Assembly: GCA_015063535.1 (NCBI GenBank) | Contig: SVTY01000005.1 | Span: 23,808-87,807 of the forward strand | Direction of reading: 5' to 3' | DNA length: 64,000 bases | Source: Oscillospiraceae bacterium | GTDB lineage: Bacteria; Bacillota; Clostridia; Oscillospirales; CAG-272 | In this document: positions 1 through 64,000 of the stretch, in pieces | Layout: the number at the start of each line of letters is the position of its first letter | Numbering within the stretch: the first letter of the stretch is position 1 | Translations under genes and position numbers: made by a program | Notes under the pieces: generated by a model | Told to the model about the DNA's origin: nothing | The model's database searches: none | Seen by the model: only the letters and a program-made list of their open reading frames with translations

Positions 1-380
1 ATGGTATCATCTCCTGCCACGCAGCCGAGGATACTTGGCATATTTAGCCCATCCACCGCAGAGGCGACCGCCTGTGCCAGTCCCGGGTCGGTATGGACGA
101 CCACGGTATTGGCGGCATACTCCACCCGAATAATGGAATCCGCCATGGCGTGTGTCATCCGAAGGCTCCCCGCTTTGGGTCTGCCGACTCCCACGCTGTA
201 ACGGTAGGTTCCCCGAGAGGTCAGGGTCTTGGCGAGCTTCAGCTCCTTCAGGTCACGGGACACGGTTGCTTGAGTGACCGCATACCCTTCCTCCCGCAAC
301 AGAGCGGTGATCTCCTCTTGCGTTTCCAGCTCCTGCTCGGAGACCAGCTCCAATATTCTGCTTTGGCGTTTTGCTTTCAT
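1..380 (-). CDS. argR: Arginine repressor ArgR, C-terminal end cut by window edge
   Basis: Absent from ORF track because there is no stop in the window. My reverse translation from the ATG at 380 gives MKAKRQSRILELVSEQELETQEEITALLREEGYAVTQATVSRDLKELKLAKT...VVVHTDPGLAQAVASAVD, the winged-helix plus oligomerisation layout of ArgR/AhrC. Sits next to nadK/tlyA as in many Firmicutes. Confidence 0.8.
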   Translation of the reverse strand, partial: MKAKRQSRILELVSEQELETQEEITALLREEGYAVTQATVSRDLKELKLAKTLTSRGTYRYSVGVGRPKAGSLRMTHAMADSIIRVEYAANTVVVHTDPGLAQAVASAVDGLNMPSILGCVAGDDT

Positions 381-409
381 AGATTTCGCCCTTTCTGATT
401 TTTTGCCGT

Positions 410-1279
410 TTATACAAATTTTTTGGTGCGGATCTTGGAGTAAAAGCTCTCCTCCTTGACACGCAATAGGTGGATCTTTCGATCGGAACGGGTCACCACC
501 ACCGTATCTCCGTAGTACAGATCAAAGCTTGCCCGTCCGTCCACGGTCAGGTGCAGTGCCTTCTCCCGCACGCAGATATTGCGGACACGCAATTCGGCGG
601 TATCGGGAAAGACCAGCGGTCTTGCCGAGAGCGAATGGGGGCAGATAGGCGTGACGCAGAAGCAGGACAGCTTAGGGTCCACGATGGGACCGCCTGCCGA
701 CAGCGAATACGCCGTAGAGCCTGTGGGAGTAGCGATCACCAAACCGTCCGCCCGATACGTATAGATCAGCTCGTCGCCGTCCGAAAGCTGAAGATCGACG
801 ATGCGAGCCGCCGATCCGCCCGTGATCGCCGCTTCGTTGAGGGCATAGGCGCAAAATCGGCTCTGTCCGCTTTCGGAGCGCACCTCGGCACGGAGCATCG
901 CCCGCTCATCCAAGCGACAGGCACCCTCGAACACCTTATCCAACAGTGCCAGCTCATTCAGCTCCAGCTCGGTCATGTATCCGACCCGCCCCATATTGAT
1001 CCCAAGGATAGGCAGGTCTGCCGATGCCGCCTGTCTGGCGGCATCCAGCATAGCGCCGTCTCCGCCCAGCACGATCGCCAGCTCTGCCTCGGCGTACAAC
1101 GCCTCGGGGGCAAGATAGCGAAAGCCCTGACGGTGATTCTTGCTCCGCATGATCCGTTCCTTATACGCAAGGGGAACAAGCACCGTCTCCACACGGGGCA
1201 AAATGCGATCCGCCACCCGCATGGCGGCAGACAGCTTTTCCGAAATATTAAAGTTTGTAATCAGTGCAACCTTTTTCAC
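410..1279 (-). CDS. nadK: NAD+ kinase
   Basis: 289 aa. GGDG motif (VLGGDGAML), NMGRVGYM and TPTGSTAYSLSAGGP blocks. GTG start with AAGGAG 6 nt upstream. Confidence 0.9.
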   Translation of the reverse strand: MKKVALITNFNISEKLSAAMRVADRILPRVETVLVPLAYKERIMRSKNHRQGFRYLAPEALYAEAELAIVLGGDGAMLDAARQAASADLPILGINMGRVGYMTELELNELALLDKVFEGACRLDERAMLRAEVRSESGQSRFCAYALNEAAITGGSAARIVDLQLSDGDELIYTYRADGLVIATPTGSTAYSLSAGGPIVDPKLSCFCVTPICPHSLSARPLVFPDTAELRVRNICVREKALHLTVDGRASFDLYYGDTVVVTRSDRKIHLLRVKEESFYSKIRTKKFV

Positions 1280-1312
1280 AAGCTGCTCCTTTCTTTTTAC
1301 AATTTTTTACTG

Positions 1313-2095
1313 TTACTGTGCCGTCAGATACCGCAGGGTCTTATCGTCGATCCTTGGTACCAAGCAGGGGCGTTTGATAAAATAGGCAAGGTATTCTTTG
1401 TTGCCGTCGCCGCCTTCGATAGGAGAGCGAACGATTCCCATACAGTCCAGTCCCTGCTCCATGGCGCATTCCAGTACTCGCTTCACCGCCAAATAGCGAT
1501 AAGCACCGCTGTGCACCACGCCGCCCTTGCCCAGTGCCGCTCTGCCTGCCTCAAACTGAGGCTTGATAAGCGTAATACACTCGCCGTCCGGCTTCAGTAC
1601 GGAGGCAACACCGCTCAAAAGATAGGTTTGGGAAATAAAGGACACGTCCATGACCGCCAGATCGCAAAGCCCGTCCGTGATCCGTTCGTTCAGCTCTCTG
1701 GCATTGAATTGCTCCACCGATACCACCCTCGGATCGGCTCGCAAGGATTCGTGTAGCTGTCCCACACCCGCATCCACCGAGATGACCCGTGCGGCACCCC
1801 GCTTCAGCAGGCAGTCGGTAAAGCCCCCCGTAGAGGCTCCCACATCCACCGCCTTTTTGCGATTGGGATTGACCCCGAACGCCTTCAGCGCCGCCTCCAG
1901 CTTCATGCCGCCTCGGCTGACATATTTGAAGATCGGCGCCACCGTCACCTCGTGGGGAACGGCTTCGTTGATAAGAGCGGAGGATTTTTTCACGGGCACG
2001 CCGTCAATGGTGACCGCCCCCGCTTCGATCAGATCCTGCGCACGCTTGCGGCTCTCGGTATATCCGCCCACCGCCAAATATACATCGGCTCTCAT
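1313..2095 (-). CDS. tlyA: TlyA-family rRNA (cytidine-2'-O)-methyltransferase
   Basis: S4-like N-terminus (MRADVYLAVGGY..), FtsJ SAM site VDVGASTGGFTD. Start moved to ATG 2095, which forms an ATGA start/stop overlap with the upstream gene. Confidence 0.85.
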   Translation of the reverse strand: MRADVYLAVGGYTESRKRAQDLIEAGAVTIDGVPVKKSSALINEAVPHEVTVAPIFKYVSRGGMKLEAALKAFGVNPNRKKAVDVGASTGGFTDCLLKRGAARVISVDAGVGQLHESLRADPRVVSVEQFNARELNERITDGLCDLAVMDVSFISQTYLLSGVASVLKPDGECITLIKPQFEAGRAALGKGGVVHSGAYRYLAVKRVLECAMEQGLDCMGIVRSPIEGGDGNKEYLAYFIKRPCLVPRIDDKTLRYLTAQ

Positions 2096-2556
2096 AGCGC
2101 ACCAACGATCCACCCATATCCAAGTGCCACGACGATGCCCAACAGGGCACCCATCAGCACCTGAAAGGGAGTATGTCCCACCAGCTCCTTCAGACCTGTA
2201 TTGATCTCCTCAGGCTTACCCGAAAACAGCTCCTTGGTGATGCGGTTGATGATCTTTGCCTGCTCGCCCGTTTCATAGCGCACGCCAAAGGCATCGTTCA
2301 TGACGATCATCGATACCACGGCACAAATGGCGAAATACGGAGAGCTGAGTCCCTCCTGCACAGCACAGGCAGTCGTCAGTGCCAACACCGTTGAAGAGTG
2401 GGAGCTGGGCATGCCGCCGTTGGCCAACATATTTTTAATGTGAATTTTTTTCGTACTGCCCCAGCTTGTAAAGATCTTCAGAAACTGGGCAATAAACCAG
2501 CCCAGCACGGCGCTGATGAGTACATAATTCAAAAAGAAATCCTTGATATATTCCAC
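2092..2556 (-). CDS. Divergent PAP2 / DUF212 membrane protein (acid phosphatase/vanadium-haloperoxidase-related)
   Basis: 154 aa, hydrophobic, GGMPSSHSS motif typical of DUF212. Confidence 0.7.
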   Translation of the reverse strand: MEYIKDFFLNYVLISAVLGWFIAQFLKIFTSWGSTKKIHIKNMLANGGMPSSHSSTVLALTTACAVQEGLSSPYFAICAVVSMIVMNDAFGVRYETGEQAKIINRITKELFSGKPEEINTGLKELVGHTPFQVLMGALLGIVVALGYGWIVGAL

Positions 2557-2593
2557 GGTTGCCTTCCTTTTCTTTTGCGGTCAAGCCGCTTTA

Positions 2594-3493
2594 TCAATTG
2601 GTTCGCTCGGTCAGATAGACCGCCAGATCGGACAGAATCCCCGATCCTTCCCAAGCCGAGATTGCCGTGAGTGCCTCGGCGGTTCGCTCCCTTGCGTATT
2701 GCTTGGCACCCTCTTGATCGAAGTAGGTCAAGAAGGTGGTCTTATTGTGAGATATATCGGCTCCGATCGGCTTGCCTAAGGTCTCGCTGTCACCGCACAC
2801 GTCCAGCAGGTCATCCACGACCTGAAATGCCAGCCCGATCCCCTTGGCATATGCCGCTGCCTGATGGGACGGCTCGCTGTCGGGAAAGAAGCCTGCCGCA
2901 AGGCATCCAAGCCGTGCGGCGCATTCGATCAGCGCCCCTGTTTTCATGCGGTGGAGCCGCTCCAAGGTCTCCAAGGACAGCACCTCAGTCTCTCCCTTCA
3001 GGTCGATGATCTGACCGCCGATCATACCGCACTCTCCCGCAGCCTCGGCAATCAGTCTCACCGCCTCGGCACGCATCCTATCATCGGCATAAGGGTTCTG
3101 CACCGCCGTCAAAAACGCTTTGGTCAGAAGCGCATCCCCCGCCAGCAGTGCGGTGGCATAGCCGAATTCCTTATGATTGGTGGGCTTCCCTCGCCGTAGG
3201 TCATCGTCATCCATACAGGGCAGATCGTCATGGATCAGCGAATAGGTATGGATCATCTCCAACGCACAGGCAAAGGGCATAGAGACTCGCTCCTCACCCC
3301 CAAGCACCCGACAAAATTCATTAACCAAAAAGGGACGAATGCGCTTACCGCCGCCCAAAAGCGAATAGGCTTGGGAATCAAACAGCACCTGCAATTCCTC
3401 ATCCGCTTCTCTGCCATACTGCTTTAATGCTTCCTCTACCCGCTCCGCATGCTCGCTCAGAGTCTGCTTCAGTGCCGCCATGGTCTGTTCCAT
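2594..3493 (-). CDS. ispA: Polyprenyl (farnesyl/geranylgeranyl) diphosphate synthase
   Basis: First Asp-rich motif LIHDDLPCMDDDDLRRGKPT and second FQVVDDLLD. Start set at ATG 3493 (AAGGAG 7 nt upstream). Confidence 0.9.
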   Translation of the reverse strand: MEQTMAALKQTLSEHAERVEEALKQYGREADEELQVLFDSQAYSLLGGGKRIRPFLVNEFCRVLGGEERVSMPFACALEMIHTYSLIHDDLPCMDDDDLRRGKPTNHKEFGYATALLAGDALLTKAFLTAVQNPYADDRMRAEAVRLIAEAAGECGMIGGQIIDLKGETEVLSLETLERLHRMKTGALIECAARLGCLAAGFFPDSEPSHQAAAYAKGIGLAFQVVDDLLDVCGDSETLGKPIGADISHNKTTFLTYFDQEGAKQYARERTAEALTAISAWEGSGILSDLAVYLTERTN

Positions 3494-3512
3494 CTTTTTT
3501 CTCCTTTTCGAC

Positions 3513-3767
3513 TTATTGAGCGTCAAACGCCTCTTCGGTGATCTCTCCGTCCGTATTCATTTTCAAAATACGGATCGTCCGCTCGGCATCGTCCAGCTTT
3601 TCCTTGCAAATCCGCACCAGCCGAACGCCCTCCTCATACAGCCGCAGAGACTGCTCCAGCTCGACGGCTTCGCCGTCCAGTGCCGCCACCACCTCATCCA
3701 ATCGATGCATGGCGTCCTCCAATTTCATTTGCGCCACATCCGTGGCTTGCGTTTTCTTATCTTCCAT
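3513..3767 (-). CDS. xseB: Exodeoxyribonuclease VII small subunit
   Basis: 84 aa coiled-coil, LEDAMHRLDEVV...SLRLYEEGVRLVRICKEKL. Overlaps the xseA stop. Confidence 0.9.
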   Translation of the reverse strand: MEDKKTQATDVAQMKLEDAMHRLDEVVAALDGEAVELEQSLRLYEEGVRLVRICKEKLDDAERTIRILKMNTDGEITEEAFDAQ

Positions 3768-5007
3768 GAGTGATCTCCTTTTTTGACTTGGTTGCTTCGA
3801 CGGTTCGGATCTCGGCGGTGGCTTGTCCGTCCGAGAACTGCAAGTCCACCTGCTGTCCCACCGTCAGCCGTGTTGCCGACGAGACTGCCTGTCCCGCCTC
3901 ATCCCGTACCATACTGTATCCCCGACCCAAGACCGCCAAGGGGCTGAGAGCCTGCAAGCGCTCCGCCGCCGTGGACAGACGGGCGTTTTCTTTGTCCATT
4001 CGCCCCTTCATCAGCCGTTCCATCGTTTCCGTTTGATGCTCGATATGCTGTCGGCTGTGCGCCAGCTTCGCATAGGGAGAGCGAAGCTCCAGGGCTCGCT
4101 CGGCAAGAAGCAGGGTGCTTTTTCGGGCGGTGAGTGTCTGCTCGGCACGGCGTGTCAGCGAACGGTACCGTTCGGACAGCCGCTGTGCCAGCTCCCGCCG
4201 ATCGGGTACGGCGATCTCTGCCGCCGCCGAGGGCGTGGGTGCCCGACGGTCTGCAACAAAGTCACACAGGGTAAAGTCGGTCTCGTGTCCCACCGCCGAA
4301 ATGACGGGAATCGTCGATGCGGCGACTGTTCGGGCAAGGGTCTCGTCATTGAACGCCCACAGATCCTCCACAGAGCCGCCGCCCCGACCGAGGATGATAA
4401 CGTCACAGCTTTTCATGGCGTTGAAGTAGGCAAGCCCCGCACAGAGCGAGGCGGGGGCGTCCTGTCCCTGCACCAAGGACGGATACAGGATCAGCTTTGC
4501 TTGCGGATACCTCCGTCCCGTAATGTTAATAATATCTCGGATCGCCGCTCCCGTGGGTGCCGTAATGACACCGACACAGGTGGGAAATTCGGGCAAGGGG
4601 CGCTTCCGTTCGGGAGCGAACAGACCCTCCGCTTCCAGCTTTTTCTTCAGCTTCTCATATGCCGCCGCCAAAGCACCGACACCGTCGGCAACTATGGCAC
4701 CCGCATACAGCTGATAGCGACCGCTCTTTTCGTAAACATCCACCCGTCCGTAGGCGATGACACGCATGCCGTCCATCGGGCGAAAGCCCATCCGCATAGC
4801 ATCTCCCCGAAACATAACTGCCGCCAGCTCCGAGCTGCCGTCCTTCAGGGTAAAATACAAATGACCGCTGGAATGCGCTTTGAAGTTGGAGATCTCGCCC
4901 CGCACGGCGACGGCGGACAGCAATCCGTCCGAACCGAACAGGGACTTGATATACCGATTGACATCGGTGACGGACAGTGCCATCTGATTGGGATTTGTTC
5001 CGTTCAT
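3757..5007 (-). CDS. xseA: Exodeoxyribonuclease VII large subunit
   Basis: N-terminal OB fold (LSVTDVNRYIKSLF...RGEISNFKAHSSGHLYFTLKD), catalytic core, C-terminal coiled coil. Start at ATG 5007 gives an ATGA overlap with the upstream gene. Confidence 0.9.
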   Translation of the reverse strand: MNGTNPNQMALSVTDVNRYIKSLFGSDGLLSAVAVRGEISNFKAHSSGHLYFTLKDGSSELAAVMFRGDAMRMGFRPMDGMRVIAYGRVDVYEKSGRYQLYAGAIVADGVGALAAAYEKLKKKLEAEGLFAPERKRPLPEFPTCVGVITAPTGAAIRDIINITGRRYPQAKLILYPSLVQGQDAPASLCAGLAYFNAMKSCDVIILGRGGGSVEDLWAFNDETLARTVAASTIPVISAVGHETDFTLCDFVADRRAPTPSAAAEIAVPDRRELAQRLSERYRSLTRRAEQTLTARKSTLLLAERALELRSPYAKLAHSRQHIEHQTETMERLMKGRMDKENARLSTAAERLQALSPLAVLGRGYSMVRDEAGQAVSSATRLTVGQQVDLQFSDGQATAEIRTVEATKSKKEITHGR

Positions 5008-5963
5008 CCGTTTCTCTCCTCTGTTGCCCGCCGACAAAGCAAGGCGATGCCTGCGGCGTTATCCGCCGAAAATTCGGGCTCGGCAAAGCAGGCGTCAAAT
5101 TGCTCTCCGAGGCTCTGCCGCATGAGCTGATTGGACATCACGCCCCCCGCAAACAGCACGGGAAGCCGTCCGTATTTCTCTTGTATCTGTTCGCCCATGG
5201 CGATCAGCGTTTTTGCCAAAAAATCAAAGACAAAGGCGGCGACCGCCTCCCGATCATTCGTTTCCTTCCACAGGCGTAGGGCGATATTCTCCGCCCCCGA
5301 CAGACTGCACCGCCCATTCCGCACACAGACGGGATGGCGGTAGGGCTTTCCCTCATAGGCTGTCGCAAGGTGCTCCAGCTCCCCCCCGCAGGGGAAGGAA
5401 AGCCCCATTGCCACGCCGACACGGTCGATAAGCTGTCCGCCGTTGAGGTCGTCGGTCTCACCGACAAGCTCGATCTGCAACGCTCCGTTCCGTGCATCCG
5501 CCAACAGCACCTCGGTGGTACCGCCCGACACATGAAAGGCGAGAAAACGGTCTTGCATGAGCCGCTCTCCTTCTCCGCAGGAATACAGTGCCGCCATCAC
5601 ATGTCCGTTCTGATGGGAAAAATCATACACGGGAAGTCCGCCTTGCGCAGCAAAGGCGTATGCCGCCGACCGTCCCGCCAAAAAGCAGGGCATATACGAC
5701 CCCTCCGCATCTCTCGGACGGGTGGAAACGCCCACTGCCGTGGGGGTCAGCCCCGCCTTAGCAAGGGTCTCCTTCAGCTTCTCGCACACCGTGGGCAGAT
5801 TGCGAACATGGGCAAATACGGCATCCGACTGCCGCAATCCTCTCGCACCTTTCCCAACGGGAAGGGGCTCCTTCAGATTGGCAAGGATCCGTCCCTCTCT
5901 GTCGCAGACGGCGACGGAGGTAGTGTAATTGCTGGTATCAAAGCCCACAAAGCAAGGGGTCAT
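5004..5963 (-). CDS. TsaD/Kae1-like (ASKHA, glycoprotease family) paralogue
   Basis: 319 aa. HQNGHV (cf. TsaD HxxxH), FHVSGGTTE, DDLNGGQLIDRVGVAMGL, AGGVMSN, ADNAAGIA follow TsaD block order but are divergent. Confidence 0.6.
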   Translation of the reverse strand: MTPCFVGFDTSNYTTSVAVCDREGRILANLKEPLPVGKGARGLRQSDAVFAHVRNLPTVCEKLKETLAKAGLTPTAVGVSTRPRDAEGSYMPCFLAGRSAAYAFAAQGGLPVYDFSHQNGHVMAALYSCGEGERLMQDRFLAFHVSGGTTEVLLADARNGALQIELVGETDDLNGGQLIDRVGVAMGLSFPCGGELEHLATAYEGKPYRHPVCVRNGRCSLSGAENIALRLWKETNDREAVAAFVFDFLAKTLIAMGEQIQEKYGRLPVLFAGGVMSNQLMRQSLGEQFDACFAEPEFSADNAAGIALLCRRATEERNG

Positions 5964-6397
5964 TCCCGCTTCTCCTTTGTCATACCGTTTGCCACCAGCT
6001 CATTCTTGACCGAATTAAGCACGCCGTTGACAAAGGGACGTGCCTTGGGGTCATCGAATTTTTTTGTCAGCTCCACTGCTTCGTTGATGGTGACATTATA
6101 GGGAATTTCACTCTCAAACACCATTTCATAGACCGCCATCCGCAGAATCGAGCGAGACAGGCGGGAAAGGCGTTCCACCTTCCAGCCCTTGGCGTTCTTA
6201 GCGATCAGCTCGTCCACGGTCTGCCGTTGTTCAAAAATCGTATAATATGCTTTTTTGATGTATTCATCCTCGGGGATCATCCGCTCCTCCACCGAGGTGG
6301 CATAGATCTCTGCATAGCTCTCGTCGCTGCGGAACTCGCTCTCAAACAGCAAGCCCATCAGCAGCTCTCTCGCTTCTCTTCGCTTCAATGCGCTCAT
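5960..6397 (-). CDS. nusB: Transcription antitermination factor NusB
   Basis: Start moved to internal ATG 6397 (MSALKRREARELLMGLLFESEF...). The upstream 43 codons in the track ORF cover the promoter and leader. Confidence 0.85.
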   Translation of the reverse strand: MSALKRREARELLMGLLFESEFRSDESYAEIYATSVEERMIPEDEYIKKAYYTIFEQRQTVDELIAKNAKGWKVERLSRLSRSILRMAVYEMVFESEIPYNVTINEAVELTKKFDDPKARPFVNGVLNSVKNELVANGMTKEKRE

Positions 6398-6497
6398 AAC
6401 CCTTCCTTGCGGGTGCCTTTGCCGCTCCCGCCATCCTTTCCTGTGTCTGTATCTTCCTTTCATGCCCCGAAAAGAGGGCATACTACATCTATTATAT

Positions 6498-6526
6498 ATT
6501 ATATATCCAACTGTCCGAAAAGTCAA
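6498..6526 (-). promoter_or_regulatory. Predicted sigma-A promoter of nusB operon
   Basis: Minus strand TTGACT-17 nt-TATAAT. Confidence 0.55.
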
Positions 6527-6582
6527 GGTGGGAATGAATATTTTTACGGTTATTCATGTATTTATTCATTTTTTTGCGAAAT

Positions 6583-6620
6583 AAAAAAGGATCGGGACAC
6601 CGATCACTCGGTATCCCGAC
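6583..6620 (-). terminator. Rho-independent terminator after GT2 gene
   Basis: Minus strand TCGGGATAC..GTGTCCCGA stem followed by TTTTTTATTT. Confidence 0.6.
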
Positions 6621-6630
6621 CGCAGTTCTA

Positions 6631-7587
6631 TTACACCTTGGAGGTTTTATCGGCGGAATCAAAGTTGATCCGCTCCTCCTCGACCACCAAGGGGCGTCTC
6701 ATGCTTCGGGTATTCACACTCAGAAGATACTCGCCCACAAAGCCCAAGAAAAAGAGCTGAAGTCCTCCCACAAACAGCACCGTCAGAAGGATCGCCGCCG
6801 TACCCGTCAGAAGCAGATCGGGATTGACCAGCTTCAAAATCAGGCAGACCACTGCCGCAAGGGCACTTCCACCGCACATCAGCACGCCGAGAAGCTCCGA
6901 CAGACGCACGCCGATCTTCGTATAGGATGTAAAGGACAGCATGGCAGCATCGTACAGGCTGAAGAAGTTATTGCTGGTCTTCCCCGCTCTCCGCTTCGCC
7001 TGCTCGTATTCGATCCGCTTAATATTGGGCCCCAGCTCTGCCACGACCCCCCGCAGGAAGGGAATGGGGTCGTCCAGCTTCCGCATGACCTCCACAAAGC
7101 TCTTGTCATACAGACCGAAGCCCGTGAAATGCTCGATCTGCTCCACACGGGAGAGTTTGTGAATGAGTTTGTAGTAAATGCTCCGCAAAAAGTACATCAG
7201 CTTGCTTTCCTTGCTGGAGGTCTTTACGCCGATGACCACCTTGTGTCCGTTCTCCCACTCGGTAAGGAACTTGGGGATCATATCCACAGGATCCTGAAAA
7301 TCACAGCAAACCGTGATGGTACAATCGCCCGTGGTCTGACAAATGGCGTGATAGGGCGAATTGAACTGCCCGAAATTTTTGGAATTGAAGATTGCCCGAA
7401 TCTTCGGATTCTCGGCGCAAATCCCCCGCAGCAGGGTACGCGTGTTGTCCTGTGAGCAGTTGTCGATAAACAAAATTTCATAGTCATACTGAGGAAGCTG
7501 TTCCATCTGCTCCACCAACGCCCGACTCATAGGGACGACATTTTCCTCCTCGTTGTAGCAAGGAACCATAATACTGACCTTTTTCAT
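6631..7587 (-). CDS. Family-2 glycosyltransferase, polyprenol-phosphate glycosyltransferase type (GtrB/CsbB/ArnC-like)
   Basis: N-terminal VSIMVPCYNEEENV GT-A start and a DxD-type core. Two C-terminal TM helices (LLGVLMCGGSALAAVVCLIL / AAILLTVLFVGGLQLFFLGFVG). Start at ATG 7587 with AAGGAG upstream. Confidence 0.75.
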   Translation of the reverse strand: MKKVSIMVPCYNEEENVVPMSRALVEQMEQLPQYDYEILFIDNCSQDNTRTLLRGICAENPKIRAIFNSKNFGQFNSPYHAICQTTGDCTITVCCDFQDPVDMIPKFLTEWENGHKVVIGVKTSSKESKLMYFLRSIYYKLIHKLSRVEQIEHFTGFGLYDKSFVEVMRKLDDPIPFLRGVVAELGPNIKRIEYEQAKRRAGKTSNNFFSLYDAAMLSFTSYTKIGVRLSELLGVLMCGGSALAAVVCLILKLVNPDLLLTGTAAILLTVLFVGGLQLFFLGFVGEYLLSVNTRSMRRPLVVEEERINFDSADKTSKV

Positions 7588-7611
7588 ATGTATCACTCCT
7601 TTTTTCGTAAA

Positions 7612-8529
7612 TTATCGGTTGACTTCGTTGTACCAAGCCACGGTCTTGGCGATTCCCTCGTCAAAGGAGACCTTCGGAACAAAGCCCGTATCTGCCGTCA
7701 GCTCGGTAATATCGGCGCACAGGTACATGACCTGCTTGTCGCTGTACGGAACCTCGCCAAGTCCCAGTGCCGCACCCGGTGCCGCCGCATCACGGATCGC
7801 CGTGATATAGTCCTTCAAGGGGCGGGGGTCGCCGCTGCCGAGGCAGTAGACCTTTCCGTGTACCCCACGCTCCGCCATGGCGATCAGTGCCGCCGCCGCA
7901 TCGTCACAATAGAGATAATCCCAGATCTGCTCCCCTGCCGTAAAGCTCGGCTTCTCGCCTTCCTTGAGCTTTTTTAAGGTGGACATGACCATGGAGCCGA
8001 CTCCGTCATACGGGCCGTATACGCTCAAAATCCTTGCCCATAGGTGCCGCAAGCCCTTGGCTTCGCACATGACACGGCTCATCTGACCCGCACACAGCTT
8101 TGCCATGCCGTAGCCATTTTCGGGAAAGGCGGGAGTCTCGGCACTCAGGCGTCCCTCCACCCGTCCGTATTCCGCTTGTGAGCCTGCTCCGACAAAGGTA
8201 TGACAGCCCATCCGCTCCGCCAAGTCAACGGCATCCAGCGTATAGCGCACGTTGTCGTTTTGCAGGGGCATGTCATTGCGTGCCGCCCCTGTTGTCCCCG
8301 CCCACGCAAAATGGAAGAACACGTCATAGGTCTTTCCCGCAGTGGGCGCAAACGCCTTCATATCCGACAAGCCGCAAACAGCCTTGGTCACCAAGGGATG
8401 GGTGGGGATGCGGTCACCTCTGGGGGAATCGCCCCGACACAGCACCAGCACCGAATCGCCCCGTTCGACGAGGGTACGGATCAGTGCCATGCCGATGGCA
8501 CCCGTGGCACCCGAAATTACTGCTTTCAT
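7612..8529 (-). CDS. NAD-dependent epimerase/dehydratase (SDR), probable CDP-4-keto-6-deoxyhexose reductase/epimerase
   Basis: Start moved to ATG 8529 (AGGAG upstream), giving MKAVISGATGAIGMAL Rossmann motif. Has YGMAK catalytic YxxxK. Follows rfbF-rfbG. Confidence 0.7.
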   Translation of the reverse strand: MKAVISGATGAIGMALIRTLVERGDSVLVLCRGDSPRGDRIPTHPLVTKAVCGLSDMKAFAPTAGKTYDVFFHFAWAGTTGAARNDMPLQNDNVRYTLDAVDLAERMGCHTFVGAGSQAEYGRVEGRLSAETPAFPENGYGMAKLCAGQMSRVMCEAKGLRHLWARILSVYGPYDGVGSMVMSTLKKLKEGEKPSFTAGEQIWDYLYCDDAAAALIAMAERGVHGKVYCLGSGDPRPLKDYITAIRDAAAPGAALGLGEVPYSDKQVMYLCADITELTADTGFVPKVSFDEGIAKTVAWYNEVNR

Positions 8530-8620
8530 TCGAATCTCCTTTCTCTGTTCGGGCAAAATCCGCCCGACAGACAGAATCAGCGACAGAAAATCCGGCGCTG
8601 ATCCATGTATATTCTTTAGA

Positions 8621-9688
8621 TTATCGCAGCCAGTCGCTCTTTTCGATGAAGCGAACGATCTGCGTATCCATGCAGGCGGTGACATCCTTGCCGTCCCGCA
8701 TGCACTTTGCCCATTCCACGGTCTGCTCCACGGCATCTCCCAAATTCCAAACGGGATGCCAACCGAACACCGTCTTGAGCTTGGAGCAATCCAGCTTGAG
8801 GAAGTTTGCCTCGTGGGGGCCTCCGTCATAGCGGTTGATCCACTTCATGCCCTCTCCCCATGTGCGGCAGAACAAATCTACCAAGGCTCCCGTGCGGAAG
8901 CAATCGCACTCGTCGGGGCCTACGTTGTAGTAGCCCGCAAAGCTACCGTCCTCATACTGAGCGGCGGCGATCATCAGATACGCCATCACAGGCTCCAGCA
9001 CATGCTGATAGGGACGGGTGGAGTGGGGGTTACGGACGATAATATCTCTCTTGTCCAATGCCGCACGGATACAGTCGGGGATGATACGGTCGTTGGCGAA
9101 ATCGCCGCCGCCGATCACGTTGCCCGCCCGTGCCGTGGAGATCGCCACGCGCCCGTCGGCAAAAAAGGAATCTTTATAGCTATGGGTGACAAGCTCGGAG
9201 CAGGATTTGCTGTTGGAGTAGGGATCAAAGCCGTCCAGCGGCTCGTTCTCCCGATATCCCCATTCCCACTCGTTATTTTTATACACCTTATCGGTGGTAA
9301 CATTCAAAAACGACTTGACTGTATCGGACAGACGCACGCATTCAAGAATGTTTACCGTTCCCATGACATTGGTCTCATAGGTATACTTGGGATCCTTGTA
9401 GCTGTCCCGCACGATAGGCTGTGCCGCCAAATGCAACACAATCTCGGGCTTTGCCTCATCGAAGCAACGCTTCATGGCATCAAAATCCCGCACGTCTCCG
9501 ATGACCGAGGTCATGCCCTCGGCAATGCCCGCCAGCTCAAACAGAGCAGGATCGGTGGGAGGCGTTTGAGAGTATCCTGTTACAACGGCGCCTGCCCGCA
9601 CCAGCACCCGACACATCCAAGAGCCTTTGAAGCCCGTGTGTCCGGTGACCAGCACTCGTTTTCCTTTATAAAAATCCAAATTCAACAT
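8621..9688 (-). CDS. rfbG: CDP-glucose 4,6-dehydratase
   Basis: 355 aa. VTGHTGFKGSWM N-terminus and the SDR-extended YxxxK region (DPYSNSK) typical of RfbG. Confidence 0.85.
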   Translation of the reverse strand: MLNLDFYKGKRVLVTGHTGFKGSWMCRVLVRAGAVVTGYSQTPPTDPALFELAGIAEGMTSVIGDVRDFDAMKRCFDEAKPEIVLHLAAQPIVRDSYKDPKYTYETNVMGTVNILECVRLSDTVKSFLNVTTDKVYKNNEWEWGYRENEPLDGFDPYSNSKSCSELVTHSYKDSFFADGRVAISTARAGNVIGGGDFANDRIIPDCIRAALDKRDIIVRNPHSTRPYQHVLEPVMAYLMIAAAQYEDGSFAGYYNVGPDECDCFRTGALVDLFCRTWGEGMKWINRYDGGPHEANFLKLDCSKLKTVFGWHPVWNLGDAVEQTVEWAKCMRDGKDVTACMDTQIVRFIEKSDWLR

Positions 9689-9693
9689 TTATC

Positions 9694-10482
9694 TCAGTCT
9701 TCCCAATTCTTCCACGGAGCCTCTCCGCTCTCCCAGAGCTTTTCCAAGGTCTCCCAGTCTTTTTTCGTATCCATGCATTGCCAGAAGTCATCGTGATGGA
9801 AGCCCATCAGCTCACCGTCCTTCGCCAGCTGCTCCAAGGGAGTCTTTTCAAACACGGTTCCGTCTCCCTCAATGTAGTCGATCACCTTGGGATCAAGAAC
9901 CATAAAGCCGCCGTTGATCGGGTTGCCGTCCGAGTCTCTCTTCTCACGGAAGGAGGTAATGCGCTGGCTGTCTTTGTTCATCTTAATGACGCCAAAGCGC
10001 TGTCCCGCATTGACCACCGTCAGTGTCGCAAGCTTGCCGTGCTCCTTGTGGAACTTCACCAGCTCGCTGATATCGACGTTGGAAACACCGTCGCCGTAGG
10101 TCAGGAGGAAGGGCTCGTTGGGATTCAGATACTTCTTGATCCGTTTGATCCGTCCGCCGGTCATGGTGTGCAAGCCTGTGTCCGCCACCGTGATCTTCCA
10201 CTGCTCGGTGTAGGTCTTATGCACCTTCATCCGATTGGTGCTGTTGGTAAAGTCAAAGGTCACGTCGGAGTGATGGATAAAATAATCGTTGAAGAAATCC
10301 TTGATATACTGCTGTCTGTAGCCACAGCAAATGATAAACTCATTAAATCCGTGCTCGGAATAATTCTTCATAATATGCCAAAGGATGGGCATTCCGCCGA
10401 TCTCGATCATGGGCTTCGGCTTCAAATACGATTCCTCGGAGATTCTCGTTCCGAAGCCTCCTGCTAAAATCACTACCTGCAT
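9694..10482 (-). CDS. rfbF: Glucose-1-phosphate cytidylyltransferase
   Basis: MQVVILAGGFGTRISEESYLKPKPMIEIGGMPILWHIMK is near-canonical RfbF. Confidence 0.9.
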   Translation of the reverse strand: MQVVILAGGFGTRISEESYLKPKPMIEIGGMPILWHIMKNYSEHGFNEFIICCGYRQQYIKDFFNDYFIHHSDVTFDFTNSTNRMKVHKTYTEQWKITVADTGLHTMTGGRIKRIKKYLNPNEPFLLTYGDGVSNVDISELVKFHKEHGKLATLTVVNAGQRFGVIKMNKDSQRITSFREKRDSDGNPINGGFMVLDPKVIDYIEGDGTVFEKTPLEQLAKDGELMGFHHDDFWQCMDTKKDWETLEKLWESGEAPWKNWED

Positions 10483-10564
10483 GTTGAATGTTCCTTTCTA
10501 ATCTTACATTTTTTGTTTTTTATTTTTTGTTTTATGTGCACTCTTTGGCACACACACTGTTACT

Positions 10565-10593
10565 ATTGTACCACATTATACCAAGTTTGTCAA
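10565..10593 (-). promoter_or_regulatory. Predicted sigma-A promoter of rfbF-rfbG-SDR-GT2 cassette
   Basis: Minus strand TTGACA-17 nt-TACAAT with TG at -15. Confidence 0.55.
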
Positions 10594-10612
10594 TAGCCTG
10601 TTCAAATATGTT

Positions 10613-11209
10613 TCAAAAATTCGCATTTTGACGAATCGGGTCGACCGCTTCTCCGTGTTTTTCGGAAAGCAACCGCCGAAAGGAGGATGGCGTGTGCAGT
10701 TGCTTATCAAACACCGTATCTTGGCTATTCAGACGTTGCCGCTTTTCCCCATCCCAAAGAACGATCTCCCGATAGGAGGGATACACAAGAAGGACACGGA
10801 GGATATCCTTTCGCTCGGCAACCGCCTTCGGAAGCCGTGTTCTCGGCACGGCTCTTTCTTTCGATCCCTGCCGTATTCCGTCCCTTCCCTTGCCTGTCGC
10901 CATGGGTGTCCGTCCGCTTCGGTACAGCACCACACGTCCCCGATCGGTCAGAAGCAACGAATCGGAACGGCGGTATGCCGCCCAAAGCTTGACGGCGATC
11001 AAACGATCCTCCCGTACAAGCAGTAATTCATAACGGTCAGAACGGTTTCTTGCCGTCAGCATGCCAAGGAAGGAGCCCTCCGCCCGAAAGCCGTTCGCTT
11101 TTGCCTCAGCAATCAGCTTCCGAAGCATTCGCAGGCGTGCAAAAAAGACCGACGCATACGGATACAGAAGCGCCGCAAGAAGCAACAGAAGAACAAGGAT
11201 CACAAGCAT
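10613..11209 (-). CDS. Hypothetical membrane-anchored protein
   Basis: Single N-terminal TM (MLVILVLLLLLAALLYPYASVFF), then a basic soluble domain. No motif I recognise. Start uncertain (11209 vs 11275). Confidence 0.4.
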   Translation of the reverse strand: MLVILVLLLLLAALLYPYASVFFARLRMLRKLIAEAKANGFRAEGSFLGMLTARNRSDRYELLLVREDRLIAVKLWAAYRRSDSLLLTDRGRVVLYRSGRTPMATGKGRDGIRQGSKERAVPRTRLPKAVAERKDILRVLLVYPSYREIVLWDGEKRQRLNSQDTVFDKQLHTPSSFRRLLSEKHGEAVDPIRQNANF

Positions 11210-11382
11210 AGACTCCGCCTTTCGGTCGTATGACAGGAATTGCGGCAAAGCGATGTCCTCGCCTGCCGCAATCATTATATCATACTTTTGGGGAATTGTA
11301 AATGACCGTCACTTGAAATTTCCGTGAAGGGATCAAAAATTTCTTCCATACCGCGGCACATTTACCCGATTGAGAAAATTTT

Positions 11383-11727
11383 TCATTTTCTGTCGATTTT
11401 TTCCATACAAGCGCAAAGCCATTCGGTCAAGGGTGCCTTGCCGAGAAGCCCCGTCCGTCGGTCAAGCACCTCACCGCCGCACAGAACCAATACCGTGGGC
11501 ACCGAACGGACTCCGTATTCCTTTGCCACGCCGTCCGCCTCGTCCAGATTCAGCTTGCCGAAGGTCACATTTCTGCCCTGCTCCGACCACTCTGCCGCTA
11601 CTGCTTCGAAGATCCGCTCAAAGCTTTTACAGGAAGGACACCAGTCGGTGTAAAGCTCCACCGCCATCATACGGTCGGGCATGTTTTGAAGCTGCCGCAA
11701 ACGCTCGGCATTCAGTTGCTCTACCAT
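11383..11727 (-). CDS. Thioredoxin-family protein with WCPSC active site
   Basis: 114 aa. ELYTDWCPSCK plus VRSVPTVLV (cis-Pro loop). CPSC instead of canonical CGPC. Confidence 0.8.
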   Translation of the reverse strand: MVEQLNAERLRQLQNMPDRMMAVELYTDWCPSCKSFERIFEAVAAEWSEQGRNVTFGKLNLDEADGVAKEYGVRSVPTVLVLCGGEVLDRRTGLLGKAPLTEWLCACMEKIDRK

Positions 11728-11888
11728 GCTTTCTCTCCTTTTTATTCGGATATTTATCGGTAGTATGCGAAAACCGACGGCACATGATACATCCCGATTC
11801 TGCCGATTCTTCCAATTTTTTATTTTATATTATTTATTTTTGCCACAGCTCGATAGAGAGAGAACAGACGGCGGAGCCGTTTCCTTCC

Positions 11889-11917
11889 TCTCATTCTCAT
11901 TCTCATTATCATTATCA
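11889..11917. repeat. Hexamer microsatellite (TCATTC)x3 (TCATTA)x2
   Basis: ctcattctcattctcattatcattatcagg read directly. Confidence 0.9.
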
Positions 11918-11997
11918 GGTTTTTTTGCTTTTTAAAAAAACCTTTTGGTTTTTTCAGAACCTTAAGGTTTTTATTTCCCGTTTCGTTTTCTTTTTTG

Positions 11998-12030
11998 GTA
12001 CCTTTTTTCTTTTTTAAAAGAAAAAAGTAC
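11998..12030. repeat. A/T-rich palindrome GTACC(T)6CTTTT..AAAAG(A)6GTAC, likely terminator of the symporter gene
   Basis: 15-nt arms with a one-base bulge. Same TTTTAAAA-centred design as 17479-17508. Confidence 0.6.
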
Positions 12031-12033
12031 AAT

Positions 12034-12081
12034 TCGCATCCTCGCATCCTCGCATCCTCGCATCCTCGCATCCTCGCATCC
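12034..12081. repeat. Octamer tandem repeat (TCGCATCC)x6, minus strand (GGATGCGA)x6
   Basis: Six perfect units. The seventh, degenerate unit supplies the TGA stop (12082-12084) of the symporter. Confidence 0.95.
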
Positions 12082-13416
12082 TCACATATCCCCAAGCCAG
12101 CGGTCGGTTTCTTTTTTTACCTCACCGCTCATCAGGCACAGGGCGATCACGTTGATGAGGGTCATTGCCCCCACAGCGAAGTCCGCCGCCTGCCAGATCG
12201 CCTCGGAGGAGGCGAAGGCACCGAAAAAAACCGACAGGGTATACAGAGCTACAAACCCTCTGCGGACAATGGGGCGATTTGAGAGATAGCTTACGCTCTC
12301 CATGCCGTAATGCGCCCAACAGATGACCGTAGCAAAGCCGAAGAACAGCACGCACACCGTCATGCCATAGGCGGCGACCTGTCCCAATACCGCCGAATAG
12401 GCACGCAGGGTGATCTGCATATACTCCCCTTCTCGTGCCACAATATCCGACCATGAAACAATGACCACCAGTGCCGTCACGGTGCAGAGCAAAATCGTAT
12501 CCGCAAAGACCTCAAAGATCCCCCAAAGCCCCTGCTTGGCGGGAGTCGGGCTGTCGGACACGGCATGGGCGGCAGGAGCAGTACCGCACCCTGCCTCGTT
12601 GGAGACCAATCCCCGCATGGTTCCGTAGCGCAGAGCGGAGGACAGCAAAAATCCGCCGATCCCGCCCACCGCCGCATCGGTACGGAAGGCATTTTTTATA
12701 ATGGAAGAAAAGGCGGCGGGAATTGCCTCGGCTCGCAGGATCAGCACTGCTACCGACAAGATCAGATACAACAGAGTCATCACGGGAACCAGCTTTCCCG
12801 TCAGCCCGATCATCCCCTCGGTTCCCTTCCGAATCACCAAAAAGGTCACCAAGGCAAGCACGCCGCCTGTCACAAGGGGAGGAATCTGCCAAACCTCGGA
12901 TAACGCCCCCGTTACGGCATTCACCTGGATCACACTCCCCATCGTCACCGCATTCATCATACAAAGCAGGGCAAAGACCGCCGCCAGTCCCGCTCCCAGC
13001 AGAGGATGATTCCGTGCCGTCAGACCGTCCTTCAGATAGCACATCGCTGCCCCATGCGGCCTCCCCTCGGCATCATACCGCCGATGTACCATGGCAAGCA
13101 CGATCTCGGCATATTTGAGAAGCATGGCAAAAAAAGCACTCACCCACATCCAAAAGATCGATCCAAAGCCGCCCATGACAATGGCGGCAGAAACGCCCAC
13201 GATGTTCCCCACTCCCAGCGTTCCCGCCAGTGCTAGACAAAGCGCACGGATCGGTGAAACTCCCGTTTGGGGGTGGCGCTCGGTCAACGCTCGTAAAACC
13301 CGCAACGGATGCCTCAGATGAAACCACCTAAGGCGAAAGCCGAAAAAGATCCCAGCCACCAACAACAAAAGCGGCACCGCCGCACCAAACAGGTATTGAT
13401 TCACCCATGCGATCAT
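12082..13416 (-). CDS. Alanine/glycine:cation symporter (AGCS family)
   Basis: About 445 aa, multi-TM. N-terminus VNQYLFGAAVPLLLLVAGIFFGFRLRWFHLRH and GVGNIVGVSAAI block typical of AGCS. Start moved to ATG 13416. Confidence 0.8.
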   Translation of the reverse strand: MIAWVNQYLFGAAVPLLLLVAGIFFGFRLRWFHLRHPLRVLRALTERHPQTGVSPIRALCLALAGTLGVGNIVGVSAAIVMGGFGSIFWMWVSAFFAMLLKYAEIVLAMVHRRYDAEGRPHGAAMCYLKDGLTARNHPLLGAGLAAVFALLCMMNAVTMGSVIQVNAVTGALSEVWQIPPLVTGGVLALVTFLVIRKGTEGMIGLTGKLVPVMTLLYLILSVAVLILRAEAIPAAFSSIIKNAFRTDAAVGGIGGFLLSSALRYGTMRGLVSNEAGCGTAPAAHAVSDSPTPAKQGLWGIFEVFADTILLCTVTALVVIVSWSDIVAREGEYMQITLRAYSAVLGQVAAYGMTVCVLFFGFATVICWAHYGMESVSYLSNRPIVRRGFVALYTLSVFFGAFASSEAIWQAADFAVGAMTLINVIALCLMSGEVKKETDRWLGDM

Positions 13417-13508
13417 CCAAAATCCCCCCGTTTCTCCTTCTTGTGCTGAGTTGGCACTCCCATCCCGAGAAATAATTGTGAATGAATTGTAAAATCTCAA
13501 AAAAACAC

Positions 13509-13536
13509 TTGATTTTTCTAAAAAATGGTGTATAAT
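13509..13536 (+). promoter_or_regulatory. Predicted sigma-A promoter of groESL
   Basis: TTGATT-16 nt-TATAAT with TG extension (tggtgTATAAT). Confidence 0.6.
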
Positions 13537-13547
13537 ATGCTTATGAG

Positions 13548-13574
13548 TTAGCACTCCGATGTTTTGAGTGCTAA
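13548..13574 (+). promoter_or_regulatory. CIRCE operator (HrcA binding site)
   Basis: TTAGCACTC-N9-GAGTGCTAA, a perfect consensus between promoter and groES. Confidence 0.95.
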
Positions 13575-13599
13575 CCCAATCAGGTTTGACTTATCTTAA

Positions 13600-15591
<1,992 letters not shown>

Positions 15592-15614
15592 GGAAAATAG
15601 AGAGGGGCTTTTTT

Positions 15615-15640
15615 GGAACCTTTCTTGAAAGAAAGGTTCC
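15615..15640. terminator. Perfect palindrome GGAACCTTTCTT-GA-AAGAAAGGTTCC after groEL
   Basis: 12-bp arms, member of the GGWWCC A/T-palindrome group. Confidence 0.6.
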
Positions 15641-15671
15641 AAGCCTCCCAAGAACTTCTGACAAATTTTAT

Positions 15672-15694
15672 GGCGAGAGTATTTTGCTCTCGCC
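15672..15694 (+). terminator. Hairpin GGCGAGAG-tattttg-CTCTCGCC followed by TTTTAT
   Basis: 8-bp stem plus T-run. Either the groEL terminator or a left-end hairpin of the RAYT unit. Confidence 0.5.
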
Positions 15695-15715
15695 TTTTAT
15701 ATCATAACATAAGTG

Positions 15716-16225
15716 ATGAAAATGGATGAATTGAAAAAGAGAAAAACGCCGAGATTGCAAGGCTTTGATTATAATAGTGTAGGTGTATATTTCATAACGA
15801 TATGTACGAAAGACAGACAATGTATTCTTTCTCGTATTGTAGGGACAGGCGTCCTCGACTGTCCGCAAGTTAAGTTGACAAAATACGGAGAGATTGCGAA
15901 GAAATACATACAACAACTGAATGATTTTTACGATCATATCTCGGTTGAAAGTTACGTTATTATGCCTAATCATATTCATATTTTATTGTTTGTAAAGGAA
16001 AACGGACAGTCGAGGACGCCTGTCCCTACAAGGGCAAATAGTGCGTTCGCCCAATTTGTATCTACCTTGAAACGTTTTTGCAATAAAGAATATGGGGAGA
16101 ATATTTGGCAAACTCGTTGCAACGACCACATTATTCGCAATCGACAAGATTATGAGAAACATTTGCGGTATATCTATGAAAATCCATTGCGTTGGCAGTT
16201 TGATACCTTATATGTAAAAGAATAA
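15716..16225 (+). CDS. REP-associated tyrosine transposase (RAYT; IS200/IS605-like Y1 HUH enzyme)
   Basis: About 169 aa. HUH motif YVIMPNHIHILL and catalytic-Tyr helix LRYIYENPLRW. About 35% GC against a roughly 57% background. Start ambiguous (15713/15716/15722). Confidence 0.8.
   Translation: MKMDELKKRKTPRLQGFDYNSVGVYFITICTKDRQCILSRIVGTGVLDCPQVKLTKYGEIAKKYIQQLNDFYDHISVESYVIMPNHIHILLFVKENGQSRTPVPTRANSAFAQFVSTLKRFCNKEYGENIWQTRCNDHIIRNRQDYEKHLRYIYENPLRWQFDTLYVKE
15837..16031. repeat. Perfect 29-bp inverted repeat inside the RAYT CDS (arms 15837-15865 and 16003-16031)
   Basis: ttGTAGGGACAGGCGTCCTCGACTGTCCG vs CGGACAGTCGAGGACGCCTGTCCCTACaa. Each arm is GTAG plus an imperfect palindrome. Confidence 0.95.
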
Positions 16226-16295
16226 AGAAAACATGTCGATTTTTCCAAACATGATCGAAGAAGATCGTACTGCTTTTGATATTTCTCTTGAACTA

Positions 16296-16324
16296 TTGAC
16301 AAATATCTGAAAATATGTTATAAT
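16296..16324 (+). promoter_or_regulatory. Consensus sigma-A promoter with no ORF directly downstream
   Basis: TTGACA-17 nt-TATAAT, exact consensus hexamers. Confidence 0.65.
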
Positions 16325-16495
16325 GCTCTCGTCACACAATTTCATATATTGATTACCCTTGGGGAAACTATATCTTGGCAAAAGATGTTTCTCTCTTTTT
16401 CAATATGCTCTCTAAGGGTAATGAAATTGTGTGACAACAATGAGAGTTACATTCTTTTCAGTGTGTCTCTCATTGAGGCACACTTTTTATTTTTG
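16325..16495 (+). ncRNA. Candidate structured RNA / riboswitch-like leader (unclassified)
   Basis: 15-bp perfect helix 16331-16345/16421-16435 plus 9-bp 16352-16360/16414-22. Outer CTCTC/GAGAG pairing competes with a 9-bp antiterminator (16438-46/16467-75). That antiterminator overlaps a 10-bp terminator stem (16460-84) followed by TTTTTATTTTT. Confidence 0.4.
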
Positions 16496-16633
16496 GGAAG
16501 GAAGTATTGTATGAAAGCAATCAATAAAACATTTGCGAGCTGTTTTTAGCAACGCTCTCAGCACTAACTATTCAGCAATCAAAAACAAATTAAGGTATAT
16601 ATTATAACACAATCAACAACTTTGGAGGAATCT

Positions 16634-17377
16634 ATGAGAAATCTATTTGAAATTGACTATCTGCAAAAAATGAGTGTTCTTCTTCAGGAGGCATTTCAAT
16701 TCAAAAAATACAAAGCGATGCCCGTTGGATTTGCTATTTTGTTGGGAATTTTAATGATCCCTTGGGTGTTGAGCAGTTTTTTATTTGTTGCGTTATTCAG
16801 TGTAGCTACGTTTTTGTTTTCTGTTGTTCTGTTGCCCGTAAAAGCCTTGCATTCCGTTGTTCATAATGAGAGCCAAAATGCCCTGCACGCTACACAATTC
16901 ATACTTTACTTTATCTCTTGGCCGCTCATTTTTTTGTTATATGTTGTACTTGCTTTGTTAGTGCCGATTCTTTTTGTTTTATATGCGGCACTATCTTTGA
17001 CTACCTATATTTGGTCGTTTTGCGGTTTTCGTTTTCATCTGTTCCCCACAAAGGAAGATATCTCTGTCGAAGTGAATGGTACCTATATAATTTTGCCTCT
17101 AATTTATGGGTGTATCGGATGGATTTTATTCATTTTTGTTCCAATAATCCACGGTCTTATTATTTTTGCAGAATTATACGAGCATTATCGGGAAGCCGAT
17201 TTCCCATATTACTTTTTTAATTATGTTTTACCCCCGTATGTATCGCTTCGAAATACATTCAGCATGCTTTTTTCACTTATTGGTTTTTCGAAATCACCCA
17301 AGCCAAAAGATTACGTCGTATACATGGAAGAAATACCCGCAATTGAAGCTACACAAGATTGTTTTGAAGAAAAATAA
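16634..17377 (+). CDS. Hypothetical multi-pass membrane protein
   Basis: About 247 aa, at least 5 hydrophobic segments, about 36% GC. GGAGG 5 nt before ATG 16634. No recognisable motif. Confidence 0.55.
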   Translation: MRNLFEIDYLQKMSVLLQEAFQFKKYKAMPVGFAILLGILMIPWVLSSFLFVALFSVATFLFSVVLLPVKALHSVVHNESQNALHATQFILYFISWPLIFLLYVVLALLVPILFVLYAALSLTTYIWSFCGFRFHLFPTKEDISVEVNGTYIILPLIYGCIGWILFIFVPIIHGLIIFAELYEHYREADFPYYFFNYVLPPYVSLRNTFSMLFSLIGFSKSPKPKDYVVYMEEIPAIEATQDCFEEK

Positions 17378-17416
17378 AAAAGATTGTATTCTTTTTGCAA
17401 ATATGCTTATTGGAAA

Positions 17417-17450
17417 ACAAACGGCAGAGATAGTTTTCTCTGCCGTTTGT
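17417..17450 (+). terminator. Hairpin ACAAACGGCAGAG..CTCTGCCGTTTGT (13-bp stem)
   Basis: Directly downstream of the membrane-protein gene. Confidence 0.55.
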
Positions 17451-17478
17451 CTATAAATATTTATTCAGTTTTCTTTTG

Positions 17479-17508
17479 GTTCCTTTTCTTTTTTAAAAGA
17501 AAAGGAAC
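17479..17508. repeat. A/T palindrome GTTCCTTTTCTTTT-TT-AAAAGAAAAGGAAC (bidirectional terminator candidate)
   Basis: 14-bp perfect arms between convergent genes. Confidence 0.6.
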
Positions 17509-17513
17509 ACCAA

Positions 17514-18143
17514 TCACTTCTCAGGATCTAAATACTTCCAATAGGCTTTGATGTAATTCATCCCTGACCAGACGGTCATGACCACGCAGAACAGGAGCGA
17601 CGCCCACGTCAGCGGCACGATATCGGTACGCCACAAAAGGTCTTTTCCCGTCACCGCCTCGGCGATCCATTTTGTCACCAGCTGAACCACCGGCTCCAAG
17701 AACACGGTCGAGATCGCCACGATCTGGGAGACGGTCTTGATCTTACCAAGCATATTGGCGGCGATCACGATATTTTGTCCCGTGGATACCACAAGGCGCA
17801 TGGAGGTCACAGCCAGCTCACGGAACACCACCACAAGCAGGGTAAAGATCATCAACAAGCGGAGATTGCTGAACTTATACAAAATTACAAACATCGCACC
17901 GATCACCATAAATTTATCGGCAATCGGGTCCATAAATTTCCCGAAATCGGTAATGAGATTGCGGCTTCTGGCGATTTTTCCGTCCAGCATGTCGGTCACT
18001 GCCGTGCAGATAAACAGCACCGCACAGATCAAACACGACAGATAAAACGGCAAAATACGGTCGGGCAGCATGCCCACGATCAGCAAAACGGGAACCAAGC
18101 AAAGACGGAGAACCGTCAGCTTATTGGGTAAATTCATTTTCAT
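17514..18143 (-). CDS. pgsA: CDP-diacylglycerol--glycerol-3-phosphate 3-phosphatidyltransferase
   Basis: CDP-alcohol phosphatidyltransferase motif DMLDGKIARSRNLITDFGKFMDPIADK. Follows rimO. Confidence 0.85.
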   Translation of the reverse strand: MKMNLPNKLTVLRLCLVPVLLIVGMLPDRILPFYLSCLICAVLFICTAVTDMLDGKIARSRNLITDFGKFMDPIADKFMVIGAMFVILYKFSNLRLLMIFTLLVVVFRELAVTSMRLVVSTGQNIVIAANMLGKIKTVSQIVAISTVFLEPVVQLVTKWIAEAVTGKDLLWRTDIVPLTWASLLFCVVMTVWSGMNYIKAYWKYLDPEK

Positions 18144-18157
18144 ATCCGCATCACTCC

Positions 18158-19543
18158 TTATGATTGTTCATTGAGAATCGCTCTGCCCATCAGGTCATAA
18201 TCCAACACCTCACGGAGCTTCACCTGCACGAAGGAACCCGGTGCGATCCGCCGCTCGGAGCGGAAATATACCTTTCCGTCGATCTCGGGGGCGTCGGAAG
18301 CACTTCTGCCAAAATGGATCTGCCCCACAGGGTCGTAATCCTCACACAGCACCGTCACCGTCTTTCCGATCTGAGAGGCATTGTACGCCTCGTGAATGTC
18401 CATCTGCTCCTGCATAACAAGATCGGCTCTGTCCTGCTTTACCTGCTCGTCGATCTGGTCGGGCAGATCATAGGCGGCAGTTCCCTCCTCTCTCGAATAG
18501 GGGAACACGCCCACTCGTTCAAACTTCATTTCCTTGACGAACTCGCACAGCTCCTCAAAGTCTTCCTCGGTCTCACCCGGAAAGCCCGTAATGAAGGTGG
18601 TTCGAATGACGATACCCGGAATTTCTCTGCGAAGGGTCTCCACCACCTCTCGGATCATTGCTCCGTCTCCGTGGCGGTTCATTGCCTTCAGCACTGAGTC
18701 GCTGATGTGCTGCATGGGCAGGTCGATATACTTCAAGATTCTGGGGTTATCCCGCATCTCCGCCACAAGCTCGGGCGTGATCTTGTCAGGATAGCAGTAC
18801 AGCAAACGAATCCAAGGGATCGTGGTTTCCTCTGTCAATCTGTGCAACAGCTCCGCCAAGCGGTAAGAGCCGTACAGATCCTGTCCGTAGCGGGTAATGT
18901 CCTGTGCCACGATGTTCAGCTCCCGAACGCCGAGTGCCTCCAACTGCTTCGCCTCGGCAACCAAGTCCTCCATAGGACGGCTTCGGAATCTTCCCCGAAT
19001 GGAGGGGATAGCACAGTAGGCACACCGATTGTCACACCCCTCGGCGATCTTCAGATACGCCGTATATTCGGGCGTGGTCAGAATACGGTCGCCGCCAAGG
19101 CGCACCGTTTCCTTATCCTCAAAGGAGGTATATTTCCGCTTGGAGCCCTTCTTTTTCTTCACCGTCACCGCCTCAATGGCTTCCACGATGTTGTGAATGC
19201 TCCCCACGCCGAGAACGGCATCTACCTCGGGCAGCTCGGTCAAAAGCTCCTCCCGATACCGTTCGGCGAGACAGCCCGTCACCACGATGGCACGCAGACT
19301 GCGGTGTTTTTTCAGCCACGCTATATCCAATATATTCTCAATGGATTCCTTTTTAGCACTTTCAATGAATCCGCAGGTGTTGATGATTACCACATCCGCC
19401 TCGGTCTCGTCGGGGGTGATCTCGTATCCCGCTGTGGCGACCTCATACAGCATGACCTCGGTATCCAGCTGATTTTTGGGACAGCCGAGGGAAACAAATC
19501 CGACCTTCACGTTCTTCTCCTTTATGACTCTCTCGTCGGGCAA
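18158..19543 (-). CDS. rimO: Ribosomal protein S12 methylthiotransferase RimO
   Basis: N-terminal UPF0004 domain (VGFVSLGCPKNQLDTE), radical-SAM CDNRCAYC, C-terminal TRAM. Confidence 0.85.
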   Translation of the reverse strand: MPDERVIKEKNVKVGFVSLGCPKNQLDTEVMLYEVATAGYEITPDETEADVVIINTCGFIESAKKESIENILDIAWLKKHRSLRAIVVTGCLAERYREELLTELPEVDAVLGVGSIHNIVEAIEAVTVKKKKGSKRKYTSFEDKETVRLGGDRILTTPEYTAYLKIAEGCDNRCAYCAIPSIRGRFRSRPMEDLVAEAKQLEALGVRELNIVAQDITRYGQDLYGSYRLAELLHRLTEETTIPWIRLLYCYPDKITPELVAEMRDNPRILKYIDLPMQHISDSVLKAMNRHGDGAMIREVVETLRREIPGIVIRTTFITGFPGETEEDFEELCEFVKEMKFERVGVFPYSREEGTAAYDLPDQIDEQVKQDRADLVMQEQMDIHEAYNASQIGKTVTVLCEDYDPVGQIHFGRSASDAPEIDGKVYFRSERRIAPGSFVQVKLREVLDYDLMGRAILNEQS

Positions 19544-19632
19544 AAGCCCAACTGTTTTTCTCTTTTTATGATATCACATTGCGCCGCTTCTGTCAAGCGG
19601 ATTTCGCATTTTTCCAAATACTTGCGGTCGCC

Positions 19633-20319
19633 TTACCGTGCGGGAAATACCGACAGCAAATCCAGAGGCTTTGAGACGGTCACATCGGCATTCTCTGCCA
19701 AAATCGCCTCTCGGCTCCGATAGCCCCACAGACAGCCCACGCTCCGCATGCCCGCATTCTTCGCCGTGCGGATATCCACCTCACTGTCTCCGATCATAAC
19801 GCACTGCTCGGGTGCCAGCCCAAGGCTCTGAGCCATACGAAGCGGCACGGCGGGGTCGGGCTTTTTGGGCAGATCGGTCTGACCCGCCACCAAGCAGAAC
19901 AGCTCCCTGTCGAACAGCTCCGCCGCCAGATCTTTCACATAGGCATCCTGCTTGTTGGACAGCACCGCCAAGAGGTATCCCCGCTCCTTCAGCACAGCCA
20001 AGGTCTCTGCCATACCCTCATATACATGGGAATGGCGGAAGGTCTGCTCATACAGACGGTCGTAGTCGGCAAATACCCGCCCGACAAGCTCGGTATCCCT
20101 TGCCGCCTCCTTGGGCATGGAACGGCGGATCAGCTCCCTCGCTCCGTTTCCGATAGCGCACCGAACCTCCTCCGTGCTCCGCCGTGGGTATCCGTATCGC
20201 TCCATGGCAAGATTCACGCCGTCCCGAATGCCCTCCAGCGTATCGGCAAGGGTTCCGTCCAGATCAAAGATCAACAACGCCGCCGTCCGCATGATTTTTT
20301 CTGTCTCTTTTTGTCTCAT
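19633..20319 (-). CDS. HAD-IA hydrolase, phosphoglycolate-phosphatase-like
   Basis: LIFDLDGTLADT, SNK, GDSEVD motifs. Start moved to ATG 20319 (AAGGAG 5 nt upstream). Confidence 0.75.
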   Translation of the reverse strand: MRQKETEKIMRTAALLIFDLDGTLADTLEGIRDGVNLAMERYGYPRRSTEEVRCAIGNGARELIRRSMPKEAARDTELVGRVFADYDRLYEQTFRHSHVYEGMAETLAVLKERGYLLAVLSNKQDAYVKDLAAELFDRELFCLVAGQTDLPKKPDPAVPLRMAQSLGLAPEQCVMIGDSEVDIRTAKNAGMRSVGCLWGYRSREAILAENADVTVSKPLDLLSVFPAR

Positions 20320-20553
20320 AGCCGCTCCTTTTGTCGTTCTCGACTTATTATTATACCACATCTTTTCCACCCTGTCAACAAAAATCCGTGACACGATCCT
20401 ATCTTTCTCCCTCTTTTTTGCGAAAATGCACAACATCTTTTTTACAAGACTTTGAAAAATCGTCGTTTCTCATCTTTATTCTAAGAAAAAAATGTGGTAT
20501 AATAATAAATTGTGAGAAAAAAGAAACCGATCTGCGCAAAAAGGAGAAAAAAA

Positions 20554-22389
20554 GTGATTCGAACCGATTTACGAAATGTTGCCATTATTGCCCACGTTGA
20601 CCACGGCAAGACCACCTTGGTCGATGAAATGCTCAAGCAAGGAGGCATTTACCGAGAAAAGCAGGAGACTGTGACCCGTGTCATGGACTCGGGCGACCTG
20701 GAAAAGGAACGAGGCATTACCATTTTGGCGAAAAATACCGCCGTTCATTACAAGGATGTAAAGATCAACATTGTTGATACCCCCGGACACGCCGACTTCG
20801 GCGGAGAGGTGGAGCGGATCTTGAAAATGGTCAACGGCGTTCTGCTGCTGGTCGATGCCGCCGAGGGCCCCATGCCACAGACCCGCTTTGTTTTGCAACG
20901 GGCTTTGGAGCTGAATCACCGTGTCATCATCGTCATCAACAAGATCGACAAGCCAGATGCGAGACTTGGCGAGGTAGAGGACGAAATTTTGGAGCTTCTG
21001 ATCGACCTGAACGCCTCCGATGAGCAGTTGGACAGCCCCATGCTGTACTGTTCGGGCAGAGCGGGCACCGCCACTGAGGATCCCGATATTGCGGGAACCG
21101 ACCTGACCCCTCTGTTTGAAAAGATCCTAAGCTACATGCCCGCCCCCGAGGGAGACGAGGAGGGAGAGCTTCAGCTACTGGTCTCCTCCATTGATTACAG
21201 CGACTATGTGGGACGCATCGGCATCGGACGGATCGAGAGAGGCTCGATCCGTGCGGGACAGGATGCCTATGTTTGCAACTATCACGGCAATCACGCTCCC
21301 AAACGGACACGCATCGTCTCGCTGTATCAAATCGACGGTCTTGCCCGTGTTCCCGCCGAGACGGCAAAAATGGGCGATATCGTCTGCTTCTCGGGTGCCG
21401 AGGATATTACCATCGGTGATACCATCACCGGGCTAAATGCTCCCGAGCCCTTGGAATTTGTAAAGGTCAGCGAGCCGACTCTTGAAATGACCTTCTCGGT
21501 CAATGACAGCCCCTTTGCCGGTAAGGAGGGGAAATTTGTCACCTCCCGTCAGCTTCGTGACCGTCTGTACAAGGAACTGCTCAAGGATGTTTCCCTCCGT
21601 GTAGAGGACGGCGAGACCACCGAGGAATTCAAGGTGGCGGGCAGAGGCGAGATGCACCTGTCCATCCTCATCGAGACCATGCGCCGTGAGGGCTACGAAA
21701 TGACCTGCTCCAATCCCCGCGTGCTCTTTAAGGAGATCGACGGCGTCAAGTGTGAGCCAATGGAGCATGTGACCTTGGACGTTCCCTCCGAATACGTGGG
21801 CGCCGTGGTAGAAAAACTGGGACAGAGAAAGGGCGACCTGCTGGAAATGAACCCTGTGGGAAACCGCATGCGGATCGAATATTCCATTCCCTCCCGCTGT
21901 CTGTTCGGCTACCGCTCCGAATTTCTGACCGCCACCCGTGGCGAGGGCATTATGAACACCCTGTTTGACGGCTATCAGCCCTACCGCGGAGAGGTCATCA
22001 TGCGCTTTACCGGTTCCCTTGTGGCATCCGAAACGGGAGAAACGACCCGTTACGGACTGTATAACACCCAAGAGCGTGGCAACCTGTTCGTAGGGCCGCA
22101 GACCCCTGTCTATGAGGGCATGATCGTGGGAGAGAACCCCAAGAACGACGACATTGCCGTGAACCCCTGTAAGAAAAAGCAGCTGACCGCCATCCGCTCC
22201 GCAGGTGCCGACGAAAAGCTGTTGCTGACCCCGCCCGTGATCTTCAGTTTGGAGGAAGCAATCGAGTTTATCACCGATGACGAGCTGATCGAGGTCACCC
22301 CCAAATCCATCCGTCTAAGAAAAAAGATCCTGAATACCGAGCTTCGCATGAAAGCCATGATGAAAGCCCGTCGGGAGGCCGGAAAATAA
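20554..22389 (+). CDS. typA: Translational GTPase TypA/BipA
   Basis: [36 protein letters not shown] start 20554 with AAGGAG 7 nt upstream. Confidence 0.9.
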
Positions 22390-22522
22390 AAGCCTGCGGA
22401 CGGGTATGACCGACAACGAGGCAAGCGTGACATAGCATACAACGATACCGTGAATAAAAGCCCCTTGTGCGACCTTGAAGGCGTTTTCAAGCGTCCGCTC
22501 CTGGGGCTTTTGTTTTTTGGTC

Positions 22523-23311
22523 TTATATGAATCGACTATCGTCCTTCAGGCTTTTTTGATATACCCTCTTATACAACCTAGACAAATAATTCTCGTCGCA
22601 AAAGCCGATCTTCTCGGCGATAGCGCTCATGGTATGCCCACTCTGGTACAGTCTGCGCGCCTCGTGAAATCGCAGGCGATTTCTGTATGCGATGGGGGAC
22701 ATTCCCGTTGTTTCCAAAAATTTTTTTCTGAAATAGCTCTCGCTCAGATTGCACACACGGGCATATTGGGCGACCGGGCAATTTTCCTTGTAGTGCTCCG
22801 CGATATAGGCAAGAGCGGGTGCGATGAGCCTGGTCGTGGAAGCAGGAGTCATCAGCTCCCAGAGAAAGGCATAAAGGATCTCCAGCGCCAAAATTTTCTG
22901 TCTGAGCCGCTGGGTGGGCATGGTATTACACAAATGATACAGATCAAAAAATTTGGTTTCTATCTCGCTTTTCGTATAGGTTCTGATCTGATATACCGTC
23001 CGCGGGATCCCCTCCAGTAACTCCGGCTGTAAAGAAAACAGAAGCGTTACGCCCTCGCAAGACTCCTCGGCTCTTGTCACGTAATTCGTTCCGTCGGGAA
23101 TAAAAACCACCGTATATTCCTCAAATACCTGGCGCTTTCCGTGATATATATACCCCCGCTTGCCCCGAAGCATGAAATGGATGATATTTCTTTCCCTGCC
23201 TCGCGTCGAATAATCCACCACGTTTCCCGGAGAAAATCGAAAATAATTGCAATTGATCCGCTTGGGTTCAATATCGCTGTGCAAAAGAAACTCCAGCTCT
23301 TGCTGCTTCAT
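22523..23311 (-). CDS. AraC-family transcriptional regulator
   Basis: N-terminal cupin-like domain. C-terminal double HTH (..VCNLSESYFRKKFLETTGMSPIAYRNRLRFHEARRL..). Divergent from the sugar operon. Confidence 0.85.
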   Translation of the reverse strand: MKQQELEFLLHSDIEPKRINCNYFRFSPGNVVDYSTRGRERNIIHFMLRGKRGYIYHGKRQVFEEYTVVFIPDGTNYVTRAEESCEGVTLLFSLQPELLEGIPRTVYQIRTYTKSEIETKFFDLYHLCNTMPTQRLRQKILALEILYAFLWELMTPASTTRLIAPALAYIAEHYKENCPVAQYARVCNLSESYFRKKFLETTGMSPIAYRNRLRFHEARRLYQSGHTMSAIAEKIGFCDENYLSRLYKRVYQKSLKDDSRFI

Positions 23312-23485
23312 CGGTCACACTCCTTTAAAATCATCTTTTTTTGCTATTTTTTATTATAGCAAACCGATGCTTCCTTGTCAATACGGTTTTCAAAAAAATC
23401 GAATCATACAGAAAGACAATCAAAAACTCCCTTGTCTTTTCGCTAGCGTCATGGTATAATGATCAAAAAACGAGGAGGCATGATC

Positions 23486-24337
23486 ATGCGTTACGGAACA
23501 TTAGTACGGCTGGAAGAGGGGTGTGAGCTTTCCACCGCCTGCCGGGAAAAATTTGAGGGGCTTCGCTCAATGGGCATGGATTCCTGTCAGCTTATTTACA
23601 AGCCGGCTGTCTATGAGCTATCCCATGCCGACGTCATCCGAGACGCCGCCGAAGCCGCTGGCATTGAGCTATCGGCGATGTTTTGCGGATATTACGACCG
23701 GAACAATCTTTGGGATAATCAATTCGATCTGATCCTTGCGGGAATCAACTCCCCGATTTTCGGGGCTGACCGCATCAAGTATCTGCTTTCGGCCATTCCC
23801 TTTTTGCAAAGACTGGGGGTGACCGATATGGTCATCCATGCCGGATTTCTACCCAATCACACCCACGACAGCGGATATTCTCTGATGCGCGCTGCCGTGG
23901 CACTGCTGGGCACACGCCTCAAGGAGGCTGGCTGTAATCTGCTGTTTGAGACGGGGATGGAATCGCCCATCGCGCTTCTGAACCTCATCAGCGATTGCGG
24001 CTTGGACAATCTTTACGTAAATCTGGATACCGCCAATTTCATCATTTACGGCTACGGAAATCCGGTGGACGCCATGTACACGATTGGCTCTTATGTCAGA
24101 AATGTCCACGCCAAAGACGCCATGCCGCCCACGATGCCACATTCCAGAGGAAAAGAGGTCCCTGTCGGGACGGGGCTGGTTGATTTTGAGCGGATATTCG
24201 ACCTACTGTACCGTCAAGGATACGACCGCTTTATCACGATCGAGCGGGAGATCCGCGACGCAAAGCAGGAGGAAGGGATCGCGGAGGCGCTACACTACTT
24301 AAAAAAGATTGAGGAAAAGGTAAAGGTGGGACAATGA
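23486..24337 (+). CDS. Sugar phosphate isomerase/epimerase (xylose-isomerase-like TIM barrel)
   Basis: About 283 aa. Pattern ..MVIHAGF.., ..LLFETGMES.., ..LYVNLDTANF.. of the AP endonuclease 2/XI-like TIM family. GAGGAGG 7 nt before ATG 23486. Confidence 0.7.
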   Translation: MRYGTLVRLEEGCELSTACREKFEGLRSMGMDSCQLIYKPAVYELSHADVIRDAAEAAGIELSAMFCGYYDRNNLWDNQFDLILAGINSPIFGADRIKYLLSAIPFLQRLGVTDMVIHAGFLPNHTHDSGYSLMRAAVALLGTRLKEAGCNLLFETGMESPIALLNLISDCGLDNLYVNLDTANFIIYGYGNPVDAMYTIGSYVRNVHAKDAMPPTMPHSRGKEVPVGTGLVDFERIFDLLYRQGYDRFITIEREIRDAKQEEGIAEALHYLKKIEEKVKVGQ

Positions 24338-25098
24338 GCAAAATACGGGTGTTGGTATGGAATGAAAATTATCATGAGCAGGTCAGCGAAGCAATCGCCG
24401 CGATCTATCCGCGTGGAATCCATACGACCATTGCCGAGGGTTTATCTACCGATCCCGACTTAACGGTTTCTACGGCAACGATGGATATGGAGGAATTCGG
24501 ATTGAGCGAGGAGGCGCTCGCCCAAACTGATGTTTTGATCGTTTGGGCGCATCATCGGCACGGGGAGCTCCCCGACGAGATTGCGACGCGTGTTCAGCAA
24601 CGGGTGCTGGACGGAATGGGCTTTTTGGTTCTCCATTCAGCGCATCTGTGCAAGCCATTCGTCCGACTGATGGGGACAGTATGCCGCTCCCGCTGGCGGG
24701 AAAACGATGAAAAGGAACGTCTTTGGGTCATCGAGCAGGGGCATCCCATTGCCGAGGGCCTACCCGCTTATCTGGAGTTTGAGGAGGAGGAAACCTACGG
24801 GGAGCGATTTGATATTCCCACGCCCGACGAGCTGGTCTTTATCAGCTGGTTCTCGGGAGGCGAGGTCTTTCGTTCGGGCTGTTGCTTCTACCGAGGCAAG
24901 GGAAAGATCTTTTATTTCCGTCCCGGGCACGAGGCATATCCCACCTATTACAGAGAGGACGTTCGCCGTATTCTTATCAACGCGGTGAAATGGGCCCGAC
25001 CAATCAACGGACCGGCTCACGCCTTCGGACATCATCCCGTCCCGCTGGAGAATATCCGCATCCAGGATCACAGCGATGAAATTCACCCAACACTTTAA
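24334..25098 (+). CDS. ThuA-domain protein (trehalose-utilisation ThuA-like)
   Basis: MSKIRVLVWNENYHE..., LIVWAHHRHGELPDE, GFLVLHSAH, FYFRPGHE. ATGA overlap with the upstream gene. Confidence 0.75.
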   Translation: MSKIRVLVWNENYHEQVSEAIAAIYPRGIHTTIAEGLSTDPDLTVSTATMDMEEFGLSEEALAQTDVLIVWAHHRHGELPDEIATRVQQRVLDGMGFLVLHSAHLCKPFVRLMGTVCRSRWRENDEKERLWVIEQGHPIAEGLPAYLEFEEEETYGERFDIPTPDELVFISWFSGGEVFRSGCCFYRGKGKIFYFRPGHEAYPTYYREDVRRILINAVKWARPINGPAHAFGHHPVPLENIRIQDHSDEIHPTL

Positions 25099-25130
25099 TA
25101 AAAATTAATAAATACGGAGGAATACAAGTT

Positions 25131-26189
25131 ATGAAAAAAGTAAAAATCGGCATCATCGGTGTCGGAGGAATCGGCAAGGGCAGGCACCTCAGAGAAATGC
25201 TTCAATGCGCAGACGCGGATGTCGTGGCGCTTTGCGATATTGACCCGGCGAGATTGGAGGAGGCGAGAGAGCTGGCAGGCCTTTCCAAGGAGCAATGCTA
25301 TACGGATTACAGAGCCTTGATCGCGGACGCTAACGTAGAAGCGGTGGAGGTCTGTACACCCAACTATCTCCACGCTGAAATGGCGATTGCCGTCCTAAAC
25401 GCGGGAAAATATCTGAATCTAGAAAAGCCAGTGGCCATGAATTACCGGGAAGCGATAGCGATCACAGAGGCGGAAAGGACAAGTGCGGCCTTCGGAATGA
25501 CGAGCTTTACCTACCGCTTTATGCCTGCCGTCCGATACGCGTTGCATTTGATGAAGGATCGTATCATCGGTGACGTTGTTGGCTTGAACATCACCTATGC
25601 CAAGGACAGCGCCTTTTGGGAGGACAGACGCCTGGAATGGAGATTTGTCAAAGAATATGCTGCATCGGGCGTAGCGGGGGATCTTGGCGTACACCTTGTG
25701 GATTTAGCACAGATACTGGCGGGCGAGATCCGTGAGCTTTGCGCCATAACGGAAACCACGATAAAAGAGCGAAAAACGCTTGACGGCCGTGCCACGGCTC
25801 CCGTAGAGACCGATGACATTTGCTTCTTCCTTGCCCGTTTCCAAAGCGGAGCGGTAGGAACCTTCCACGTCACCCGCTCCGCCATCGGGCATAAAAATAC
25901 TATCCGGTACGATGTGTACGGAACCAAGGGAAGCATCAGCTTTTTACTGAACAAGCAGGTTCCCGATTCCATTATTCTTTGTACGGGAGAGGGAGATCCG
26001 AAGACCTTTGAGACCAAAGAGATCGCAGTCCCTAAGGAATTTTATCTGTCGCAGGCCCAGGGCTTTGTCAACGCGATCAAGGGAGAAAGAGACGCAATCT
26101 TCCCCACACTGTCCGACGGCGCGCAGGGGCAGCGAGTCATTGACGCGATCCTTGATTCGGCCCAGCAACATCGGTGGGTATCGCTATGA
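25131..26189 (+). CDS. Gfo/Idh/MocA-family NAD(P) oxidoreductase
   Basis: MKKVKIGIIGVGGIGKGRHL Rossmann N-terminus, EKP motif (LNLEKPVA). Confidence 0.85.
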   Translation: MKKVKIGIIGVGGIGKGRHLREMLQCADADVVALCDIDPARLEEARELAGLSKEQCYTDYRALIADANVEAVEVCTPNYLHAEMAIAVLNAGKYLNLEKPVAMNYREAIAITEAERTSAAFGMTSFTYRFMPAVRYALHLMKDRIIGDVVGLNITYAKDSAFWEDRRLEWRFVKEYAASGVAGDLGVHLVDLAQILAGEIRELCAITETTIKERKTLDGRATAPVETDDICFFLARFQSGAVGTFHVTRSAIGHKNTIRYDVYGTKGSISFLLNKQVPDSIILCTGEGDPKTFETKEIAVPKEFYLSQAQGFVNAIKGERDAIFPTLSDGAQGQRVIDAILDSAQQHRWVSL

Positions 26190-27100
26190 TCGGCTATCTT
26201 CACCTCGCTTTGGTGCTGGTCTGCGGGGCGACCAAGGGCTTTTGCGGCAAAAAAGCATCTCACATCGCAACAGGCCTGTCGGACACGGTATGGATCAATC
26301 TCCTGCGAATGGTACTCTGCGTCCTCATTGGCGGCGCTCTGACCACGGTATCCAGCGGCATAGACGCCTTTGCCGTTTCCGCCGCCGAGCTTGGCACGGC
26401 ATTTCTTTCGGGCATATCCGGTGCCGTGTTCGTCATTTGCTGGATGCTGTCCGTCCGATGTGGTGCGTACATGATGGTAGAAGTATGCCTGCTGTTGGGA
26501 AGCCTTGTACCAATCTTTTTCAGCGTGGTCCTATACCAGGAAGCCCTTTCCGCTTTTCAACTGCTCGGCATCCTGTTGCTTGTGGTAGCGGTCTACATCA
26601 TCAGCACCTATAACACGTCTCTGAAGAACAAGTTATCCGTGGGAGCGGTCCTGCTTCTGTTCTTATGCGGCCTTGCCAACGGTACTGCGGATCTTTCACA
26701 AAAGCTGTTCGTGAAGAATTTTCCGGACAGCTCTGTTCCAGTATTTCAATTTTACAGCTTTGTGGTCTCCTCTCTTGTTTTGCTTATCTTGTACGGATGC
26801 CTTGTGTACAAGAAGAAAAGAACCGCACCGGATGAGGTGTCTATCTTGAAAGCAGGCAGGCTCCGGTCGGTGATCGGATACATCATCGTGATGGCGGTTT
26901 GCCTATTTCTGCATTCCTATTTTAAGACGCTTGCCGCCGCCCATCTCGACTCGGTCAAGCTGTATCCTCTCACACAGGGTGGCGCGATCATCGCTTCGCT
27001 GTTTATGTCCCATATATTCTTTAAGGAACGGATCACTCCCCGCTGTGTATTGGGGGTCTGTATTGCGTTCGGGGCCATGCTACTGATCAACTTTGCCTGA
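26186..27100 (+). CDS. DMT-superfamily (EamA/sugar-transporter-like) permease
   Basis: About 304 aa, about 10 TM segments in two halves. ATGA overlap with the oxidoreductase gene. Confidence 0.6.
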   Translation: MIGYLHLALVLVCGATKGFCGKKASHIATGLSDTVWINLLRMVLCVLIGGALTTVSSGIDAFAVSAAELGTAFLSGISGAVFVICWMLSVRCGAYMMVEVCLLLGSLVPIFFSVVLYQEALSAFQLLGILLLVVAVYIISTYNTSLKNKLSVGAVLLLFLCGLANGTADLSQKLFVKNFPDSSVPVFQFYSFVVSSLVLLILYGCLVYKKKRTAPDEVSILKAGRLRSVIGYIIVMAVCLFLHSYFKTLAAAHLDSVKLYPLTQGGAIIASLFMSHIFFKERITPRCVLGVCIAFGAMLLINFA

Positions 27101-27168
27101 CCCTCAAAATTCAACGTGCCCCCTGTCAAGCCGACAGGGGGCACGTGTCTCAAAGGCGGTTCGCTTGT

Positions 27169-28506
27169 TTATTCGATCACCAGTGTATTGACATTATTTT
27201 TGTCAGAGCGCAAAGAAATTTCCTTGATAACGGTCTTACCATCGGCAGTAATCTCCAAATCGTATGTGCCGAAAAAGCCTCGGAATCCTGCCGTTCCGTT
27301 CTCGGCGGTGGCACATTCGGTCTCGGTATGCCATTCTTTGGTAAACAGCTCCTTCAGCACCCGATAGGCGGGCTTTTCGCTCAGATCGAAGCGCAAAAGT
27401 CCTCCGTAATATACATTTTCGCCCACGCTCATGTCGCCCGGCTCCGCCTTCCATGCGTAACCGTCCACCAGATTCCAGTAGATTGCCGCCTCCATGGCAG
27501 GGTGACTAAAGAACACCGAGTACAGATTCCGCACAAGCTCCGCCTGCACCGCCTCATCTTCCTCACTGTTCGAAAAGGCGGGAATGGTCATTTCGGTGAT
27601 CTGAAGCTTTTTGCCCAAGGTCGCATACAGATCCATCACCTCATAGAGATACACGGGGTCATAGCGGTACTTCGCCACCCAATCCTCCTTTTCCTTTGGG
27701 AAAAAGCTGTGGAACTGCATACCGATGGAATCCAAGTGAGCAATGCCCTTGTAGAGCAACCGCTCGATCTGCATAAAATACGGACTGCGGTACTCCCGAT
27801 ACTGCTTGGGATCAAAAACGAAATAGTCATTGATGATGAGCCGATTGTTTGGCAGATACTTGTCCGCCGTGCGGAAGCTCCATTCCACAAAATCAGGCTC
27901 CTTGTAAAATTTGGTCTGATAGTAATTGCCCAGCGTTTTGAAGGTCTCGTTGGTCACCTCCCAAGAGGGGATCACATCGGCATACCGCTCCGCCAGCTCC
28001 CGCATACGCTTCTCCAAAAGCCGCTTATGAGTATCCACATCCACATCCTTCACCCAATCGGGCGAAAAATTGTCGTAATTCAGACAGTGGAGCTTCGGCT
28101 CGATCCCGTTTGCCAGACAAAACTCCACGCACGGATCGGTAGCAGGTCTGCGGTAGATTTTCGGACTATCTGCCCCATAGCGTGGCTTTCCCTGCTCGGG
28201 CTCCAAGGTGTTCCAATAAAACGGAAGGGTCGCCAGATTAAACAAGCCGCTGAATTTTTCCTTGTACAGCTGATTCTTGGTTTGGTTTTCGAACTCATCC
28301 AGCATAAAAATGTTAGCACCGTACTTAAATTCGTGTGTCTTTTGCTTGGCTCGGATCACCGCATGGGGAATGGGGGCACCCTCCCGATCGGTCAGAGTAA
28401 GGGTCGCAGTTCCCTTGCGATACCGCTCGATCCCGTTTTGAACGGTGTACTGCATAAAGTCCCGATTTTCATCAAAATACTTCAGTGCGATTTCTCTGCG
28501 TGTCAT
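27169..28506 (-). CDS. GH10-like glycoside hydrolase without signal peptide
   Basis: WNTLEPEQG, SWEVTNET (acid/base, cf. WDVVNE), INDYF, IGMQFH, LQITEMTI (nucleophile, cf. ITELDI). C-terminal beta-rich extension. N-terminus MTRREIALKYF is not a signal sequence. Confidence 0.7.
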   Translation of the reverse strand: MTRREIALKYFDENRDFMQYTVQNGIERYRKGTATLTLTDREGAPIPHAVIRAKQKTHEFKYGANIFMLDEFENQTKNQLYKEKFSGLFNLATLPFYWNTLEPEQGKPRYGADSPKIYRRPATDPCVEFCLANGIEPKLHCLNYDNFSPDWVKDVDVDTHKRLLEKRMRELAERYADVIPSWEVTNETFKTLGNYYQTKFYKEPDFVEWSFRTADKYLPNNRLIINDYFVFDPKQYREYRSPYFMQIERLLYKGIAHLDSIGMQFHSFFPKEKEDWVAKYRYDPVYLYEVMDLYATLGKKLQITEMTIPAFSNSEEDEAVQAELVRNLYSVFFSHPAMEAAIYWNLVDGYAWKAEPGDMSVGENVYYGGLLRFDLSEKPAYRVLKELFTKEWHTETECATAENGTAGFRGFFGTYDLEITADGKTVIKEISLRSDKNNVNTLVIE

Positions 28507-28543
28507 GATCGTCTCCTTTTTTTATTAAGATTAAGATAGCATC

Positions 28544-28572
28544 ATTGTACCGCAAAGCGTTTGGTTTGTCAA
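28544..28572 (-). promoter_or_regulatory. Predicted sigma-A promoter of GH10-like gene
   Basis: Minus strand TTGACA-17 nt-TACAAT. Confidence 0.55.
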
Positions 28573-28660
28573 CCGCAAAACCGAACCAAAAGGTTTACAA
28601 AACGAACCTTTCTTGCCACAACATCTCTTGTTTGAAAAACATTCAAATTCATACAAGCTC

Positions 28661-28689
28661 TTGCAAAATGCGATGATCTGTGATATAAT
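28661..28689 (+). promoter_or_regulatory. Consensus extended -10 sigma-A promoter with no downstream ORF
   Basis: TTGCAA-17 nt-TATAAT with TGa immediately upstream of the -10. Confidence 0.6.
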
Positions 28690-28695
28690 AAGTGT

Positions 28696-28972
28696 CGTAT
28701 TATTGCTCATCCGTTCGGCAAACGGACGATTCATGCTTCAGCCAAAATTCGCACGTGAATGATTTCCTAACAAAATCACAGATAGCTTGATTTTTTGCAA
28801 ACAACGGGAATCTCGCCTTTGGCGAGAATATCCTCGCCCTACGCCTGACAAGCGAGCTTGTCGATCTTCGGGCGGGATATGCGAACCCAATTCCGCTTCA
28901 CTACGTTTGCGGAAATGCGCAATTCCGGCGGATACCAAAATCCCTCTGCCCAAGAGGGCAGAGGGATTTTGG
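28696..28972 (+). ncRNA. Candidate ~275-nt sRNA (unclassified), ending at a bidirectional terminator
   Basis: Promoter at 28661-89. Several local hairpins (CCGTT..AACGG, TCTCGCC..GGCGAGA, GACAAG..CTTGTC). Ends at stem AAAATCCCTCTGCCC-aaga-GGGCAGAGGGATTTT. No credible ORF. Confidence 0.3.
28936..28970. terminator. Bidirectional rho-independent terminator
   Basis: Perfect 15-bp palindrome flanked by AAAA/TTTT, abutting the tRNA 3' end. Confidence 0.8.
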
Positions 28973-29044
28973 CACCCGCAACGGGAATCGAACCCATAAC
29001 TACCCCTTAGGAGGGGGTTATTATATCCATTTAACTATGCAGGC
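28970..29044 (-). tRNA. tRNA-Arg (anticodon CCU)
   Basis: Hand-folded 75-nt cloverleaf GCCTGCA-TA-GTTA-AATGGATA-TAAT-A-ACCCC-CTCCTAA-GGGGT-AGTT-ATGGG-TTCGATT-CCCGT-TGCGGGT-G-CCA. Encoded CCA. Two G-U pairs in the acceptor stem. Confidence 0.85.
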
Positions 29045-29134
29045 ATATGAAATTATATCGTATCAACGCTATTTATTGTATCACAGTTTTTGCAAAATTG
29101 CAATACCTTTTTCAAAAATCCAAGGAGGAATCCC

Positions 29135-29659
29135 ATGAATCGCTTCAAGTCCCTTTTTCTACCTATCATCCGCTACGGTCTTTGCCCGTTGCTGACCGTT
29201 CTGTGGCTCTGCTTTATTTTCGGCAACTCCCTGCAAAGCGGTACCGAATCCTCCGAGCAAAGCGGCAAGGTACATACGATTGTTAATGAGGTGGCGCAAA
29301 GTGTAGGGATTGAGAAGCCGATCTCCGAAAAGACCGTCCGCAACAGTGCCCACTTTATCGAGTTTGCCGCCCTTTCTCTGCTCATCTGTGCCGATCTGCT
29401 CTGCTTCGGCATTCTGACCCGCAACGGGCGCAAGCGTTCCCTGCTCTTGGCGCTGCTTTCGATCCCCATTTGCACCCTGCTTGCCATGATCGACGAGACC
29501 ATTCAGCGCTTCTCCGCAGGGCGATCCTGTCAGTGGTCGGATGTTCTGCTGGACACGGCGGGAGCCGCACTTGCCGTCCTCTGCTTCCTTGGCGTATACC
29601 TCGCCGTCTGCAAGCTCCGCAAGTGCCTGTCCGCAAAAAAAGCTATCCCCTCGAAATAA
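29135..29659 (+). CDS. VanZ-family membrane protein
   Basis: NSAHFIEFAALSLL and DETIQRFSAGRSCQWSDVLLDTAGA blocks. AGGAGG before ATG 29135. Confidence 0.75.
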   Translation: MNRFKSLFLPIIRYGLCPLLTVLWLCFIFGNSLQSGTESSEQSGKVHTIVNEVAQSVGIEKPISEKTVRNSAHFIEFAALSLLICADLLCFGILTRNGRKRSLLLALLSIPICTLLAMIDETIQRFSAGRSCQWSDVLLDTAGAALAVLCFLGVYLAVCKLRKCLSAKKAIPSK

Positions 29660-29701
29660 CGGCTCCTTCGAGAATATTCCGCAAAATATTCGCTTTTCCC
29701 C

Positions 29702-29730
29702 TTTACAGCAAAGCGAATTTATGGTATACT
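29702..29730 (+). promoter_or_regulatory. Predicted sigma-A promoter of fhs
   Basis: TTTACA-17 nt-TATACT with TGG upstream of the -10. Confidence 0.5.
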
Positions 29731-29773
29731 TATATTGAAAATGTTTTTATATTATCATACAAAGGAGTTTGTT

Positions 29774-31447
29774 ATGAAGACCGATATTGAAATTGCAAGA
29801 GAAGCGAATATGCTTCCCATTACCGAAATTGCCAAAAAACTCGGCATCGAGGATGACGAATTGGAGCTGTACGGTAAGTATAAGGCAAAGATCAACGATG
29901 ATTTTCTGACCCGTACCGCCAACCGCAAAAACGGAAAGCTGATCTTAGTCACCGCCATTAACCCCACCCCTGCGGGCGAGGGAAAGACCACCACGACGGT
30001 CGGTCTCGGCATGGCGATGAGCAAGCTGGGCAAAAATGCCATCATCGCCCTCCGTGAGCCCTCCTTGGGACCCGTTTTCGGCGTCAAGGGCGGTGCCGCA
30101 GGCGGCGGATACGCCCAGGTCGTGCCGATGGATGATATCAACCTGCACTTTACCGGCGACTTTCACGCTATCACCGCCGCAAACAATCTGCTTTGCGCCA
30201 TCATCGACAATCATCTGCAACAGGGCAATGAGCTTGGTATCGATCAGCGGCGCATTCTGTTTTCCCGTGTCACCGATACCAACGACCGTGCGCTTCGTAA
30301 CATCACCGTAGGACTGGGCAGTAAGGTAGACGGTATTCCCCGTCAGGATCATTTTATGATTACCGTGGCAAGTGAGATCATGGCGATCCTCTGCCTTGCC
30401 GAGAACCTGTCCGATCTGAAGGAGCGGCTGGGCAACATTTTGGTGGCGTACACCTATGACGGAAAGCCCGTTTACTGCCGTGACCTGCAAGCAAACGGTG
30501 CCATGACCGTCCTTTTGAAGGACGCCATCAAGCCCAATTTGGTACAAACGGTGGAAAACACCCCCGCCCTCATCCACGGCGGTCCTTTTGCCAATATCGC
30601 CCACGGCTGCAACTCGGTTCGTGCCACCAAGCTTGCGCTGAAGCTGGCGGATTACGCCATCACCGAGGCGGGCTTCGGTGCAGACTTGGGTGCCGAGAAA
30701 TTCTTAGATATCAAGTGCCGCAAGGCGGGTCTGACTCCCGATGCGGTGGTACTGGTTGCCACAGTCCGTGCGCTGAAATACAACGGCGGCGTTGCCAAGG
30801 CTGACCTTGGTGCCGAGAATGTGGAAGCTCTGAAGAAGGGGGCTGTCAATTTGGAAGCTCACATCGACAATCTGCGGAAATTCGGTCTGCCTGTGGTGGT
30901 TGCCATCAACCGCTTTGGAACCGATACCGATGCCGAGCTGGAATATATTCGAGAGATCTGCCGTATCAAGGGAGCGGATTTTGCCCTGTCCGAGGTCTTT
31001 GCCAAAGGCGGTGAGGGCGGCTTGGAGCTTGCCAAAAAGGTCATCGAAGCCTGCGAGAAGCCGAAGAACTTTACCTTCATGTATGAGGACGAGCTGTCCA
31101 TTAAGGAAAAGATCGAAGCCGTGGCAACCAAGATTTACGGTGCCGACAGCGTCAAATTCGATGCCTCCGCCGCCAAGGCACTTGCGGAGATCGAGGCGCT
31201 GGATCCCGCTTATGCAAGGCTCCCCATCTGCGTTGCCAAGACCCAATATTCCCTGTCCGACGATGCGGCAAAGCTCGGTCGTCCCACTGGCTTTACGTTG
31301 ACCGTAAGAGAGATCAAGCTGTCTGCCGGTGCCGGCTTTGTGGTGGTGCTGACAGGTGCCATCATGACCATGCCCGGACTTCCCAAGAAGCCGGCGGCAT
31401 ATTCTATCGACATTGACGACGACGGAACCATCACGGGGCTGTTCTGA
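29774..31447 (+). CDS. fhs: Formate--tetrahydrofolate ligase
   Basis: 557 aa. [11 protein letters not shown]..., [19 protein letters not shown] nucleotide loop. Confidence 0.95.
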
Positions 31448-31448
31448 T

Positions 31449-31922
31449 ATGACCCTACCCCTGACCTGTCAAACCGCCTCCGCAGGCGAGACCGAACAGC
31501 TTGGACGGCAGCTTGCCGATTGGCTGCTTCGGGAGCCCGCCCTCCCCTCCTTTGTGGCACTGTACGGTGACTTGGGCGTTGGAAAGACCGCCTTTGTGCG
31601 AGGGTTTACTGCCGCACTTGCTCCCGATGCCCGTGTCAAATCCCCCACCTTTTCCTTGGTGCATGAATACCGCTCGGCACATCGCTCGGTCTTTCATTTC
31701 GACATGTACCGCATCGAAAGCGAGGATGACCTGTATTCCATCGGATTTTTCGATTACTGGGATCGAGACGGCATTTGCCTTGTGGAGTGGAGCGAGCATA
31801 TCGAGTATGCCCTGCCCGATCGCTATCTGCGGGTCGAGCTGACCAAGGATTCCCCCGAGGAGCCCGACAGCCGAAAGATCGTCATCTCACTTGTCGGAGA
31901 ACATGAAACGGAGAGACTATGA
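31449..31922 (+). CDS. tsaE: tRNA t6A biosynthesis ATPase TsaE
   Basis: Walker A YGDLGVGKTAFVRG, SPTFSLVHEY, HFDMYR. Confidence 0.9.
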   Translation: MTLPLTCQTASAGETEQLGRQLADWLLREPALPSFVALYGDLGVGKTAFVRGFTAALAPDARVKSPTFSLVHEYRSAHRSVFHFDMYRIESEDDLYSIGFFDYWDRDGICLVEWSEHIEYALPDRYLRVELTKDSPEEPDSRKIVISLVGEHETERL

Positions 31923-32626
31923 AAATACTTGCTCTTGACAGCTCCGCCGCCGTTGCTTCCGTTGCGCTGTGCGAGGACGAACGGCTGTTGGCGGAATATA
32001 CGCTGAATAACGGAAATACCCACAGTCAAACGCTGCTTCCTATGGTGGAAACGGTTCTGCACTCCTTTGAGCTGACTCCCGCCGACATCGACCTGTTCGC
32101 CGTCACTGCGGGACCCGGCTCCTTTACGGGGGTGCGGATCGGAGCGGCGACCCTGAAGGGGCTTGCCTTTGATTCAAAAACCCCCTGTGTCGGTGTTTCG
32201 ACCTTGGAGGCGATCGCCGAAAATCTGCGGCATCTTGTCGGGCTTGTCTGTCCTGTTATGAATGCCCGCCGCTCTCAGGTCTATACGGCACTGTTTCGCT
32301 CGGACGGCGAAGCCTTTACCCGTCTGACCGATGACACCGCCCTTTCCCTTGCTGAACTGGATGAGCTTCTGTCAGGCTACGGAGAGTCAATTGCCTTTTG
32401 CGGCGACGGATACGACATTACCCTATCCGAATTGAAAAAGACCCAAGTTCGTCCCATTCCAAACCGTTTGCGTCATCAATCGGCGTACTCGGTAGCGCAG
32501 GTCGCCCTGCGGCAATTCCGCAGAGAACAAAGCACGACCGATGCGGGGCTGACCGTTACCTATCTGCGCCCGTCTCAAGCAGAGCGGACACGCATGGAAC
32601 AACTGAACAAAGACCATACTAAATAA
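31919..32626 (+). CDS. tsaB: tRNA t6A biosynthesis protein TsaB
   Basis: MKILALDSSAAVASVAL..., GPGSFTGVRIG. Overlaps the tsaE stop. Confidence 0.9.
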   Translation: MKILALDSSAAVASVALCEDERLLAEYTLNNGNTHSQTLLPMVETVLHSFELTPADIDLFAVTAGPGSFTGVRIGAATLKGLAFDSKTPCVGVSTLEAIAENLRHLVGLVCPVMNARRSQVYTALFRSDGEAFTRLTDDTALSLAELDELLSGYGESIAFCGDGYDITLSELKKTQVRPIPNRLRHQSAYSVAQVALRQFRREQSTTDAGLTVTYLRPSQAERTRMEQLNKDHTK

Positions 32627-32643
32627 GAAAAGGAATAAACATT

Positions 32644-33090
32644 ATGAAAATCGTTATCGGATGCGACCACGCAGGCTTTGCTATCAAGAATCTGGTAAAG
32701 GAGCACATTGCCGCCAAGGGCTATGAGGTCGTTGATGTGGGAACTAACTCTGCCGACAGCTGTCACTACCCTCTGTTCGCCCATGCCGCCTGTGAGAAAA
32801 TTCTTTCGGGCGAGTGCGCTTTGGGAATTTTGATCTGCGGTACGGGAATCGGAATGTCGATGGCGGCAAACAAGCATAAGGGGATCCGTGCCGCTTGCTG
32901 CTCCGATACCTTCTCCGCACGGCTGACCCGTGAGCACAACGATGCCAACATGCTCTGCTTCGGCGAGCGTGTGGTGGGCGCCGGTCTTGCACTGGAGCTT
33001 GTGGATGCCTTTCTCGGTGCCGAGTATCTGAACAACGGCAACCACGTGACCCGTGTGGCAATGCTTGCCGAGATTGAAAAGAATAATTAA
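32644..33090 (+). CDS. rpiB: Ribose-5-phosphate isomerase B
   Basis: MKIVIGCDHAGFAIK, ILICGTGIGMSMAANK. Confidence 0.9.
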   Translation: MKIVIGCDHAGFAIKNLVKEHIAAKGYEVVDVGTNSADSCHYPLFAHAACEKILSGECALGILICGTGIGMSMAANKHKGIRAACCSDTFSARLTREHNDANMLCFGERVVGAGLALELVDAFLGAEYLNNGNHVTRVAMLAEIEKNN

Positions 33091-33094
33091 ATGG

Positions 33095-33171
33095 ATATGG
33101 GGCACTGCCCCATACCCCGCTTAAAAACTTTTTGAAAAAAGTTTTTAAGAATTTCAAAAACTTCCAAAAAC
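33095..33171 (+). repeat. Composite palindromic element, copy A (GC hairpin + AT palindrome)
   Basis: ATGGGGCactGCCCCAT, then TTAAAAACTTTTTgAAAAAAGTTTTTAA, then gaatttcaaaaact. About 88% identical to the reverse complement of 34513-34591. Confidence 0.9.
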
Positions 33172-33188
33172 AAAAGGGAGAAATAGAA

Positions 33189-33953
33189 ATGTGTGTAAAA
33201 AAAATAGCCGGGGTGCTTCGTGCGATCTCCGGTTCTCCTCATCCGAAAAATTTCACCTCCGCCATCATTGCGGCGGCAGGTCTTTCGGAGCGCTTCGGCG
33301 GTGAGACCACTAAGCAGATGACCCAGCTTTGCGGAGACCCTGTATTGGTGCATACCGTCCGTGCCTATCAGATGACCGAGTGTATCCACGAGATCATCAT
33401 TGTTGCCCGCCGTCATGAGATCCCCACATGGGAGCGGCTCTGTCGGGAATACAGCTTCGACAAGGTAACAAAGATCATCCAAGGCGGTGAAACACGGCAG
33501 ATGTCGGTCATGAAAGGGCTGGATGCCGTCCATGAAAAATCCAAATATGTCGCCATTGCCGACGGCGCACGCTGTCTGACCACACCAGACCAAATTGAGG
33601 TGGTCTGCCGAACCGCCTACAAATACAAGGCGGCAACAGCGGCACACCGTGCGACCGACACCGTAAAGATCGCCGACAGCAAGGGCTTTATCGACTCGAC
33701 CGCCGACCGCAACACGGTCTGGCTGGCGCAGACACCGCAGGTCTTTAAGACCAAGCTCTACCGTGCGGCGGCATATACTGCCTTCAAAAAGGGCTTTGAG
33801 GCGACCGATGACAATTCCCTTGTGGAGTTTATCAAGCACCCCGTCCGCCTTGTGGAATGCGGTGCACAAAATATCAAGATCACCACCCGTGACGAGCTCT
33901 GCATCGCCGAGGCGATCCTTGCCGACCGCAAACGGTTGGAGGAGGAGCTATGA
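33189..33953 (+). CDS. ispD: 2-C-methyl-D-erythritol 4-phosphate cytidylyltransferase
   Basis: [14 protein letters not shown] (cf. PAAGxGxRMG), VAIADGARC. Overlaps the ispF start. Exact start uncertain (track start lies inside the repeat element). Confidence 0.85.
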
Positions 33954-34429
33954 TACGGATCGGTCACGGATATGATGTCCACCGCTTGGTGGAGGGGCGC
34001 CGTCTGATCTTGGGCGGCGTAGATATCCCTCATGAAACAGGCTTGCTCGGGCATTCCGATGCGGATGTCCTGCTCCATGCCATCTCCGATGCCCTGCTGG
34101 GTGCGGCGGCATTGGGAGACATCGGCAAGCTTTTTCCCGACAATGATCCTCAATACAAGGGTGCCGACAGTTTGATACTGCTCCATCGTGTCAAGACCCA
34201 TCTTGCCGCTCACGGCTATCGGGTGGGCAACGTGGATGCTACCGTCATCGCCCAAGCCCCTAAGCTTGCTCCCCATATCCCCGCCATGCGTGCCAATATC
34301 GCCCGTACCCTCGGCGTGGATGTGTCCTGTGTCAGCGTAAAAGCCACCACAGAGGAGGGACTCGGCTTTTCCGGCGAACGCCTCGGCATTGCCGCCCACG
34401 CCGTTTGCTTACTCGAACAGGAGGCGTGA
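33950..34429 (+). CDS. ispF: 2-C-methyl-D-erythritol 2,4-cyclodiphosphate synthase
   Basis: [29 protein letters not shown]. Confidence 0.95.
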
Positions 34430-34430
34430 T

Positions 34431-34500
34431 TGTGGGGCTCCGCCCCAAACCCCACTCAAAAACTTTTTTAAAAAAAAGTTTTTAAGAATTTCAAAAAACT
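34431..34500 (+). repeat. Composite palindromic element, copy B (direct)
   Basis: GGGGCtccGCCCC, AAAAACTTTTTTaaAAAAAAGTTTTT, aagaatttcaaaaaact. About 85% identical to copy A. Confidence 0.9.
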
Positions 34501-34512
34501 CTACTGAAATTA

Positions 34513-34591
34513 GTTTTGAAAGTTTTTGAAGATTTTTAAGAAACTTTTTTCAAAAAGTTTCTTAAACAGGGCATGGGGCGGTGCCCCATAT
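34513..34591 (-). repeat. Composite palindromic element, copy C (inverted, tail-to-tail with B)
   Basis: TTAAGAAACTTTTTTcAAAAAGTTTCTTAA, then ATGGGGCggtGCCCCAT. Reverse complement aligns with copy A over 78 nt with about 9 mismatches. Confidence 0.9.
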
Positions 34592-34758
34592 AAAAAACAA
34601 AATGCCGAGCGGGCGGATATTCTCTGCACACGTCCAAGCCTCTTAAAAGTCCCGTCCGACCGCCCGACATGGGTCTTCCCTTTCATGGTATGCCAAGCAG
34701 ACGAAATTCGTCAAAGGTCGCCCCGACCGAAACAATTCGAAAAGGTAGGAAAACGAAC

Positions 34759-35430
34759 ATGTTGATCATCTCTCCGTCGGTTCTCGCCGCCGATTTTTCC
34801 AAATTAGGCGAAGAATTAAAAAAAGTAAAAGATGCGGGAGCCGAATACATTCACTTAGATGTAATGGACGGCATCTTCGTTCCCAACATTTCCTTCGGGA
34901 TCCCCGTCATTGCATCGCTTCGAAAGAAAGCCACTGCCTTTTTTGACGTACATCTGATGATCACCGATCCGATCCGCTACATAGACGACTTTGTGAAGGC
35001 GGGAGCCGATCTGCTGACCATCCATTACGAAAGCTGTTCCGACCCCGCCGCCGCCCTTCGGGCGATCAAAGCGGCAGGCATCAAGGCGGCGGTAGCGATC
35101 AAGCCCGCCACTCCGGCAGAGGATATTTTTCCCCTGCTTGCCGAGGTGGATATGGCACTGGTCATGACGGTGGAGCCCGGCTTTGGCGGACAGAAGCTGA
35201 TCCCCGAAACCATCGAAAAGGTACGAGTCCTCCGCTCCTATGCCGTGGCAAACGGCTTGACACTTGACATTCAGGTGGACGGCGGTATCACTGCTGAAAA
35301 TCTGCCCCTGCTCACCGAAGCGGGTGCGAATGTCATCGTCGCAGGCTCCGCCATCTTCCGAGCGGACGATCCCGCCGCTGTCATCGCAGAGATGAACGAA
35401 CAAGCGAGCAAGCATCCCTATCAAGCATAA
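34759..35430 (+). CDS. rpe: Ribulose-phosphate 3-epimerase
   Basis: Start moved to MLIISPSVLAADFSKLGEE. Also HLDVMDGIFVPN and VDGGI. Confidence 0.9.
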   Translation: MLIISPSVLAADFSKLGEELKKVKDAGAEYIHLDVMDGIFVPNISFGIPVIASLRKKATAFFDVHLMITDPIRYIDDFVKAGADLLTIHYESCSDPAAALRAIKAAGIKAAVAIKPATPAEDIFPLLAEVDMALVMTVEPGFGGQKLIPETIEKVRVLRSYAVANGLTLDIQVDGGITAENLPLLTEAGANVIVAGSAIFRADDPAAVIAEMNEQASKHPYQA

Positions 35431-35495
35431 AGAATGGCAGACCGTATTGCTACGGTCTGCCATTCTTTTTATGAACAACAAGAAAGTCTCGCAAC

Positions 35496-36572
35496 TCAAT
35501 ATTTTCCAAGCTTGCGTGCCAAGTCAGCAATCTCTTTCATGTTTTGCAAGGAGACCGAATTGGGAATAGAGTGATCGGAGGCAAAGATATATCCGCCGCC
35601 CTCTTTCATCACGGGAATAATTCTCTCCATTTCTTCTTTTACCAACTCCGGTTTGTCCCAAATCTGCGCATTGATACCGCCGTGGAATGCCAGCTTGTCG
35701 CCATACATGGCTTTGAGCTTATGGGGATCCATGCCCGCCTTGATCTCCAGCGGGTTGAGCACATCTATGCCGATCTCAACAAGATCGGGGATAAACGGCT
35801 CGATATAGCCACAGGAGTGCAGCTCGACAACCAATCCCCTTTCATGCGCCCAATCCACCGCCTTTTTGTGGAAGGGCTTCAAAACCTCCCGATACAGGTC
35901 AACCGAGAAGAAGGGAGAACCCTTATAGCCCATGTCGTCATACCACTTGACTCCGTCAAATTGATATCCTGCATCCAACACCTTCTGTGCCAGATCCAAA
36001 GACGTATTCAGATAGGTGTCGTAGATATCCATGACCCAATCGGGATCCTCATACATGGCGATCAGCATATTTTCGGTACCCGTCAGATGGGAATGCGCCA
36101 CATCAAAGCCAAACCACAGGGTGAGCTGTCGGAACAACCCCTCCTTTTCCCATGAAGCATATTCATTTTCCAATTGCTTCCACGGAATACGATCCTCATG
36201 ATACTCCAGCATTCTCGCCTTGGCTTCCTCCCATTTTTCGGGAGTCGTGTAAGTTAAGTCCAACGTCTCGAAGGTAGCGTCCAGCTCCTTAAATGCCTTT
36301 TCGGTCATGCCCCATTTGGTGGTACGAATCACATAGCGATCGGTCTCCTCCAAAATTTTACATTCACAACGGGGAGAATTGTCATTTCTAATATCCGCTA
36401 TCCGATCAAAACCGAAATAATCCCGCCAATTGGCATCGGCGGGCATTCCCTCTGCTTTCCAACGGGCAACCGTTCCTGCCCAAGCAGAATCCACCATCAT
36501 CATACGATCGATCTCCTGATGACGGCAGGTACGAAGCCACCGCTCTCTCGATGTTAATTCTATCTTTTTCAT
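35496..36572 (-). CDS. Uroporphyrinogen-decarboxylase (URO-D) family protein, function unknown
   Basis: 358 aa. HSCGYIEPFIPDLVEIGIDVLNPLE and LAFHGGI resemble URO-D/MtaA-type TIM barrels. Confidence 0.5.
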   Translation of the reverse strand: MKKIELTSRERWLRTCRHQEIDRMMMVDSAWAGTVARWKAEGMPADANWRDYFGFDRIADIRNDNSPRCECKILEETDRYVIRTTKWGMTEKAFKELDATFETLDLTYTTPEKWEEAKARMLEYHEDRIPWKQLENEYASWEKEGLFRQLTLWFGFDVAHSHLTGTENMLIAMYEDPDWVMDIYDTYLNTSLDLAQKVLDAGYQFDGVKWYDDMGYKGSPFFSVDLYREVLKPFHKKAVDWAHERGLVVELHSCGYIEPFIPDLVEIGIDVLNPLEIKAGMDPHKLKAMYGDKLAFHGGINAQIWDKPELVKEEMERIIPVMKEGGGYIFASDHSIPNSVSLQNMKEIADLARKLGKY

Positions 36573-36634
36573 GTTTTTTACCTCGTTGTGTAAAATTTTT
36601 TCAAAAAAAGGAACCGTCCTCTCATCTTCACATA

Positions 36635-37014
36635 TTATATCATATTCCTTTTTGAAATGTCAAGTTTTTTCAAAAAAATATCGGCATTTTGACATAAAAC
36701 CGTATAAAAGCTTTCATTCGTCAGCCCGAAATGAGAATTCATGACGGTCAGAATCGTTCCCTCCACGTCAATTTCTGCCACAAGAATCACACGGTCCTCA
36801 GCATCCTCCCCAATGGCAGGAACACCGATCGTACGCCACCCTACAATGGGATATCGGCTCACAATAGCATTACCCATGCCCCCATCTGTCAGCAGAGATT
36901 TGTCCTCTGCTAAGCCGCTATTCCGTAGAGGAGATCAATCTTCTGTTGGGCTATAACCATCGCAACAGTCTGACCAAGATGTTCAAAACCAAGTTCGCAA
37001 TGTCTCCCACAGAA
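36635..37014 (-). pseudogene. Decayed endonuclease/exonuclease/phosphatase (EEP) family gene, paralogue of 62241-62978
   Basis: GNAIVSRYPI...EDRVILVAEIDVEGTILTVMNSHFGL matches GNALVSKYPI...EDRVLLIAEIEVQGRVLTMMICHFGL of the intact copy. The upstream piece (..ELGFEHLGQTVAMVIAQQKIDLLYGIAA*) is in another frame. N- and C-terminal thirds are missing. Confidence 0.6.
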
Positions 37015-37062
37015 TTTTAGGAAAAAGAAAAAAAAGGAGACCTTGAAGAAATCCAAGCAATA

Positions 37063-37107
37063 AAGGAACTCCCGCCTGTGCGTTATCCGCACGGGCGGGA
37101 GTTCCTT
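37063..37107 (-). terminator. Terminator hairpin AAGGAACTCCCGCC..GGCGGGAGTTCCTT
   Basis: 14-bp perfect stem just downstream of the 37121 stop. Confidence 0.7.
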
Positions 37108-37120
37108 GATAAATATTCCC

Positions 37121-38641
37121 TCACAATATATAATATGCCGTATTTTCGGTGATCCGATCGGGAGAGACGTGGTATCTCTTTGCCACCGTCCACGCCGTAT
37201 CCTCCTCGGAAGGATAGTAGACCACCATCCGATGGTCATTCGATTCCACCGCTTCCCCAAACCGAACGGCGGATACCGTATGAATACAGTCGGTACCCAT
37301 AAAATCGGCAACCACCGACAGCTCCGCATCCAGATTCAGCGTCTCGCCGTCTGTGCGGGCACGGCAGGAGATCACTTCAGCCGTAGCGTCAAAGCCGGTC
37401 ATCGGCACCTCTCCTCCCTCGGTCTCATACCGCAGGGGCAGTGTCACCTCCGCTACCGAGTATTCTCCCTCTCTCTCACACAGTAGCACATAACGGCTCT
37501 GTCCGCTCAGGATCAGCTTTTCTCCCTCTTGCGTGCATTGCTCGGGCTGTACACTTCCCCACACACCCACGACAGATGCCCCTTCGGGGATATTCAGCCC
37601 CTCCAACGGGATCCGCTCGCTTTGGGAAAGATTCCGATTTTCGCACCGCAGAGCGATCGGCAAGGCATACTCCTTCCGCTCGCATACGCTTTCCACCTCT
37701 GTGGAATACAGATCCTCGGTATAGCGCACCGAACGGTTGCAAAAGCCTCTTGCCTCCAAAAGGACGTCCACCTCGCACAAAATCCGTCCCTCCTCCACGT
37801 TGACCGTGATGTCGCTGACCGTTCCCGTCGCCCGACAAGTGCTGTCCGCTTCCATCCCGTCCAGCTCGATCTCACCCGACAGGGGCAAACGGCGGTGGAT
37901 CCACTCGGTCGCTCCGTTTTCCCGACCGATCATCAAGTGAAGCATCACATCTCCCGATACCGAAACCGTTCCCTCTCCTGGTCGGATCTCACCGATCAGC
38001 ACCGCACCGTCGGCAGAGATCACTCTCGTATCCTCTGTCATACCGCCGATCTCCTCACAAAGGCGGATCGGCTCCGAAATATTTGCGGCGATCTGCGCAT
38101 TCTGCGCCTCTCCCCACAGCCGCAAGATGCTCTGCGGCTCTGCCGAGCCGCTGTATTCCGTCTCGGCACTCATCTGCCCGAACACTCGTACATGAGACCT
38201 CATCCGACACCGCATGCTTACCTTTCTCGGTGAGGTCACTCTGGCATTGACCGGCTCACAGACCGTGCTGACCAACGCCGTCACGCCTTCATTCAGATCA
38301 AACTCTCCCGTCTGCTCCAGCGGCACCGTAAAGCCGTATTCTCCCGACAGAGGCAGGCTGTAAAGTCCTCCGTCCGCTCCCACATACATCCCTTGAAGAT
38401 CGACCGTTCCGTTCATTTCCACCGTTCCGCCGCCGATATACTTGGCGGGCGGCAATACCGTCGGTGCCACATACAAGAGCCGTCGGATCTCGGGCTGATA
38501 ATCGGGGAGTGTATAGTCCACCGACACCTCCGAATTGACGACCCGATCGCACAGAGGCATGACCAGCCGTACCGCCTCCTCTGCGCCCATGGAACCGTTC
38601 CGCTTCAATTCATCCATTCCGCCTATCCCGTTCATCTCCAT
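37121..38641 (-). CDS. DUF3794-type protein with C-terminal LysM-like domain (SipL-like spore morphogenesis candidate)
   Basis: 506 aa. Repeated beta-rich modules starting with the YTLPDYQPEIRRLL signature. C-terminus MVVYYPSEEDTAWTVAKRYHVSPDRITENT is LysM-like. Confidence 0.45.
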   Translation of the reverse strand: MEMNGIGGMDELKRNGSMGAEEAVRLVMPLCDRVVNSEVSVDYTLPDYQPEIRRLLYVAPTVLPPAKYIGGGTVEMNGTVDLQGMYVGADGGLYSLPLSGEYGFTVPLEQTGEFDLNEGVTALVSTVCEPVNARVTSPRKVSMRCRMRSHVRVFGQMSAETEYSGSAEPQSILRLWGEAQNAQIAANISEPIRLCEEIGGMTEDTRVISADGAVLIGEIRPGEGTVSVSGDVMLHLMIGRENGATEWIHRRLPLSGEIELDGMEADSTCRATGTVSDITVNVEEGRILCEVDVLLEARGFCNRSVRYTEDLYSTEVESVCERKEYALPIALRCENRNLSQSERIPLEGLNIPEGASVVGVWGSVQPEQCTQEGEKLILSGQSRYVLLCEREGEYSVAEVTLPLRYETEGGEVPMTGFDATAEVISCRARTDGETLNLDAELSVVADFMGTDCIHTVSAVRFGEAVESNDHRMVVYYPSEEDTAWTVAKRYHVSPDRITENTAYYIL

Positions 38642-38757
38642 CTCTCCTTTGATCCAAAATACGTTACGCTAAATTCTATGCAACCTCTGTCACGTTTAGA
38701 CCTTCAAAAAAATTCTTTGTTTTTCTCGGTTTTTCTTCGCTTTCGGGTGCTTTTTTG

Positions 38758-38786
38758 TTGACACCGCCCCAAGAAAATGGTATAAT
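38758..38786 (+). promoter_or_regulatory. Predicted sigma-A promoter of PHP gene
   Basis: TTGACA-17 nt-TATAAT with TGG upstream. Confidence 0.55.
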
Positions 38787-38829
38787 AATATCTGTATGAG
38801 CTTTTTCAAAGAAGAAAGGACGAGTTGTC

Positions 38830-39843
38830 ATGAAACGAACACTGCTCTCTCCCCACACTCCGCAATACCGTGCCAATCTACATAGCCACAGCACTCTGTC
38901 GGATGGAAAATTGACACCGCAAGAGCTAAAGGAAGTGTATCGCTCCCGAGGATACTCGATCCTTGCCATTACCGACCATGAATACCCCTGCGATCATTCC
39001 GACCTGAATGAGCCGGATTTTCTGTTGCTGACGGGCTATGAGGCGCACCTCCGCCCCAATCCGTCCTTCGATCCGTATCAGTCTGAGATTCATATGAACC
39101 TGTTTGCCAAGGATCCGCATAATGAAACCATCATCTGCTACACTCCTGCATACGGAAAGTACATGCCCGAACAGTGGCTGGCGCAGCTACGCCGTGTAGG
39201 CTCTGAGTGTCCCAGAGAATACTCGATCGACTATGCTCAGAAGCTGATCGACACCGCCGTTGCCAACGGTTATTTGGTTAGCTATAACCATCCTGTTTGG
39301 TCGATGGAGGCGGAGGAAACGATCCTGTCCTACAGGAACATCTTCAGCATCGAAATCAGCAACTATAATTCCTTTATAGACAATCATCTGGAGCATTCGG
39401 GTGCTCTGTACGATAAAATGCTCCGTATGGGCATGCGCCGCTTTTGCCATGCGGGAGACGACTGCCACAATAAATTCCCCATCACCTCTCCCCGTTCGGA
39501 CTCCTTCGGCGCATGGACGATGATCCTTGCCGAGGAGCTGACCTATGAAGCTGTGATCAATGCCATGGAGAACGGCGATATGTACGCCTCCATGGGGCCC
39601 GCCATTTACGAGGTATCCTTTGAAAATGACAACGTGTTTGTCTCTTGCTCCCCCGCCGCCAAGATCATTGTCTACGACGGAAGCAAGCGCCCTTCCTTTG
39701 AGCCGGCAGACGAAGGCTCCCTGTTGACCGAGGCGATCCTTCCCCTGCGGGAGGAAGCCCCCTATTTTCGGGTAGGTGTGGTCGATGAACGGGGACGGAT
39801 CGCTACCACCCGAGGATTTTTCCGTGACGAATGGAAAAGCTGA
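38830..39843 (+). CDS. PHP-domain metal-dependent phosphoesterase
   Basis: ANLHSHSTLSDGKLTP and ILAITDHE motifs. Confidence 0.7.
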   Translation: MKRTLLSPHTPQYRANLHSHSTLSDGKLTPQELKEVYRSRGYSILAITDHEYPCDHSDLNEPDFLLLTGYEAHLRPNPSFDPYQSEIHMNLFAKDPHNETIICYTPAYGKYMPEQWLAQLRRVGSECPREYSIDYAQKLIDTAVANGYLVSYNHPVWSMEAEETILSYRNIFSIEISNYNSFIDNHLEHSGALYDKMLRMGMRRFCHAGDDCHNKFPITSPRSDSFGAWTMILAEELTYEAVINAMENGDMYASMGPAIYEVSFENDNVFVSCSPAAKIIVYDGSKRPSFEPADEGSLLTEAILPLREEAPYFRVGVVDERGRIATTRGFFRDEWKS

Positions 39844-39899
39844 CCTCGTACACATCCCCATAAATTTAAAATAAATTTGAAGCAAGGAGGAAATTGTCC

Positions 39900-41237
39900 A
39901 TGGTGACCGTAACCGATGTCCGCCGTCACAGCCGTGCCGCCAAGGCAGGTATCAAGGTCGGTGATATTTTGGTATCCATCAACGGGCGAGAGATCGGTGA
40001 TGTACTGGACTACCGCTTTTATCTGGCAGAGGAGCGCATTGAGCTTGCTCTGCTCCGAGATGGCCATGCCCTGCGCAAGCACATCAAAAAAAAGGAATAC
40101 GATGACATCGGTCTGGAATTTGAAACGCCGCTGATGGACAAAAAGCACTCCTGCGAAAACAAATGCGTGTTCTGCTTCATCGACCAATTGCCGAAGGGCA
40201 TGCGCTCCACCTTGTATTTCAAGGATGACGATTCCCGTCTCTCCTTCCTGCACGGAAACTATATTACCCTGACGAACCTCCGTGACCGTGATATTCAACG
40301 GATCATCGACATGCATATCTCTCCCGTCAACGTGTCGGTGCATACCACCAATCCCGAGCTTCGGGTGAAAATGATGAAAAACAAACGGGCAGGCGAGGTT
40401 CTTTCGTATCTGTCGCTTCTTGCCGAAAACGGTATTGCTCTGCGGGGGCAGATCGTCCTTTGCCGAGGAATCAACGACGGCGAAGAGCTGACCCGCACCA
40501 TGAACGACTTGAAGGAGCTGTACCCCGCTTTGGAAAGTGTTTCGGTGGTTCCGGCAGGACTGACTCGCTATCGGGAGGGACTGTATCCCTTGGAGCCCTT
40601 CTCCCCCGAGGAGTGCGCCGCTGTCATCCGACAGGTGGAGGACTTCGGCGAGCGTTGTCTGGACACCTGCGGCTCACGCCTGTTCTATCCTGCCGATGAG
40701 TGGTATCTCCAAGCAGGGCTTCCCCTGCCGAGAGACGAATTTTATGAGGAATATTCGCAGATCGAAAACGGTGTCGGTATGCTGACCGATCTGCAAACAG
40801 GCTTTGATTGCGAGCTGGCAAGCTTGTCGGACTGTCTGACAGAGGTCAAACTCCCGAGAACCGTTTCCTTGGCAACGGGATATGCCGCCTATGACCACAT
40901 CCGCCGCCTGTGCGACAAGCTGTGTGCCGCCGTTTCTGGGCTGACCGTTCATGTATATGCCATCCGAAACGATTTCTTCGGCGAACAGATCACCGTAGCC
41001 GGACTTCTCACCTATGCCGACCTTGCGGCACAGCTGAAGGGACAGCCCTTGGGCGACATGCTGTTTTTCCCCGCCGCCACGCTGCGAGCGGAGGGAGATG
41101 TATTTTTAGACGACCGCTCTCCCGAAGAGCTGTCGGCGACACTGGGCGTTCCCTGTTGCCCCTTGGGCAGTGAGCCGAGCGCATTCATACACGGAATTTT
41201 AGGAGTCGATCCGAATGCGATCGACCATCGCCAATAG
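39900..41237 (+). CDS. DUF512 protein (PDZ + radical-SAM-like domain)
   Basis: PDZ-like AGIKVGDILVSINGREI. CENKCVFCF cluster. Conserved position upstream of der in Clostridia. AAGGAGG 9 nt before ATG 39900. Confidence 0.7.
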   Translation: MVTVTDVRRHSRAAKAGIKVGDILVSINGREIGDVLDYRFYLAEERIELALLRDGHALRKHIKKKEYDDIGLEFETPLMDKKHSCENKCVFCFIDQLPKGMRSTLYFKDDDSRLSFLHGNYITLTNLRDRDIQRIIDMHISPVNVSVHTTNPELRVKMMKNKRAGEVLSYLSLLAENGIALRGQIVLCRGINDGEELTRTMNDLKELYPALESVSVVPAGLTRYREGLYPLEPFSPEECAAVIRQVEDFGERCLDTCGSRLFYPADEWYLQAGLPLPRDEFYEEYSQIENGVGMLTDLQTGFDCELASLSDCLTEVKLPRTVSLATGYAAYDHIRRLCDKLCAAVSGLTVHVYAIRNDFFGEQITVAGLLTYADLAAQLKGQPLGDMLFFPAATLRAEGDVFLDDRSPEELSATLGVPCCPLGSEPSAFIHGILGVDPNAIDHRQ

Positions 41238-41253
41238 AAAGAAGGTAGATACT

Positions 41254-42585
41254 ATGGGAAAACCCGTCATTGCCATTGTAGGCAGACCGAATGTGGGAAA
41301 AAGCACCCTGTTCAATAAACTCATCGGAGAGCGCCGCTCTATTGTAGAGGATACCCCCGGCGTGACCCGCGACCGCATTTACGGCGAGACCGAATGGTGC
41401 GGCAAAAAGCTGATCGTCATTGACACAGGCGGTATTGAGCCCAAGACCGATGACATCATCCTCAAGCAAATGCGCTTTCAGGCAGAGGTCGCCATCGAGT
41501 CAGCGGATGTCATCGTCTTTATGTGCGATGTTCGCACGGGACTGGTGGCAGACGACCGTGACATTGCCGTTCTGCTGCAAAAAAGCGGAAAGCCGATCAT
41601 CCCCTGTATCAACAAATGTGACAGCGTGGGGGCACTTCCTTTTGAATTTTACGAATTTTACGAGCTTGGCTTTGAGACCGAACCCATTGCTGTCTCCTCT
41701 GTTCACGGAAGCGGAACAGGAGATCTGCTGGATGCCGTTTTGGAAGCCTTGCCCGAGACAGATACCGACGAGGAGGACGACGACAGCATCAAGGTCGCCG
41801 TGATCGGCAAGCCCAATGCGGGAAAATCCTCCATCATCAACAAGCTCTTGGGTCAGGAACGCCTGATCGTCTCGAACATTGCGGGAACCACGCGGGATGC
41901 GGTGGATACGCACATCGAAAATGAAGCGGGCCGCTTTACCTTTATTGATACGGCAGGCATCCGACGCTCCGCCAAGATCAACGATAAGATCGAAAAATAC
42001 AGCGTTCTGCGGGCGCATATGGCGGTTGAGCGAGCAGATGTATGTCTCATTATGATCGACGCAGGCACAGGCATTACCGAGCAGGATGAAAAGATCGCGG
42101 GGATCGCCCATGAGGCAGGAAAGGCTTCCATCATTGTCGTCAACAAATGGGATTCGGTAGAAAAGGATACCAACACCGTGAACCGCTTCAACGATACGAT
42201 CCGCACCGCCCTCGCCTATATGCCCTATGCCCCCATCGTCTATGTATCGGCGCTGACGGGACAGCGGCTCCATACTCTGTACGATCATATCCGCTACGTC
42301 CACAATCAAACCAATACACGCATCGCCACAGGTATGCTCAACGATGTCCTTGCCGAGGCGACCATGAAGGTACAGCCCCCCTCCGATAAGGGAAAACGCC
42401 TGAAGATCTACTATATGACACAGATCTCGGTCGCTCCCCCCACGTTTGTTCTGTTCTGCAACAATGCGGAGCTATTCCATTTTTCCTATCAGCGATATCT
42501 GGAAAATTGTTTGCGGCAGACCTTCGGCTTTGGCGGTACGCCCATCCGACTTTTGATTCGGGAAAAAGGAGAGGATAAAAAATGA
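41254..42585 (+). CDS. der: Ribosome-biogenesis GTPase Der (EngA)
   Basis: Two G domains (GRPNVGKSTLFN, GKPNAGKSSIIN) and a KH-like C-terminus. Confidence 0.95.
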   Translation: MGKPVIAIVGRPNVGKSTLFNKLIGERRSIVEDTPGVTRDRIYGETEWCGKKLIVIDTGGIEPKTDDIILKQMRFQAEVAIESADVIVFMCDVRTGLVADDRDIAVLLQKSGKPIIPCINKCDSVGALPFEFYEFYELGFETEPIAVSSVHGSGTGDLLDAVLEALPETDTDEEDDDSIKVAVIGKPNAGKSSIINKLLGQERLIVSNIAGTTRDAVDTHIENEAGRFTFIDTAGIRRSAKINDKIEKYSVLRAHMAVERADVCLIMIDAGTGITEQDEKIAGIAHEAGKASIIVVNKWDSVEKDTNTVNRFNDTIRTALAYMPYAPIVYVSALTGQRLHTLYDHIRYVHNQTNTRIATGMLNDVLAEATMKVQPPSDKGKRLKIYYMTQISVAPPTFVLFCNNAELFHFSYQRYLENCLRQTFGFGGTPIRLLIREKGEDKK

Positions 42586-43271
42586 ATGCTAAGGGGATCT
42601 TATTTGATTTCAACGGTACCCTGTTGTTTGATACCAATCTGCACATCAAGTCCTTCGGGCAGATTTTGCTGCAATTCGGCGCAAAGCCGATCTCCGAAGA
42701 ACAGCTAGTCAAAACGATTTTGGGAAAAACAAACAGACGACTGTATGCAGAATTGATTTCCCCGCAGTTCACCGAGGAAGAGCTGCAAGCCTTTGTCCAA
42801 ACAAAGGAAAACGAATACTTTCGGCTTTGTCTGGCGCTGGGCGAGAATTTTCGCTTGGCAGACGGTGTATGCGAGATGCTCGACTTTCTCAAAGACAACC
42901 ACATTCCCTATTGCCTTGCCACCGGCTCGGAGCGAATGAATGTGGAATTTTATATGGAGCATTTGAATCTTGACAGATGGTTTGATTGGGAGCATATCGT
43001 TTACGAAAACGGAAGCTTTCCCGGCAAGCCCGCCCCCGACATTTACCGCATTGCGGCAGAACGGCTGGGACTTTCTCCCGCCGAATGCTTGGTGTTTGAG
43101 GATGGCACAGCGGGTATCCGTTCGGCAAATGCGGCGGGTGCAGGGGCGGTCATCGCCATATACGAAGCCGGGCTTCCCTCCCCCCTGACCGAGGATACAC
43201 ATGTCGAGGATGTGCTCTATGACCACAGTCAATGGAAAAACACACTTGCAAAATACGGTTTATTGAGGTAA
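42582..43271 (+). CDS. HAD-IA hydrolase (beta-phosphoglucomutase-family-like)
   Basis: ILFDFNGTLLFDT, ATGSE, FEDGTAGIRSANAAG. Confidence 0.7.
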   Translation: MNAKGILFDFNGTLLFDTNLHIKSFGQILLQFGAKPISEEQLVKTILGKTNRRLYAELISPQFTEEELQAFVQTKENEYFRLCLALGENFRLADGVCEMLDFLKDNHIPYCLATGSERMNVEFYMEHLNLDRWFDWEHIVYENGSFPGKPAPDIYRIAAERLGLSPAECLVFEDGTAGIRSANAAGAGAVIAIYEAGLPSPLTEDTHVEDVLYDHSQWKNTLAKYGLLR

Positions 43272-44555
<1,284 letters not shown>

Positions 44556-44595
44556 GCACTCCTTGCATCATTTTATAAAAAAGGAAGGTACCGTT

Positions 44596-45126
44596 ATGAA
44601 CATCTGGCACGATATTGATCCTGCCGTCATCACCCCCACCGACTTCAACGCAGTCATTGAGATCCCCAAGGGATCCTCCTGTAAGTATGAAATGGATAAA
44701 TATACGGGTCTGCTCCGTCTGGACCGTGTCCTGTATACCTCCACCCACTACCCCGCCAATTATGGCTTCATTCCCCGCACCTATGCCGATGATGGCGACC
44801 CCTTGGACGTCCTTGTCCTGTGCGAACAGCCCATTTATCCCATGACGCTGATGCGGGTCTTTCCCATCGGGGTCATGCGTATGATCGACAGCGGCGCACT
44901 GGACGATAAGATCATTGCCGTTCCCTTTTCCGACCCTACCTACAATCACATCCGAACCATCGACGAGCTTCCGCCCCATATCTTCGATGAGATCATGCAC
45001 TTCTTCTCGGTCTATAAGCAGCTGGAAAATAAACAGACTGCCGTCAAGGAGCTGTTCGGCCCCACCGAAGCCAAGCAGATCATCCAAGACTGCATTGCGT
45101 TATACCAACAAACCTTTGTCAAATAA
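44596..45126 (+). CDS. ppa: Inorganic pyrophosphatase (family I)
   Basis: MNIWHDI..., IEIPKGSSCKYEMDK, YPANYGFIP, DGDPLDVLV. Confidence 0.9.
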   Translation: MNIWHDIDPAVITPTDFNAVIEIPKGSSCKYEMDKYTGLLRLDRVLYTSTHYPANYGFIPRTYADDGDPLDVLVLCEQPIYPMTLMRVFPIGVMRMIDSGALDDKIIAVPFSDPTYNHIRTIDELPPHIFDEIMHFFSVYKQLENKQTAVKELFGPTEAKQIIQDCIALYQQTFVK

Positions 45127-45132
45127 CTCCTC

Positions 45133-45163
45133 GCAGAACCTCCCTTGCGGAGGTTCTTTTTTC
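45133..45163 (+). terminator. ppa terminator
   Basis: AGAACCTCC-cttgc-GGAGGTTCT followed by TTTTTT. Confidence 0.75.
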
Positions 45164-45240
45164 ATCCGCTCTCTCCCTTTTTTATGACAGTTTATGACAT
45201 TTGTACATATACTGATCGTGAAGGTAAAAACCTTCAGATA

Positions 45241-45582
45241 ATGATAGAAAGGCAGACTGACAACATGTATATGGACGACGATACCATGACCCCACGCGAT
45301 CGGATCACGGACAATATGCTTCGGCGCATGCTGGACGGCACAAGCGAATCAAGCGGCGACCGCTATTCCCCCAACGTCGGCACCTCGCCCCACGCCAATA
45401 AGCCCGCCCGCACCACATGGGGCTTGGAAAATTATCCTCTTGCCTCGGTTTACGCTCCGCTTCAGGTTTTCCGCAATCTGTACGATCGGGACACCGCCTT
45501 AATGAAGGGTACGATCTTTACCGAATTGGATCTTCCCTTTATGGGACAGACCGTCATGAAAGGAGGCAACTGCCGTGGTTGA
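45241..45582 (+). CDS. cotJA: Spore coat-associated protein CotJA
   Basis: LASVYAPLQVFRNLYDRDTALMKGTIFTELDLPF matches the CotJA signature. Start uncertain. Confidence 0.7.
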   Translation: MIERQTDNMYMDDDTMTPRDRITDNMLRRMLDGTSESSGDRYSPNVGTSPHANKPARTTWGLENYPLASVYAPLQVFRNLYDRDTALMKGTIFTELDLPFMGQTVMKGGNCRG

Positions 45583-45697
45583 CAGAAGCTCTCGCCAAAT
45601 CAGGCAAACCGCCAATATCACCCAACCCTCCTGCAACGGAGACATGCACGGCACCGTGCGCCCCGGTAGCTGTCAGCAAGGAAACGGCAGTCACGGA

Positions 45698-45961
45698 ATG
45701 GAAAGCAGCGCTTGTAAAGCCTTACTTCATCGCTTGCAGGCGTTGGATTTTTCCATCATCGACACCGTACTGTATTTGAATGCGTATCCGGATTCCCGAG
45801 AAGCGCTTGCCTATTATCAAAAGCTGGTTGCCGAGCGTGATTCGCTCAAAATGGGCATGGCACAAACCTGCCACTCCCCCGTTACCGCCTTTGAAAACGC
45901 AAGCACTGACAGTTGGGACTGGATCAACGGTCCCTGGCCTTGGGAAGCCTCGGCTAACTGA
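45698..45961 (+). CDS. cotJB: Spore coat protein CotJB
   Basis: LLHRLQALDFSIIDTVLYLNAYPDSREALAYYQKL and INGPWPWE. Start uncertain (track ORF begins at 45575). Confidence 0.75.
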   Translation: MESSACKALLHRLQALDFSIIDTVLYLNAYPDSREALAYYQKLVAERDSLKMGMAQTCHSPVTAFENASTDSWDWINGPWPWEASAN

Positions 45962-45983
45962 ATGAGAAAGGAACGATTTTGCC

Positions 45984-46586
45984 ATGTGGATCTATGAAAA
46001 AAAGCTTGAATATCCTGTAAAAATAAAAAATCCCAATCCTCAGTTGGCGCAGATCATCATCAGTCAGCTCGGCGGTCCCGACGGGGAGCTTGCCGCATCC
46101 ATGCGGTATCTAAATCAGCGCTACGCCTCGCCGTACGATAAAGTAACCGGCATTCTGACCGATGTTGGCACAGAGGAATTGGCACACCTTGAGATCGTGG
46201 CGGCGATCCTTTATCAGCTGACACGCAATCTCACTCCGGATCAAATTGCCGGAACTCCCTTCGCCACTTATTTTGTGGATCATACCACGGGACTTTACCC
46301 CGTAGCCGCCTCCGGCGTCCCCTTCGACATGAAATATGTCGGCATTAAAGGCGATATCCTCACTGATCTCAATGAGGACTTGGCAGCAGAGCAAAAGGCA
46401 CGCACCACCTATGACAACATCCTGCGTCTGACCGATGACCCGGATGTACGGGATCCCATCAAGTTTTTGCGGGAACGGGAGATCGTGCATTATCAGCGTT
46501 TCGGCGATGCCATCCGTATTGCACAGGATCATTTGGATTCCAAGAATTTTTACGCCTACAACCCTTCGTTCGACAAGCAACGCTGA
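45984..46586 (+). CDS. cotJC: CotJC (manganese-catalase-family spore coat protein)
   Basis: MWIYEKKLEYPVKIKNPNPQLAQ..GGPDGELAASMRYLNQRY, EELAHLEIV. Confidence 0.9.
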   Translation: MWIYEKKLEYPVKIKNPNPQLAQIIISQLGGPDGELAASMRYLNQRYASPYDKVTGILTDVGTEELAHLEIVAAILYQLTRNLTPDQIAGTPFATYFVDHTTGLYPVAASGVPFDMKYVGIKGDILTDLNEDLAAEQKARTTYDNILRLTDDPDVRDPIKFLREREIVHYQRFGDAIRIAQDHLDSKNFYAYNPSFDKQR

Positions 46587-46602
46587 CCCTCCAAAAAAGC
46601 AC

Positions 46603-46636
46603 GCAGACTCCAAGGCAAATTTGCCTTGGAGTCTGC
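46603..46636 (+). terminator. cotJC terminator (perfect 15-bp palindrome)
   Basis: GCAGACTCCAAGGCAAATTTGCCTTGGAGTCTGC. Confidence 0.7.
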
Positions 46637-46712
46637 ATAATTTTCAAAAAAAGCGGTCAATTTACATTGCCGCAACATATCTATGTAAGGAACCGAAAAA
46701 GGAGGGGCGCAT

Positions 46713-47162
46713 ATGAAACCGAAACATCGTTCAAGAAATGACCGACAGGCACAGGAACTGCTGAAGCTCCTTGCCGTTTTTCCCCATACGATCTCAGACT
46801 ATCTTTGGGCGGCGATCACACTGGGCAACAGCTTCCCCGCCCTTGCCGATCAATTTGAAGCAATGGCGCAGCAAGAAATAAAGCAATTTCGCTTGCTGGG
46901 TGAGTTGATGCTCCGTCGGGGCTTTGACCCCACCCTTCAAACATTGCTCCGCAACGGTGCAATCCTTCCGCTTCAAGGCTCACTCCGTGGAGATACCTCG
47001 GTGGAATCCCTTCTGATGGCAATGAAAAATCGCGCCGAGCAAACACTTGCCCTTGCCCGCCGAATTTTAACCGTTCCCTGTTTGGAGGAAGAGGACATAC
47101 CCGCAGAGCTTTTGACCTTGCAGGAGGAATCGCTCCGCCGCCTTGTGCGGATGCTGTCATAA
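46713..47162 (+). CDS. Hypothetical, possibly degenerate ferritin-like four-helix protein
   Basis: 149 aa, helical. The pattern DYLWAAITLG...EAMAQQEIKQFRLLGELMLRRGFDP resembles ferritin-like helices, but the metal ligands are not obvious. Confidence 0.3.
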   Translation: MKPKHRSRNDRQAQELLKLLAVFPHTISDYLWAAITLGNSFPALADQFEAMAQQEIKQFRLLGELMLRRGFDPTLQTLLRNGAILPLQGSLRGDTSVESLLMAMKNRAEQTLALARRILTVPCLEEEDIPAELLTLQEESLRRLVRMLS

Positions 47163-47165
47163 CGT

Positions 47166-47780
47166 CTAGTCGGATGCTCGCTTGGAATACACACATCCGC
47201 AATAGTTTTGTCGGTATAGCTGATACAGTTCGGACAGCTCACAGGAACGCTTGTAGCCATTTCGTTTTTTGAAATCGGACGGCAGATACGGCACCCCCGC
47301 CGTGCGCCCTTCTTCCTCCCCGATGGTGTTGAGCCACTCGGCGTTTTTATAAGGGCTGATGGACAGAGTGGTCGTAAAATATGCAAAGCCACCCTCTGCG
47401 GCGACCTCTGCTGTCTTTCGCAGACGCAACCGATAGCAATCGGCACAACGGCTTCCCCCCTCAGGAAGCTGTTCTCTACCCGAGGCAATTGCCAAAAATC
47501 GATCGGGCTCATAGCCGCCGTCAATGAGCGTGACCGTCTCATCCAACCCCATCTCTCGGATCAATCGTGCCAGCTCCGCCAAGCGAAACTCATATTCCGA
47601 ACGTGGAGAAATGTTGGGATTATAATAAAACAGCGTGATCGAAAAATACGGAGAAAGTGCCTCCAACACATAGGAGGAGCAAGGAGCACAGCACGCATGA
47701 AGCAAAAGAGTGGGACGACGTCCGTTACTGCTCTCCCGTCGGATCACTTCCTCCATCATCTGCTGATAATTCCTTTTCAT
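47166..47780 (-). CDS. queH: Epoxyqueuosine reductase QueH (DUF208)
   Basis: LLLHACCAPCSSYVLE, YNPNISP, C-terminal CGC. Confidence 0.85.
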   Translation of the reverse strand: MKRNYQQMMEEVIRRESSNGRRPTLLLHACCAPCSSYVLEALSPYFSITLFYYNPNISPRSEYEFRLAELARLIREMGLDETVTLIDGGYEPDRFLAIASGREQLPEGGSRCADCYRLRLRKTAEVAAEGGFAYFTTTLSISPYKNAEWLNTIGEEEGRTAGVPYLPSDFKKRNGYKRSCELSELYQLYRQNYCGCVYSKRASD

Positions 47781-47806
47781 ACCTTTGCTCCTATCCTTTC
47801 CTCCGC

Positions 47807-48787
47807 TCAGCCCTCTGCCTCCCGTTTGAGAAGCACCGTAAGCTCTTCAAATGCCGACGGCATCGGTACTGAAAACCGCATTTCCTTCCCCGTAGCAGGA
47901 TGGGTCAGTACCAGCTCGGTAGCAACCAGGCACTGTCCGTCGATCAGCCGTCGGTGCTTAGCCTCAAAGACCGTTCCACCTCCGCCGTAGACCGTGTCTC
48001 CCAGCAACGGATGTCCGATGGAAGACAAGTGTACCCGAATCTGATGGGTACGTCCCGTTTCCAGCTCGCACCGAACCAAGGTAAATCTGCCATATCGCTC
48101 GATGACCTGCCAATGGGTCACCGCCTCTCTGCTTTTGTAGGCGGGATCACGGATCACCGCCATCCGCTTGCGGTCAACGGGATGCCGACCGATGGGGGCA
48201 TCTACCGTGCCCGCATCCTCCCGAAAATTGCCCAAGGCAATGGCATAATAGATCCGCCGCACCCGATGCACCTTGATCTGCTCTGCCAAGGAAAGATGGG
48301 CACTGTCGTTCTTCGCCACCACCAAAAGTCCCTCGGTATCCTTGTCGATCCGATGCACGATCCCCGGACGGATGACCCCGCCGATCCCGGACAGGCTACC
48401 CTTGCAATGGTATAACAGCGCATTGACCAAGGTTCCCGTAGGATTGCCCGGTGCGGGATGCACTACCATTCCCTTTGGCTTGTTTACTACAATGATATCC
48501 CCATCCTCATAGACGATATCCAGCGGAATATTCTCCGGCTCGGCACGGTCGGGCGTAGCCTCGGGCAATATCACCGAGCAAATCTCCCCCGCCTTCAGCT
48601 TGTGCTTTTTGGAGACTGCCTCTCCGTTTACCGCAACATAGCCCGATTCCAGCAAACGCACTACTGCCGAACGGCTCAGATCGGTTTGCTCTGCCAAAAA
48701 GGCATCGATCCGCTTGCCAACGTCAAACGGTCCGCAGACAAGCTCCATGCCCTCCTCGACCGCTTCTGTGTCGATATATTCAGACAT
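47807..48787 (-). CDS. rluD: RluA-family 23S rRNA pseudouridine synthase (RluD-like)
   Basis: N-terminal S4 domain. HRIDKDTEGLLVVAKN catalytic motif. Confidence 0.85.
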   Translation of the reverse strand: MSEYIDTEAVEEGMELVCGPFDVGKRIDAFLAEQTDLSRSAVVRLLESGYVAVNGEAVSKKHKLKAGEICSVILPEATPDRAEPENIPLDIVYEDGDIIVVNKPKGMVVHPAPGNPTGTLVNALLYHCKGSLSGIGGVIRPGIVHRIDKDTEGLLVVAKNDSAHLSLAEQIKVHRVRRIYYAIALGNFREDAGTVDAPIGRHPVDRKRMAVIRDPAYKSREAVTHWQVIERYGRFTLVRCELETGRTHQIRVHLSSIGHPLLGDTVYGGGGTVFEAKHRRLIDGQCLVATELVLTHPATGKEMRFSVPMPSAFEELTVLLKREAEG

Positions 48788-48822
48788 CGTCTCACCTCCG
48801 AACCGTTTCCTTTGTTATGCTG

Positions 48823-49368
48823 TTATTCGTCCTCTTCGCCCGTTTGCGGCTCCGAATCCTCTTTTTTGTCCGAAGCCCCTTCCTCACTCGGCTGGGTCTT
48901 TCCCTTCTTCGCCTCTTGGATCATAGACAGGATACACCAAAGAATAAGCATTCCCGCTCCGACACAAACACAGGCATCGGCAATATTGAACACCCATACC
49001 CACAGATTGGGAAAGGCGCAAAAATCCAAAAAGTCAATAACATAGTTGAGGCGGATTCGGTCGATCATATTCCCGATCCCGCCGCCAACGATCAGAGAAA
49101 GGGCGGTACAAGCCAATGGGCTTGCGGGACGGAATTTCCAAAGATAGACCAACAGTGCCACAATAGCCACCGTGGACAGTACCATAAAGACCCAACGGTG
49201 CTCGGACAGCATACCGAATGCTGCTCCCCGATTTTCCACATAAGTAAACCGAAAAATGCCAGGGATCACGTCCACCGAGCCGACCTCCGCCAAAAAACGA
49301 ACGACCAACAGCTTGCTGATCTGATCGATCAGCACCGATGCCGCAATCACCACAATCCAAATCCACAT
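48823..49368 (-). CDS. lspA: Lipoprotein signal peptidase II
   Basis: IDQISKLLV, NRGAAFG, VFNIADACV. Acidic C-terminal tail. Confidence 0.85.
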   Translation of the reverse strand: MWIWIVVIAASVLIDQISKLLVVRFLAEVGSVDVIPGIFRFTYVENRGAAFGMLSEHRWVFMVLSTVAIVALLVYLWKFRPASPLACTALSLIVGGGIGNMIDRIRLNYVIDFLDFCAFPNLWVWVFNIADACVCVGAGMLILWCILSMIQEAKKGKTQPSEEGASDKKEDSEPQTGEEDE

Positions 49369-49382
49369 ATCTGCCTCTCGCC

Positions 49383-50198
49383 TTACAGATACCGCTCCGC
49401 CGTCAAACGAAGCCGTCCCTTTTTGGTTCGGTCATTCAAGGACACCACCCGATACCGTCCGTAGCCTCGAACGGAGATCAGGCAGGGTGCCAAGACGGGG
49501 CGATCCGGGCGATCCTCACTTTCAAAGTTCATTTCCACAAGCCCCGAGCAGACCGTTTCTCTCGCCTTTTCTCGGGACAGACCGCACAAGGCGGCAATCA
49601 CGCAATCCAAACGGGGAGATGCAACCGTGTCCCCGATGGGAGCAAATCGACGGGGCGGCAAGTGCCATGCCTCCTTTGACAAGCGTAATACCGTCACCTT
49701 ATCGTTTGCGACCTTTTTCCATTCTGTCTCCAAAAAGGAGACCATTCCTTCCTCACAAAAAAGAACCGCTCGCCGCCCCTCCTCTCCGTCGATCAGAAGG
49801 TCGCCGAGAACGCTTCGCTCCAAGCCCAGCCCCAACAAGGAGCCGAGAAAATCCCGATGACTGAGGTTCCGATATCCGCTTCCTACGATCTGCAACACGG
49901 CGATATCGGTCCCATATCCGAAGGAAGCCAATGCCGCCTCCCAATCTTGCGCCTCGGCTTCGACCGCCTCCTCCATATACGGCGGAAGCAGATACAGCCG
50001 ACGGCGTTCCGCCTCATCATACCCGCCAAAGGAGCGATAGAAGGCGCCCATTCGGTTCAGATATACTTCGCCATAATGAAGCTCTCTGGGAGAAAGAAAA
50101 GCACTGTGAGACAGCATTCCCTGCTCTGCTCGCCGCCAAAGATCCTCCAAATGGGCAAACAGCGTGCCAAATTCCTCATGTTCTTTTGCGTTCATCAC
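49383..50198 (-). CDS. YlmH-family RNA-binding (S4 domain) division-associated protein
   Basis: C-terminal S4-like RLDCVIAALCGLSREKARETVCSGLVEMN. Position after yggT. Confidence 0.7.
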   Translation of the reverse strand: MMNAKEHEEFGTLFAHLEDLWRRAEQGMLSHSAFLSPRELHYGEVYLNRMGAFYRSFGGYDEAERRRLYLLPPYMEEAVEAEAQDWEAALASFGYGTDIAVLQIVGSGYRNLSHRDFLGSLLGLGLERSVLGDLLIDGEEGRRAVLFCEEGMVSFLETEWKKVANDKVTVLRLSKEAWHLPPRRFAPIGDTVASPRLDCVIAALCGLSREKARETVCSGLVEMNFESEDRPDRPVLAPCLISVRGYGRYRVVSLNDRTKKGRLRLTAERYL

Positions 50199-50468
50199 TC
50201 AAAGGATCATAATAATGACCGACAACAGCAAATAGGTCACCATAAAAGAGATATCAATAGGAAGGCTTTGAAACCAATTCATTCGTTCAAACAAACGCCG
50301 AACAGGGTAAATAAAGGGTTCCGTCACCGCAAACAGAAAGTGCACAAACCGATTTTCCTCCATGGGAAACCACGACAAAACCGCTCGCACAAGCATAGCG
50401 AGCTGAACTGCCGTCAGCAACAGCACCACAACATTTGCGATAATTTGCAACGCATAATTCAAAGCCAA
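50199..50468 (-). CDS. YggT-family membrane protein
   Basis: About 89 aa, two TM segments. LLTAVQLAMLVRAVLSWFP is typical of YggT/YlmG. Non-ATG (TTG) start. Confidence 0.75.
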   Translation of the reverse strand: MALNYALQIIANVVVLLLTAVQLAMLVRAVLSWFPMEENRFVHFLFAVTEPFIYPVRRLFERMNWFQSLPIDISFMVTYLLLSVIIMIL

Positions 50469-50649
50469 ACGCCTCCTTCGGCGGCAAGATCCGCCCTTCG
50501 GTTTTATCCTTCGGTGTATCGCTCCGTTTCCTTACGGAAAAAGAAAGCGACCCGGGGCAGGCTGACACACAGAGGGCGCACTTACCCGCCCCTGCCGCAA
50601 AACGGCAAGAGCCTGTGCCTCACTCCGACCCCGGATCCTTCAGCGACAC

Positions 50650-51081
50650 TCAGTTTCCGCTTACCATTGCCTCGATGCTGCTCACATCGACGTTCTTGGG
50701 AGCGATCACAATGGTGGTCTTGCTGACCTTGGTCATCAAGCCGCCTGCTACATGTACAGCGCCGTTCAGGTAGTCCAACAGACGGATCGCCTGATCCTTG
50801 GCAATGCTTTCGATATTCAAAAGAATGGTGTTGCCGTTTATCAGCAGATTAGCGATCTCGATCGCATCCTTGTACTCCTTGGGATTCACGATCTTGAGTG
50901 CGGGAGCCGCTGCGGTTCCGAATGCGGCAGGAGCCTCGGCGGGAGCGGGATTCTGCATACCCATGCCAAAGCTATCCTCCTCGGTCTCTGCGGCATCCAT
51001 GTCGTCAAAGCCGTCGCCGTAGTACTTGTCCTCGTCGTTGAAGCCCTCGTAGTTTTCCGAATTTTTCTTGAAAAGTGCCAT
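50650..51081 (-). CDS. sepF: Cell division protein SepF
   Basis: Disordered acidic N-terminus plus C-terminal DUF552 core (IVNPKEYKDAIEIANLLINGNTILLNIE...). Confidence 0.85.
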   Translation of the reverse strand: MALFKKNSENYEGFNDEDKYYGDGFDDMDAAETEEDSFGMGMQNPAPAEAPAAFGTAAAPALKIVNPKEYKDAIEIANLLINGNTILLNIESIAKDQAIRLLDYLNGAVHVAGGLMTKVSKTTIVIAPKNVDVSSIEAMVSGN

Positions 51082-51101
51082 AATGTCCTCCGATTTTATA
51101 T

Positions 51102-51836
51102 TTATTTATTTTTTACATCTGTTATGTTGGTCTCTTCCTTTACAAAGAGACTGCGTCCGATCCGCACGATATCCGAGCCGCAGAGGATCGCTTCCTCAAA
51201 GCTTCCGCTCATGCCCATGGAGATCAGCGGTCTATCTATATTATGCAATGTTTTTGTCCAAATGTCAAGGACTTGCGCATAAGTTTGTTGAAAATATTTC
51301 AAATAATCTTCTTTTTTGTCACATTTCGGTGCCATCGTCATGAATCCCCGAAGGCGAATGCCCTCAAAATCCCGAAGCGCCAAACAGAACGCCTCAACCT
51401 CCGACGGTGCCAGACCGCTCTTGCTTGTCTCCTCACCGCTGTTGATCTCTGCCAGCACGTCCATCACGATCCCCTTTTTCTTTGCCTGTCGGTCGATCTC
51501 CGCCGCCAGCTTCAAGGAATCCAAAGAATGGATCATACACACCTTATCTATGATGTACTTGACCTTGTTGGTCTGAAGTGTGCCGATAAAATGCCATCGG
51601 ATCTCCTCCCGATCCGCCATCGTCTCATAATGCGCCAACAGCTGCTGAACCCGATTCTCACCGAATTCGCAGACCCCCAAGGCTCGGTGGAGATACTCCA
51701 TCTGAGCGGGCTCTGCATATTTGACGGCGGCAAGAAGCATCACACTGTCCGTCTGCCGTCCCGCTTGCTCCTGCGCCATGCGCATCCGCCTGCGGATATC
51801 CGCCAAATTTTTATCCAAATAGTCAAAGCTCATCAA
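51102..51836 (-). CDS. YggS-family pyridoxal-phosphate homeostasis protein
   Basis: LLAAVKYAEP (PLP Lys), WHFIGTLQTNKVKY, MGMSGSFEEAI. Confidence 0.85.
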   Translation of the reverse strand: MMSFDYLDKNLADIRRRMRMAQEQAGRQTDSVMLLAAVKYAEPAQMEYLHRALGVCEFGENRVQQLLAHYETMADREEIRWHFIGTLQTNKVKYIIDKVCMIHSLDSLKLAAEIDRQAKKKGIVMDVLAEINSGEETSKSGLAPSEVEAFCLALRDFEGIRLRGFMTMAPKCDKKEDYLKYFQQTYAQVLDIWTKTLHNIDRPLISMGMSGSFEEAILCGSDIVRIGRSLFVKEETNITDVKNK

Positions 51837-53059
51837 TCCAACACCCTTCCGTCAAACAAATTCTTTCCGTCCAGGATGATCAGATCGTTGACCTGCAAAT
51901 AGGAAAACTCCTCATTGTCCTCCATCCCATCCTTCACCAGATAATAATCACTGCCCTCGTAAAGGATCTCAATATAACGGAAATGCACCACGCTGCCCCT
52001 CAGGATATAAACGCCTCGGTAACCGTCCACACGGTGGATCACTGCCTTTGGCACATAGATACCGCTGATGCTATCCACCTCAATACGAACGGTCTGACAG
52101 CGGGAGAAGAAAAAGTTTTTCGGCAATCGGTCCGAGCGGAACACCAGCAAAGCTCCCTCATCGGATTCGATCATCCGCTCCAAGGTGAGGGGGATCTCCG
52201 TATGATTGTTTTCCTCAAATAACCCCACATAGACCTCGCCCTCGGTAAAATGCTGTTGCTCCTCTGCTTGGATCGGCAACACCAGCATCCATTCGCTGTC
52301 ATAGGCAAGCTTTCCGTACGCCGTTTCCACAGAGGAGGCGGGCGTGGAGATCAGCTCATAAAAGGAATCGGCTGTCAGTCTTTCGGCTTTTTCCATGGTA
52401 TACAAGGTCTCATAGCCATCCGCCTCGGCATAAAAATAGCCATTTTGCGATGCCTGACAGTCCAAGGAAGCGCCACTGCCGGCAAGCAATGCCGCTCGCT
52501 GCTCCTTCAGCTGAAGAAGCGTTTCCTGCGCCACAGAGCCCTCGCCCTCGACCAGCCCCTGCATTTGGTTCATTCCGACAAGCAGCTGATCGGCTTGATA
52601 GGAAAGCCCTCCCGTATCCCCCTCGGCAAGCTTTTTGACAAGAGTATGATAGGTGCTTCCCACAGAGGACTTCACCTCGCCCATATCCAAGCCGTTCAAC
52701 GCCTCGGCGGTGCTTTGCTCCAACAGGGCGATCTGCTCGTCCAACCGACGGATCTGCTCTCTTGTAGCGGCATTTCCTTGTTCATACACCGTGGCCAATG
52801 CCTGTCCCTTTGCCACCTTTGCGCCGTCCTTGACCCGATAATCGACCGCCCCCGCATAGGAGGAGGTCAAAACTGTTTCATCGCGAAACAGATATCCGCC
52901 GCCGCTGACCGCCGTCGTTTCGGTAGTCACACCTGCGGCATAGGTAGACATCTCTTGGTCAAAGATCCCGACCACATGATAGACCGTATACAGAAAGATC
53001 AAGGCAAAAACCAACCCTAAAGCGATCCGCTGGATCAATGATGTGCTTTTTTGCTTCAT
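51833..53059 (-). CDS. HlyD-like / membrane-fusion-type protein with N-terminal TM
   Basis: 408 aa, one TM (IALGLVFALIFLYTVYHVV), a coiled-coil segment (REQIRRLDEQIALLEQ), beta-rich ends. ATGA overlap with the yggS-like gene. Confidence 0.4.
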   Translation of the reverse strand: MKQKSTSLIQRIALGLVFALIFLYTVYHVVGIFDQEMSTYAAGVTTETTAVSGGGYLFRDETVLTSSYAGAVDYRVKDGAKVAKGQALATVYEQGNAATREQIRRLDEQIALLEQSTAEALNGLDMGEVKSSVGSTYHTLVKKLAEGDTGGLSYQADQLLVGMNQMQGLVEGEGSVAQETLLQLKEQRAALLAGSGASLDCQASQNGYFYAEADGYETLYTMEKAERLTADSFYELISTPASSVETAYGKLAYDSEWMLVLPIQAEEQQHFTEGEVYVGLFEENNHTEIPLTLERMIESDEGALLVFRSDRLPKNFFFSRCQTVRIEVDSISGIYVPKAVIHRVDGYRGVYILRGSVVHFRYIEILYEGSDYYLVKDGMEDNEEFSYLQVNDLIILDGKNLFDGRVLD

Positions 53060-53098
53060 GAGATCGTTCCTTTCCGGTTATTCTCTGCCTTACCTATC

Positions 53099-54076
53099 TT
53101 ATATTATATCATATTTTTTGCTTTTTTGAAAGAGTTCTGCGGCAATATTTACAATCTCTTCAAATGTTTTTTGCTTTTTTTCGCCGAAATCGTCCTCCAC
53201 GTCCAGCCACTGTACATAGTCCTTGGCGGAAAACCAAGTCATCTGCCGTTTGGCGTACCGCCGTGTGGCAAGCTTCAGTGCTTCGGTCGCCTCCGCCAAG
53301 CTCTGCTCTCCCCGAAGAAAGGGCAACAGCTCCTTGTAGCCAATGGCTTGCGCCGCCGTGCGGTTTACCTCAAACACACCCTCAGCAAGCAAGCGGCGAG
53401 TCTCCTCCTCCAAGCCTGCCTCCAGCATCCGATCCACCCGCTCCTCGATCCGTTGGTACAGTATCTCTCGGCATCCGTACCGCAGTCCGATCACACAAGC
53501 GTCGTATCGCATGCCGCCCTCTTGTGAACGGCGATCCAGCTCGGTCTTGGTCACCCCACAGCTACGGTAGATCTCCAAGGCACGAATGACCCGCTTTACA
53601 TTGTTGGGATGCGTGGCTTCGGCACTTTCGGGGTCTACCTTCTGCAATTGACGCCATATCGCATCGGCTCCCTCCCGTTCGGCAAGTTTCCACAGCTCCC
53701 GACGGATCGCCTCATTGGCGCAATTCGCTTCAAACTCGCTGTTTCTCAGCAGCGCATCCAAATACAGTCCCGTCCCACCGCAAACGATAGGAAGCTTACC
53801 CCGTCCCGCACAATCCTCAATGGCGGATGACGCCAAAGACACATACTCGGCGCAAGAAAACGCCTCCTTCGGCTCTGCCACATCGATCAGATGATGCCTG
53901 ATCTGACACCGCTCCTCTGCCGTCGGCTTTGCCGTCCCGATATCCATGCGGCGATAGATCTGCATGGAATCACAGGAAATAATTTCTCCGTCCAGCCTTT
54001 TTGCCAGCTCCAGCGCAAGAGCACTCTTTCCACTCGCCGTGGCCCCCACCACGGCAAGAATTTTTATACGATCCAT
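53099..54076 (-). CDS. miaA: tRNA dimethylallyltransferase
   Basis: ILAVVGATASGKSALALELA P-loop, DSMQIYRRMDIGTAKP. Confidence 0.9.
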   Translation of the reverse strand: MDRIKILAVVGATASGKSALALELAKRLDGEIISCDSMQIYRRMDIGTAKPTAEERCQIRHHLIDVAEPKEAFSCAEYVSLASSAIEDCAGRGKLPIVCGGTGLYLDALLRNSEFEANCANEAIRRELWKLAEREGADAIWRQLQKVDPESAEATHPNNVKRVIRALEIYRSCGVTKTELDRRSQEGGMRYDACVIGLRYGCREILYQRIEERVDRMLEAGLEEETRRLLAEGVFEVNRTAAQAIGYKELLPFLRGEQSLAEATEALKLATRRYAKRQMTWFSAKDYVQWLDVEDDFGEKKQKTFEEIVNIAAELFQKSKKYDII

Positions 54077-54109
54077 CGTCACCTCTTTATTCTTCCTATT
54101 ACCCAAGTA

Positions 54110-55180
54110 TTATTGAATCAACATCGCGTCTCCGAACGAAAAGAACCGATACCTCTCCTTCACCGCCTCTGCATATGCCTCCATGATCCGATCTCTGTCA
54201 TAAAATGCCGAGATCAGCATCAGCAACGTACTTTCGGGCAGGTGAAAATTGGTAATCAAGGCATCCACCGCCTTAAAGCGGTATCCGGGGTAAATAAAGA
54301 TCCCCGTATCCCCCGACATGGCGGGAATATGCCCATCCTCCTCAGCAGCACTTTCAATTGTCCGACAGGAGGTCGTTCCCACGCAGATCAACCGTCCGCC
54401 CTTGGCTTTTCGCTCATTGATCAGCTCGGCACTCTCTTGAGAGATCGAAAAAAACTCGGTGTGCATCACATGCTCGTCCAGCCGCTCCGCCTTCACGGGG
54501 CGGAAGGTTCCCAAGCCCACATGAAGCATCACGGGTGCAATGGCAACGCCCTTCTTTTGAATACGTTCCAGTAGCTCGGGGGTAAAGTGCAGCCCCGCCG
54601 TAGGTGCCGCCGCCGAGCCCTCCTCTCTGGCATAGACCGTCTGATAGCGGGAGCTGTCCTTCAGTGTCTCGGTAATGTAGGGCGGCAGAGGCATCATGCC
54701 AATCTGTGCCAAAACCTCATAGATCGTCTTGTATCGTTCCTTGTCGTAAGTAAAGCGAATGATCCGATTCCCTTCCTCTGCGATCTCCAGCACCTCCGTG
54801 GTCATCAGCCCCTCACCGAACACCGCACGGGAGCCGACCCTTGCTCGCTTGCCGGGCTTCACCAAACATTCCCATGTATCCAGATCTCTCTGACGGAGCA
54901 AAAGCAGCTCCAAGGCGGCATCCTCTCTTCCCTCTGCATGTCCGTACAGCCTGGCGGGAATCACCTTGGAATCGTTGATGACCAACACATCCTCCGGGCG
55001 AAGATAGTCCAAAATATCATAAAAATGCCGATGCTCCCACTTTCCCGTTGCCCGATCCAATACCATCAGACGGGAATGGTCTCTCTGCTCGGCAGGATGC
55101 TGAGCGATCAGCTCGGGAGGAAGCTCATAAAAAAAATCCGAGGTCTTCAGCTCGGTAGGACACCGCTTGTTGACAATCAT
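54110..55180 (-). CDS. queA: S-adenosylmethionine:tRNA ribosyltransferase-isomerase
   Basis: TSDFFYELPPELIAQHP, GTTSCRTIES, FSFGDAMLI. Confidence 0.95.
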   Translation of the reverse strand: MIVNKRCPTELKTSDFFYELPPELIAQHPAEQRDHSRLMVLDRATGKWEHRHFYDILDYLRPEDVLVINDSKVIPARLYGHAEGREDAALELLLLRQRDLDTWECLVKPGKRARVGSRAVFGEGLMTTEVLEIAEEGNRIIRFTYDKERYKTIYEVLAQIGMMPLPPYITETLKDSSRYQTVYAREEGSAAAPTAGLHFTPELLERIQKKGVAIAPVMLHVGLGTFRPVKAERLDEHVMHTEFFSISQESAELINERKAKGGRLICVGTTSCRTIESAAEEDGHIPAMSGDTGIFIYPGYRFKAVDALITNFHLPESTLLMLISAFYDRDRIMEAYAEAVKERYRFFSFGDAMLIQ

Positions 55181-55253
55181 GAAAAAATTCCTTTCATAAA
55201 CCGATCCACGCCTTCGAAAAAAGACGAAAAATCAAAAAAATTTCAAAAAGATA

Positions 55254-55282
55254 TTGACAGAAGGAGAAAGATATGCTATCAT
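55254..55282 (+). promoter_or_regulatory. Predicted promoter of L-box-dapAB
   Basis: TTGACA-17 nt-TATCAT. Confidence 0.45.
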
Positions 55283-55299
55283 AATATCAAAGATACATA

Positions 55300-55460
55300 T
55301 AATTATGGTAGAGGTGCATGATATCACTGCGTTCCGTCGAGGTCGCCGAACCGTTCGAGGCGAAGGGCAAGGGTGTTGTGCCGAAGGCATACGCAGACGG
55401 TGGGCGTATGACCTGGTCTGACCGATTCAGAGTCGGTAGATTGTCATCATCTTGAATCAA
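55300..55460 (+). promoter_or_regulatory. Lysine riboswitch (L-box) aptamer
   Basis: GGTAGAGGTGC start, GTCGCCGAA, GGGCAAGGGTGTTGTGCCGAAGG, CTGG...GGTAGATTGTCA, in the order of L-box conserved blocks. Upstream of dapA. Confidence 0.75.
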
Positions 55461-55551
55461 AAATTTGATCAAATTTGATGGAGAGCTATCTGTGATTGAA
55501 CCTACAATAAGCATTCTGTCTTTTTATGCTTATATTATAGTACAATTTCAG

Positions 55552-55580
55552 CTGGTTTTCAACCGGTTTTTTATTTTTTA
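55552..55580 (+). terminator. Terminator hairpin in dapA leader
   Basis: CTGGTT-ttc-AACCGG followed by TTTTTTATTTTTT. Probable riboswitch expression platform. Confidence 0.5.
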
Positions 55581-55628
55581 TATGGAAATCTTCAATATTT
55601 TTCGCAAATGAAAGGAATTTTTGAACCC

Positions 55629-56522
55629 ATGAGTAAGCTGAAACCCACCATTTTTACAGGCGCAGCAACCGCCATCATTACCCCCTTCCAAAACGGTACC
55701 GTTGATTATGCCTGCTTTGGCAGGCTCATAGAGGATCAGATCAAAGGCGGCATCGATGCCATCGTGGTGGCAGGCACTACGGGCGAGGCGGCGACTCTGA
55801 CCCATGAGGAGCATTGCGACTGCGTGCGCTTTGCCGTCGAGCAGGTAGCGGGACGGGTGCCCGTCATTGCGGGAACCGGCTCTAACGATACCGCCTACGG
55901 CATCGAACTGTCGCAATACGCTTGTGAGGTTGGTGCCGATGCCCTTCTGTTGGTCACCCCCTATTATAATAAAGCCACCCCCAAAGGACTCATCAAAAGC
56001 TTTTTGGAGACGGCAGATAAGACCGATAAGCCCATCATTCTGTACAATGTTCCCTCCCGTACAGGCTGTAATATTCCCCTATCGGTGTACAAGGAGCTTG
56101 CCAAGCATGAGCGCATCGTCGCTGTCAAGGAAGCATCGGGAAATCTCAGTGCTATTGCCGAGCTTTTTGCCGAGTGCGGTGACGCATTCGACATTTATTC
56201 GGGCAACGACGATCAGATCGTTCCCATCATGTCCCTTGGCGGAAAGGGCGTTATTTCGGTGCTTTCCAACATTCTGCCGAAGGAGACCCACGATATGGTA
56301 CAGCTCTGCCTGAGCGGTGACTATCCGAGTGCCGCAGCCATGCAGTTGCATTATCTGAAGCTCATCAACACCCTGTTCTGCGAGGTCAATCCCGTTCCCG
56401 TCAAGACCGCCATGGCAGAGCTTGGCTTCTGCGGCGACGAAATGCGCCTGCCCCTGTGTGAAATGGACGACGGCAATAAAGCAAAGCTTCTCGCCGTCCT
56501 GAAGGAGCATCACCTGCTGTAA
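55629..56522 (+). CDS. dapA: 4-hydroxy-tetrahydrodipicolinate synthase
   Basis: TAIITPF, VAGTTGEAATLTHEEH, KEASGN (Schiff-base Lys). Start 55629 or 55608. Confidence 0.92.
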   Translation: MSKLKPTIFTGAATAIITPFQNGTVDYACFGRLIEDQIKGGIDAIVVAGTTGEAATLTHEEHCDCVRFAVEQVAGRVPVIAGTGSNDTAYGIELSQYACEVGADALLLVTPYYNKATPKGLIKSFLETADKTDKPIILYNVPSRTGCNIPLSVYKELAKHERIVAVKEASGNLSAIAELFAECGDAFDIYSGNDDQIVPIMSLGGKGVISVLSNILPKETHDMVQLCLSGDYPSAAAMQLHYLKLINTLFCEVNPVPVKTAMAELGFCGDEMRLPLCEMDDGNKAKLLAVLKEHHLL

Positions 56523-56558
56523 TGGAAGCGGAATCACCAAAAGAAAGGATTTATAAGT

Positions 56559-57323
56559 ATGACCAATCTGATTCTCTGCGGTTGCGGAGGAAAAATGGGG
56601 CAAGCCATCATCCGCTCTGTCACGGATAGTACCGATTTTCGCATTTTGGCGGGCGTGGACATTAATGCGGCCGCCATCGCCCCCACATCCCCCTTCCCCG
56701 TTTACGGAGCCATTGCCGACTTTCCGGGCAAAGCGGATGTCATCATCGATTTTTCCCATCATACCGCCCTCCCCTCTCTGCTGATCTATGCCAAGGCTAC
56801 CAAGACCCCCCTTGTGGTCGCCACCACGGGACACACCGACGAGGAGCGAGCTCTGCTTACACAAGGTGCCGAGCAGATTGCGATCTTTTCCTCAGGCAAT
56901 ATGTCCATCGGGATCAATCTGCTCATTGAGCTTGCCCGTCATGCGGCAAAGACCTTGGGAGAGAGCTTTGACGTAGAGATCATCGAAAAGCACCACAATC
57001 AAAAGCTGGATGCCCCCAGCGGCACGGCGCTGATGATTGCAGACGGCATTCGGGAAGAGAGAAGCGAGACCGAATACGTCTATGACCGCCATGCTACCCG
57101 CGCCAAGCGAGAACCCAAGGAAATCGGGATCCACTCGATCCGCGGCGGAACCATCGTAGGTGAGCACGAGGTACTGTTTGCGGGCAACAACGAGCTGATC
57201 TCCCTGACTCACACCGCTACCTCCCGAGAGATATTCGCCCACGGTGCTCTTCGGGCAGCAGCGTATTTGGCGGGCAAGTCTACGGGTCTTTACAACATGT
57301 CCGATCTGATCAACGGACGGTAA
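56559..57323 (+). CDS. dapB: 4-hydroxy-tetrahydrodipicolinate reductase
   Basis: LILCGCGGKMG, IEKHHNQKLDAPSGTAL. Confidence 0.92.
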   Translation: MTNLILCGCGGKMGQAIIRSVTDSTDFRILAGVDINAAAIAPTSPFPVYGAIADFPGKADVIIDFSHHTALPSLLIYAKATKTPLVVATTGHTDEERALLTQGAEQIAIFSSGNMSIGINLLIELARHAAKTLGESFDVEIIEKHHNQKLDAPSGTALMIADGIREERSETEYVYDRHATRAKREPKEIGIHSIRGGTIVGEHEVLFAGNNELISLTHTATSREIFAHGALRAAAYLAGKSTGLYNMSDLINGR

Positions 57324-57336
57324 AAAGGAGCTTTCC

Positions 57337-58002
57337 ATGGAAATTTTAAAACACAAGGAATTGGATTATGTCATCCGCTATCCCGAAAACTTCCATAAAA
57401 CCGAACGGTATCCGCTCCTTATCTACCTGCATGGAGCAGGCGGACGAGGCAGAAACATCGAGATCATCCGCAACCACGGCTTTTTTAATCACTCCGAATC
57501 ATTCTGTACCAACGCCGTAACCGTAGCACCTCAGTGCTACGCCGACTCATGGTTTGACATCTTCGAGCAATTACAGGAATTCCTTGAATCCCTCATTGCT
57601 TCGGACTACATCGACGATTCCCGTGTTTATCTGATGGGAGCCAGTATGGGTGGCTACGGAACGTGGCAAATGGCAATGTCCCGCCCCGAGCTGTTTGCGG
57701 CAATCGTTCCCATTTGCGGCGGCGGAATGTACTGGAATGCGGAACGTTTGAAAAGCATCGCCGTTTGGGCGTTTCACGGAAGCGATGATTCCACGGTTCT
57801 CTGCGAAGAAAGCAAAAAAATGGTAAACAAAGCACAAAGCAAGGGCTGTAATGCCAAGCTCACGATCTTTGAGGGCGTGGGACATAACGCATGGGATCCT
57901 ACATGGAAATGCGAGGAAATGTGGCACTGGCTCTTTGATCAGCGAAAGCAATGCCAAGAAGAGATCAAAAATGAATATTCCGATGTAATAAAATTCGGTT
58001 AA
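57337..58002 (+). CDS. Alpha/beta-hydrolase (esterase/peptidase S9-like)
   Basis: LIYLHGAGG, nucleophile elbow LMGASMGGYG, FHGSDD, GVGHNAW. Confidence 0.7.
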   Translation: MEILKHKELDYVIRYPENFHKTERYPLLIYLHGAGGRGRNIEIIRNHGFFNHSESFCTNAVTVAPQCYADSWFDIFEQLQEFLESLIASDYIDDSRVYLMGASMGGYGTWQMAMSRPELFAAIVPICGGGMYWNAERLKSIAVWAFHGSDDSTVLCEESKKMVNKAQSKGCNAKLTIFEGVGHNAWDPTWKCEEMWHWLFDQRKQCQEEIKNEYSDVIKFG

Positions 58003-58042
58003 TAAATCCCTCATTCCTCATTCAGGAGGCATGTGAACAGTA

Positions 58043-58072
58043 AAGGCGGTGAGCAGAAATGCTCACCGCCTT
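58043..58072. terminator. Bidirectional terminator between convergent genes
   Basis: AAGGCGGTGAGC-agaaat-GCTCACCGCCTT. Confidence 0.8.
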
Positions 58073-58078
58073 CACGTT

Positions 58079-61000
58079 TTATTTTTCACTTGTATTGATT
58101 ATGCTTTCGCTAAAATTACTCGGTCTGTAATTCACAAGATCTTCGGTCATAGCTCTTACTCTGAAGGAAACAACGTTAGAGGATGCTCCCATAGAGAGCT
58201 TAGCAACCTGCCTCTCTATTATTCTTCCATCAGACAATACGCATTCTACTATGTAATACGTTGCTCCGTCAACCGCATCCCAAACGAGACAACTACTGTC
58301 AGTGTCAATTTTAACATTGGTAGGCGTGCCAAGCGAAATTCTGTTATCGATACAGGTATATTCAACCCATTCGCTATCAAGATAACCGTTCGTTACGCCT
58401 TCCTCGGATACTACGCACATCACACGAAGCACGTCACCGTTGTTAAGCACAAGTGAGAGATTACCGTTAAGCTCAACTCGCACAGGCGTACCGCCGTTGA
58501 TCGTGTAAAGGTAATGAGATGCGTTTTCGGTGCCAGCCGTCCAACTTATCTTACAGGTGGTAGTGTCATATTCCCCGAATACGGGTGCTGCAACCTTAAT
58601 GCCGTCGAAGGTTACCCAATCGCTCCATTCACTCGCAAGCCAATATCCCGATGCGGGTATTCTAACTCTTACCTTCGTTCCGGCAGAGGGCACGTAGAAG
58701 CGAGCGTAGCCTGCTTCGGATGCTATGGTGATATCTACGGGATTTCCGTTCTCATCTATTGCTTCATACTCGTAGTGATCGTTATTCCAACCATCAAGGC
58801 TTTCGGGAGTTACCACGCCGTAATATTCGCCATACAGTTCCTTGTATTCGATGGTAGGCTTTTCAATTTGCGCATAAACGGCAACGCCGTCAGCCCAACG
58901 AGTAGCTTGATACTCTCCGTCCTCGTAGTCAGTACCTATCAGTCTTATAGAGACACCGAAATTATATGTTCCGGCTTTAAGCTTTGATGCATCCACGGTA
59001 ATAGTGTAAGAGCTTTCATAATCGGAAACGTATTTTTCCATCAAACCGTCAAGGCTCTGTCCGGCTTTAATACGCTGAATATATTCGTTGAACCAAGCCG
59101 CCTCGTCAATATCGAACTCGTGCTTGCTCTCGTCAAGATAAATAACCTCACCGTCTACTTCGACCTTATAAACATAGCCGATTGCATAAGGCGCTCCAAT
59201 ACCCGTCCAGTAATCGCGCTCATTGAAAAGAGTCAAGGTGAGCTTTCCGTCGGCGTAGCTTACGTTTTCCATCTCTACCCAATGATTGGTAAGTTCTCGG
59301 TCAAGATTGATGCCTTCGTTTACAGTACCCTCTGTCAAAGCGCCGCCCTCTTGCTTATCGTACTTGTATTCGATTTCAATATCCAAACCGTTTAATCCGT
59401 AGGTAAGAGCATCGTCAAGTACCACGTAGTAATATTTGCCGACCTTAAATACCTTCTCGGTATCCGTGCCGTTATATTCAAACTCGTAGTAATACTTGCC
59501 CTTTGCTGCCTCGGCTTGCCAATAAGCTATGTCGGTGTTATTATTTGCGCGGTTTTCGAGATACCACTTTGCATAATTAAGCGGACGGCGCTGTTCTTCA
59601 AGCGCTGACATCTGTTGATGTATCGACCACATCAGATCATCATTTCCGTAGGCGGCGTTGAATTCATTCTGAAGCACGTCGATTTGCGCATTCAAGTCAT
59701 CGATTGCCGTAGGATGTTCGAGAATGTAAAGCACGTCGTTTGCAACCCATCTTGCGCTTTCCTCTTTGTAAAGCTTTAAGGTAAAGCTATCAATTGCAGG
59801 GTAATTTTCATCACCGTTGCTGAGTTGGAAGTAATAAACCGCATCGTTTACAAAGGTATATACGCCGTCCTTCTGATACCACGGATTGCCAAGATAGTTG
59901 ATCCAAGCACCTTCCTCAATGTACTTTCCTTGCGTGTATTCGGTATCCTTGTAATACACACGAATGCGGTAAGAGTTTCCGCACAAAATGCCTTTGGAAA
60001 CGGTGGCAGTTCCGTTATAATTTGTATCGGTATATACTATTTCTTCCCCTTTGAGTACCTCAAGCTTGATATACTCTGCGGTATTGCTATTCAAGGTGGT
60101 GTTTACCTTGATAGCGCCGTAGTATCCGTCTTTTTCGGAATTATAAAGCAGAGTTCCGTTTACTTCACCGACAGTAATTGCTTCGTGAGTGAGTATATGC
60201 TGCTCAAACAGAATATGGGCAGTTACGCCGTTTCCGTCGTGAAGATCGGCATACAGGTAAACATAAATCCAATAGTCCGTATTTTCCACAAGTCCTGTTG
60301 CACTTACAGCATTGTTGCCGATAACAAGGCTTTGATTTGCTATGATATTATATCCGTCATATACGGCAATGCCGAGCCAACCCCCAGTCAGATTCAAGAG
60401 TCCGCTTGCATCTGCTACGTTAAGTGTTGCAGAGCAACTATTTATTGTAAGAGATGTGGGGTTGAAATCGGACACCGTGGGATTCTGTGCCTGATACGGC
60501 AGACCAATGCTGACAGTATCGTTGTTGTTCATAAATTCGTCCGTACCGTCTGCGTTGATATAGGTATCTGCAATATACTCAATATCCGTAACGGTATAAG
60601 TCTTTTCCGTATACGTGCCGCTTGGAATGGTCACCGCAACGTAAACACAGTTATAGTGCCGACTGCCTTCCTCAATAAAGAAAGAGGAAAGACCGCCGCC
60701 CACTTGATATTTCGTTCCGTTCAGCTTCAAAGAAAGAATCGTGTGCTGATTCGGATTATCCAACCAAATCTGAATATATACAGCTTCACCCGCTCTGGAG
60801 TAAATTTCATAATCGGATGCCGTCGGTAAGCTTGCACCCAAGTGATTATCGCTATCTGCAAAGTATTCCTTCAAAGCTGTTCCAAACATACGATAGCTTC
60901 CGCCCGATGCCATTTGATACGACTTCATCACGGTACGAACAGCAAACGTATTCGGAAATCCATTCGCCTGTGAAGGCTCATTGTTCGAAGCAATTATGCC

Positions 61001-61867
61001 AAGATAGGTCGGCGCATCTGTCGATGTGGAGGTGCTTGCCGTATAGGTCTTGGAAGCACTGTAATCGCCATCGGTGTAACTCGTTCCGTCGCCGACAGCC
61101 TTTACCGAGATACTCTGACCGTCGGAAAGCTGTACGGATGTTCCCATTGTAGGTGTTTCCGCACCGCCGTTAATCTTGTACATATAGCTGCTTGCATTCG
61201 CCACCTCAGCCCAAGTCGCAAGACCTGTGCGTAAGATCGTAACGGCAGGCGTACCGAGCTTTGTGGGCTGAGGCACAGGAGCCCCCGCCGTATAAGTCTG
61301 CGAATCGCTATACTCACTATCGGTATAATTCGTTCCGTCGCCAACCGCCTTTACCGAGATACTCTGACCGTCGGAAAGCTGCACGGAGGTCTCCGTTGTG
61401 GCAGCTTCAGCACCACCGTCAATCTTGTAAACATAGCTGCTTGCATTGGCAACAGCCTTCCAGCTTGCAAGACCTTCGCCCGAAATCGTAACAGCGGGTG
61501 TACTAAGCTTGGTTTGTTGCGGTGTAGACAGTGTTGTTGCTGTGTAAGTTACAGTATTACTCCAATCACTTGTCGAGTAAGTGCTTCCATTGCCAACAGC
61601 ACGCACCTTTAATGTCTGCCCACTTGTTAAAGCTTTTGTTGTTACCGTGTTCTCAACGTATGACAAATTTCCGTCAAGGCTGATTTCAAATTTATCAGCA
61701 TTGGGATCCGCCTCCCAGCTTGCTACATTGTCCGTGAGGGTAATAACGGGAGCAGATAGCTTTTGCGGTGTTGCGGATGTGGGCTCGTCATCACAAGCGG
61801 TCAGCCCCACAAGCGCAGATACTGCCATACAAACCACAAGCAGAATAGAGAGAAATTTTCTTTTCAT
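58079..61867 (-). CDS. 1262-aa surface lipoprotein with FN3-like modules at both ends, function unknown
   Basis: Signal peptide plus lipobox MKRKFLSILLVVCMAVSALVGLTAC. Three N-terminal ~80-aa repeats (..P[AV]VTI...W..V.NAS.Y.YKI.GG...SV[KR]AVGDG..Y.DS..S...TYT) and two similar C-terminal modules. About 800 aa of beta-rich Y/N/T-rich centre. GGAGG RBS. About 40-45% GC. Confidence 0.8.
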   Translation of the reverse strand: MKRKFLSILLVVCMAVSALVGLTACDDEPTSATPQKLSAPVITLTDNVASWEADPNADKFEISLDGNLSYVENTVTTKALTSGQTLKVRAVGNGSTYSTSDWSNTVTYTATTLSTPQQTKLSTPAVTISGEGLASWKAVANASSYVYKIDGGAEAATTETSVQLSDGQSISVKAVGDGTNYTDSEYSDSQTYTAGAPVPQPTKLGTPAVTILRTGLATWAEVANASSYMYKINGGAETPTMGTSVQLSDGQSISVKAVGDGTSYTDGDYSASKTYTASTSTSTDAPTYLGIIASNNEPSQANGFPNTFAVRTVMKSYQMASGGSYRMFGTALKEYFADSDNHLGASLPTASDYEIYSRAGEAVYIQIWLDNPNQHTILSLKLNGTKYQVGGGLSSFFIEEGSRHYNCVYVAVTIPSGTYTEKTYTVTDIEYIADTYINADGTDEFMNNNDTVSIGLPYQAQNPTVSDFNPTSLTINSCSATLNVADASGLLNLTGGWLGIAVYDGYNIIANQSLVIGNNAVSATGLVENTDYWIYVYLYADLHDGNGVTAHILFEQHILTHEAITVGEVNGTLLYNSEKDGYYGAIKVNTTLNSNTAEYIKLEVLKGEEIVYTDTNYNGTATVSKGILCGNSYRIRVYYKDTEYTQGKYIEEGAWINYLGNPWYQKDGVYTFVNDAVYYFQLSNGDENYPAIDSFTLKLYKEESARWVANDVLYILEHPTAIDDLNAQIDVLQNEFNAAYGNDDLMWSIHQQMSALEEQRRPLNYAKWYLENRANNNTDIAYWQAEAAKGKYYYEFEYNGTDTEKVFKVGKYYYVVLDDALTYGLNGLDIEIEYKYDKQEGGALTEGTVNEGINLDRELTNHWVEMENVSYADGKLTLTLFNERDYWTGIGAPYAIGYVYKVEVDGEVIYLDESKHEFDIDEAAWFNEYIQRIKAGQSLDGLMEKYVSDYESSYTITVDASKLKAGTYNFGVSIRLIGTDYEDGEYQATRWADGVAVYAQIEKPTIEYKELYGEYYGVVTPESLDGWNNDHYEYEAIDENGNPVDITIASEAGYARFYVPSAGTKVRVRIPASGYWLASEWSDWVTFDGIKVAAPVFGEYDTTTCKISWTAGTENASHYLYTINGGTPVRVELNGNLSLVLNNGDVLRVMCVVSEEGVTNGYLDSEWVEYTCIDNRISLGTPTNVKIDTDSSCLVWDAVDGATYYIVECVLSDGRIIERQVAKLSMGASSNVVSFRVRAMTEDLVNYRPSNFSESIINTSEK
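61081..61578. repeat. Tandem 249-bp (83-codon) DNA repeat inside the lipoprotein gene
   Basis: tcgttccgtcgcc..cctttaccgagatactctgaccgtcggaaagctg occurs at 61081 and 61330 (34-nt identical core). The units encode FN3-like repeats 3 and 2. Confidence 0.85.
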
Positions 61868-61902
61868 AATGTACCTCCAATATTATTTTTATAAATAACA
61901 AA

Positions 61903-61948
61903 AAGCCATCGAACAGATGGGTACAAAGCACCCACCGTCAGATGGCTT
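61903..61948 (-). terminator. Intrinsic-terminator-like hairpin within the lipoprotein 5' leader
   Basis: Minus strand AAGCCATC-tgac-GGTGGGT-gctttgt-ACCCATC-tgttc-GATGGCTT followed by TTTTGTTATTTAT. It ends about 24 nt before the GGAGG RBS. Confidence 0.55.
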
Positions 61949-62001
61949 GATTGTTTTTATGAAATTGCACACGAAAATAAGGCGAGCTACAGAATGCTCA
62001 C

Positions 62002-62062
<61 letters not shown>

Positions 62063-62066
62063 AAAG

Positions 62067-62096
62067 ATTATACCCGACCTTCGACATACTTGTCAA
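62067..62096 (-). promoter_or_regulatory. Promoter P2 of lipoprotein gene
   Basis: Minus strand TTGACA-18 nt-TATAAT. The -10 ends 5 nt before the first AGAC unit. Confidence 0.55.
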
Positions 62097-62122
62097 CCTC
62101 TTTCGTAATATTTTTCAATATA

Positions 62123-62151
62123 AGTATAACATAATTTTATGAATAAATCAA
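62123..62151 (-). promoter_or_regulatory. Promoter P1 upstream of P2
   Basis: Minus strand TTGATT-17 nt-TATACT with TGt extension. Confidence 0.5.
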
Positions 62152-62191
62152 GATTTTTTGATATATTTACCAAGATTGGTTATAAAATCTT

Positions 62192-62215
62192 GACGGCGGA
62201 GAAATATCCGCCGCC
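62192..62215 (-). terminator. Terminator of EEP gene
   Basis: Minus strand GGCGGCGGA-tatttc-TCCGCCGTC, then AAGATTTTAT. Confidence 0.55.
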
Positions 62216-62240
62216 AAACTGCGATATTGATTAACAGAAA

Positions 62241-62978
62241 TTACCACGCCACCGTAGCAATATAGGGGCAATGGTCGGTTTGTGTCACGGCGGGTGCTGC
62301 GACATCCGTGATCCGCACATCGGCGCTCGCAAACAAATAATCGATCTTCTTATTGGGTGCATGGCTCGGGAAGGTCAGCGGCAGAGCAGGATTGACGGTA
62401 GAATCCTTCAAAACCGAGGCAAGCTCGGCGTAATAGGTGCTGGTAGGAACCAAATTAAGGTCTCCTGTAAAGATCGCATGCCCCGTCAGCTTCGCAACCT
62501 CTGCCTTAACGGTATCCACCGCCAGTTGAATCTCATCGGGACAAAGTCCGAAGTGACAGATCATCATGGTCAGCACCCGTCCCTGCACCTCAATCTCGGC
62601 AATCAGTAAAACCCGATCCTCATATCGGCTCTGCCCCGAAAGCCGTTTTTCCACAGGCACTGCGATCGGAATTGCCCGATAACTGCGAATCGGGTATTTA
62701 CTGACCAACGCATTGCCGTATTCATAGCCTTTATGGTGAGTGATCGCCTTGGCAAAGACAAAATGATATCCCAGCTTCTCGGCAATCAGCTTTGCTTGGT
62801 CAACATCGTGCAAAGCTCCGTCGTTTCTTCTGACCTCATTCAAGCCGCAAATGTCAAAGCCCATCGCACGGATGACCTCTGCCACCCCATCCAAATCAAT
62901 GATCTCCTCCCCCGTCTTGCAAAAATGCGCATGCCATCTTCCATGCTGAATGTTGTACGTTCCCACCTTCAAATTCAT
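62241..62978 (-). CDS. Endonuclease/exonuclease/phosphatase (EEP) family protein
   Basis: MNLKVGTYNIQHG, CGLNEV, ICHFGL, FTGDLN, QTDHCPY follow the EEP motif order. Confidence 0.8.
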   Translation of the reverse strand: MNLKVGTYNIQHGRWHAHFCKTGEEIIDLDGVAEVIRAMGFDICGLNEVRRNDGALHDVDQAKLIAEKLGYHFVFAKAITHHKGYEYGNALVSKYPIRSYRAIPIAVPVEKRLSGQSRYEDRVLLIAEIEVQGRVLTMMICHFGLCPDEIQLAVDTVKAEVAKLTGHAIFTGDLNLVPTSTYYAELASVLKDSTVNPALPLTFPSHAPNKKIDYLFASADVRITDVAAPAVTQTDHCPYIATVAW

Positions 62979-62993
62979 GTTCTTTTCTCCTTT

Positions 62994-63641
62994 TCATTGA
63001 TTATCACAGTCCGTGAAAATGTCTTGCATCACCGAGCGAAGGTCTCCATAGACAGGAACGCCCAAATGCCCAAGCGATCGTGCCGATTGATGACCCCGTG
63101 CGATCAAAACACACCGTGCACCGATCCGTTCGGCAACCTCCGCGTCATGGTCGGTATCTCCCAACCAAAGCACCGAGGCATCGGGGTGTCGCTCTCTCCA
63201 ATCCTGCGCCAAGGATAGCTTGGAAGCGGCATGAATGTTGTCAAGCCCCAAGATCTCCTCAAAAAAATCCGTCAATCCAAGCTCCGACAATTGCTCGCAC
63301 AGCATTCCGCACTCGGTCGCCGACAGCACGACCTGCCGAACTCCCCGCTCCCGCAGACGGATCAGCGTATCCCGCACATCGGGAAAGACCTCCGCACTCT
63401 TTACATAATGCAAATATTGCTCCACCCACAGAGGAGCAATCACCTCATACGGCTCTTTTGCAAAATCAAAGCCCAAGCGCTCATAGTATGTGCGAATAGG
63501 AAACCCGAATACCTCCCGATAGGCTTCCTTGTTCGGAAGGCACGGCATTCCCCGATCAGCAAGCAATCGATTCACAGCACAAATTCCCGCTTCCACATCG
63601 TCAAGGATCGTCCCGTTAAAGTCCCAAATACAGTACTCCAT
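62994..63641 (-). CDS. HAD-IA hydrolase
   Basis: CIWDFNGTILDD, LSAT, LGDTDHDAEVA. Confidence 0.7.
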   Translation of the reverse strand: MEYCIWDFNGTILDDVEAGICAVNRLLADRGMPCLPNKEAYREVFGFPIRTYYERLGFDFAKEPYEVIAPLWVEQYLHYVKSAEVFPDVRDTLIRLRERGVRQVVLSATECGMLCEQLSELGLTDFFEEILGLDNIHAASKLSLAQDWRERHPDASVLWLGDTDHDAEVAERIGARCVLIARGHQSARSLGHLGVPVYGDLRSVMQDIFTDCDNQ

Positions 63642-63702
63642 CCTGCCACCTTCAAAAAAAGCAGGTCACCAAACGGAGACCTGCTTACGATCCCTTATCG
63701 GA

Positions 63703-64000
63703 TCATTTTTTAATAATCTTCTGTGCCTTCAGCCATGCCGTGTACGAGCACTGCAGCGAGCCGCATTTTCCGTCGCACGCCTTCTCTGCGCCCTTGTCAT
63801 CGGTGCCGTGATCGGCATCCAGATGCTTCTGCACGGCGACAGATTCGGCAACCTCCTGCTGAGCATCCGCTAAGAAGGTGTTAAAGCTTTCCATGGTATC
63901 ACACTTCTGATATGCTTCCCACAGACGATCGGACAGCGTTCTGATCTCCTGCAAGCCCTCTTTGTCAATAGCAAAGCCGTTATAGTCGGGAGTAAATCCG
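63703..64000 (-). CDS. C-terminal part of an unidentified protein (N-terminus outside window)
   Basis: The reading frame stays open to the window edge (..GFTPDYNGFAIDKEGLQEIRTLSDRLWEAYQKC...). Cys-rich tail ACDGKCGSLQCSY. The M at 63954 in the track is a TTG inside a longer ORF. Confidence 0.5.
   Translation of the reverse strand, partial: GFTPDYNGFAIDKEGLQEIRTLSDRLWEAYQKCDTMESFNTFLADAQQEVAESVAVQKHLDADHGTDDKGAEKACDGKCGSLQCSYTAWLKAQKIIKK

What the first reader, a model, noticed from the sequence alone, without database searches (positions are those of the whole stretch)
15837..16031. REP-like GTAG hairpin pair embedded, as a perfect 29-bp inverted repeat, inside the coding sequence of a RAYT-type HUH transposase
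Seen: the ~170-aa ORF at 15716-16225 has the HUH motif (MPNHIHIL) and the Tyr helix (LRYIYENPLRW) of REP-associated tyrosine transposases. Within its own CDS, 15837-15865 (ttGTAGGGACAGGCGTCCTCGACTGTCCG) and 16003-16031 (CGGACAGTCGAGGACGCCTGTCCCTACaa) are exact reverse complements (29/29), 137 nt apart. The HUH codons sit in the loop between them. Each arm is GTAG followed by its own imperfect palindrome (GGACAG..CTGTCC). The arms are about 63% GC inside a ~35% GC gene. Both arms are read in frame (..IVGTGVLDCPQ.. and ..NGQSRTPVPTR..). Known: RAYTs recognise REPs, which are GTAG-headed imperfect palindromes that normally flank the gene as inverted pairs. Inference: the cognate REP-like doublet appears internalised in the ORF. 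The gene, its ssDNA or its mRNA would then be a potential substrate or autoregulatory fold for its own product. Protein-level constraint alone cannot keep 29 nt perfectly complementary, so nucleic-acid-level selection or gene conversion must be acting. I did not see canonical flanking REPs, and no other copy of the 27-mer exists in this window.
Basis: partly seen in the sequence, partly recalled or inferred. Interest (0 to 1): 0.78.

Follow-up and report, generated by a model that had tools for sequence, protein, structure and literature searches.

The report
REP hairpin pair inside RAYT gene
A small transposase-like gene (a RAYT) carries inside its own coding sequence two inverted copies of the DNA hairpin repeat (REP) that such enzymes normally recognise next to their gene; this is real and conserved in gut Clostridia, but in-frame REPs inside RAYT genes were already reported in 2018, so it extends a known oddity and is not a new kind of system.

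Summary
Positions 15837-15865 and 16003-16031 are a perfect 29-nt inverted repeat inside a 169-aa HUH/Tyr (RAYT, TnpA_REP-like) ORF. Each arm is one complete REP unit: TT-GTAG, a 22-nt imperfect hairpin, then G. Of 84 full-length homologues from Clostridia MAGs, 76 carry the same arrangement: a forward REP before the HUH codons and a reverse REP after them, with many different REP sequences. Each hairpin is conserved, with strong compensatory covariation and a retained purine-purine mismatch. Both arms of a gene also stay the same REP type. Where the arms of one gene differ, 26 of 72 differing stem pairs are double changes that keep each arm's own hairpin and break arm-to-arm pairing. So the 29-bp long-range duplex looks like a by-product. 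The same motif is a dispersed, mostly intergenic repeat in metagenomes: 123 of 138 matches lie outside RAYT genes. None lies elsewhere in this 64-kb window. Both arms encode surface loops. My best reading is a compact REPtron whose cognate REP pair is built into the ORF. Quentin et al. 2018 already described in-frame REPs inside subclass 2.4 tnpA_REP genes. The fixed inverted pair bracketing HUH, its concerted evolution and the Clostridial clade appear to be undescribed details.

The parts
15716..16225 (+). RAYT / TnpA_REP-like HUH-Y1 gene (169 aa; alternative starts GTG 15713 and ATG 15722)
   Evidence: ORF. NCBIfam REP_Tyr_transpos NF047646, E=5.6e-19, 68.5 bits, below the cut-off of 80. 4ER8 is the best sequence match and the best fold match. 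4765 homologues found.
15837..15865 (+). REP unit 'arm 1': TT-GTAG-GGACAG-G-CG-TCCT-CG-A-CTGTCC-G, GTAG strand = coding strand; encodes V42-P50
   Evidence: Same position, orientation and frame in homologues. The consensus unit is shared with extragenic copies. It encodes the tip of a beta-hairpin between beta1 and alphaA.
16003..16031 (-). REP unit 'arm 2': the same 29-mer on the template strand; encodes G97-T105
   Evidence: Conserved in homologues. It encodes a low-confidence loop after the HUH strand, the beta3/alphaC loop.
15839..15842 (+). GTAG head (guide tetranucleotide) of arm 1
   Evidence: Invariant in alignment A2. GTAG is required for TnpA_REP binding and cleavage in E. coli (PMC8266576).
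16026..16029 (-). GTAG head of arm 2 (CTAC on the + strand)
15971..15979 (+). HUH motif codons (H86-I87-H88 in MPNHIHIL)
   Evidence: Invariant in alignment A1.
16106..16138 (+). W131-Q132...D137-H138...R141, which align with the E. coli TnpA_REP GTAG-contact residues W94, Q95, E100, H101, R104
   Evidence: phmmer alignment to 4ER8. Residue roles are from PMC6006769. Invariant or nearly invariant in A1.
16169..16186 (+). Catalytic Tyr motif Y152-I-Y-E-N-P157 (class 2 'Y---NP' signature)
   Evidence: Signature defined in PMC6006769.
15672..15704 (+). Terminator-like hairpin plus T-run about 20 nt upstream of the RAYT start; no strong promoter between it and the gene
   Evidence: It suggests expression is low or depends on read-through (inference).
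15600..17500 (.). Low-GC (~30-40%) stretch containing the RAYT gene, inside ~55% GC DNA
   Evidence: RAYT homologues are AT-richer than their flanks in 82 of 83 loci, and their genomic context is not conserved.

Best explanation
This is a compact REPtron: a RAYT (TnpA_REP-type HUH/Tyr ssDNA endonuclease) gene whose cognate REP pair sits inside the ORF instead of flanking it. Each 29-nt arm is one full REP unit: tT-GTAG, a 6-bp G+C stem, a purine-purine mismatch, a CG/CG stem, a TCCY loop, then G. Arm 1 has its GTAG strand on the coding strand and arm 2 on the template strand. They bracket the HUH-encoding segment and are translated as two surface loops that tolerate almost any peptide. Shown here: the hairpins, their heads and their mismatch are kept by selection at the nucleic-acid level. 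Both arms of a gene stay the same REP type while the type turns over between lineages. The same REP types occur as dispersed, mostly intergenic copies and inverted doublets. Inferred: when the locus is single-stranded (lagging-strand template, transcription bubble), each arm folds and is bound, and potentially cleaved and rejoined, by the encoded RAYT, as for E. coli REPs. The arms stay matched to the enzyme's specificity through selection and/or gene conversion with the genomic REP pool. Embedding also makes enzyme and substrates an inseparable ~0.5-kb unit that moves together between genomes. The perfect 29-bp arm-to-arm complementarity in this window is a by-product of two identical inverted REP copies.
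For: The arms are conserved. 76 of 84 full-length homologues have GTAGG before HUH and its reverse complement after it, and 69 have a strict GTAG plus >=6-bp hairpin at both sites. The frame is the same throughout: V-G from GTAGG, P-T from CCTAC. Local hairpin covariation was tested on a head-anchored alignment of 87 distinct units: 87.4% paired against 67.0% shuffled (0/500), 135 double-change cells against 41.5 (0/500), slid controls 30-53%, all four Watson-Crick pair types at three stem positions, and few G-U pairs. Positions 7/16 are purine-purine in 68/72 arm-1 units, 68/74 arm-2 units and 36/44 extragenic units. In E. coli the stem mismatches and GTAG are required for TnpA_REP activity (PMC8266576). 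Synonymous change is suppressed: identical codons among same-aa pairs are 77% in the arms against 48% elsewhere. The arms evolve in concert: arm 1 versus rc(arm 2) differ by a mean of 2.55 of 22 nt within a gene against 7.83 between genes (0/2000 permutations). A protein-level reverse-complement test gave 42 of 122 diverse 50%-identity cluster representatives scoring >=7/8, against 0 in the shuffled null, with dozens of different peptide pairs. There are 26 cis-compensated differences between arms in 20 genes (examples). The motif is a dispersed family: it has >=120 metagenome stretches, 123 of 138 matches lie outside RAYT genes, and 46 of 61 well-flanked ones lie outside long ORFs. In-gene arms match REPs in the same locus: 12 loci have identical units against 1.5 expected. 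The protein is RAYT-like and keeps the GTAG-contact residues. The arms map to loops. Distant relatives (Leptolinea) have the canonical flanking-REP layout, whereas Monoglobus has the internal pair. Prior description of in-frame REPs in tnpA_REP: PMC6006769.
Against: There is no biochemical evidence that this protein binds or cuts these hairpins. The 64-kb window has no extragenic copy, so in this genome the REP family may be tiny or absent. The NCBIfam score is below the curated cut-off and Pfam Y1_Tnp gives no hit. The basal stem is 6 bp, one short of the >=7 bp used by Quentin et al. to call REPs. 4 of 84 homologues lack both arms yet keep same-length loops, so the hairpins are not needed for the protein itself. 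Besides the 26 compensated pairs, 46 stem pairs show other differences between arms; I attribute many to the 19-20-nt length classes and to decayed arms, but did not separate them. No benefit to gene or host has been shown, and a purely tolerated selfish insertion explains much of the same data.
Confidence: 0.62

Rival explanations
1. Passive passengers. The arms are selfish REP insertions that are merely tolerated because they landed in frame in two permissive loops. They persist through gene conversion or re-seeding from the genomic REP pool and have no role for the RAYT gene or for REP propagation.
For: Quentin et al. take this view for subclass 2.4: the insertions sit in a peripheral loop with 'little impact on protein activity'. 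The same REP also sits in frame in unrelated long ORFs (L097, L142, L192). Copy number inside the gene varies, with tandem arrays. Arm-less homologues keep the loops.
Against: Position, orientation and reading frame are fixed at both sites across homologues down to ~36-40% identity, while the REP sequence type changes completely. 90% of genes keep both heads. Repeated independent insertion at the same two codons is implausible, so persistence in place is required, and that is close to the main explanation.
Confidence: 0.2
2. Long-range fold. Arm 1 pairs with arm 2 in the mRNA or in ssDNA to form a ~29-bp stem that encloses the HUH region. This stem is the selected feature, for example as an RNase III target, a translational block, or an autoregulatory platform for the protein.
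For: For this window the minimum-free-energy RNA fold is the 29-31-bp stem (-82.4 kcal/mol, z=-7.6). Arms within a gene remain very similar, median 1 difference in 22 nt. The gene follows a terminator and lacks a strong promoter, which fits tight repression.
Against: Arms are identical in only 23 of 76 genes. In 20 genes they differ by paired double changes that preserve each local hairpin and create two mismatches in the long duplex (L026, L028, L031, L044, L060, L066, L076). The conserved GTAG head, the internal mismatch and the identical architecture of extragenic single copies are explained by REP function, not by a long stem. Translation would unwind the stem.
Confidence: 0.1
3. Intragenic inverton. 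The inverted repeat mediates reversible inversion of the 137-nt HUH core, switching the RAYT off; the inverted frame reads ..VGTGVLDCPFSFTNNKI*.
For: A perfect 29-bp inverted repeat flanks a short segment, and inversion would truncate the protein at 58 aa (minus-strand ORFs). Intragenic invertons exist in gut bacteria (PMC10028968).
Against: All 84 full-length homologues have the core in the forward orientation. The inverted-junction 23-mer is absent from metagenome contigs. The arms have REP anatomy and occur as dispersed single copies, unlike invertase sites. I did not look for an invertase.
Confidence: 0.03
4. Mobile cassette or master REPIN. The arm1-HUH core-arm2 segment is itself excised or copied by the RAYT, giving HUH-less genes and seeding extragenic REP doublets.
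For: In L057 a REP doublet 28 nt after the RAYT stop is a 95.7%-identical copy of gene nt 112-205 (arm 1 plus 68 nt of core) joined to an arm-2-like REP. In L062 an in-frame RAYT paralogue lacks everything from arm 1 to beyond arm 2. Extragenic REPs are most often heads-out inverted doublets, the same polarity as in the gene.
Against: There is only one example of each. Ordinary duplication/deletion or hairpin-stimulated replication slippage explains both. Other extragenic doublets have spacers unrelated to the gene. The two GTAG hairpins lie on opposite strands, which does not fit IS200/IS605-type single-strand excision.
Confidence: 0.05

Closest known systems
TnpA_Y1 subclass 2.4 REPtrons (= RAYT group 4) with REPs inserted inside tnpA_REP (Quentin, Siguier, Chandler, Fichant 2018, PMC6006769)
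   Same: A RAYT with NH[IFV]H and WQ motifs and no C-terminal tail domain. GTAG REPs lie in frame within the gene in the beta3/alphaC loop after HuH. The length is variable because of short repeats, and the loop is judged peripheral. The window protein has NHIH and WQ. Relatives have YIxNNP, in-gene arrays, and a 'double-foot' unit in L007.
   Different: The paper places insertions 'generally between HuH and Y' and in addition to flanking REPs. Here there is a fixed inverted pair, one REP before HuH (beta1/alphaA hairpin) and one after it. In this window there are no flanking REPs at all. The host clade is Clostridia (Oscillospiraceae) rather than Cyanobacteria/Bacteroidetes. I did not find covariation, concerted evolution of the two arms, or synonymous suppression in the parts of the paper I read. 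Their figures S6 and S10 are images I could not read.
E. coli REPtron: TnpA_REP (RAYT, PDB 4ER8) with flanking REP/BIME
   Same: Same fold (TM 0.61) with HUH and the Tyr helix. The GTAG-contact residues W, Q, H and R are conserved and E is replaced by D. The REP is GTAG plus an imperfect hairpin whose mismatch matters, and REPs lie in inverted orientation on either side of the catalytic region.
   Different: The E. coli REPs are extragenic and longer with a 2-nt bulge. Here they are 22-nt hairpins with a 1x1 purine-purine mismatch and are translated. Identity to 4ER8 is only 23%.
REPIN-RAYT systems (Bertels & Rainey 2011; PMC3116915, PMC5581495)
   Same: A low-copy RAYT associated with inverted REP doublets. 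Extragenic heads-out doublets with preferred spacings (18-34 nt and 85-90 nt) exist in relatives.
   Different: The in-gene pair is separated by 137 nt of non-palindromic coding sequence, so it is not a REPIN hairpin. The RAYT gene is AT-rich relative to its flanks and sits in variable contexts, which hints at horizontal movement rather than strict vertical inheritance.
Intragenic palindromic repeats: Rickettsia RPEs and REPs inside genes (Di Nocera et al. 2013, PMC3733652)
   Same: Small palindromic repeats inserted in frame in ORFs that still encode functional proteins, in tolerant regions. The same REP lies in frame in other long ORFs here.
   Different: Here the host gene is the enzyme thought to act on the repeat. 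Two copies are fixed at conserved sites and evolve in concert.
IS200/IS605 (TnpA_IS200 with subterminal LE/RE hairpins)
   Same: An HUH-Y1 enzyme, ssDNA hairpins of 20-25 nt with a 5' guide tetranucleotide, and next-best structural matches (ISDra2, IS608).
   Different: The IS hairpins lie on the same strand outside the gene and define a mobile unit. Here they lie on opposite strands inside the ORF. The gene has the class 2 Y---NP signature, not Y---Q.

Membership tests
HUH-Y1 (IS200/IS605-type) endonuclease superfamily | HUH motif on a beta-strand | tested here: met
   MPNHIHIL, H86/H88. Invariant in A1 and on strand E86-93 of the model.
HUH-Y1 (IS200/IS605-type) endonuclease superfamily | Single catalytic Tyr on a C-terminal helix | tested here: met
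   Y152 in helix 143-166. It aligns with the Y motif of 4ER8.
HUH-Y1 (IS200/IS605-type) endonuclease superfamily | Fold similarity to solved Y1 transposases | tested here: met
   Foldseek: 4ER8 E=1.3e-7, TM 0.61, followed by ISDra2, IS608 and IS200 structures. The model is of moderate quality (pLDDT 67.8).
HUH-Y1 (IS200/IS605-type) endonuclease superfamily | Match to Pfam Y1_Tnp (PF01797) | tested here: not met
   No Pfam family at E<=0.01. No precomputed Pfam domain on the homologues.
RAYT / TnpA_REP (class 2 TnpA_Y1) | Y---NP signature around the catalytic Tyr | tested here: met
   YIYENP. Signature defined in PMC6006769.
RAYT / TnpA_REP (class 2 TnpA_Y1) | Curated NCBIfam equivalog NF047646 REP_Tyr_transpos | tested here: not met
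   68.5 bits, E=5.6e-19, below the curated cut-off of 80. Homologous, but not at equivalog level.
RAYT / TnpA_REP (class 2 TnpA_Y1) | Residues that contact GTAG in E. coli TnpA_REP (W94, Q95, E100, H101, R104) | tested here: met
   They align to W131, Q132, D137, H138, R141 and are invariant or nearly so in A1. E to D also occurs in subclasses 2.5 and 2.7.
RAYT / TnpA_REP (class 2 TnpA_Y1) | Physical association with GTAG-headed REPs of one family | tested here: met
   Two REPs inside the gene. Same-type REPs next to or near the gene in relatives, 12 loci identical against 1.5 expected.
RAYT / TnpA_REP (class 2 TnpA_Y1) | Sequence-specific binding and cleavage of ss REP DNA | not testable with these tools
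   Needs purified protein and the cleavage/strand-transfer assay of PMC8266576.
TnpA_Y1 subclass 2.4 (Quentin et al. 2018) | Motifs NH[IFV]H, WQ, YIxNNP; no conserved C-terminal tail domain | tested here: inconclusive
   NHIH and WQ are met, and the protein ends 12 aa after NP. The window has YIYENP (E, not N). Relatives have YIENNP, YIKNNP and YIINNP. Their subclass HMMs are not available.
TnpA_Y1 subclass 2.4 (Quentin et al. 2018) | REPs inserted in frame within tnpA_REP, beta3/alphaC loop, variable length | tested here: met
   Arm 2 lies in the loop after the HUH strand. Arrays of 2-5 units in homologues.
REP (GTAG-type repetitive extragenic palindrome) | 5' GT[AG]G at the foot of a G+C-rich hairpin (basal stem >=7 bp, or stem-bulge-stem) | tested here: inconclusive
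   GTAG is directly at the foot, with a 6-bp basal stem, a 1x1 mismatch, a 2-bp stem and a 4-nt loop. The basal stem is one pair short of the RNAMotif rule quoted.
REP (GTAG-type repetitive extragenic palindrome) | Many dispersed, mainly extragenic copies | tested here: met
Not met within this window: only the two intragenic copies in 64 kb.
REPIN (REP doublet forming a hairpin) | Two inverted REPs with a short spacer, the whole unit self-complementary and replicated as a unit | tested here: not met
   The orientation is inverted, but the 137-nt spacer is coding sequence without self-complementarity. Only one possible copy of the unit was seen (L057).
Intragenic inverton | Both orientations of the segment present in the population | tested here: not met
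   The inverted junction is absent from metagenome contigs, and 84/84 homologues are forward. Read-level data are not available, so this is a weak test.

The most novel reading that the evidence does not exclude
The arm1-HUH core-arm2 segment is more than a pair of tolerated REPs. It would be the system's master copy: a RAYT-processed cassette from which extragenic REP doublets are seeded, and whose loss switches the enzyme off. The transposase would then carry its own substrate and off-switch inside its catalytic-core coding sequence. The L057 gene-derived doublet, the L062 HUH-less paralogue and the shared heads-out polarity of extragenic doublets are compatible with this.
Probability: 0.08. 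Interest if true: 0.75.

Novelty: new variant of a known kind. Interest (0 to 1): 0.42.

Why it matters
REP/RAYT systems are among the most abundant and least understood repeat systems in bacteria, and nearly all experimental work is on Proteobacteria. This gene family has 7,011 clusters at 50% identity with E<=1e-10. It shows a minimal architecture in which enzyme and both substrates fit in ~0.5 kb. It is also a clean natural example of one DNA stretch under three constraints at once: it codes for protein, it must form a hairpin, and it must match the partner copy. That makes it a convenient system to test how RAYT specificity and REP sequence co-evolve, because each gene carries its own pair of presumed substrates. 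It could also show how a REP family is founded in a new genome, and whether REPs inside the gene regulate the enzyme. For annotation, it explains recurrent odd peptide pairs (VGxGVLDxP with GxSRTPxPT, VGADxxxx with xxMxSAPT, and others) and the length variation in these 'hypothetical proteins'.

Tried and rejected
1. Pfam gave no hit, and Rfam found no family at the arms or nearby.
2. My first cis-compensation count was circular, because units had been selected for having >=6-bp stems. I replaced it with extraction anchored only on the GTAGG head. That gives a less clean but unbiased result: 26 compensated pairs against 46 other differing stem pairs. I attribute many of the 46 to the 19-20-nt hairpin classes being read in the 22-nt frame and to decayed arms, but I did not separate these.
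3. Inverton test: the exact inverted-junction 23-mer was not found in metagenome contigs. This is a weak negative.
4. No CT cleavage dinucleotide is conserved at a fixed offset from GTAG.
5. I asked whether extragenic doublets are generally derived from the gene core. Only L057 is; the others have unrelated AT-rich or hairpin-bearing spacers.
6. I tried to reach cyanobacterial subclass 2.4 genes through plasmid tblastn and got only five distant hits, none cyanobacterial. Whether the bracketing pair is general in subclass 2.4 remains untested.
7. Neighbour conservation: neither groEL nor the downstream 251-aa membrane protein travels with the gene.
8. One script timed out and one get_proteins call exceeded its limit. 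Neither affects the results.
9. I rejected an assembly artefact, given the independent assemblies.
Full report
**Observation.**
The window has a perfect 29-nt inverted repeat. One arm is 15837-15865 (TTGTAGGGACAGGCGTCCTCGACTGTCCG) and the other is 16003-16031, with 137 nt between them. Both arms lie in ORF 15713/15716-16225 (+) and are read in frame as IVGTGVLDCPQ and NGQSRTPVPTR. The HUH codons (15971-15979) lie between them.

The 27-mer has no other match in 64 kb at up to 3 mismatches, and none in 100 shuffles. The REP core occurs only at the two arms. The gene lies in a ~35% GC stretch of ~55% GC DNA, directly after groEL and two terminator-like hairpins.

**The gene.**
- Pfam finds nothing.
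- NCBIfam REP_Tyr_transpos matches at E=5.6e-19 but below its curated cut-off, 68.5 against 80 bits.
- The best solved-structure relative is E. coli TnpA_REP bound to a REP hairpin, 4ER8. This holds by sequence (E=4e-7) and by fold (TM 0.61, E=1.3e-7), ahead of the ISDra2, IS608 and IS200 transposases.
- The protein has HUH and the class 2 Y---NP Tyr motif. It also has W131, Q132, D137, H138 and R141 at the positions that contact GTAG in E. coli (roles from PMC6006769).
- A 100%-identical protein comes from Ruminococcaceae/Oscillospiraceae MAGs. 4765 homologues were found.
- A full HMMER scan gives 7,011 clusters at 50% identity with E<=1e-10.

**The arms are conserved in place.**
I fetched 80 homologous loci from Clostridia MAGs at 40-78% aa identity. 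With paralogues and the window these hold 84 full-length genes.
- 76 genes have GTAGG upstream of HUH and its reverse complement downstream.
- 69 have a strict GTAG plus >=6-bp hairpin at both sites.
- The gap between arms is 129-235 nt.
- The reading frame is constant: V-G from GTAGG and P-T from CCTAC.
- The hairpin sequence differs widely between genomes: GGACAG/CTGTCC, GGACCG/CGGTCC, GGGGCG/CGCCCC, GGGTCG/CGACCC, GGACACCCC/GGGGTGTCC, GGGCGGAT/ATCCGCCC and others.

**What is conserved.**
1. *Each local hairpin.* I used 87 distinct units extracted by their head alone and the structure GTAG-((((((.((....)).)))))). 87.4% of cells pair against 67.0% in shuffles (0/500). 135 double-change cells compare with 41.5 in shuffles (0/500). 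Slid controls give 30-53%. Three stem positions show all four Watson-Crick pair types, and G-U pairs are rare.
2. *An internal purine-purine mismatch.* Positions 7/16 are unpaired purines in 68/72 arm-1 units, 68/74 arm-2 units and 36/44 extragenic units. This recalls the E. coli REP stem mismatches that TnpA_REP needs for activity (PMC8266576).
3. *Nucleotide identity beyond the protein's needs.* Among codon pairs encoding the same residue, 77% are identical in the arms against 48% elsewhere.
4. *The two arms of a gene stay the same REP type.* Arm 1 and rc(arm 2) differ by a mean of 2.55 of 22 nt (median 1) within a gene, against 7.83 between genes (0/2000 permutations).
5. *The same signal at the protein level.* Of 122 diverse cluster representatives, 42 have an xVGxxxxxx peptide before HUH whose reverse-complement reading matches an xxxxxxPT peptide after HUH at >=7/8 residues. 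None do in a shuffled null. There are dozens of different pairs, for example VGDGVLDV with TSRTPSPT, VGADSISA with ADMESAPT, and VGEDIILP with GKMISSPT.
6. *The long duplex itself is not what is kept.* Arms are identical in only 23 of 76 genes. In 20 genes they differ by 26 paired double changes that preserve each arm's own stem and put two mismatches into an arm1:arm2 duplex. Another 46 stem pairs differ in other ways; I attribute many to the shorter hairpin classes and to decayed arms, but did not separate them.

**The arms are REPs.**
The consensus unit tT-GTAG-GGnnnG-R-CG-TCCY-CG-R-CnnnCC-G is the same for arm 1, arm 2 and extragenic copies. This explains why the repeat is 29 nt long.

Of 138 matches, 123 are not in a RAYT gene. 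Of 61 with good flanks, 46 lie outside long ORFs.

In the genome loci, REPs of the same type often sit beside the gene or nearby. Twelve loci have an extragenic unit identical to an in-gene arm, against 1.5 expected. Extragenic units are most often heads-out inverted doublets, with spacer modes of 18-34 and 85-90 nt. Some form ~140-nt composite elements with two REP types.

In this window there are no extragenic copies.

**Where the arms sit in the protein.**
In the AlphaFold model (pLDDT 67.8), arm 1 encodes the tip of a beta-hairpin between beta1 and alphaA. Arm 2 encodes a low-confidence loop right after the HUH strand, the beta3/alphaC loop.

The four homologues without arms keep loops of similar length. 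Two of them (L040, L072) have a REP doublet just outside the gene.

Among distant relatives, Leptolinea has the canonical layout with many flanking REPs and none inside. Monoglobus has the internal pair.

**Dynamics.**
- Homologues carry tandem arrays of arm units: two or three arm-1 units with periods of 33-48 nt, and up to five arm-2 units with periods of 27-60 nt. L007 has a 'double-foot' unit.
- L057 has, 28 nt after the stop codon, a doublet that copies gene nt 112-205 at 95.7% identity and joins it to an arm-2-like REP.
- L062 has an in-frame paralogue that lacks everything from arm 1 to beyond arm 2.
- The gene is AT-richer than its flanks in 82 of 83 loci, and its neighbours are not conserved.

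**Mechanism I commit to (confidence about 0.6).**
This is a compact REPtron.

*Shown:* two bona fide REPs of one family are fixed in two loop-coding sites on opposite strands. They are kept as GTAG hairpins by nucleic-acid-level selection and are kept alike.

*Inferred:* they are substrates of the encoded RAYT when single-stranded. Matching to the enzyme's specificity, and/or gene conversion with the REP pool, keeps both arms the same type. Embedding links enzyme and substrates in one transferable unit. In this window the perfect 29-bp complementarity is a by-product, although the mRNA could thermodynamically form that stem (-82.4 kcal/mol).

**Rivals.**
- Tolerated selfish insertions with no role: 0.2.
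- A selected long-range fold: 0.1.
- A gene-internal mobile cassette: 0.05.
- An inverton: 0.03. The inverted junction was not found, and all homologues are forward.

**Known or new.**
Quentin et al. [quoted passage not shown] These are in frame, generally between HuH and Y, in a variable beta3/alphaC loop with short repeats. Di Nocera et al. 2013 describe REPs inside other genes.

The window gene fits subclass 2.4 on the NHIH and WQ motifs, the missing tail domain and the intragenic REPs. Its Y motif fits only partly (YIYENP against YIxNNP), and their HMMs could not be run.

I did not find the following in the text: the fixed inverted pair bracketing HuH with one REP before it; the exclusively internal arrangement seen in this window; the concerted evolution of the arms together with cis-compensation; and the Clostridial clade. 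Their figures S6 and S10 are not readable here.

I therefore rate it a new variant of a known kind, of moderate interest.

**Limits.**
- There is no biochemistry.
- MAG contigs prevent genome-wide counts and replication-strand analysis.
- The structural model is of moderate confidence.
- Unit detection requires 6-bp stems.
- The metagenome matches are dominated by one large assembly.

Noticed in passing
window 16296-16500: A perfect 12/12 sigma-70-like promoter (TTGACA-17-TATAAT, 16296-16324) is followed by nested inverted repeats: 16331-16345/16421-16435 (15/15), 16349-16365/16409-16425 and 16438-16451/16462-16475. A terminator-like hairpin plus T-run follows at 16460-16494. All of this lies upstream of a 251-aa multi-pass membrane ORF (16622-17377). 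It looks like an attenuator or riboswitch-like leader, but no Rfam family matches.
   Followed up: partly
window 15600-17500: A ~1.9-kb low-GC (30-40%) stretch in ~55% GC DNA, immediately after groEL (13948-15591). It holds the RAYT gene and the 251-aa membrane protein gene. The membrane protein has no counterpart in any of the 80 homologue loci.
   Followed up: partly
window 55301-55496 (+) and 28973-29044 (-): A lysine riboswitch (59.9 bits) and a tRNA gene, both above Rfam gathering scores.
   Followed up: no
L057 10569-10698: A REP doublet 28 nt after the RAYT stop codon is a 95.7%-identical copy of gene nt 112-205 (arm 1 plus 68 nt of core), joined to an arm-2-like REP. It amounts to the intragenic segment with the HUH part deleted.
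   Followed up: partly
L062 8051-8371: A third RAYT paralogue within 5 kb is in frame but lacks everything from just after the arm-1 head (GTAGGGGCG) to beyond arm 2, so it has no HUH motif.
   Followed up: partly
L001-L200, extragenic REP pairs: Neighbouring extragenic REPs are mostly heads-out inverted doublets (46, against 21 heads-in and 21 direct). Their spacers cluster at 18-34 nt and 85-90 nt. L107/L118/L193 and L172/L181 are ~140-nt composite elements that combine two REP types with two extra spacer hairpins.
   Followed up: partly
L097 767, L142 1518, L192 1040/1076/1112: The same REP motif lies inside long stop-free frames of unrelated genes (1514 and 529 codons). In L192 there are three tandem copies 36 nt apart in a 220-codon frame. 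These suggest in-frame intragenic REPs beyond the RAYT gene.
   Followed up: no
L204 (Monoglobus pectinilyticus NZ_OY725736.1) 1986-2468: A RAYT with an internal REP pair lies between two ORFs that are both annotated 'site-specific DNA-methyltransferase'. Its annotated CDS starts only at the HUH region. A third copy of the REP follows the second methyltransferase ORF.
   Followed up: no
L007 4875-5232: Arm 1 is a 'double-foot' unit (GTAGG...CCTAC). Arm 2 is followed by a short tandem DNA repeat that encodes a repetitive (T/M/R)-rich peptide, TRTMTMTRTMTRTMTRT.
   Followed up: no
L134 4192-4422: The RAYT N-terminus (aa 4-50) is followed at arm 1 by its own reverse complement (aa 44-13), close to the contig end. 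This is either a fold-back assembly artefact at the REP or a real palindromic rearrangement.
   Followed up: no

What the first reader, a model, noticed from the sequence alone, without database searches (positions are those of the whole stretch)
16296..16495. Orphan consensus promoter driving a riboswitch-like RNA (long helix, antiterminator, terminator) upstream of an unknown membrane protein
Seen: an exact TTGACA-17-TATAAT (16296-16324) is followed by no credible ORF. Instead there is a 15-bp perfect helix (16331-45 / 16421-35), extendable by 9 bp (16352-60 / 16414-22), enclosing about 53 nt with a small hairpin (ATCTT-ggca-AAGAT). An outer CTCTC (16326-30) / GAGAG (16442-46) pairing can lengthen the helix. 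The same GAGAG lies within CAATGAGAG (16438-46), which is perfectly complementary to CTCTCATTG (16467-75). That segment overlaps the 5' arm and loop of a 10-bp terminator stem (16460-84) followed by TTTTTATTTTT. This gives three mutually exclusive pairings, the logic of an OFF riboswitch or attenuator. I could not match the core to any riboswitch class I know (purine, preQ1, TPP, SAM, FMN, glycine, lysine, c-di-GMP, ZTP, fluoride, guanidine I-III, Mn, Mg). Alternative: the helix and the GAGAG..CTCTC hairpin may be right-end structures of an IS200-like unit containing the adjacent RAYT gene, because the hairpin at 15672-94 upstream of the RAYT also has a GAGAG..CTCTC stem. It could also be a stand-alone ~165-nt sRNA.
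Basis: partly seen in the sequence, partly recalled or inferred. Interest (0 to 1): 0.6.

Follow-up and report, generated by a model that had tools for sequence, protein, structure and literature searches.

The report
Multicopy terminator-switch leader RNA, Clostridia
The flagged stretch is one copy of a large leader-RNA family, absent from Rfam 15, that sits behind a strong promoter in front of many unrelated accessory genes in gut and rumen Clostridia and can refold to stop or continue transcription, in response to an unknown signal.

Summary
A 12/12 extended -10 promoter (16296-16324) fires into a ~165-nt RNA: a rod hairpin (P1-P2-P3, 16331-16435), a linker, and an intrinsic terminator (16460-16494). 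Rfam 15 has no match.

A covariance model finds the unit in:
- 63 of 72 genomes of the same genus (about 290 copies, four in this genome);
- 43 of 151 genomes of the order;
- 35 of 150 sampled Clostridia.

All helices covary. At least 58 of 99 copies have an RBS and ORF within 40 nt of the U-tract. The ORFs are diverse and almost all unannotated.

Comparative data support four mutually exclusive helices:
- the inner P3 hairpin;
- a pseudoknot between the P3 loop/3' arm and the U-rich segment before the terminator (12 sequence variants, each compensated);
- an antiterminator (linker with terminator 5' arm and loop);
- the terminator.

Its outer CTCTC/GAGAG helix lies upstream of the start site and is not conserved. 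The IS200/RAYT alternative is rejected (RAYT beside 1 of 88 loci).

The effector is unknown. Earlier notes of this scan describe the same family on other DNA (13 other genomes by sequence look-up).

The parts
16296..16324 (+). Sigma-A-type promoter: -35 TTGACA (16296-301), 17-nt spacer, TG (16316-17), -10 TATAAT (16319-24)
   Evidence: 12/12 matches, TG present. In 90 of 94 family copies a TAnnnT hexamer ends exactly 6 nt before the first base of P1. TG is present in 87 of 94 copies. TTGACA at 17-nt spacing is present in 59 of 94.
16331..16331 (+). Predicted transcription start (+1 G), which is also the first base of P1
   Evidence: This is an inference from the fixed 6-nt spacer after the -10 hexamer. 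The position is G in 88 and A in 6 of 94 copies. No RNA data were available.
16331..16435 (+). Rod hairpin. P1 is 16331-45 / 16421-35. P2 is about 16352-64 / 16410-22. P3 outer is about 16362-67 / 16388-93. P3 inner is 16371-76 / 16382-87 with loop GGCAA at 16377-81. A CU-rich 3' bulge lies at about 16388-16409.
   Evidence: for this copy. P1: 9 of 11 pairs change on both sides. P3: pairs covary; 97.7% of all cells are paired against at most 60% when partners are slid. P2: own-arm duplex -12.0 against -5.3 kcal/mol for cross pairs, 0 of 5000 permutations.
16380..16388 (+). P3 loop A's plus 3' arm (AAAAGAUGU): the 5' strand of the alternative long-range helix (pseudoknot, PK)
   Evidence: It pairs with 16449-58 (9 bp with one bulged U). 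Family-wide covariation is shown.
16436..16459 (+). Linker AACAAUGAGAGUUACAUUCUUUUC. Positions 16438-51 form the antiterminator 5' strand. Positions 16449-58 (ACAUUCUUUU, 'preT') form the PK 3' strand.
   Evidence: (I10). The U-run before the terminator is invariant in the family.
16438..16475 (+). Antiterminator hairpin: 16438-51 pairs with 16462-75, which is the terminator 5' arm and loop
   Evidence: I10. It forms in 40 of 40 truncated transcripts, mean -12.6 kcal/mol. Own against cross: -13.2 against -10.9. In the order/class set: -11.4 against -5.8 with shuffled linkers.
16460..16494 (+). Intrinsic terminator: stem 16460-69 / 16475-84, loop 16470-74, U-tract 16485-94
   Evidence: In the family, 8 of 10 pairs change on both sides and 99.6% of cells are paired. 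Mean stem energy is -16 kcal/mol.
16497..16549 (+). RBS-like GGAAGGAAG and a 12-codon ORF (ATG 16511, stop 16547-49) at the position where other copies start their gene; probably the remnant of a lost gene
   Evidence: Sequence. In 58 of 99 copies an RBS and ORF start within 40 nt of the end of the model match.
16634..17377 (+). 247-aa multi-pass membrane protein with no family assignment; the likely read-through target in this copy
   Evidence: No promoter-like site lies between 16495 and 16634.

Best explanation
The flagged stretch is one copy of an uncatalogued, multicopy family of cis-acting transcription-attenuation leaders that is widespread across the class Clostridia.

Proposed sequence of events:
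1. A near-consensus sigma-A promoter starts the RNA at G16331.
2. The first ~105 nt fold into a rod (P1, a hypervariable P2, and a conserved P3 capped by a GGYAA loop).
3. The downstream strands can then form a chain of mutually exclusive helices:
   - the inner P3 hairpin;
   - a long-range helix (PK) between the P3 loop A's plus 3' arm and the ACAC-U5 segment just upstream of the terminator;
   - an antiterminator, in which the linker plus that same segment pair with the terminator's 5' arm and loop;
   - the terminator.

By parity, P3 closed leaves the pre-terminator segment free, the antiterminator forms, and transcription reads through into the gene that follows the U-tract. With P3 opened and PK formed, the antiterminator is blocked, the terminator forms, and a ~165-nt RNA is released.

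What is shown by comparative analysis: the family exists, the promoter is in fixed register, all four helices covary, and ORFs sit directly behind the terminator.

What is inferred: that PK and the antiterminator exclude each other (they share the CAC/AUGCG bases, and only 1-2 nt separate the PK 3' strand from the terminator arm); the direction of the switch; and that an effector (small molecule, protein or trans RNA) biases P3 against PK. The effector is unknown.
For: Family and distribution:
- BLAST hits cover only promoter to terminator.
- Model R1 finds the unit in 63 of 72 genomes of the genus, with 150 matches listed and 143 more. It finds 4 good copies in the window's own genome, 43 of 151 genomes and 35 of 94 genera of the order, and 35 of 150 genomes and 27 of 106 genera of the class.

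Structure:
- P1 and the terminator covary heavily.
- P2 own against cross: -12.0 against -5.3 kcal/mol.
- G-U pairs occur on this strand only.

PK helix:
- 94.8% of cells are paired, against at most 69% when partners are slid. It shows 10 further pair types against 6.4 +/- 1.0 in shuffles.
- In 23 unique order/class variants, 12 different 3'-arm 5-mers are each matched by their own pre-terminator segment. Own against cross is -6.2 against -2.8 kcal/mol, with 0 of 10000 permutations.

Antiterminator and terminator:
- The antiterminator forms in 40 of 40 truncated transcripts. Mean energies are -12.6 (antiterminator) and -16.0 (terminator).
- The wider set gives -11.4 against -5.8 with shuffled linkers.

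Cis-regulatory context:
- 58 of 99 unique copies have an RBS and ORF within 40 nt of the match end.
- The -10 hexamer is in fixed register in 90 of 94 copies.
- No promoter-like site lies between the terminator and the downstream gene in the window.
Against: - There are no transcript data.
- No effector is identified.
- The downstream genes have no common theme. This is unlike most metabolite riboswitch regulons.
- No recurrent neighbouring regulator was found.
- About 40% of copies lack an immediate ORF, and some stand in tandem arrays without genes. Part of this is due to contig ends.
- The mutual exclusion of PK and antiterminator, and the sign of the switch, rest on geometry and base sharing, not on measurement.
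- The alignments used for pair counts were fitted to the model.
Confidence: 0.7

Rival explanations
1. A family of stand-alone, trans-acting sibling sRNAs. On this reading the terminated ~165-nt RNA is the functional product, for example pairing through its CU-rich bulge with purine-rich ribosome-binding regions. Downstream ORFs would be incidental or secondary.
For: - Each unit has its own strong promoter and an efficient-looking terminator.
- The full-length minimum-energy fold favours the terminator in about 31 of 40 copies.
- There are many copies per genome, some in tandem arrays or followed only by REP-like DNA.
- The CU-rich, anti-SD-like bulge is conserved in composition.
- In the window that bulge is 17/18 complementary to the 5' coding region of the neighbouring RAYT gene (I3).
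Against: - 58 of 99 copies place an RBS and ORF 9-40 nt after the U-tract, with no room for a promoter.
- A conserved, covarying antiterminator has no use in a pure sRNA gene.
- The CU bulge varies in length from about 6 to 20 nt and shows only weak specific complementarity to other parts.
- The two roles are not mutually exclusive.
Confidence: 0.15
2. A portable expression module with no effector. The rod would serve as a 5' stabiliser and the terminator/antiterminator pair would merely set a fixed, low read-through level for horizontally acquired AT-rich genes.
For: - All four copies in the window's genome lie in AT-rich islets of 1-2 kb (35-44% GC) in a 51% GC genome.
- The G020 copy is 92% identical over exactly promoter to terminator, with unrelated flanks, while groEL is only 81% identical between the two genomes.
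- The groEL-pgsA spacer is empty in some relatives.
- The downstream genes are unrelated to each other.
Against: A fixed leak needs only a weak terminator. Here four competing helices, including a long-range pseudoknot, are kept by compensatory change across a whole class. The apical loop and pre-terminator U-run are nearly invariant. This points to a conditional decision.
Confidence: 0.12
3. A DNA-level mobile repeat: either the right end of an IS200/RAYT unit or a MITE/REP-like element, in which the hairpin reflects terminal inverted repeats.
For: - A RAYT gene lies next to the RNA in the window.
- The element is multicopy and dispersed, with sharp boundaries.
Against: - A RAYT homolog is found in only 1 of 88 loci that hold the RNA.
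- Upstream neighbours are housekeeping genes with no recurrent transposase or integrase.
- Compensatory changes, including G-U pairs valid on one strand only, indicate selection on RNA.
- The unit's boundaries coincide with a promoter and a terminator.
- No terminal inverted repeats or target duplication are visible at the filled and empty groEL-pgsA sites.
Confidence: 0.03

Closest known systems
Terminator / antiterminator / anti-antiterminator leaders of Firmicutes (B. subtilis pyr operon with PyrR; E. coli trp attenuator segments 1-4); named from established knowledge
   Same: - It is a promoter-proximal leader.
- A chain of overlapping alternative helices ends in an intrinsic terminator placed just before the regulated ORF.
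- The state of the first helix propagates along the chain.
   Different: - There is no leader peptide, and no PyrR-type binding-loop motif was seen by eye (not searched formally).
- The chain has four helices, and one of them is a long-range pseudoknot into the apex of a 100-nt rod.
- The family is multicopy and precedes unrelated genes.
- The effector is unknown.
Pseudoknot-type transcriptional riboswitches (ZTP, preQ1, fluoride classes); named from established knowledge
   Same: A hairpin loop pairs with a downstream strand that is otherwise used by the expression platform, so pseudoknot formation decides between terminator and antiterminator.
   Different: - There is no Rfam match.
- The pseudoknot must displace the hairpin's own inner stem.
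- The regulon is not metabolically coherent.
- No ligand is known.
Zipper-type attenuator cATTpLS20 of B. subtilis plasmid pLS20 (PMC13401043)
   Same: - A long imperfect stem-loop in a 5' leader is combined with an intrinsic terminator.
- The two conformations have similar free energy.
- The trigger is unknown.
- It occurs in Gram-positive accessory DNA.
   Different: In cATT a segment upstream of the long stem pairs with the terminator's 5' stem and loop and so lengthens the stem. Here the rod starts at +1, no upstream segment is conserved or complementary, and the antiterminator 5' strand lies 3' of the rod. The RNA is also not associated with conAn1 or conjugation operons.
c-di-GMP-I/II riboswitches in Clostridia (regulon analogy only, from established knowledge)
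   Same: There are many copies per genome in front of diverse genes, often for envelope or secreted proteins and of unknown function.
   Different: There is no sequence or structure similarity (no Rfam hit). No evidence was obtained for any nucleotide ligand.
Dispersed structured intergenic repeats (pneumococcal BOX, Neisseria Correia elements); from established knowledge
   Same: Multicopy modules of 100-200 nt with strong secondary structure, sometimes carrying promoters, scattered between unrelated genes.
   Different: - This unit runs exactly from promoter to terminator.
- It shows extensive compensatory covariation.
- It keeps a fixed register to a downstream ORF.
- It has no terminal inverted repeats.

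Membership tests
Any Rfam 15 family (including riboswitch classes, T-box, Clostridiales-1) | A covariance-model match at or near the family's gathering score | tested here: not met
   The window scan found only a lysine riboswitch and a tRNA elsewhere. At E <= 10 the region 15550-16700 gave only chance-level hits of at most 24 bits. Eight loci with diverse family members gave nothing over the RNA.
Transcription-terminating riboswitch or attenuator leader (the kind, not a class) | A conserved structured domain with covariation directly upstream of ORFs | tested here: met
Transcription-terminating riboswitch or attenuator leader (the kind, not a class) | Mutually exclusive antiterminator and intrinsic terminator | tested here: met
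   This rests on comparative and thermodynamic analysis only.
Transcription-terminating riboswitch or attenuator leader (the kind, not a class) | A sensor helix that overlaps the expression platform | tested here: met
   The PK helix shares the pre-terminator segment with the antiterminator.
Riboswitch in the strict sense | Direct, specific binding of a small molecule | not testable with these tools
   This needs in-line probing, ITC or in vitro transcription with candidate ligands.
Riboswitch in the strict sense | Regulated genes related to one ligand or pathway | tested here: not met
   The 77 downstream ORFs fall into about 40 unrelated clusters, mostly without Pfam, NCBIfam or PHROG assignment.
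Zipper-type attenuator (cATTpLS20) | A segment upstream of the long stem, complementary to the terminator's 5' stem and loop, that extends the stem | tested here: not met
   The rod begins at the predicted +1. The 7 nt upstream show no conserved complementarity to the linker region. Their complementarity to the terminator arm itself was not computed. The definition is taken from PMC13401043.
IS200/IS605 or RAYT end structure, or REP | Association with a Y1 transposase gene | tested here: not met
   tblastn with the window's RAYT hits only the window's own locus among 88 loci.
Type III toxin-antitoxin antitoxin RNA | Tandem direct repeats within the RNA between promoter and terminator | tested here: not met
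   No direct-repeat family lies within 16331-16495. The RNA is a single inverted-repeat rod.
Trans-acting sibling sRNAs | A self-contained promoter-to-terminator unit without a co-transcribed ORF | tested here: inconclusive
   The self-contained unit is present. However, 58 of 99 copies have an abutting ORF and about 40% do not.

The most novel reading that the evidence does not exclude
A new riboswitch class that senses a global small-molecule signal, for example a second messenger. It would do so through a rod-shaped aptamer whose apical hairpin is invaded by the pre-terminator strand. On this reading it controls a large regulon of orphan, AT-rich accessory genes (small Cys-rich proteins, lipoproteins, membrane proteins) across uncultured gut and rumen Clostridia.
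Probability: 0.3. Interest if true: 0.85.

Novelty: new variant of a known kind. Interest (0 to 1): 0.62.

Why it matters
If the model holds, a quarter of sampled Clostridia genomes, mostly uncultured gut and rumen lineages, place up to a dozen or more orphan genes per genome under one shared RNA switch. Neither the switch's signal nor the function of its target genes is known.

Finding the effector would give a first functional handle on a large set of unannotated accessory genes. One example is a small Cys-rich protein family with more than 1200 sequence clusters and no Pfam domain.

The architecture is also unusual. It is a four-helix chain with a long-range invasion of a hairpin apex, and covariation supports every step. 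That makes it directly testable by in vitro transcription with compensatory mutants.

Tried and rejected
- **Rfam, at gathering and at permissive thresholds:** nothing.
- **Outer CTCTC/GAGAG helix:** specific to this copy and upstream of +1.
- **IS200/RAYT or MITE reading:** rejected.
- **Pairing of the CU-rich bulge with the linker as the anti-antiterminator:** own against cross is only -7.95 against -7.38 kcal/mol, and the register is inconsistent between copies. I dropped it in favour of the PK helix.
- **Leader peptide from the GUG inside the terminator:** the frame is not conserved between copies (by eye).
- **CsrA-type GGA sites in the linker:** absent in the window and in its closest relatives (by eye).
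- **T-box-like binding of a tRNA 3' end to the UGGU loop:** the GG is not invariant (GGC, UGU, AGA, UGC and GAU variants).
- **Lambda/P22 boxB-like reading of the GGUAA pentaloop:** this is only a resemblance recalled from memory. I did not pursue it.
- **Downstream proteins against Pfam, PHROGs and NCBIfam, plus a 5.8-billion-protein search:** essentially no annotation.
- **Upstream neighbours:** 129 Pfam families among 113 ORFs, none in more than 3 loci, so there is no candidate regulator.
- **Literature searches for a description of this RNA:** nothing found.

Full report
**1. The observation**

- The promoter TTGACA-17-TATAAT at 16296-16324 scores 12/12 and also has the extended -10 TG.
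- The 15-bp perfect helix (16331-45 / 16421-35), its inner extension, the CAATGAGAG/CTCTCATTG complementarity and the 10-bp terminator with its T-run are all recovered by the repeat and terminator scans.
- The 176-nt RNA folds at -64.6 kcal/mol against -32.3 +/- 3.6 for dinucleotide shuffles (z = -8.9).
- Rfam 15 has no match, at gathering thresholds or at E <= 10.

**2. It is a family, not a singleton**

- BLAST against relatives found matches at 67-92% identity. They cover only the stretch from the -35 box to the U-tract.
- I built a covariance model from 12 copies (R1). It finds the unit in 63 of 72 genomes of the window's genus, with 150 matches listed and 143 more and up to 12 per genome.
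- It finds four good copies in the window's own genome.
- It finds the unit in 43 of 151 genomes (35 of 94 genera) of the order and in 35 of 150 genomes (27 of 106 genera) sampled across the class.
- A pattern scan of named records, checked with the model, places it in gut and rumen MAGs. These are labelled Acutalibacteraceae, Oscillospiraceae, Eubacteriales, Clostridia, Ruminococcus sp. and an uncultured Lachnospiraceae bacterium.
- Eight loci with diverse members gave no Rfam hit over the RNA.
- My literature searches found no description of it.

**3. Promoter and start site**

- In 90 of 94 copies a TAnnnT hexamer ends exactly 6 nt before the first base of P1. That base is G in 88 copies and A in 6.
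- 87 of 94 copies have the TG extension.
- 59 of 94 copies have TTGACA at 17-nt spacing, and most others are near-consensus.

I infer that the transcript begins at the first base pair of P1 (G16331 in the window). Across the family, those upstream bases are no more complementary to their own linker than to other copies' linkers: -2.75 against -2.62 kcal/mol, with 167 of 2000 permutations reaching the own value.

**4. Structure**

- On 60 sequences from other species, 97.7% of modelled cells form standard pairs. When the partners are slid, at most 60% do.
- 9 of 11 P1 pairs and 8 of 10 terminator pairs show changes on both sides.
- Several pairs use G-U on this strand, which would be A-C on the other strand. 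The selection is therefore on the plus-strand RNA.
- P2 differs almost completely in sequence between copies but keeps its pairing. Own-arm duplexes average -12.0 kcal/mol against -5.3 for arms taken from different copies (0 of 5000 permutations).
- The conserved parts are the P1 base, an AUA in the P1/P2 internal loop, the whole of P3 (GGGAAA-AY-UAC-CUU-GGUAA-AAG-GUG-UUUUCY), AACAAU after P1, the U-run before the terminator, and the terminator with its U-tract.

**5. Alternative helices**

*Antiterminator (AT).*
- In 40 of 40 copies, a transcript truncated before the terminator's 3' arm folds the linker onto the terminator's 5' arm and loop. This gives 10-16 bp, mean -12.6 kcal/mol. The terminator averages -16.0.
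- In the window this is 16438-51 with 16462-75.
- The complementarity follows each copy's own terminator: -13.2 against -10.9 kcal/mol, 0 of 5000 permutations.
- It persists in the order- and class-wide set: -11.4 against -5.8 with shuffled linkers, and better by more than 2 kcal/mol in 27 of 31.

*Long-range helix (PK).*
- The segment just before the terminator (consensus ACAC-UUUUU) is complementary to the A's of the P3 loop plus the P3 3' arm (AAAA-GGUGU).
- Within the genus most copies share the consensus, so the evidence there is modest. 94.8% of cells are paired against at most 69% when slid, with 10 further pair types against 6.4 +/- 1.0 in shuffles. A few outliers are clearly compensated.
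- In the wider set the evidence is strong. 23 unique combinations carry 12 different 3'-arm 5-mers (GGUGU, GUGUU, GUAUU, UGCCU, UGCAU, UGUAU, CGUAU, UGCAC, CACAU, CGCAU, UACAU, UGUGU). Each is matched by its own pre-terminator segment. Own against cross is -6.2 against -2.8 kcal/mol, with 0 of 10000 permutations.
- The window's own copy fits the pattern. AAAAGAUGU (16380-88) pairs with ACAU(U)CUUUU (16449-58).
- The P3 5' arm covaries with the same 3' arm. So the 3' arm has two selected partners.

**6. How it most likely works**

The four helices share strands in a chain:
- P3 5' arm with P3 3' arm (inner P3);
- P3 3' arm with the pre-terminator segment (PK);
- pre-terminator segment plus linker with the terminator 5' arm (AT);
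- terminator 5' arm with terminator 3' arm (T).

PK and AT use the same pre-terminator bases. Only 1-2 nt separate the PK strand from the terminator arm, which is too short to cross a 9-bp helix. I infer that PK and AT cannot coexist.

By parity, a closed P3 allows AT and read-through. An opened P3 with PK blocks AT and allows termination. The invariant loop A's could serve as the toehold for the invariant U-run.

The helices and their overlaps are shown by comparative analysis. The exclusion of PK and AT, the sign of the switch, and the existence of an effector that biases P3 against PK are inferences.

The T-rich tract before the terminator resembles NusG-dependent pause motifs known from B. 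subtilis. That is my own knowledge and was not tested here.

**7. Cis-regulatory context**

- Of 99 unique copies, 58 have an RBS-preceded ORF starting within 40 nt of the end of the match, mostly at 9-17 nt. This count is a floor, because several copies sit at contig ends.
- The ORFs are diverse. There are 18 small Cys-rich proteins of 57-67 aa and 7 proteins of about 150 aa with a weak match to a PHROG 'GTP-binding domain' family. There are also 7 lipoproteins, various membrane and secreted proteins, an ABC transporter, XRE regulators and a sigma factor.
- Pfam, NCBIfam and PHROGs give almost nothing.
- The Cys-rich family has more than 1200 clusters at 90% identity, all of them 'hypothetical'.
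- In the window, the canonical position holds only a 12-codon ORF (16511-16549), probably a remnant. The 247-aa membrane protein gene at 16634 follows without a visible promoter.

**8. Genomic setting**

- All four copies in the window's genome lie in AT-rich islets of 1-2 kb (35-44% GC) in a 51% GC genome.
- The copy in genome G020 is 92% identical over exactly 16294-16494 with unrelated flanks. groEL is only 81% identical between the two genomes.
- The groEL-pgsA spacer that holds the window's islet is only 150-200 nt long in two relatives. It holds other content, sometimes another copy of the RNA, in further relatives.
- Upstream neighbours are housekeeping genes. The 113 ORFs hit 129 Pfam families, none in more than 3 loci, and no recurrent transposase, integrase or regulator appears.
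- A RAYT homolog lies beside the RNA only in the window (1 of 88 loci).

**9. Comparison with known systems**

- In logic, the element works like the stacked-helix attenuators of Firmicutes and like pseudoknot-type transcriptional riboswitches.
- It is not a member of any Rfam family.
- The recently described zipper-type attenuator of pLS20 (PMC13401043) also combines a long stem with a terminator. Its defining feature is an upstream segment that extends the long stem by pairing with the terminator arm. That feature is not met here.
- It cannot be filed as a riboswitch in the strict sense. No ligand is known and the regulon is incoherent.

**10. Earlier notes of this scan**

- A sequence look-up with a typical family member found look-alike stretches in 14 windows of 13 genomes. 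One had been followed up as a 'widespread promoter-coupled attenuator leader RNA'.
- Word look-ups list several further follow-ups describing rod-shaped attenuator leaders in gut Clostridia.
- I reached my reading before seeing these notes. They agree with it.
- One note gave the lead to the pLS20 paper.
- I could not verify that the word hits concern the same family.

**11. Limits**

- E-values from R1 are rough, because the calibration was shortened.
- Alignments made by the model lean towards its structure. My P2, AT and PK tests therefore use own-against-cross duplex energies on raw segments.
- Related copies are not independent, so the permutation counts are not probabilities.

Noticed in passing
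window 16511-16549: A 12-codon ORF (MKAINKTFASCF) with an RBS-like GGAAGGAAG sits exactly where other copies start their regulated gene. It is probably the stump of a lost or replaced gene. A nearby 18-nt direct repeat (16516-33 / 16574-91, 83%) hints at a rearrangement.
   Followed up: partly
window 15730-15747 vs 16387-16404: The CU-rich strand of the RNA is 17/18 complementary to the first codons of the adjacent RAYT gene (I3). This could be chance in low-complexity sequence, or an antisense contact with the transposase mRNA.
   Followed up: no
window 15592-17513; loci L197, L199, L186, L189, L192: The spacer between the convergent genes groEL and pgsA is a variable site. It is 150-200 nt with two terminator palindromes in two relatives, about 500 nt in two others, and 1.9 kb (RAYT + RNA + membrane gene) here. 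In one relative (L192) a copy of the RNA lies after groEL in the opposite orientation.
   Followed up: partly
L029 (292-1384), L032 (847-2614), L227 (1266-1904): There are tandem arrays of three to four complete promoter-RNA-terminator units at spacings of about 230 to 650 nt. In L029 the units are followed by an RBS, an ATG and an immediate stop codon, and only the last unit carries a gene.
   Followed up: partly
own genome G000:C21:15284-15445 (-) and C12:10723-10863 (+); L027:1834-1952, L029:292-514: A second subtype shares the P1 base, the linker (CGGAGUU), the U-run and the terminator, but has a different core. Its hairpin GAAUUUG-GUAAAAAC-GCAAAUUC keeps the loop-A / pre-terminator complementarity (AAAAAUGCA with UGCGUUUUU).
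   Followed up: partly
loci downstream of the RNA, e.g. L041, L033, L038: A small Cys-rich protein family (57-67 aa, ...ITGVELTPGxPxxCLGNGExGFECCCDECDYFLxCFPEFD) is the commonest regulated gene. It has more than 1200 clusters at 90% identity in public data, no Pfam domain and only 'hypothetical' names.
   Followed up: partly
window 15837-15865 / 16003-16031; L028 about 330-360: A perfect 29-nt inverted repeat lies inside the RAYT coding sequence (REP-like GTAGGGACAGGCGTCCTCGACTGTCC). The same REP sequence follows an RNA copy in another genome. Another agent of this scan has already followed this up.
   Followed up: no
window 55301-55496 and 28973-29044: Rfam finds a lysine riboswitch (59.9 bits, + strand) and a tRNA (- strand) elsewhere in the window.
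   Followed up: no
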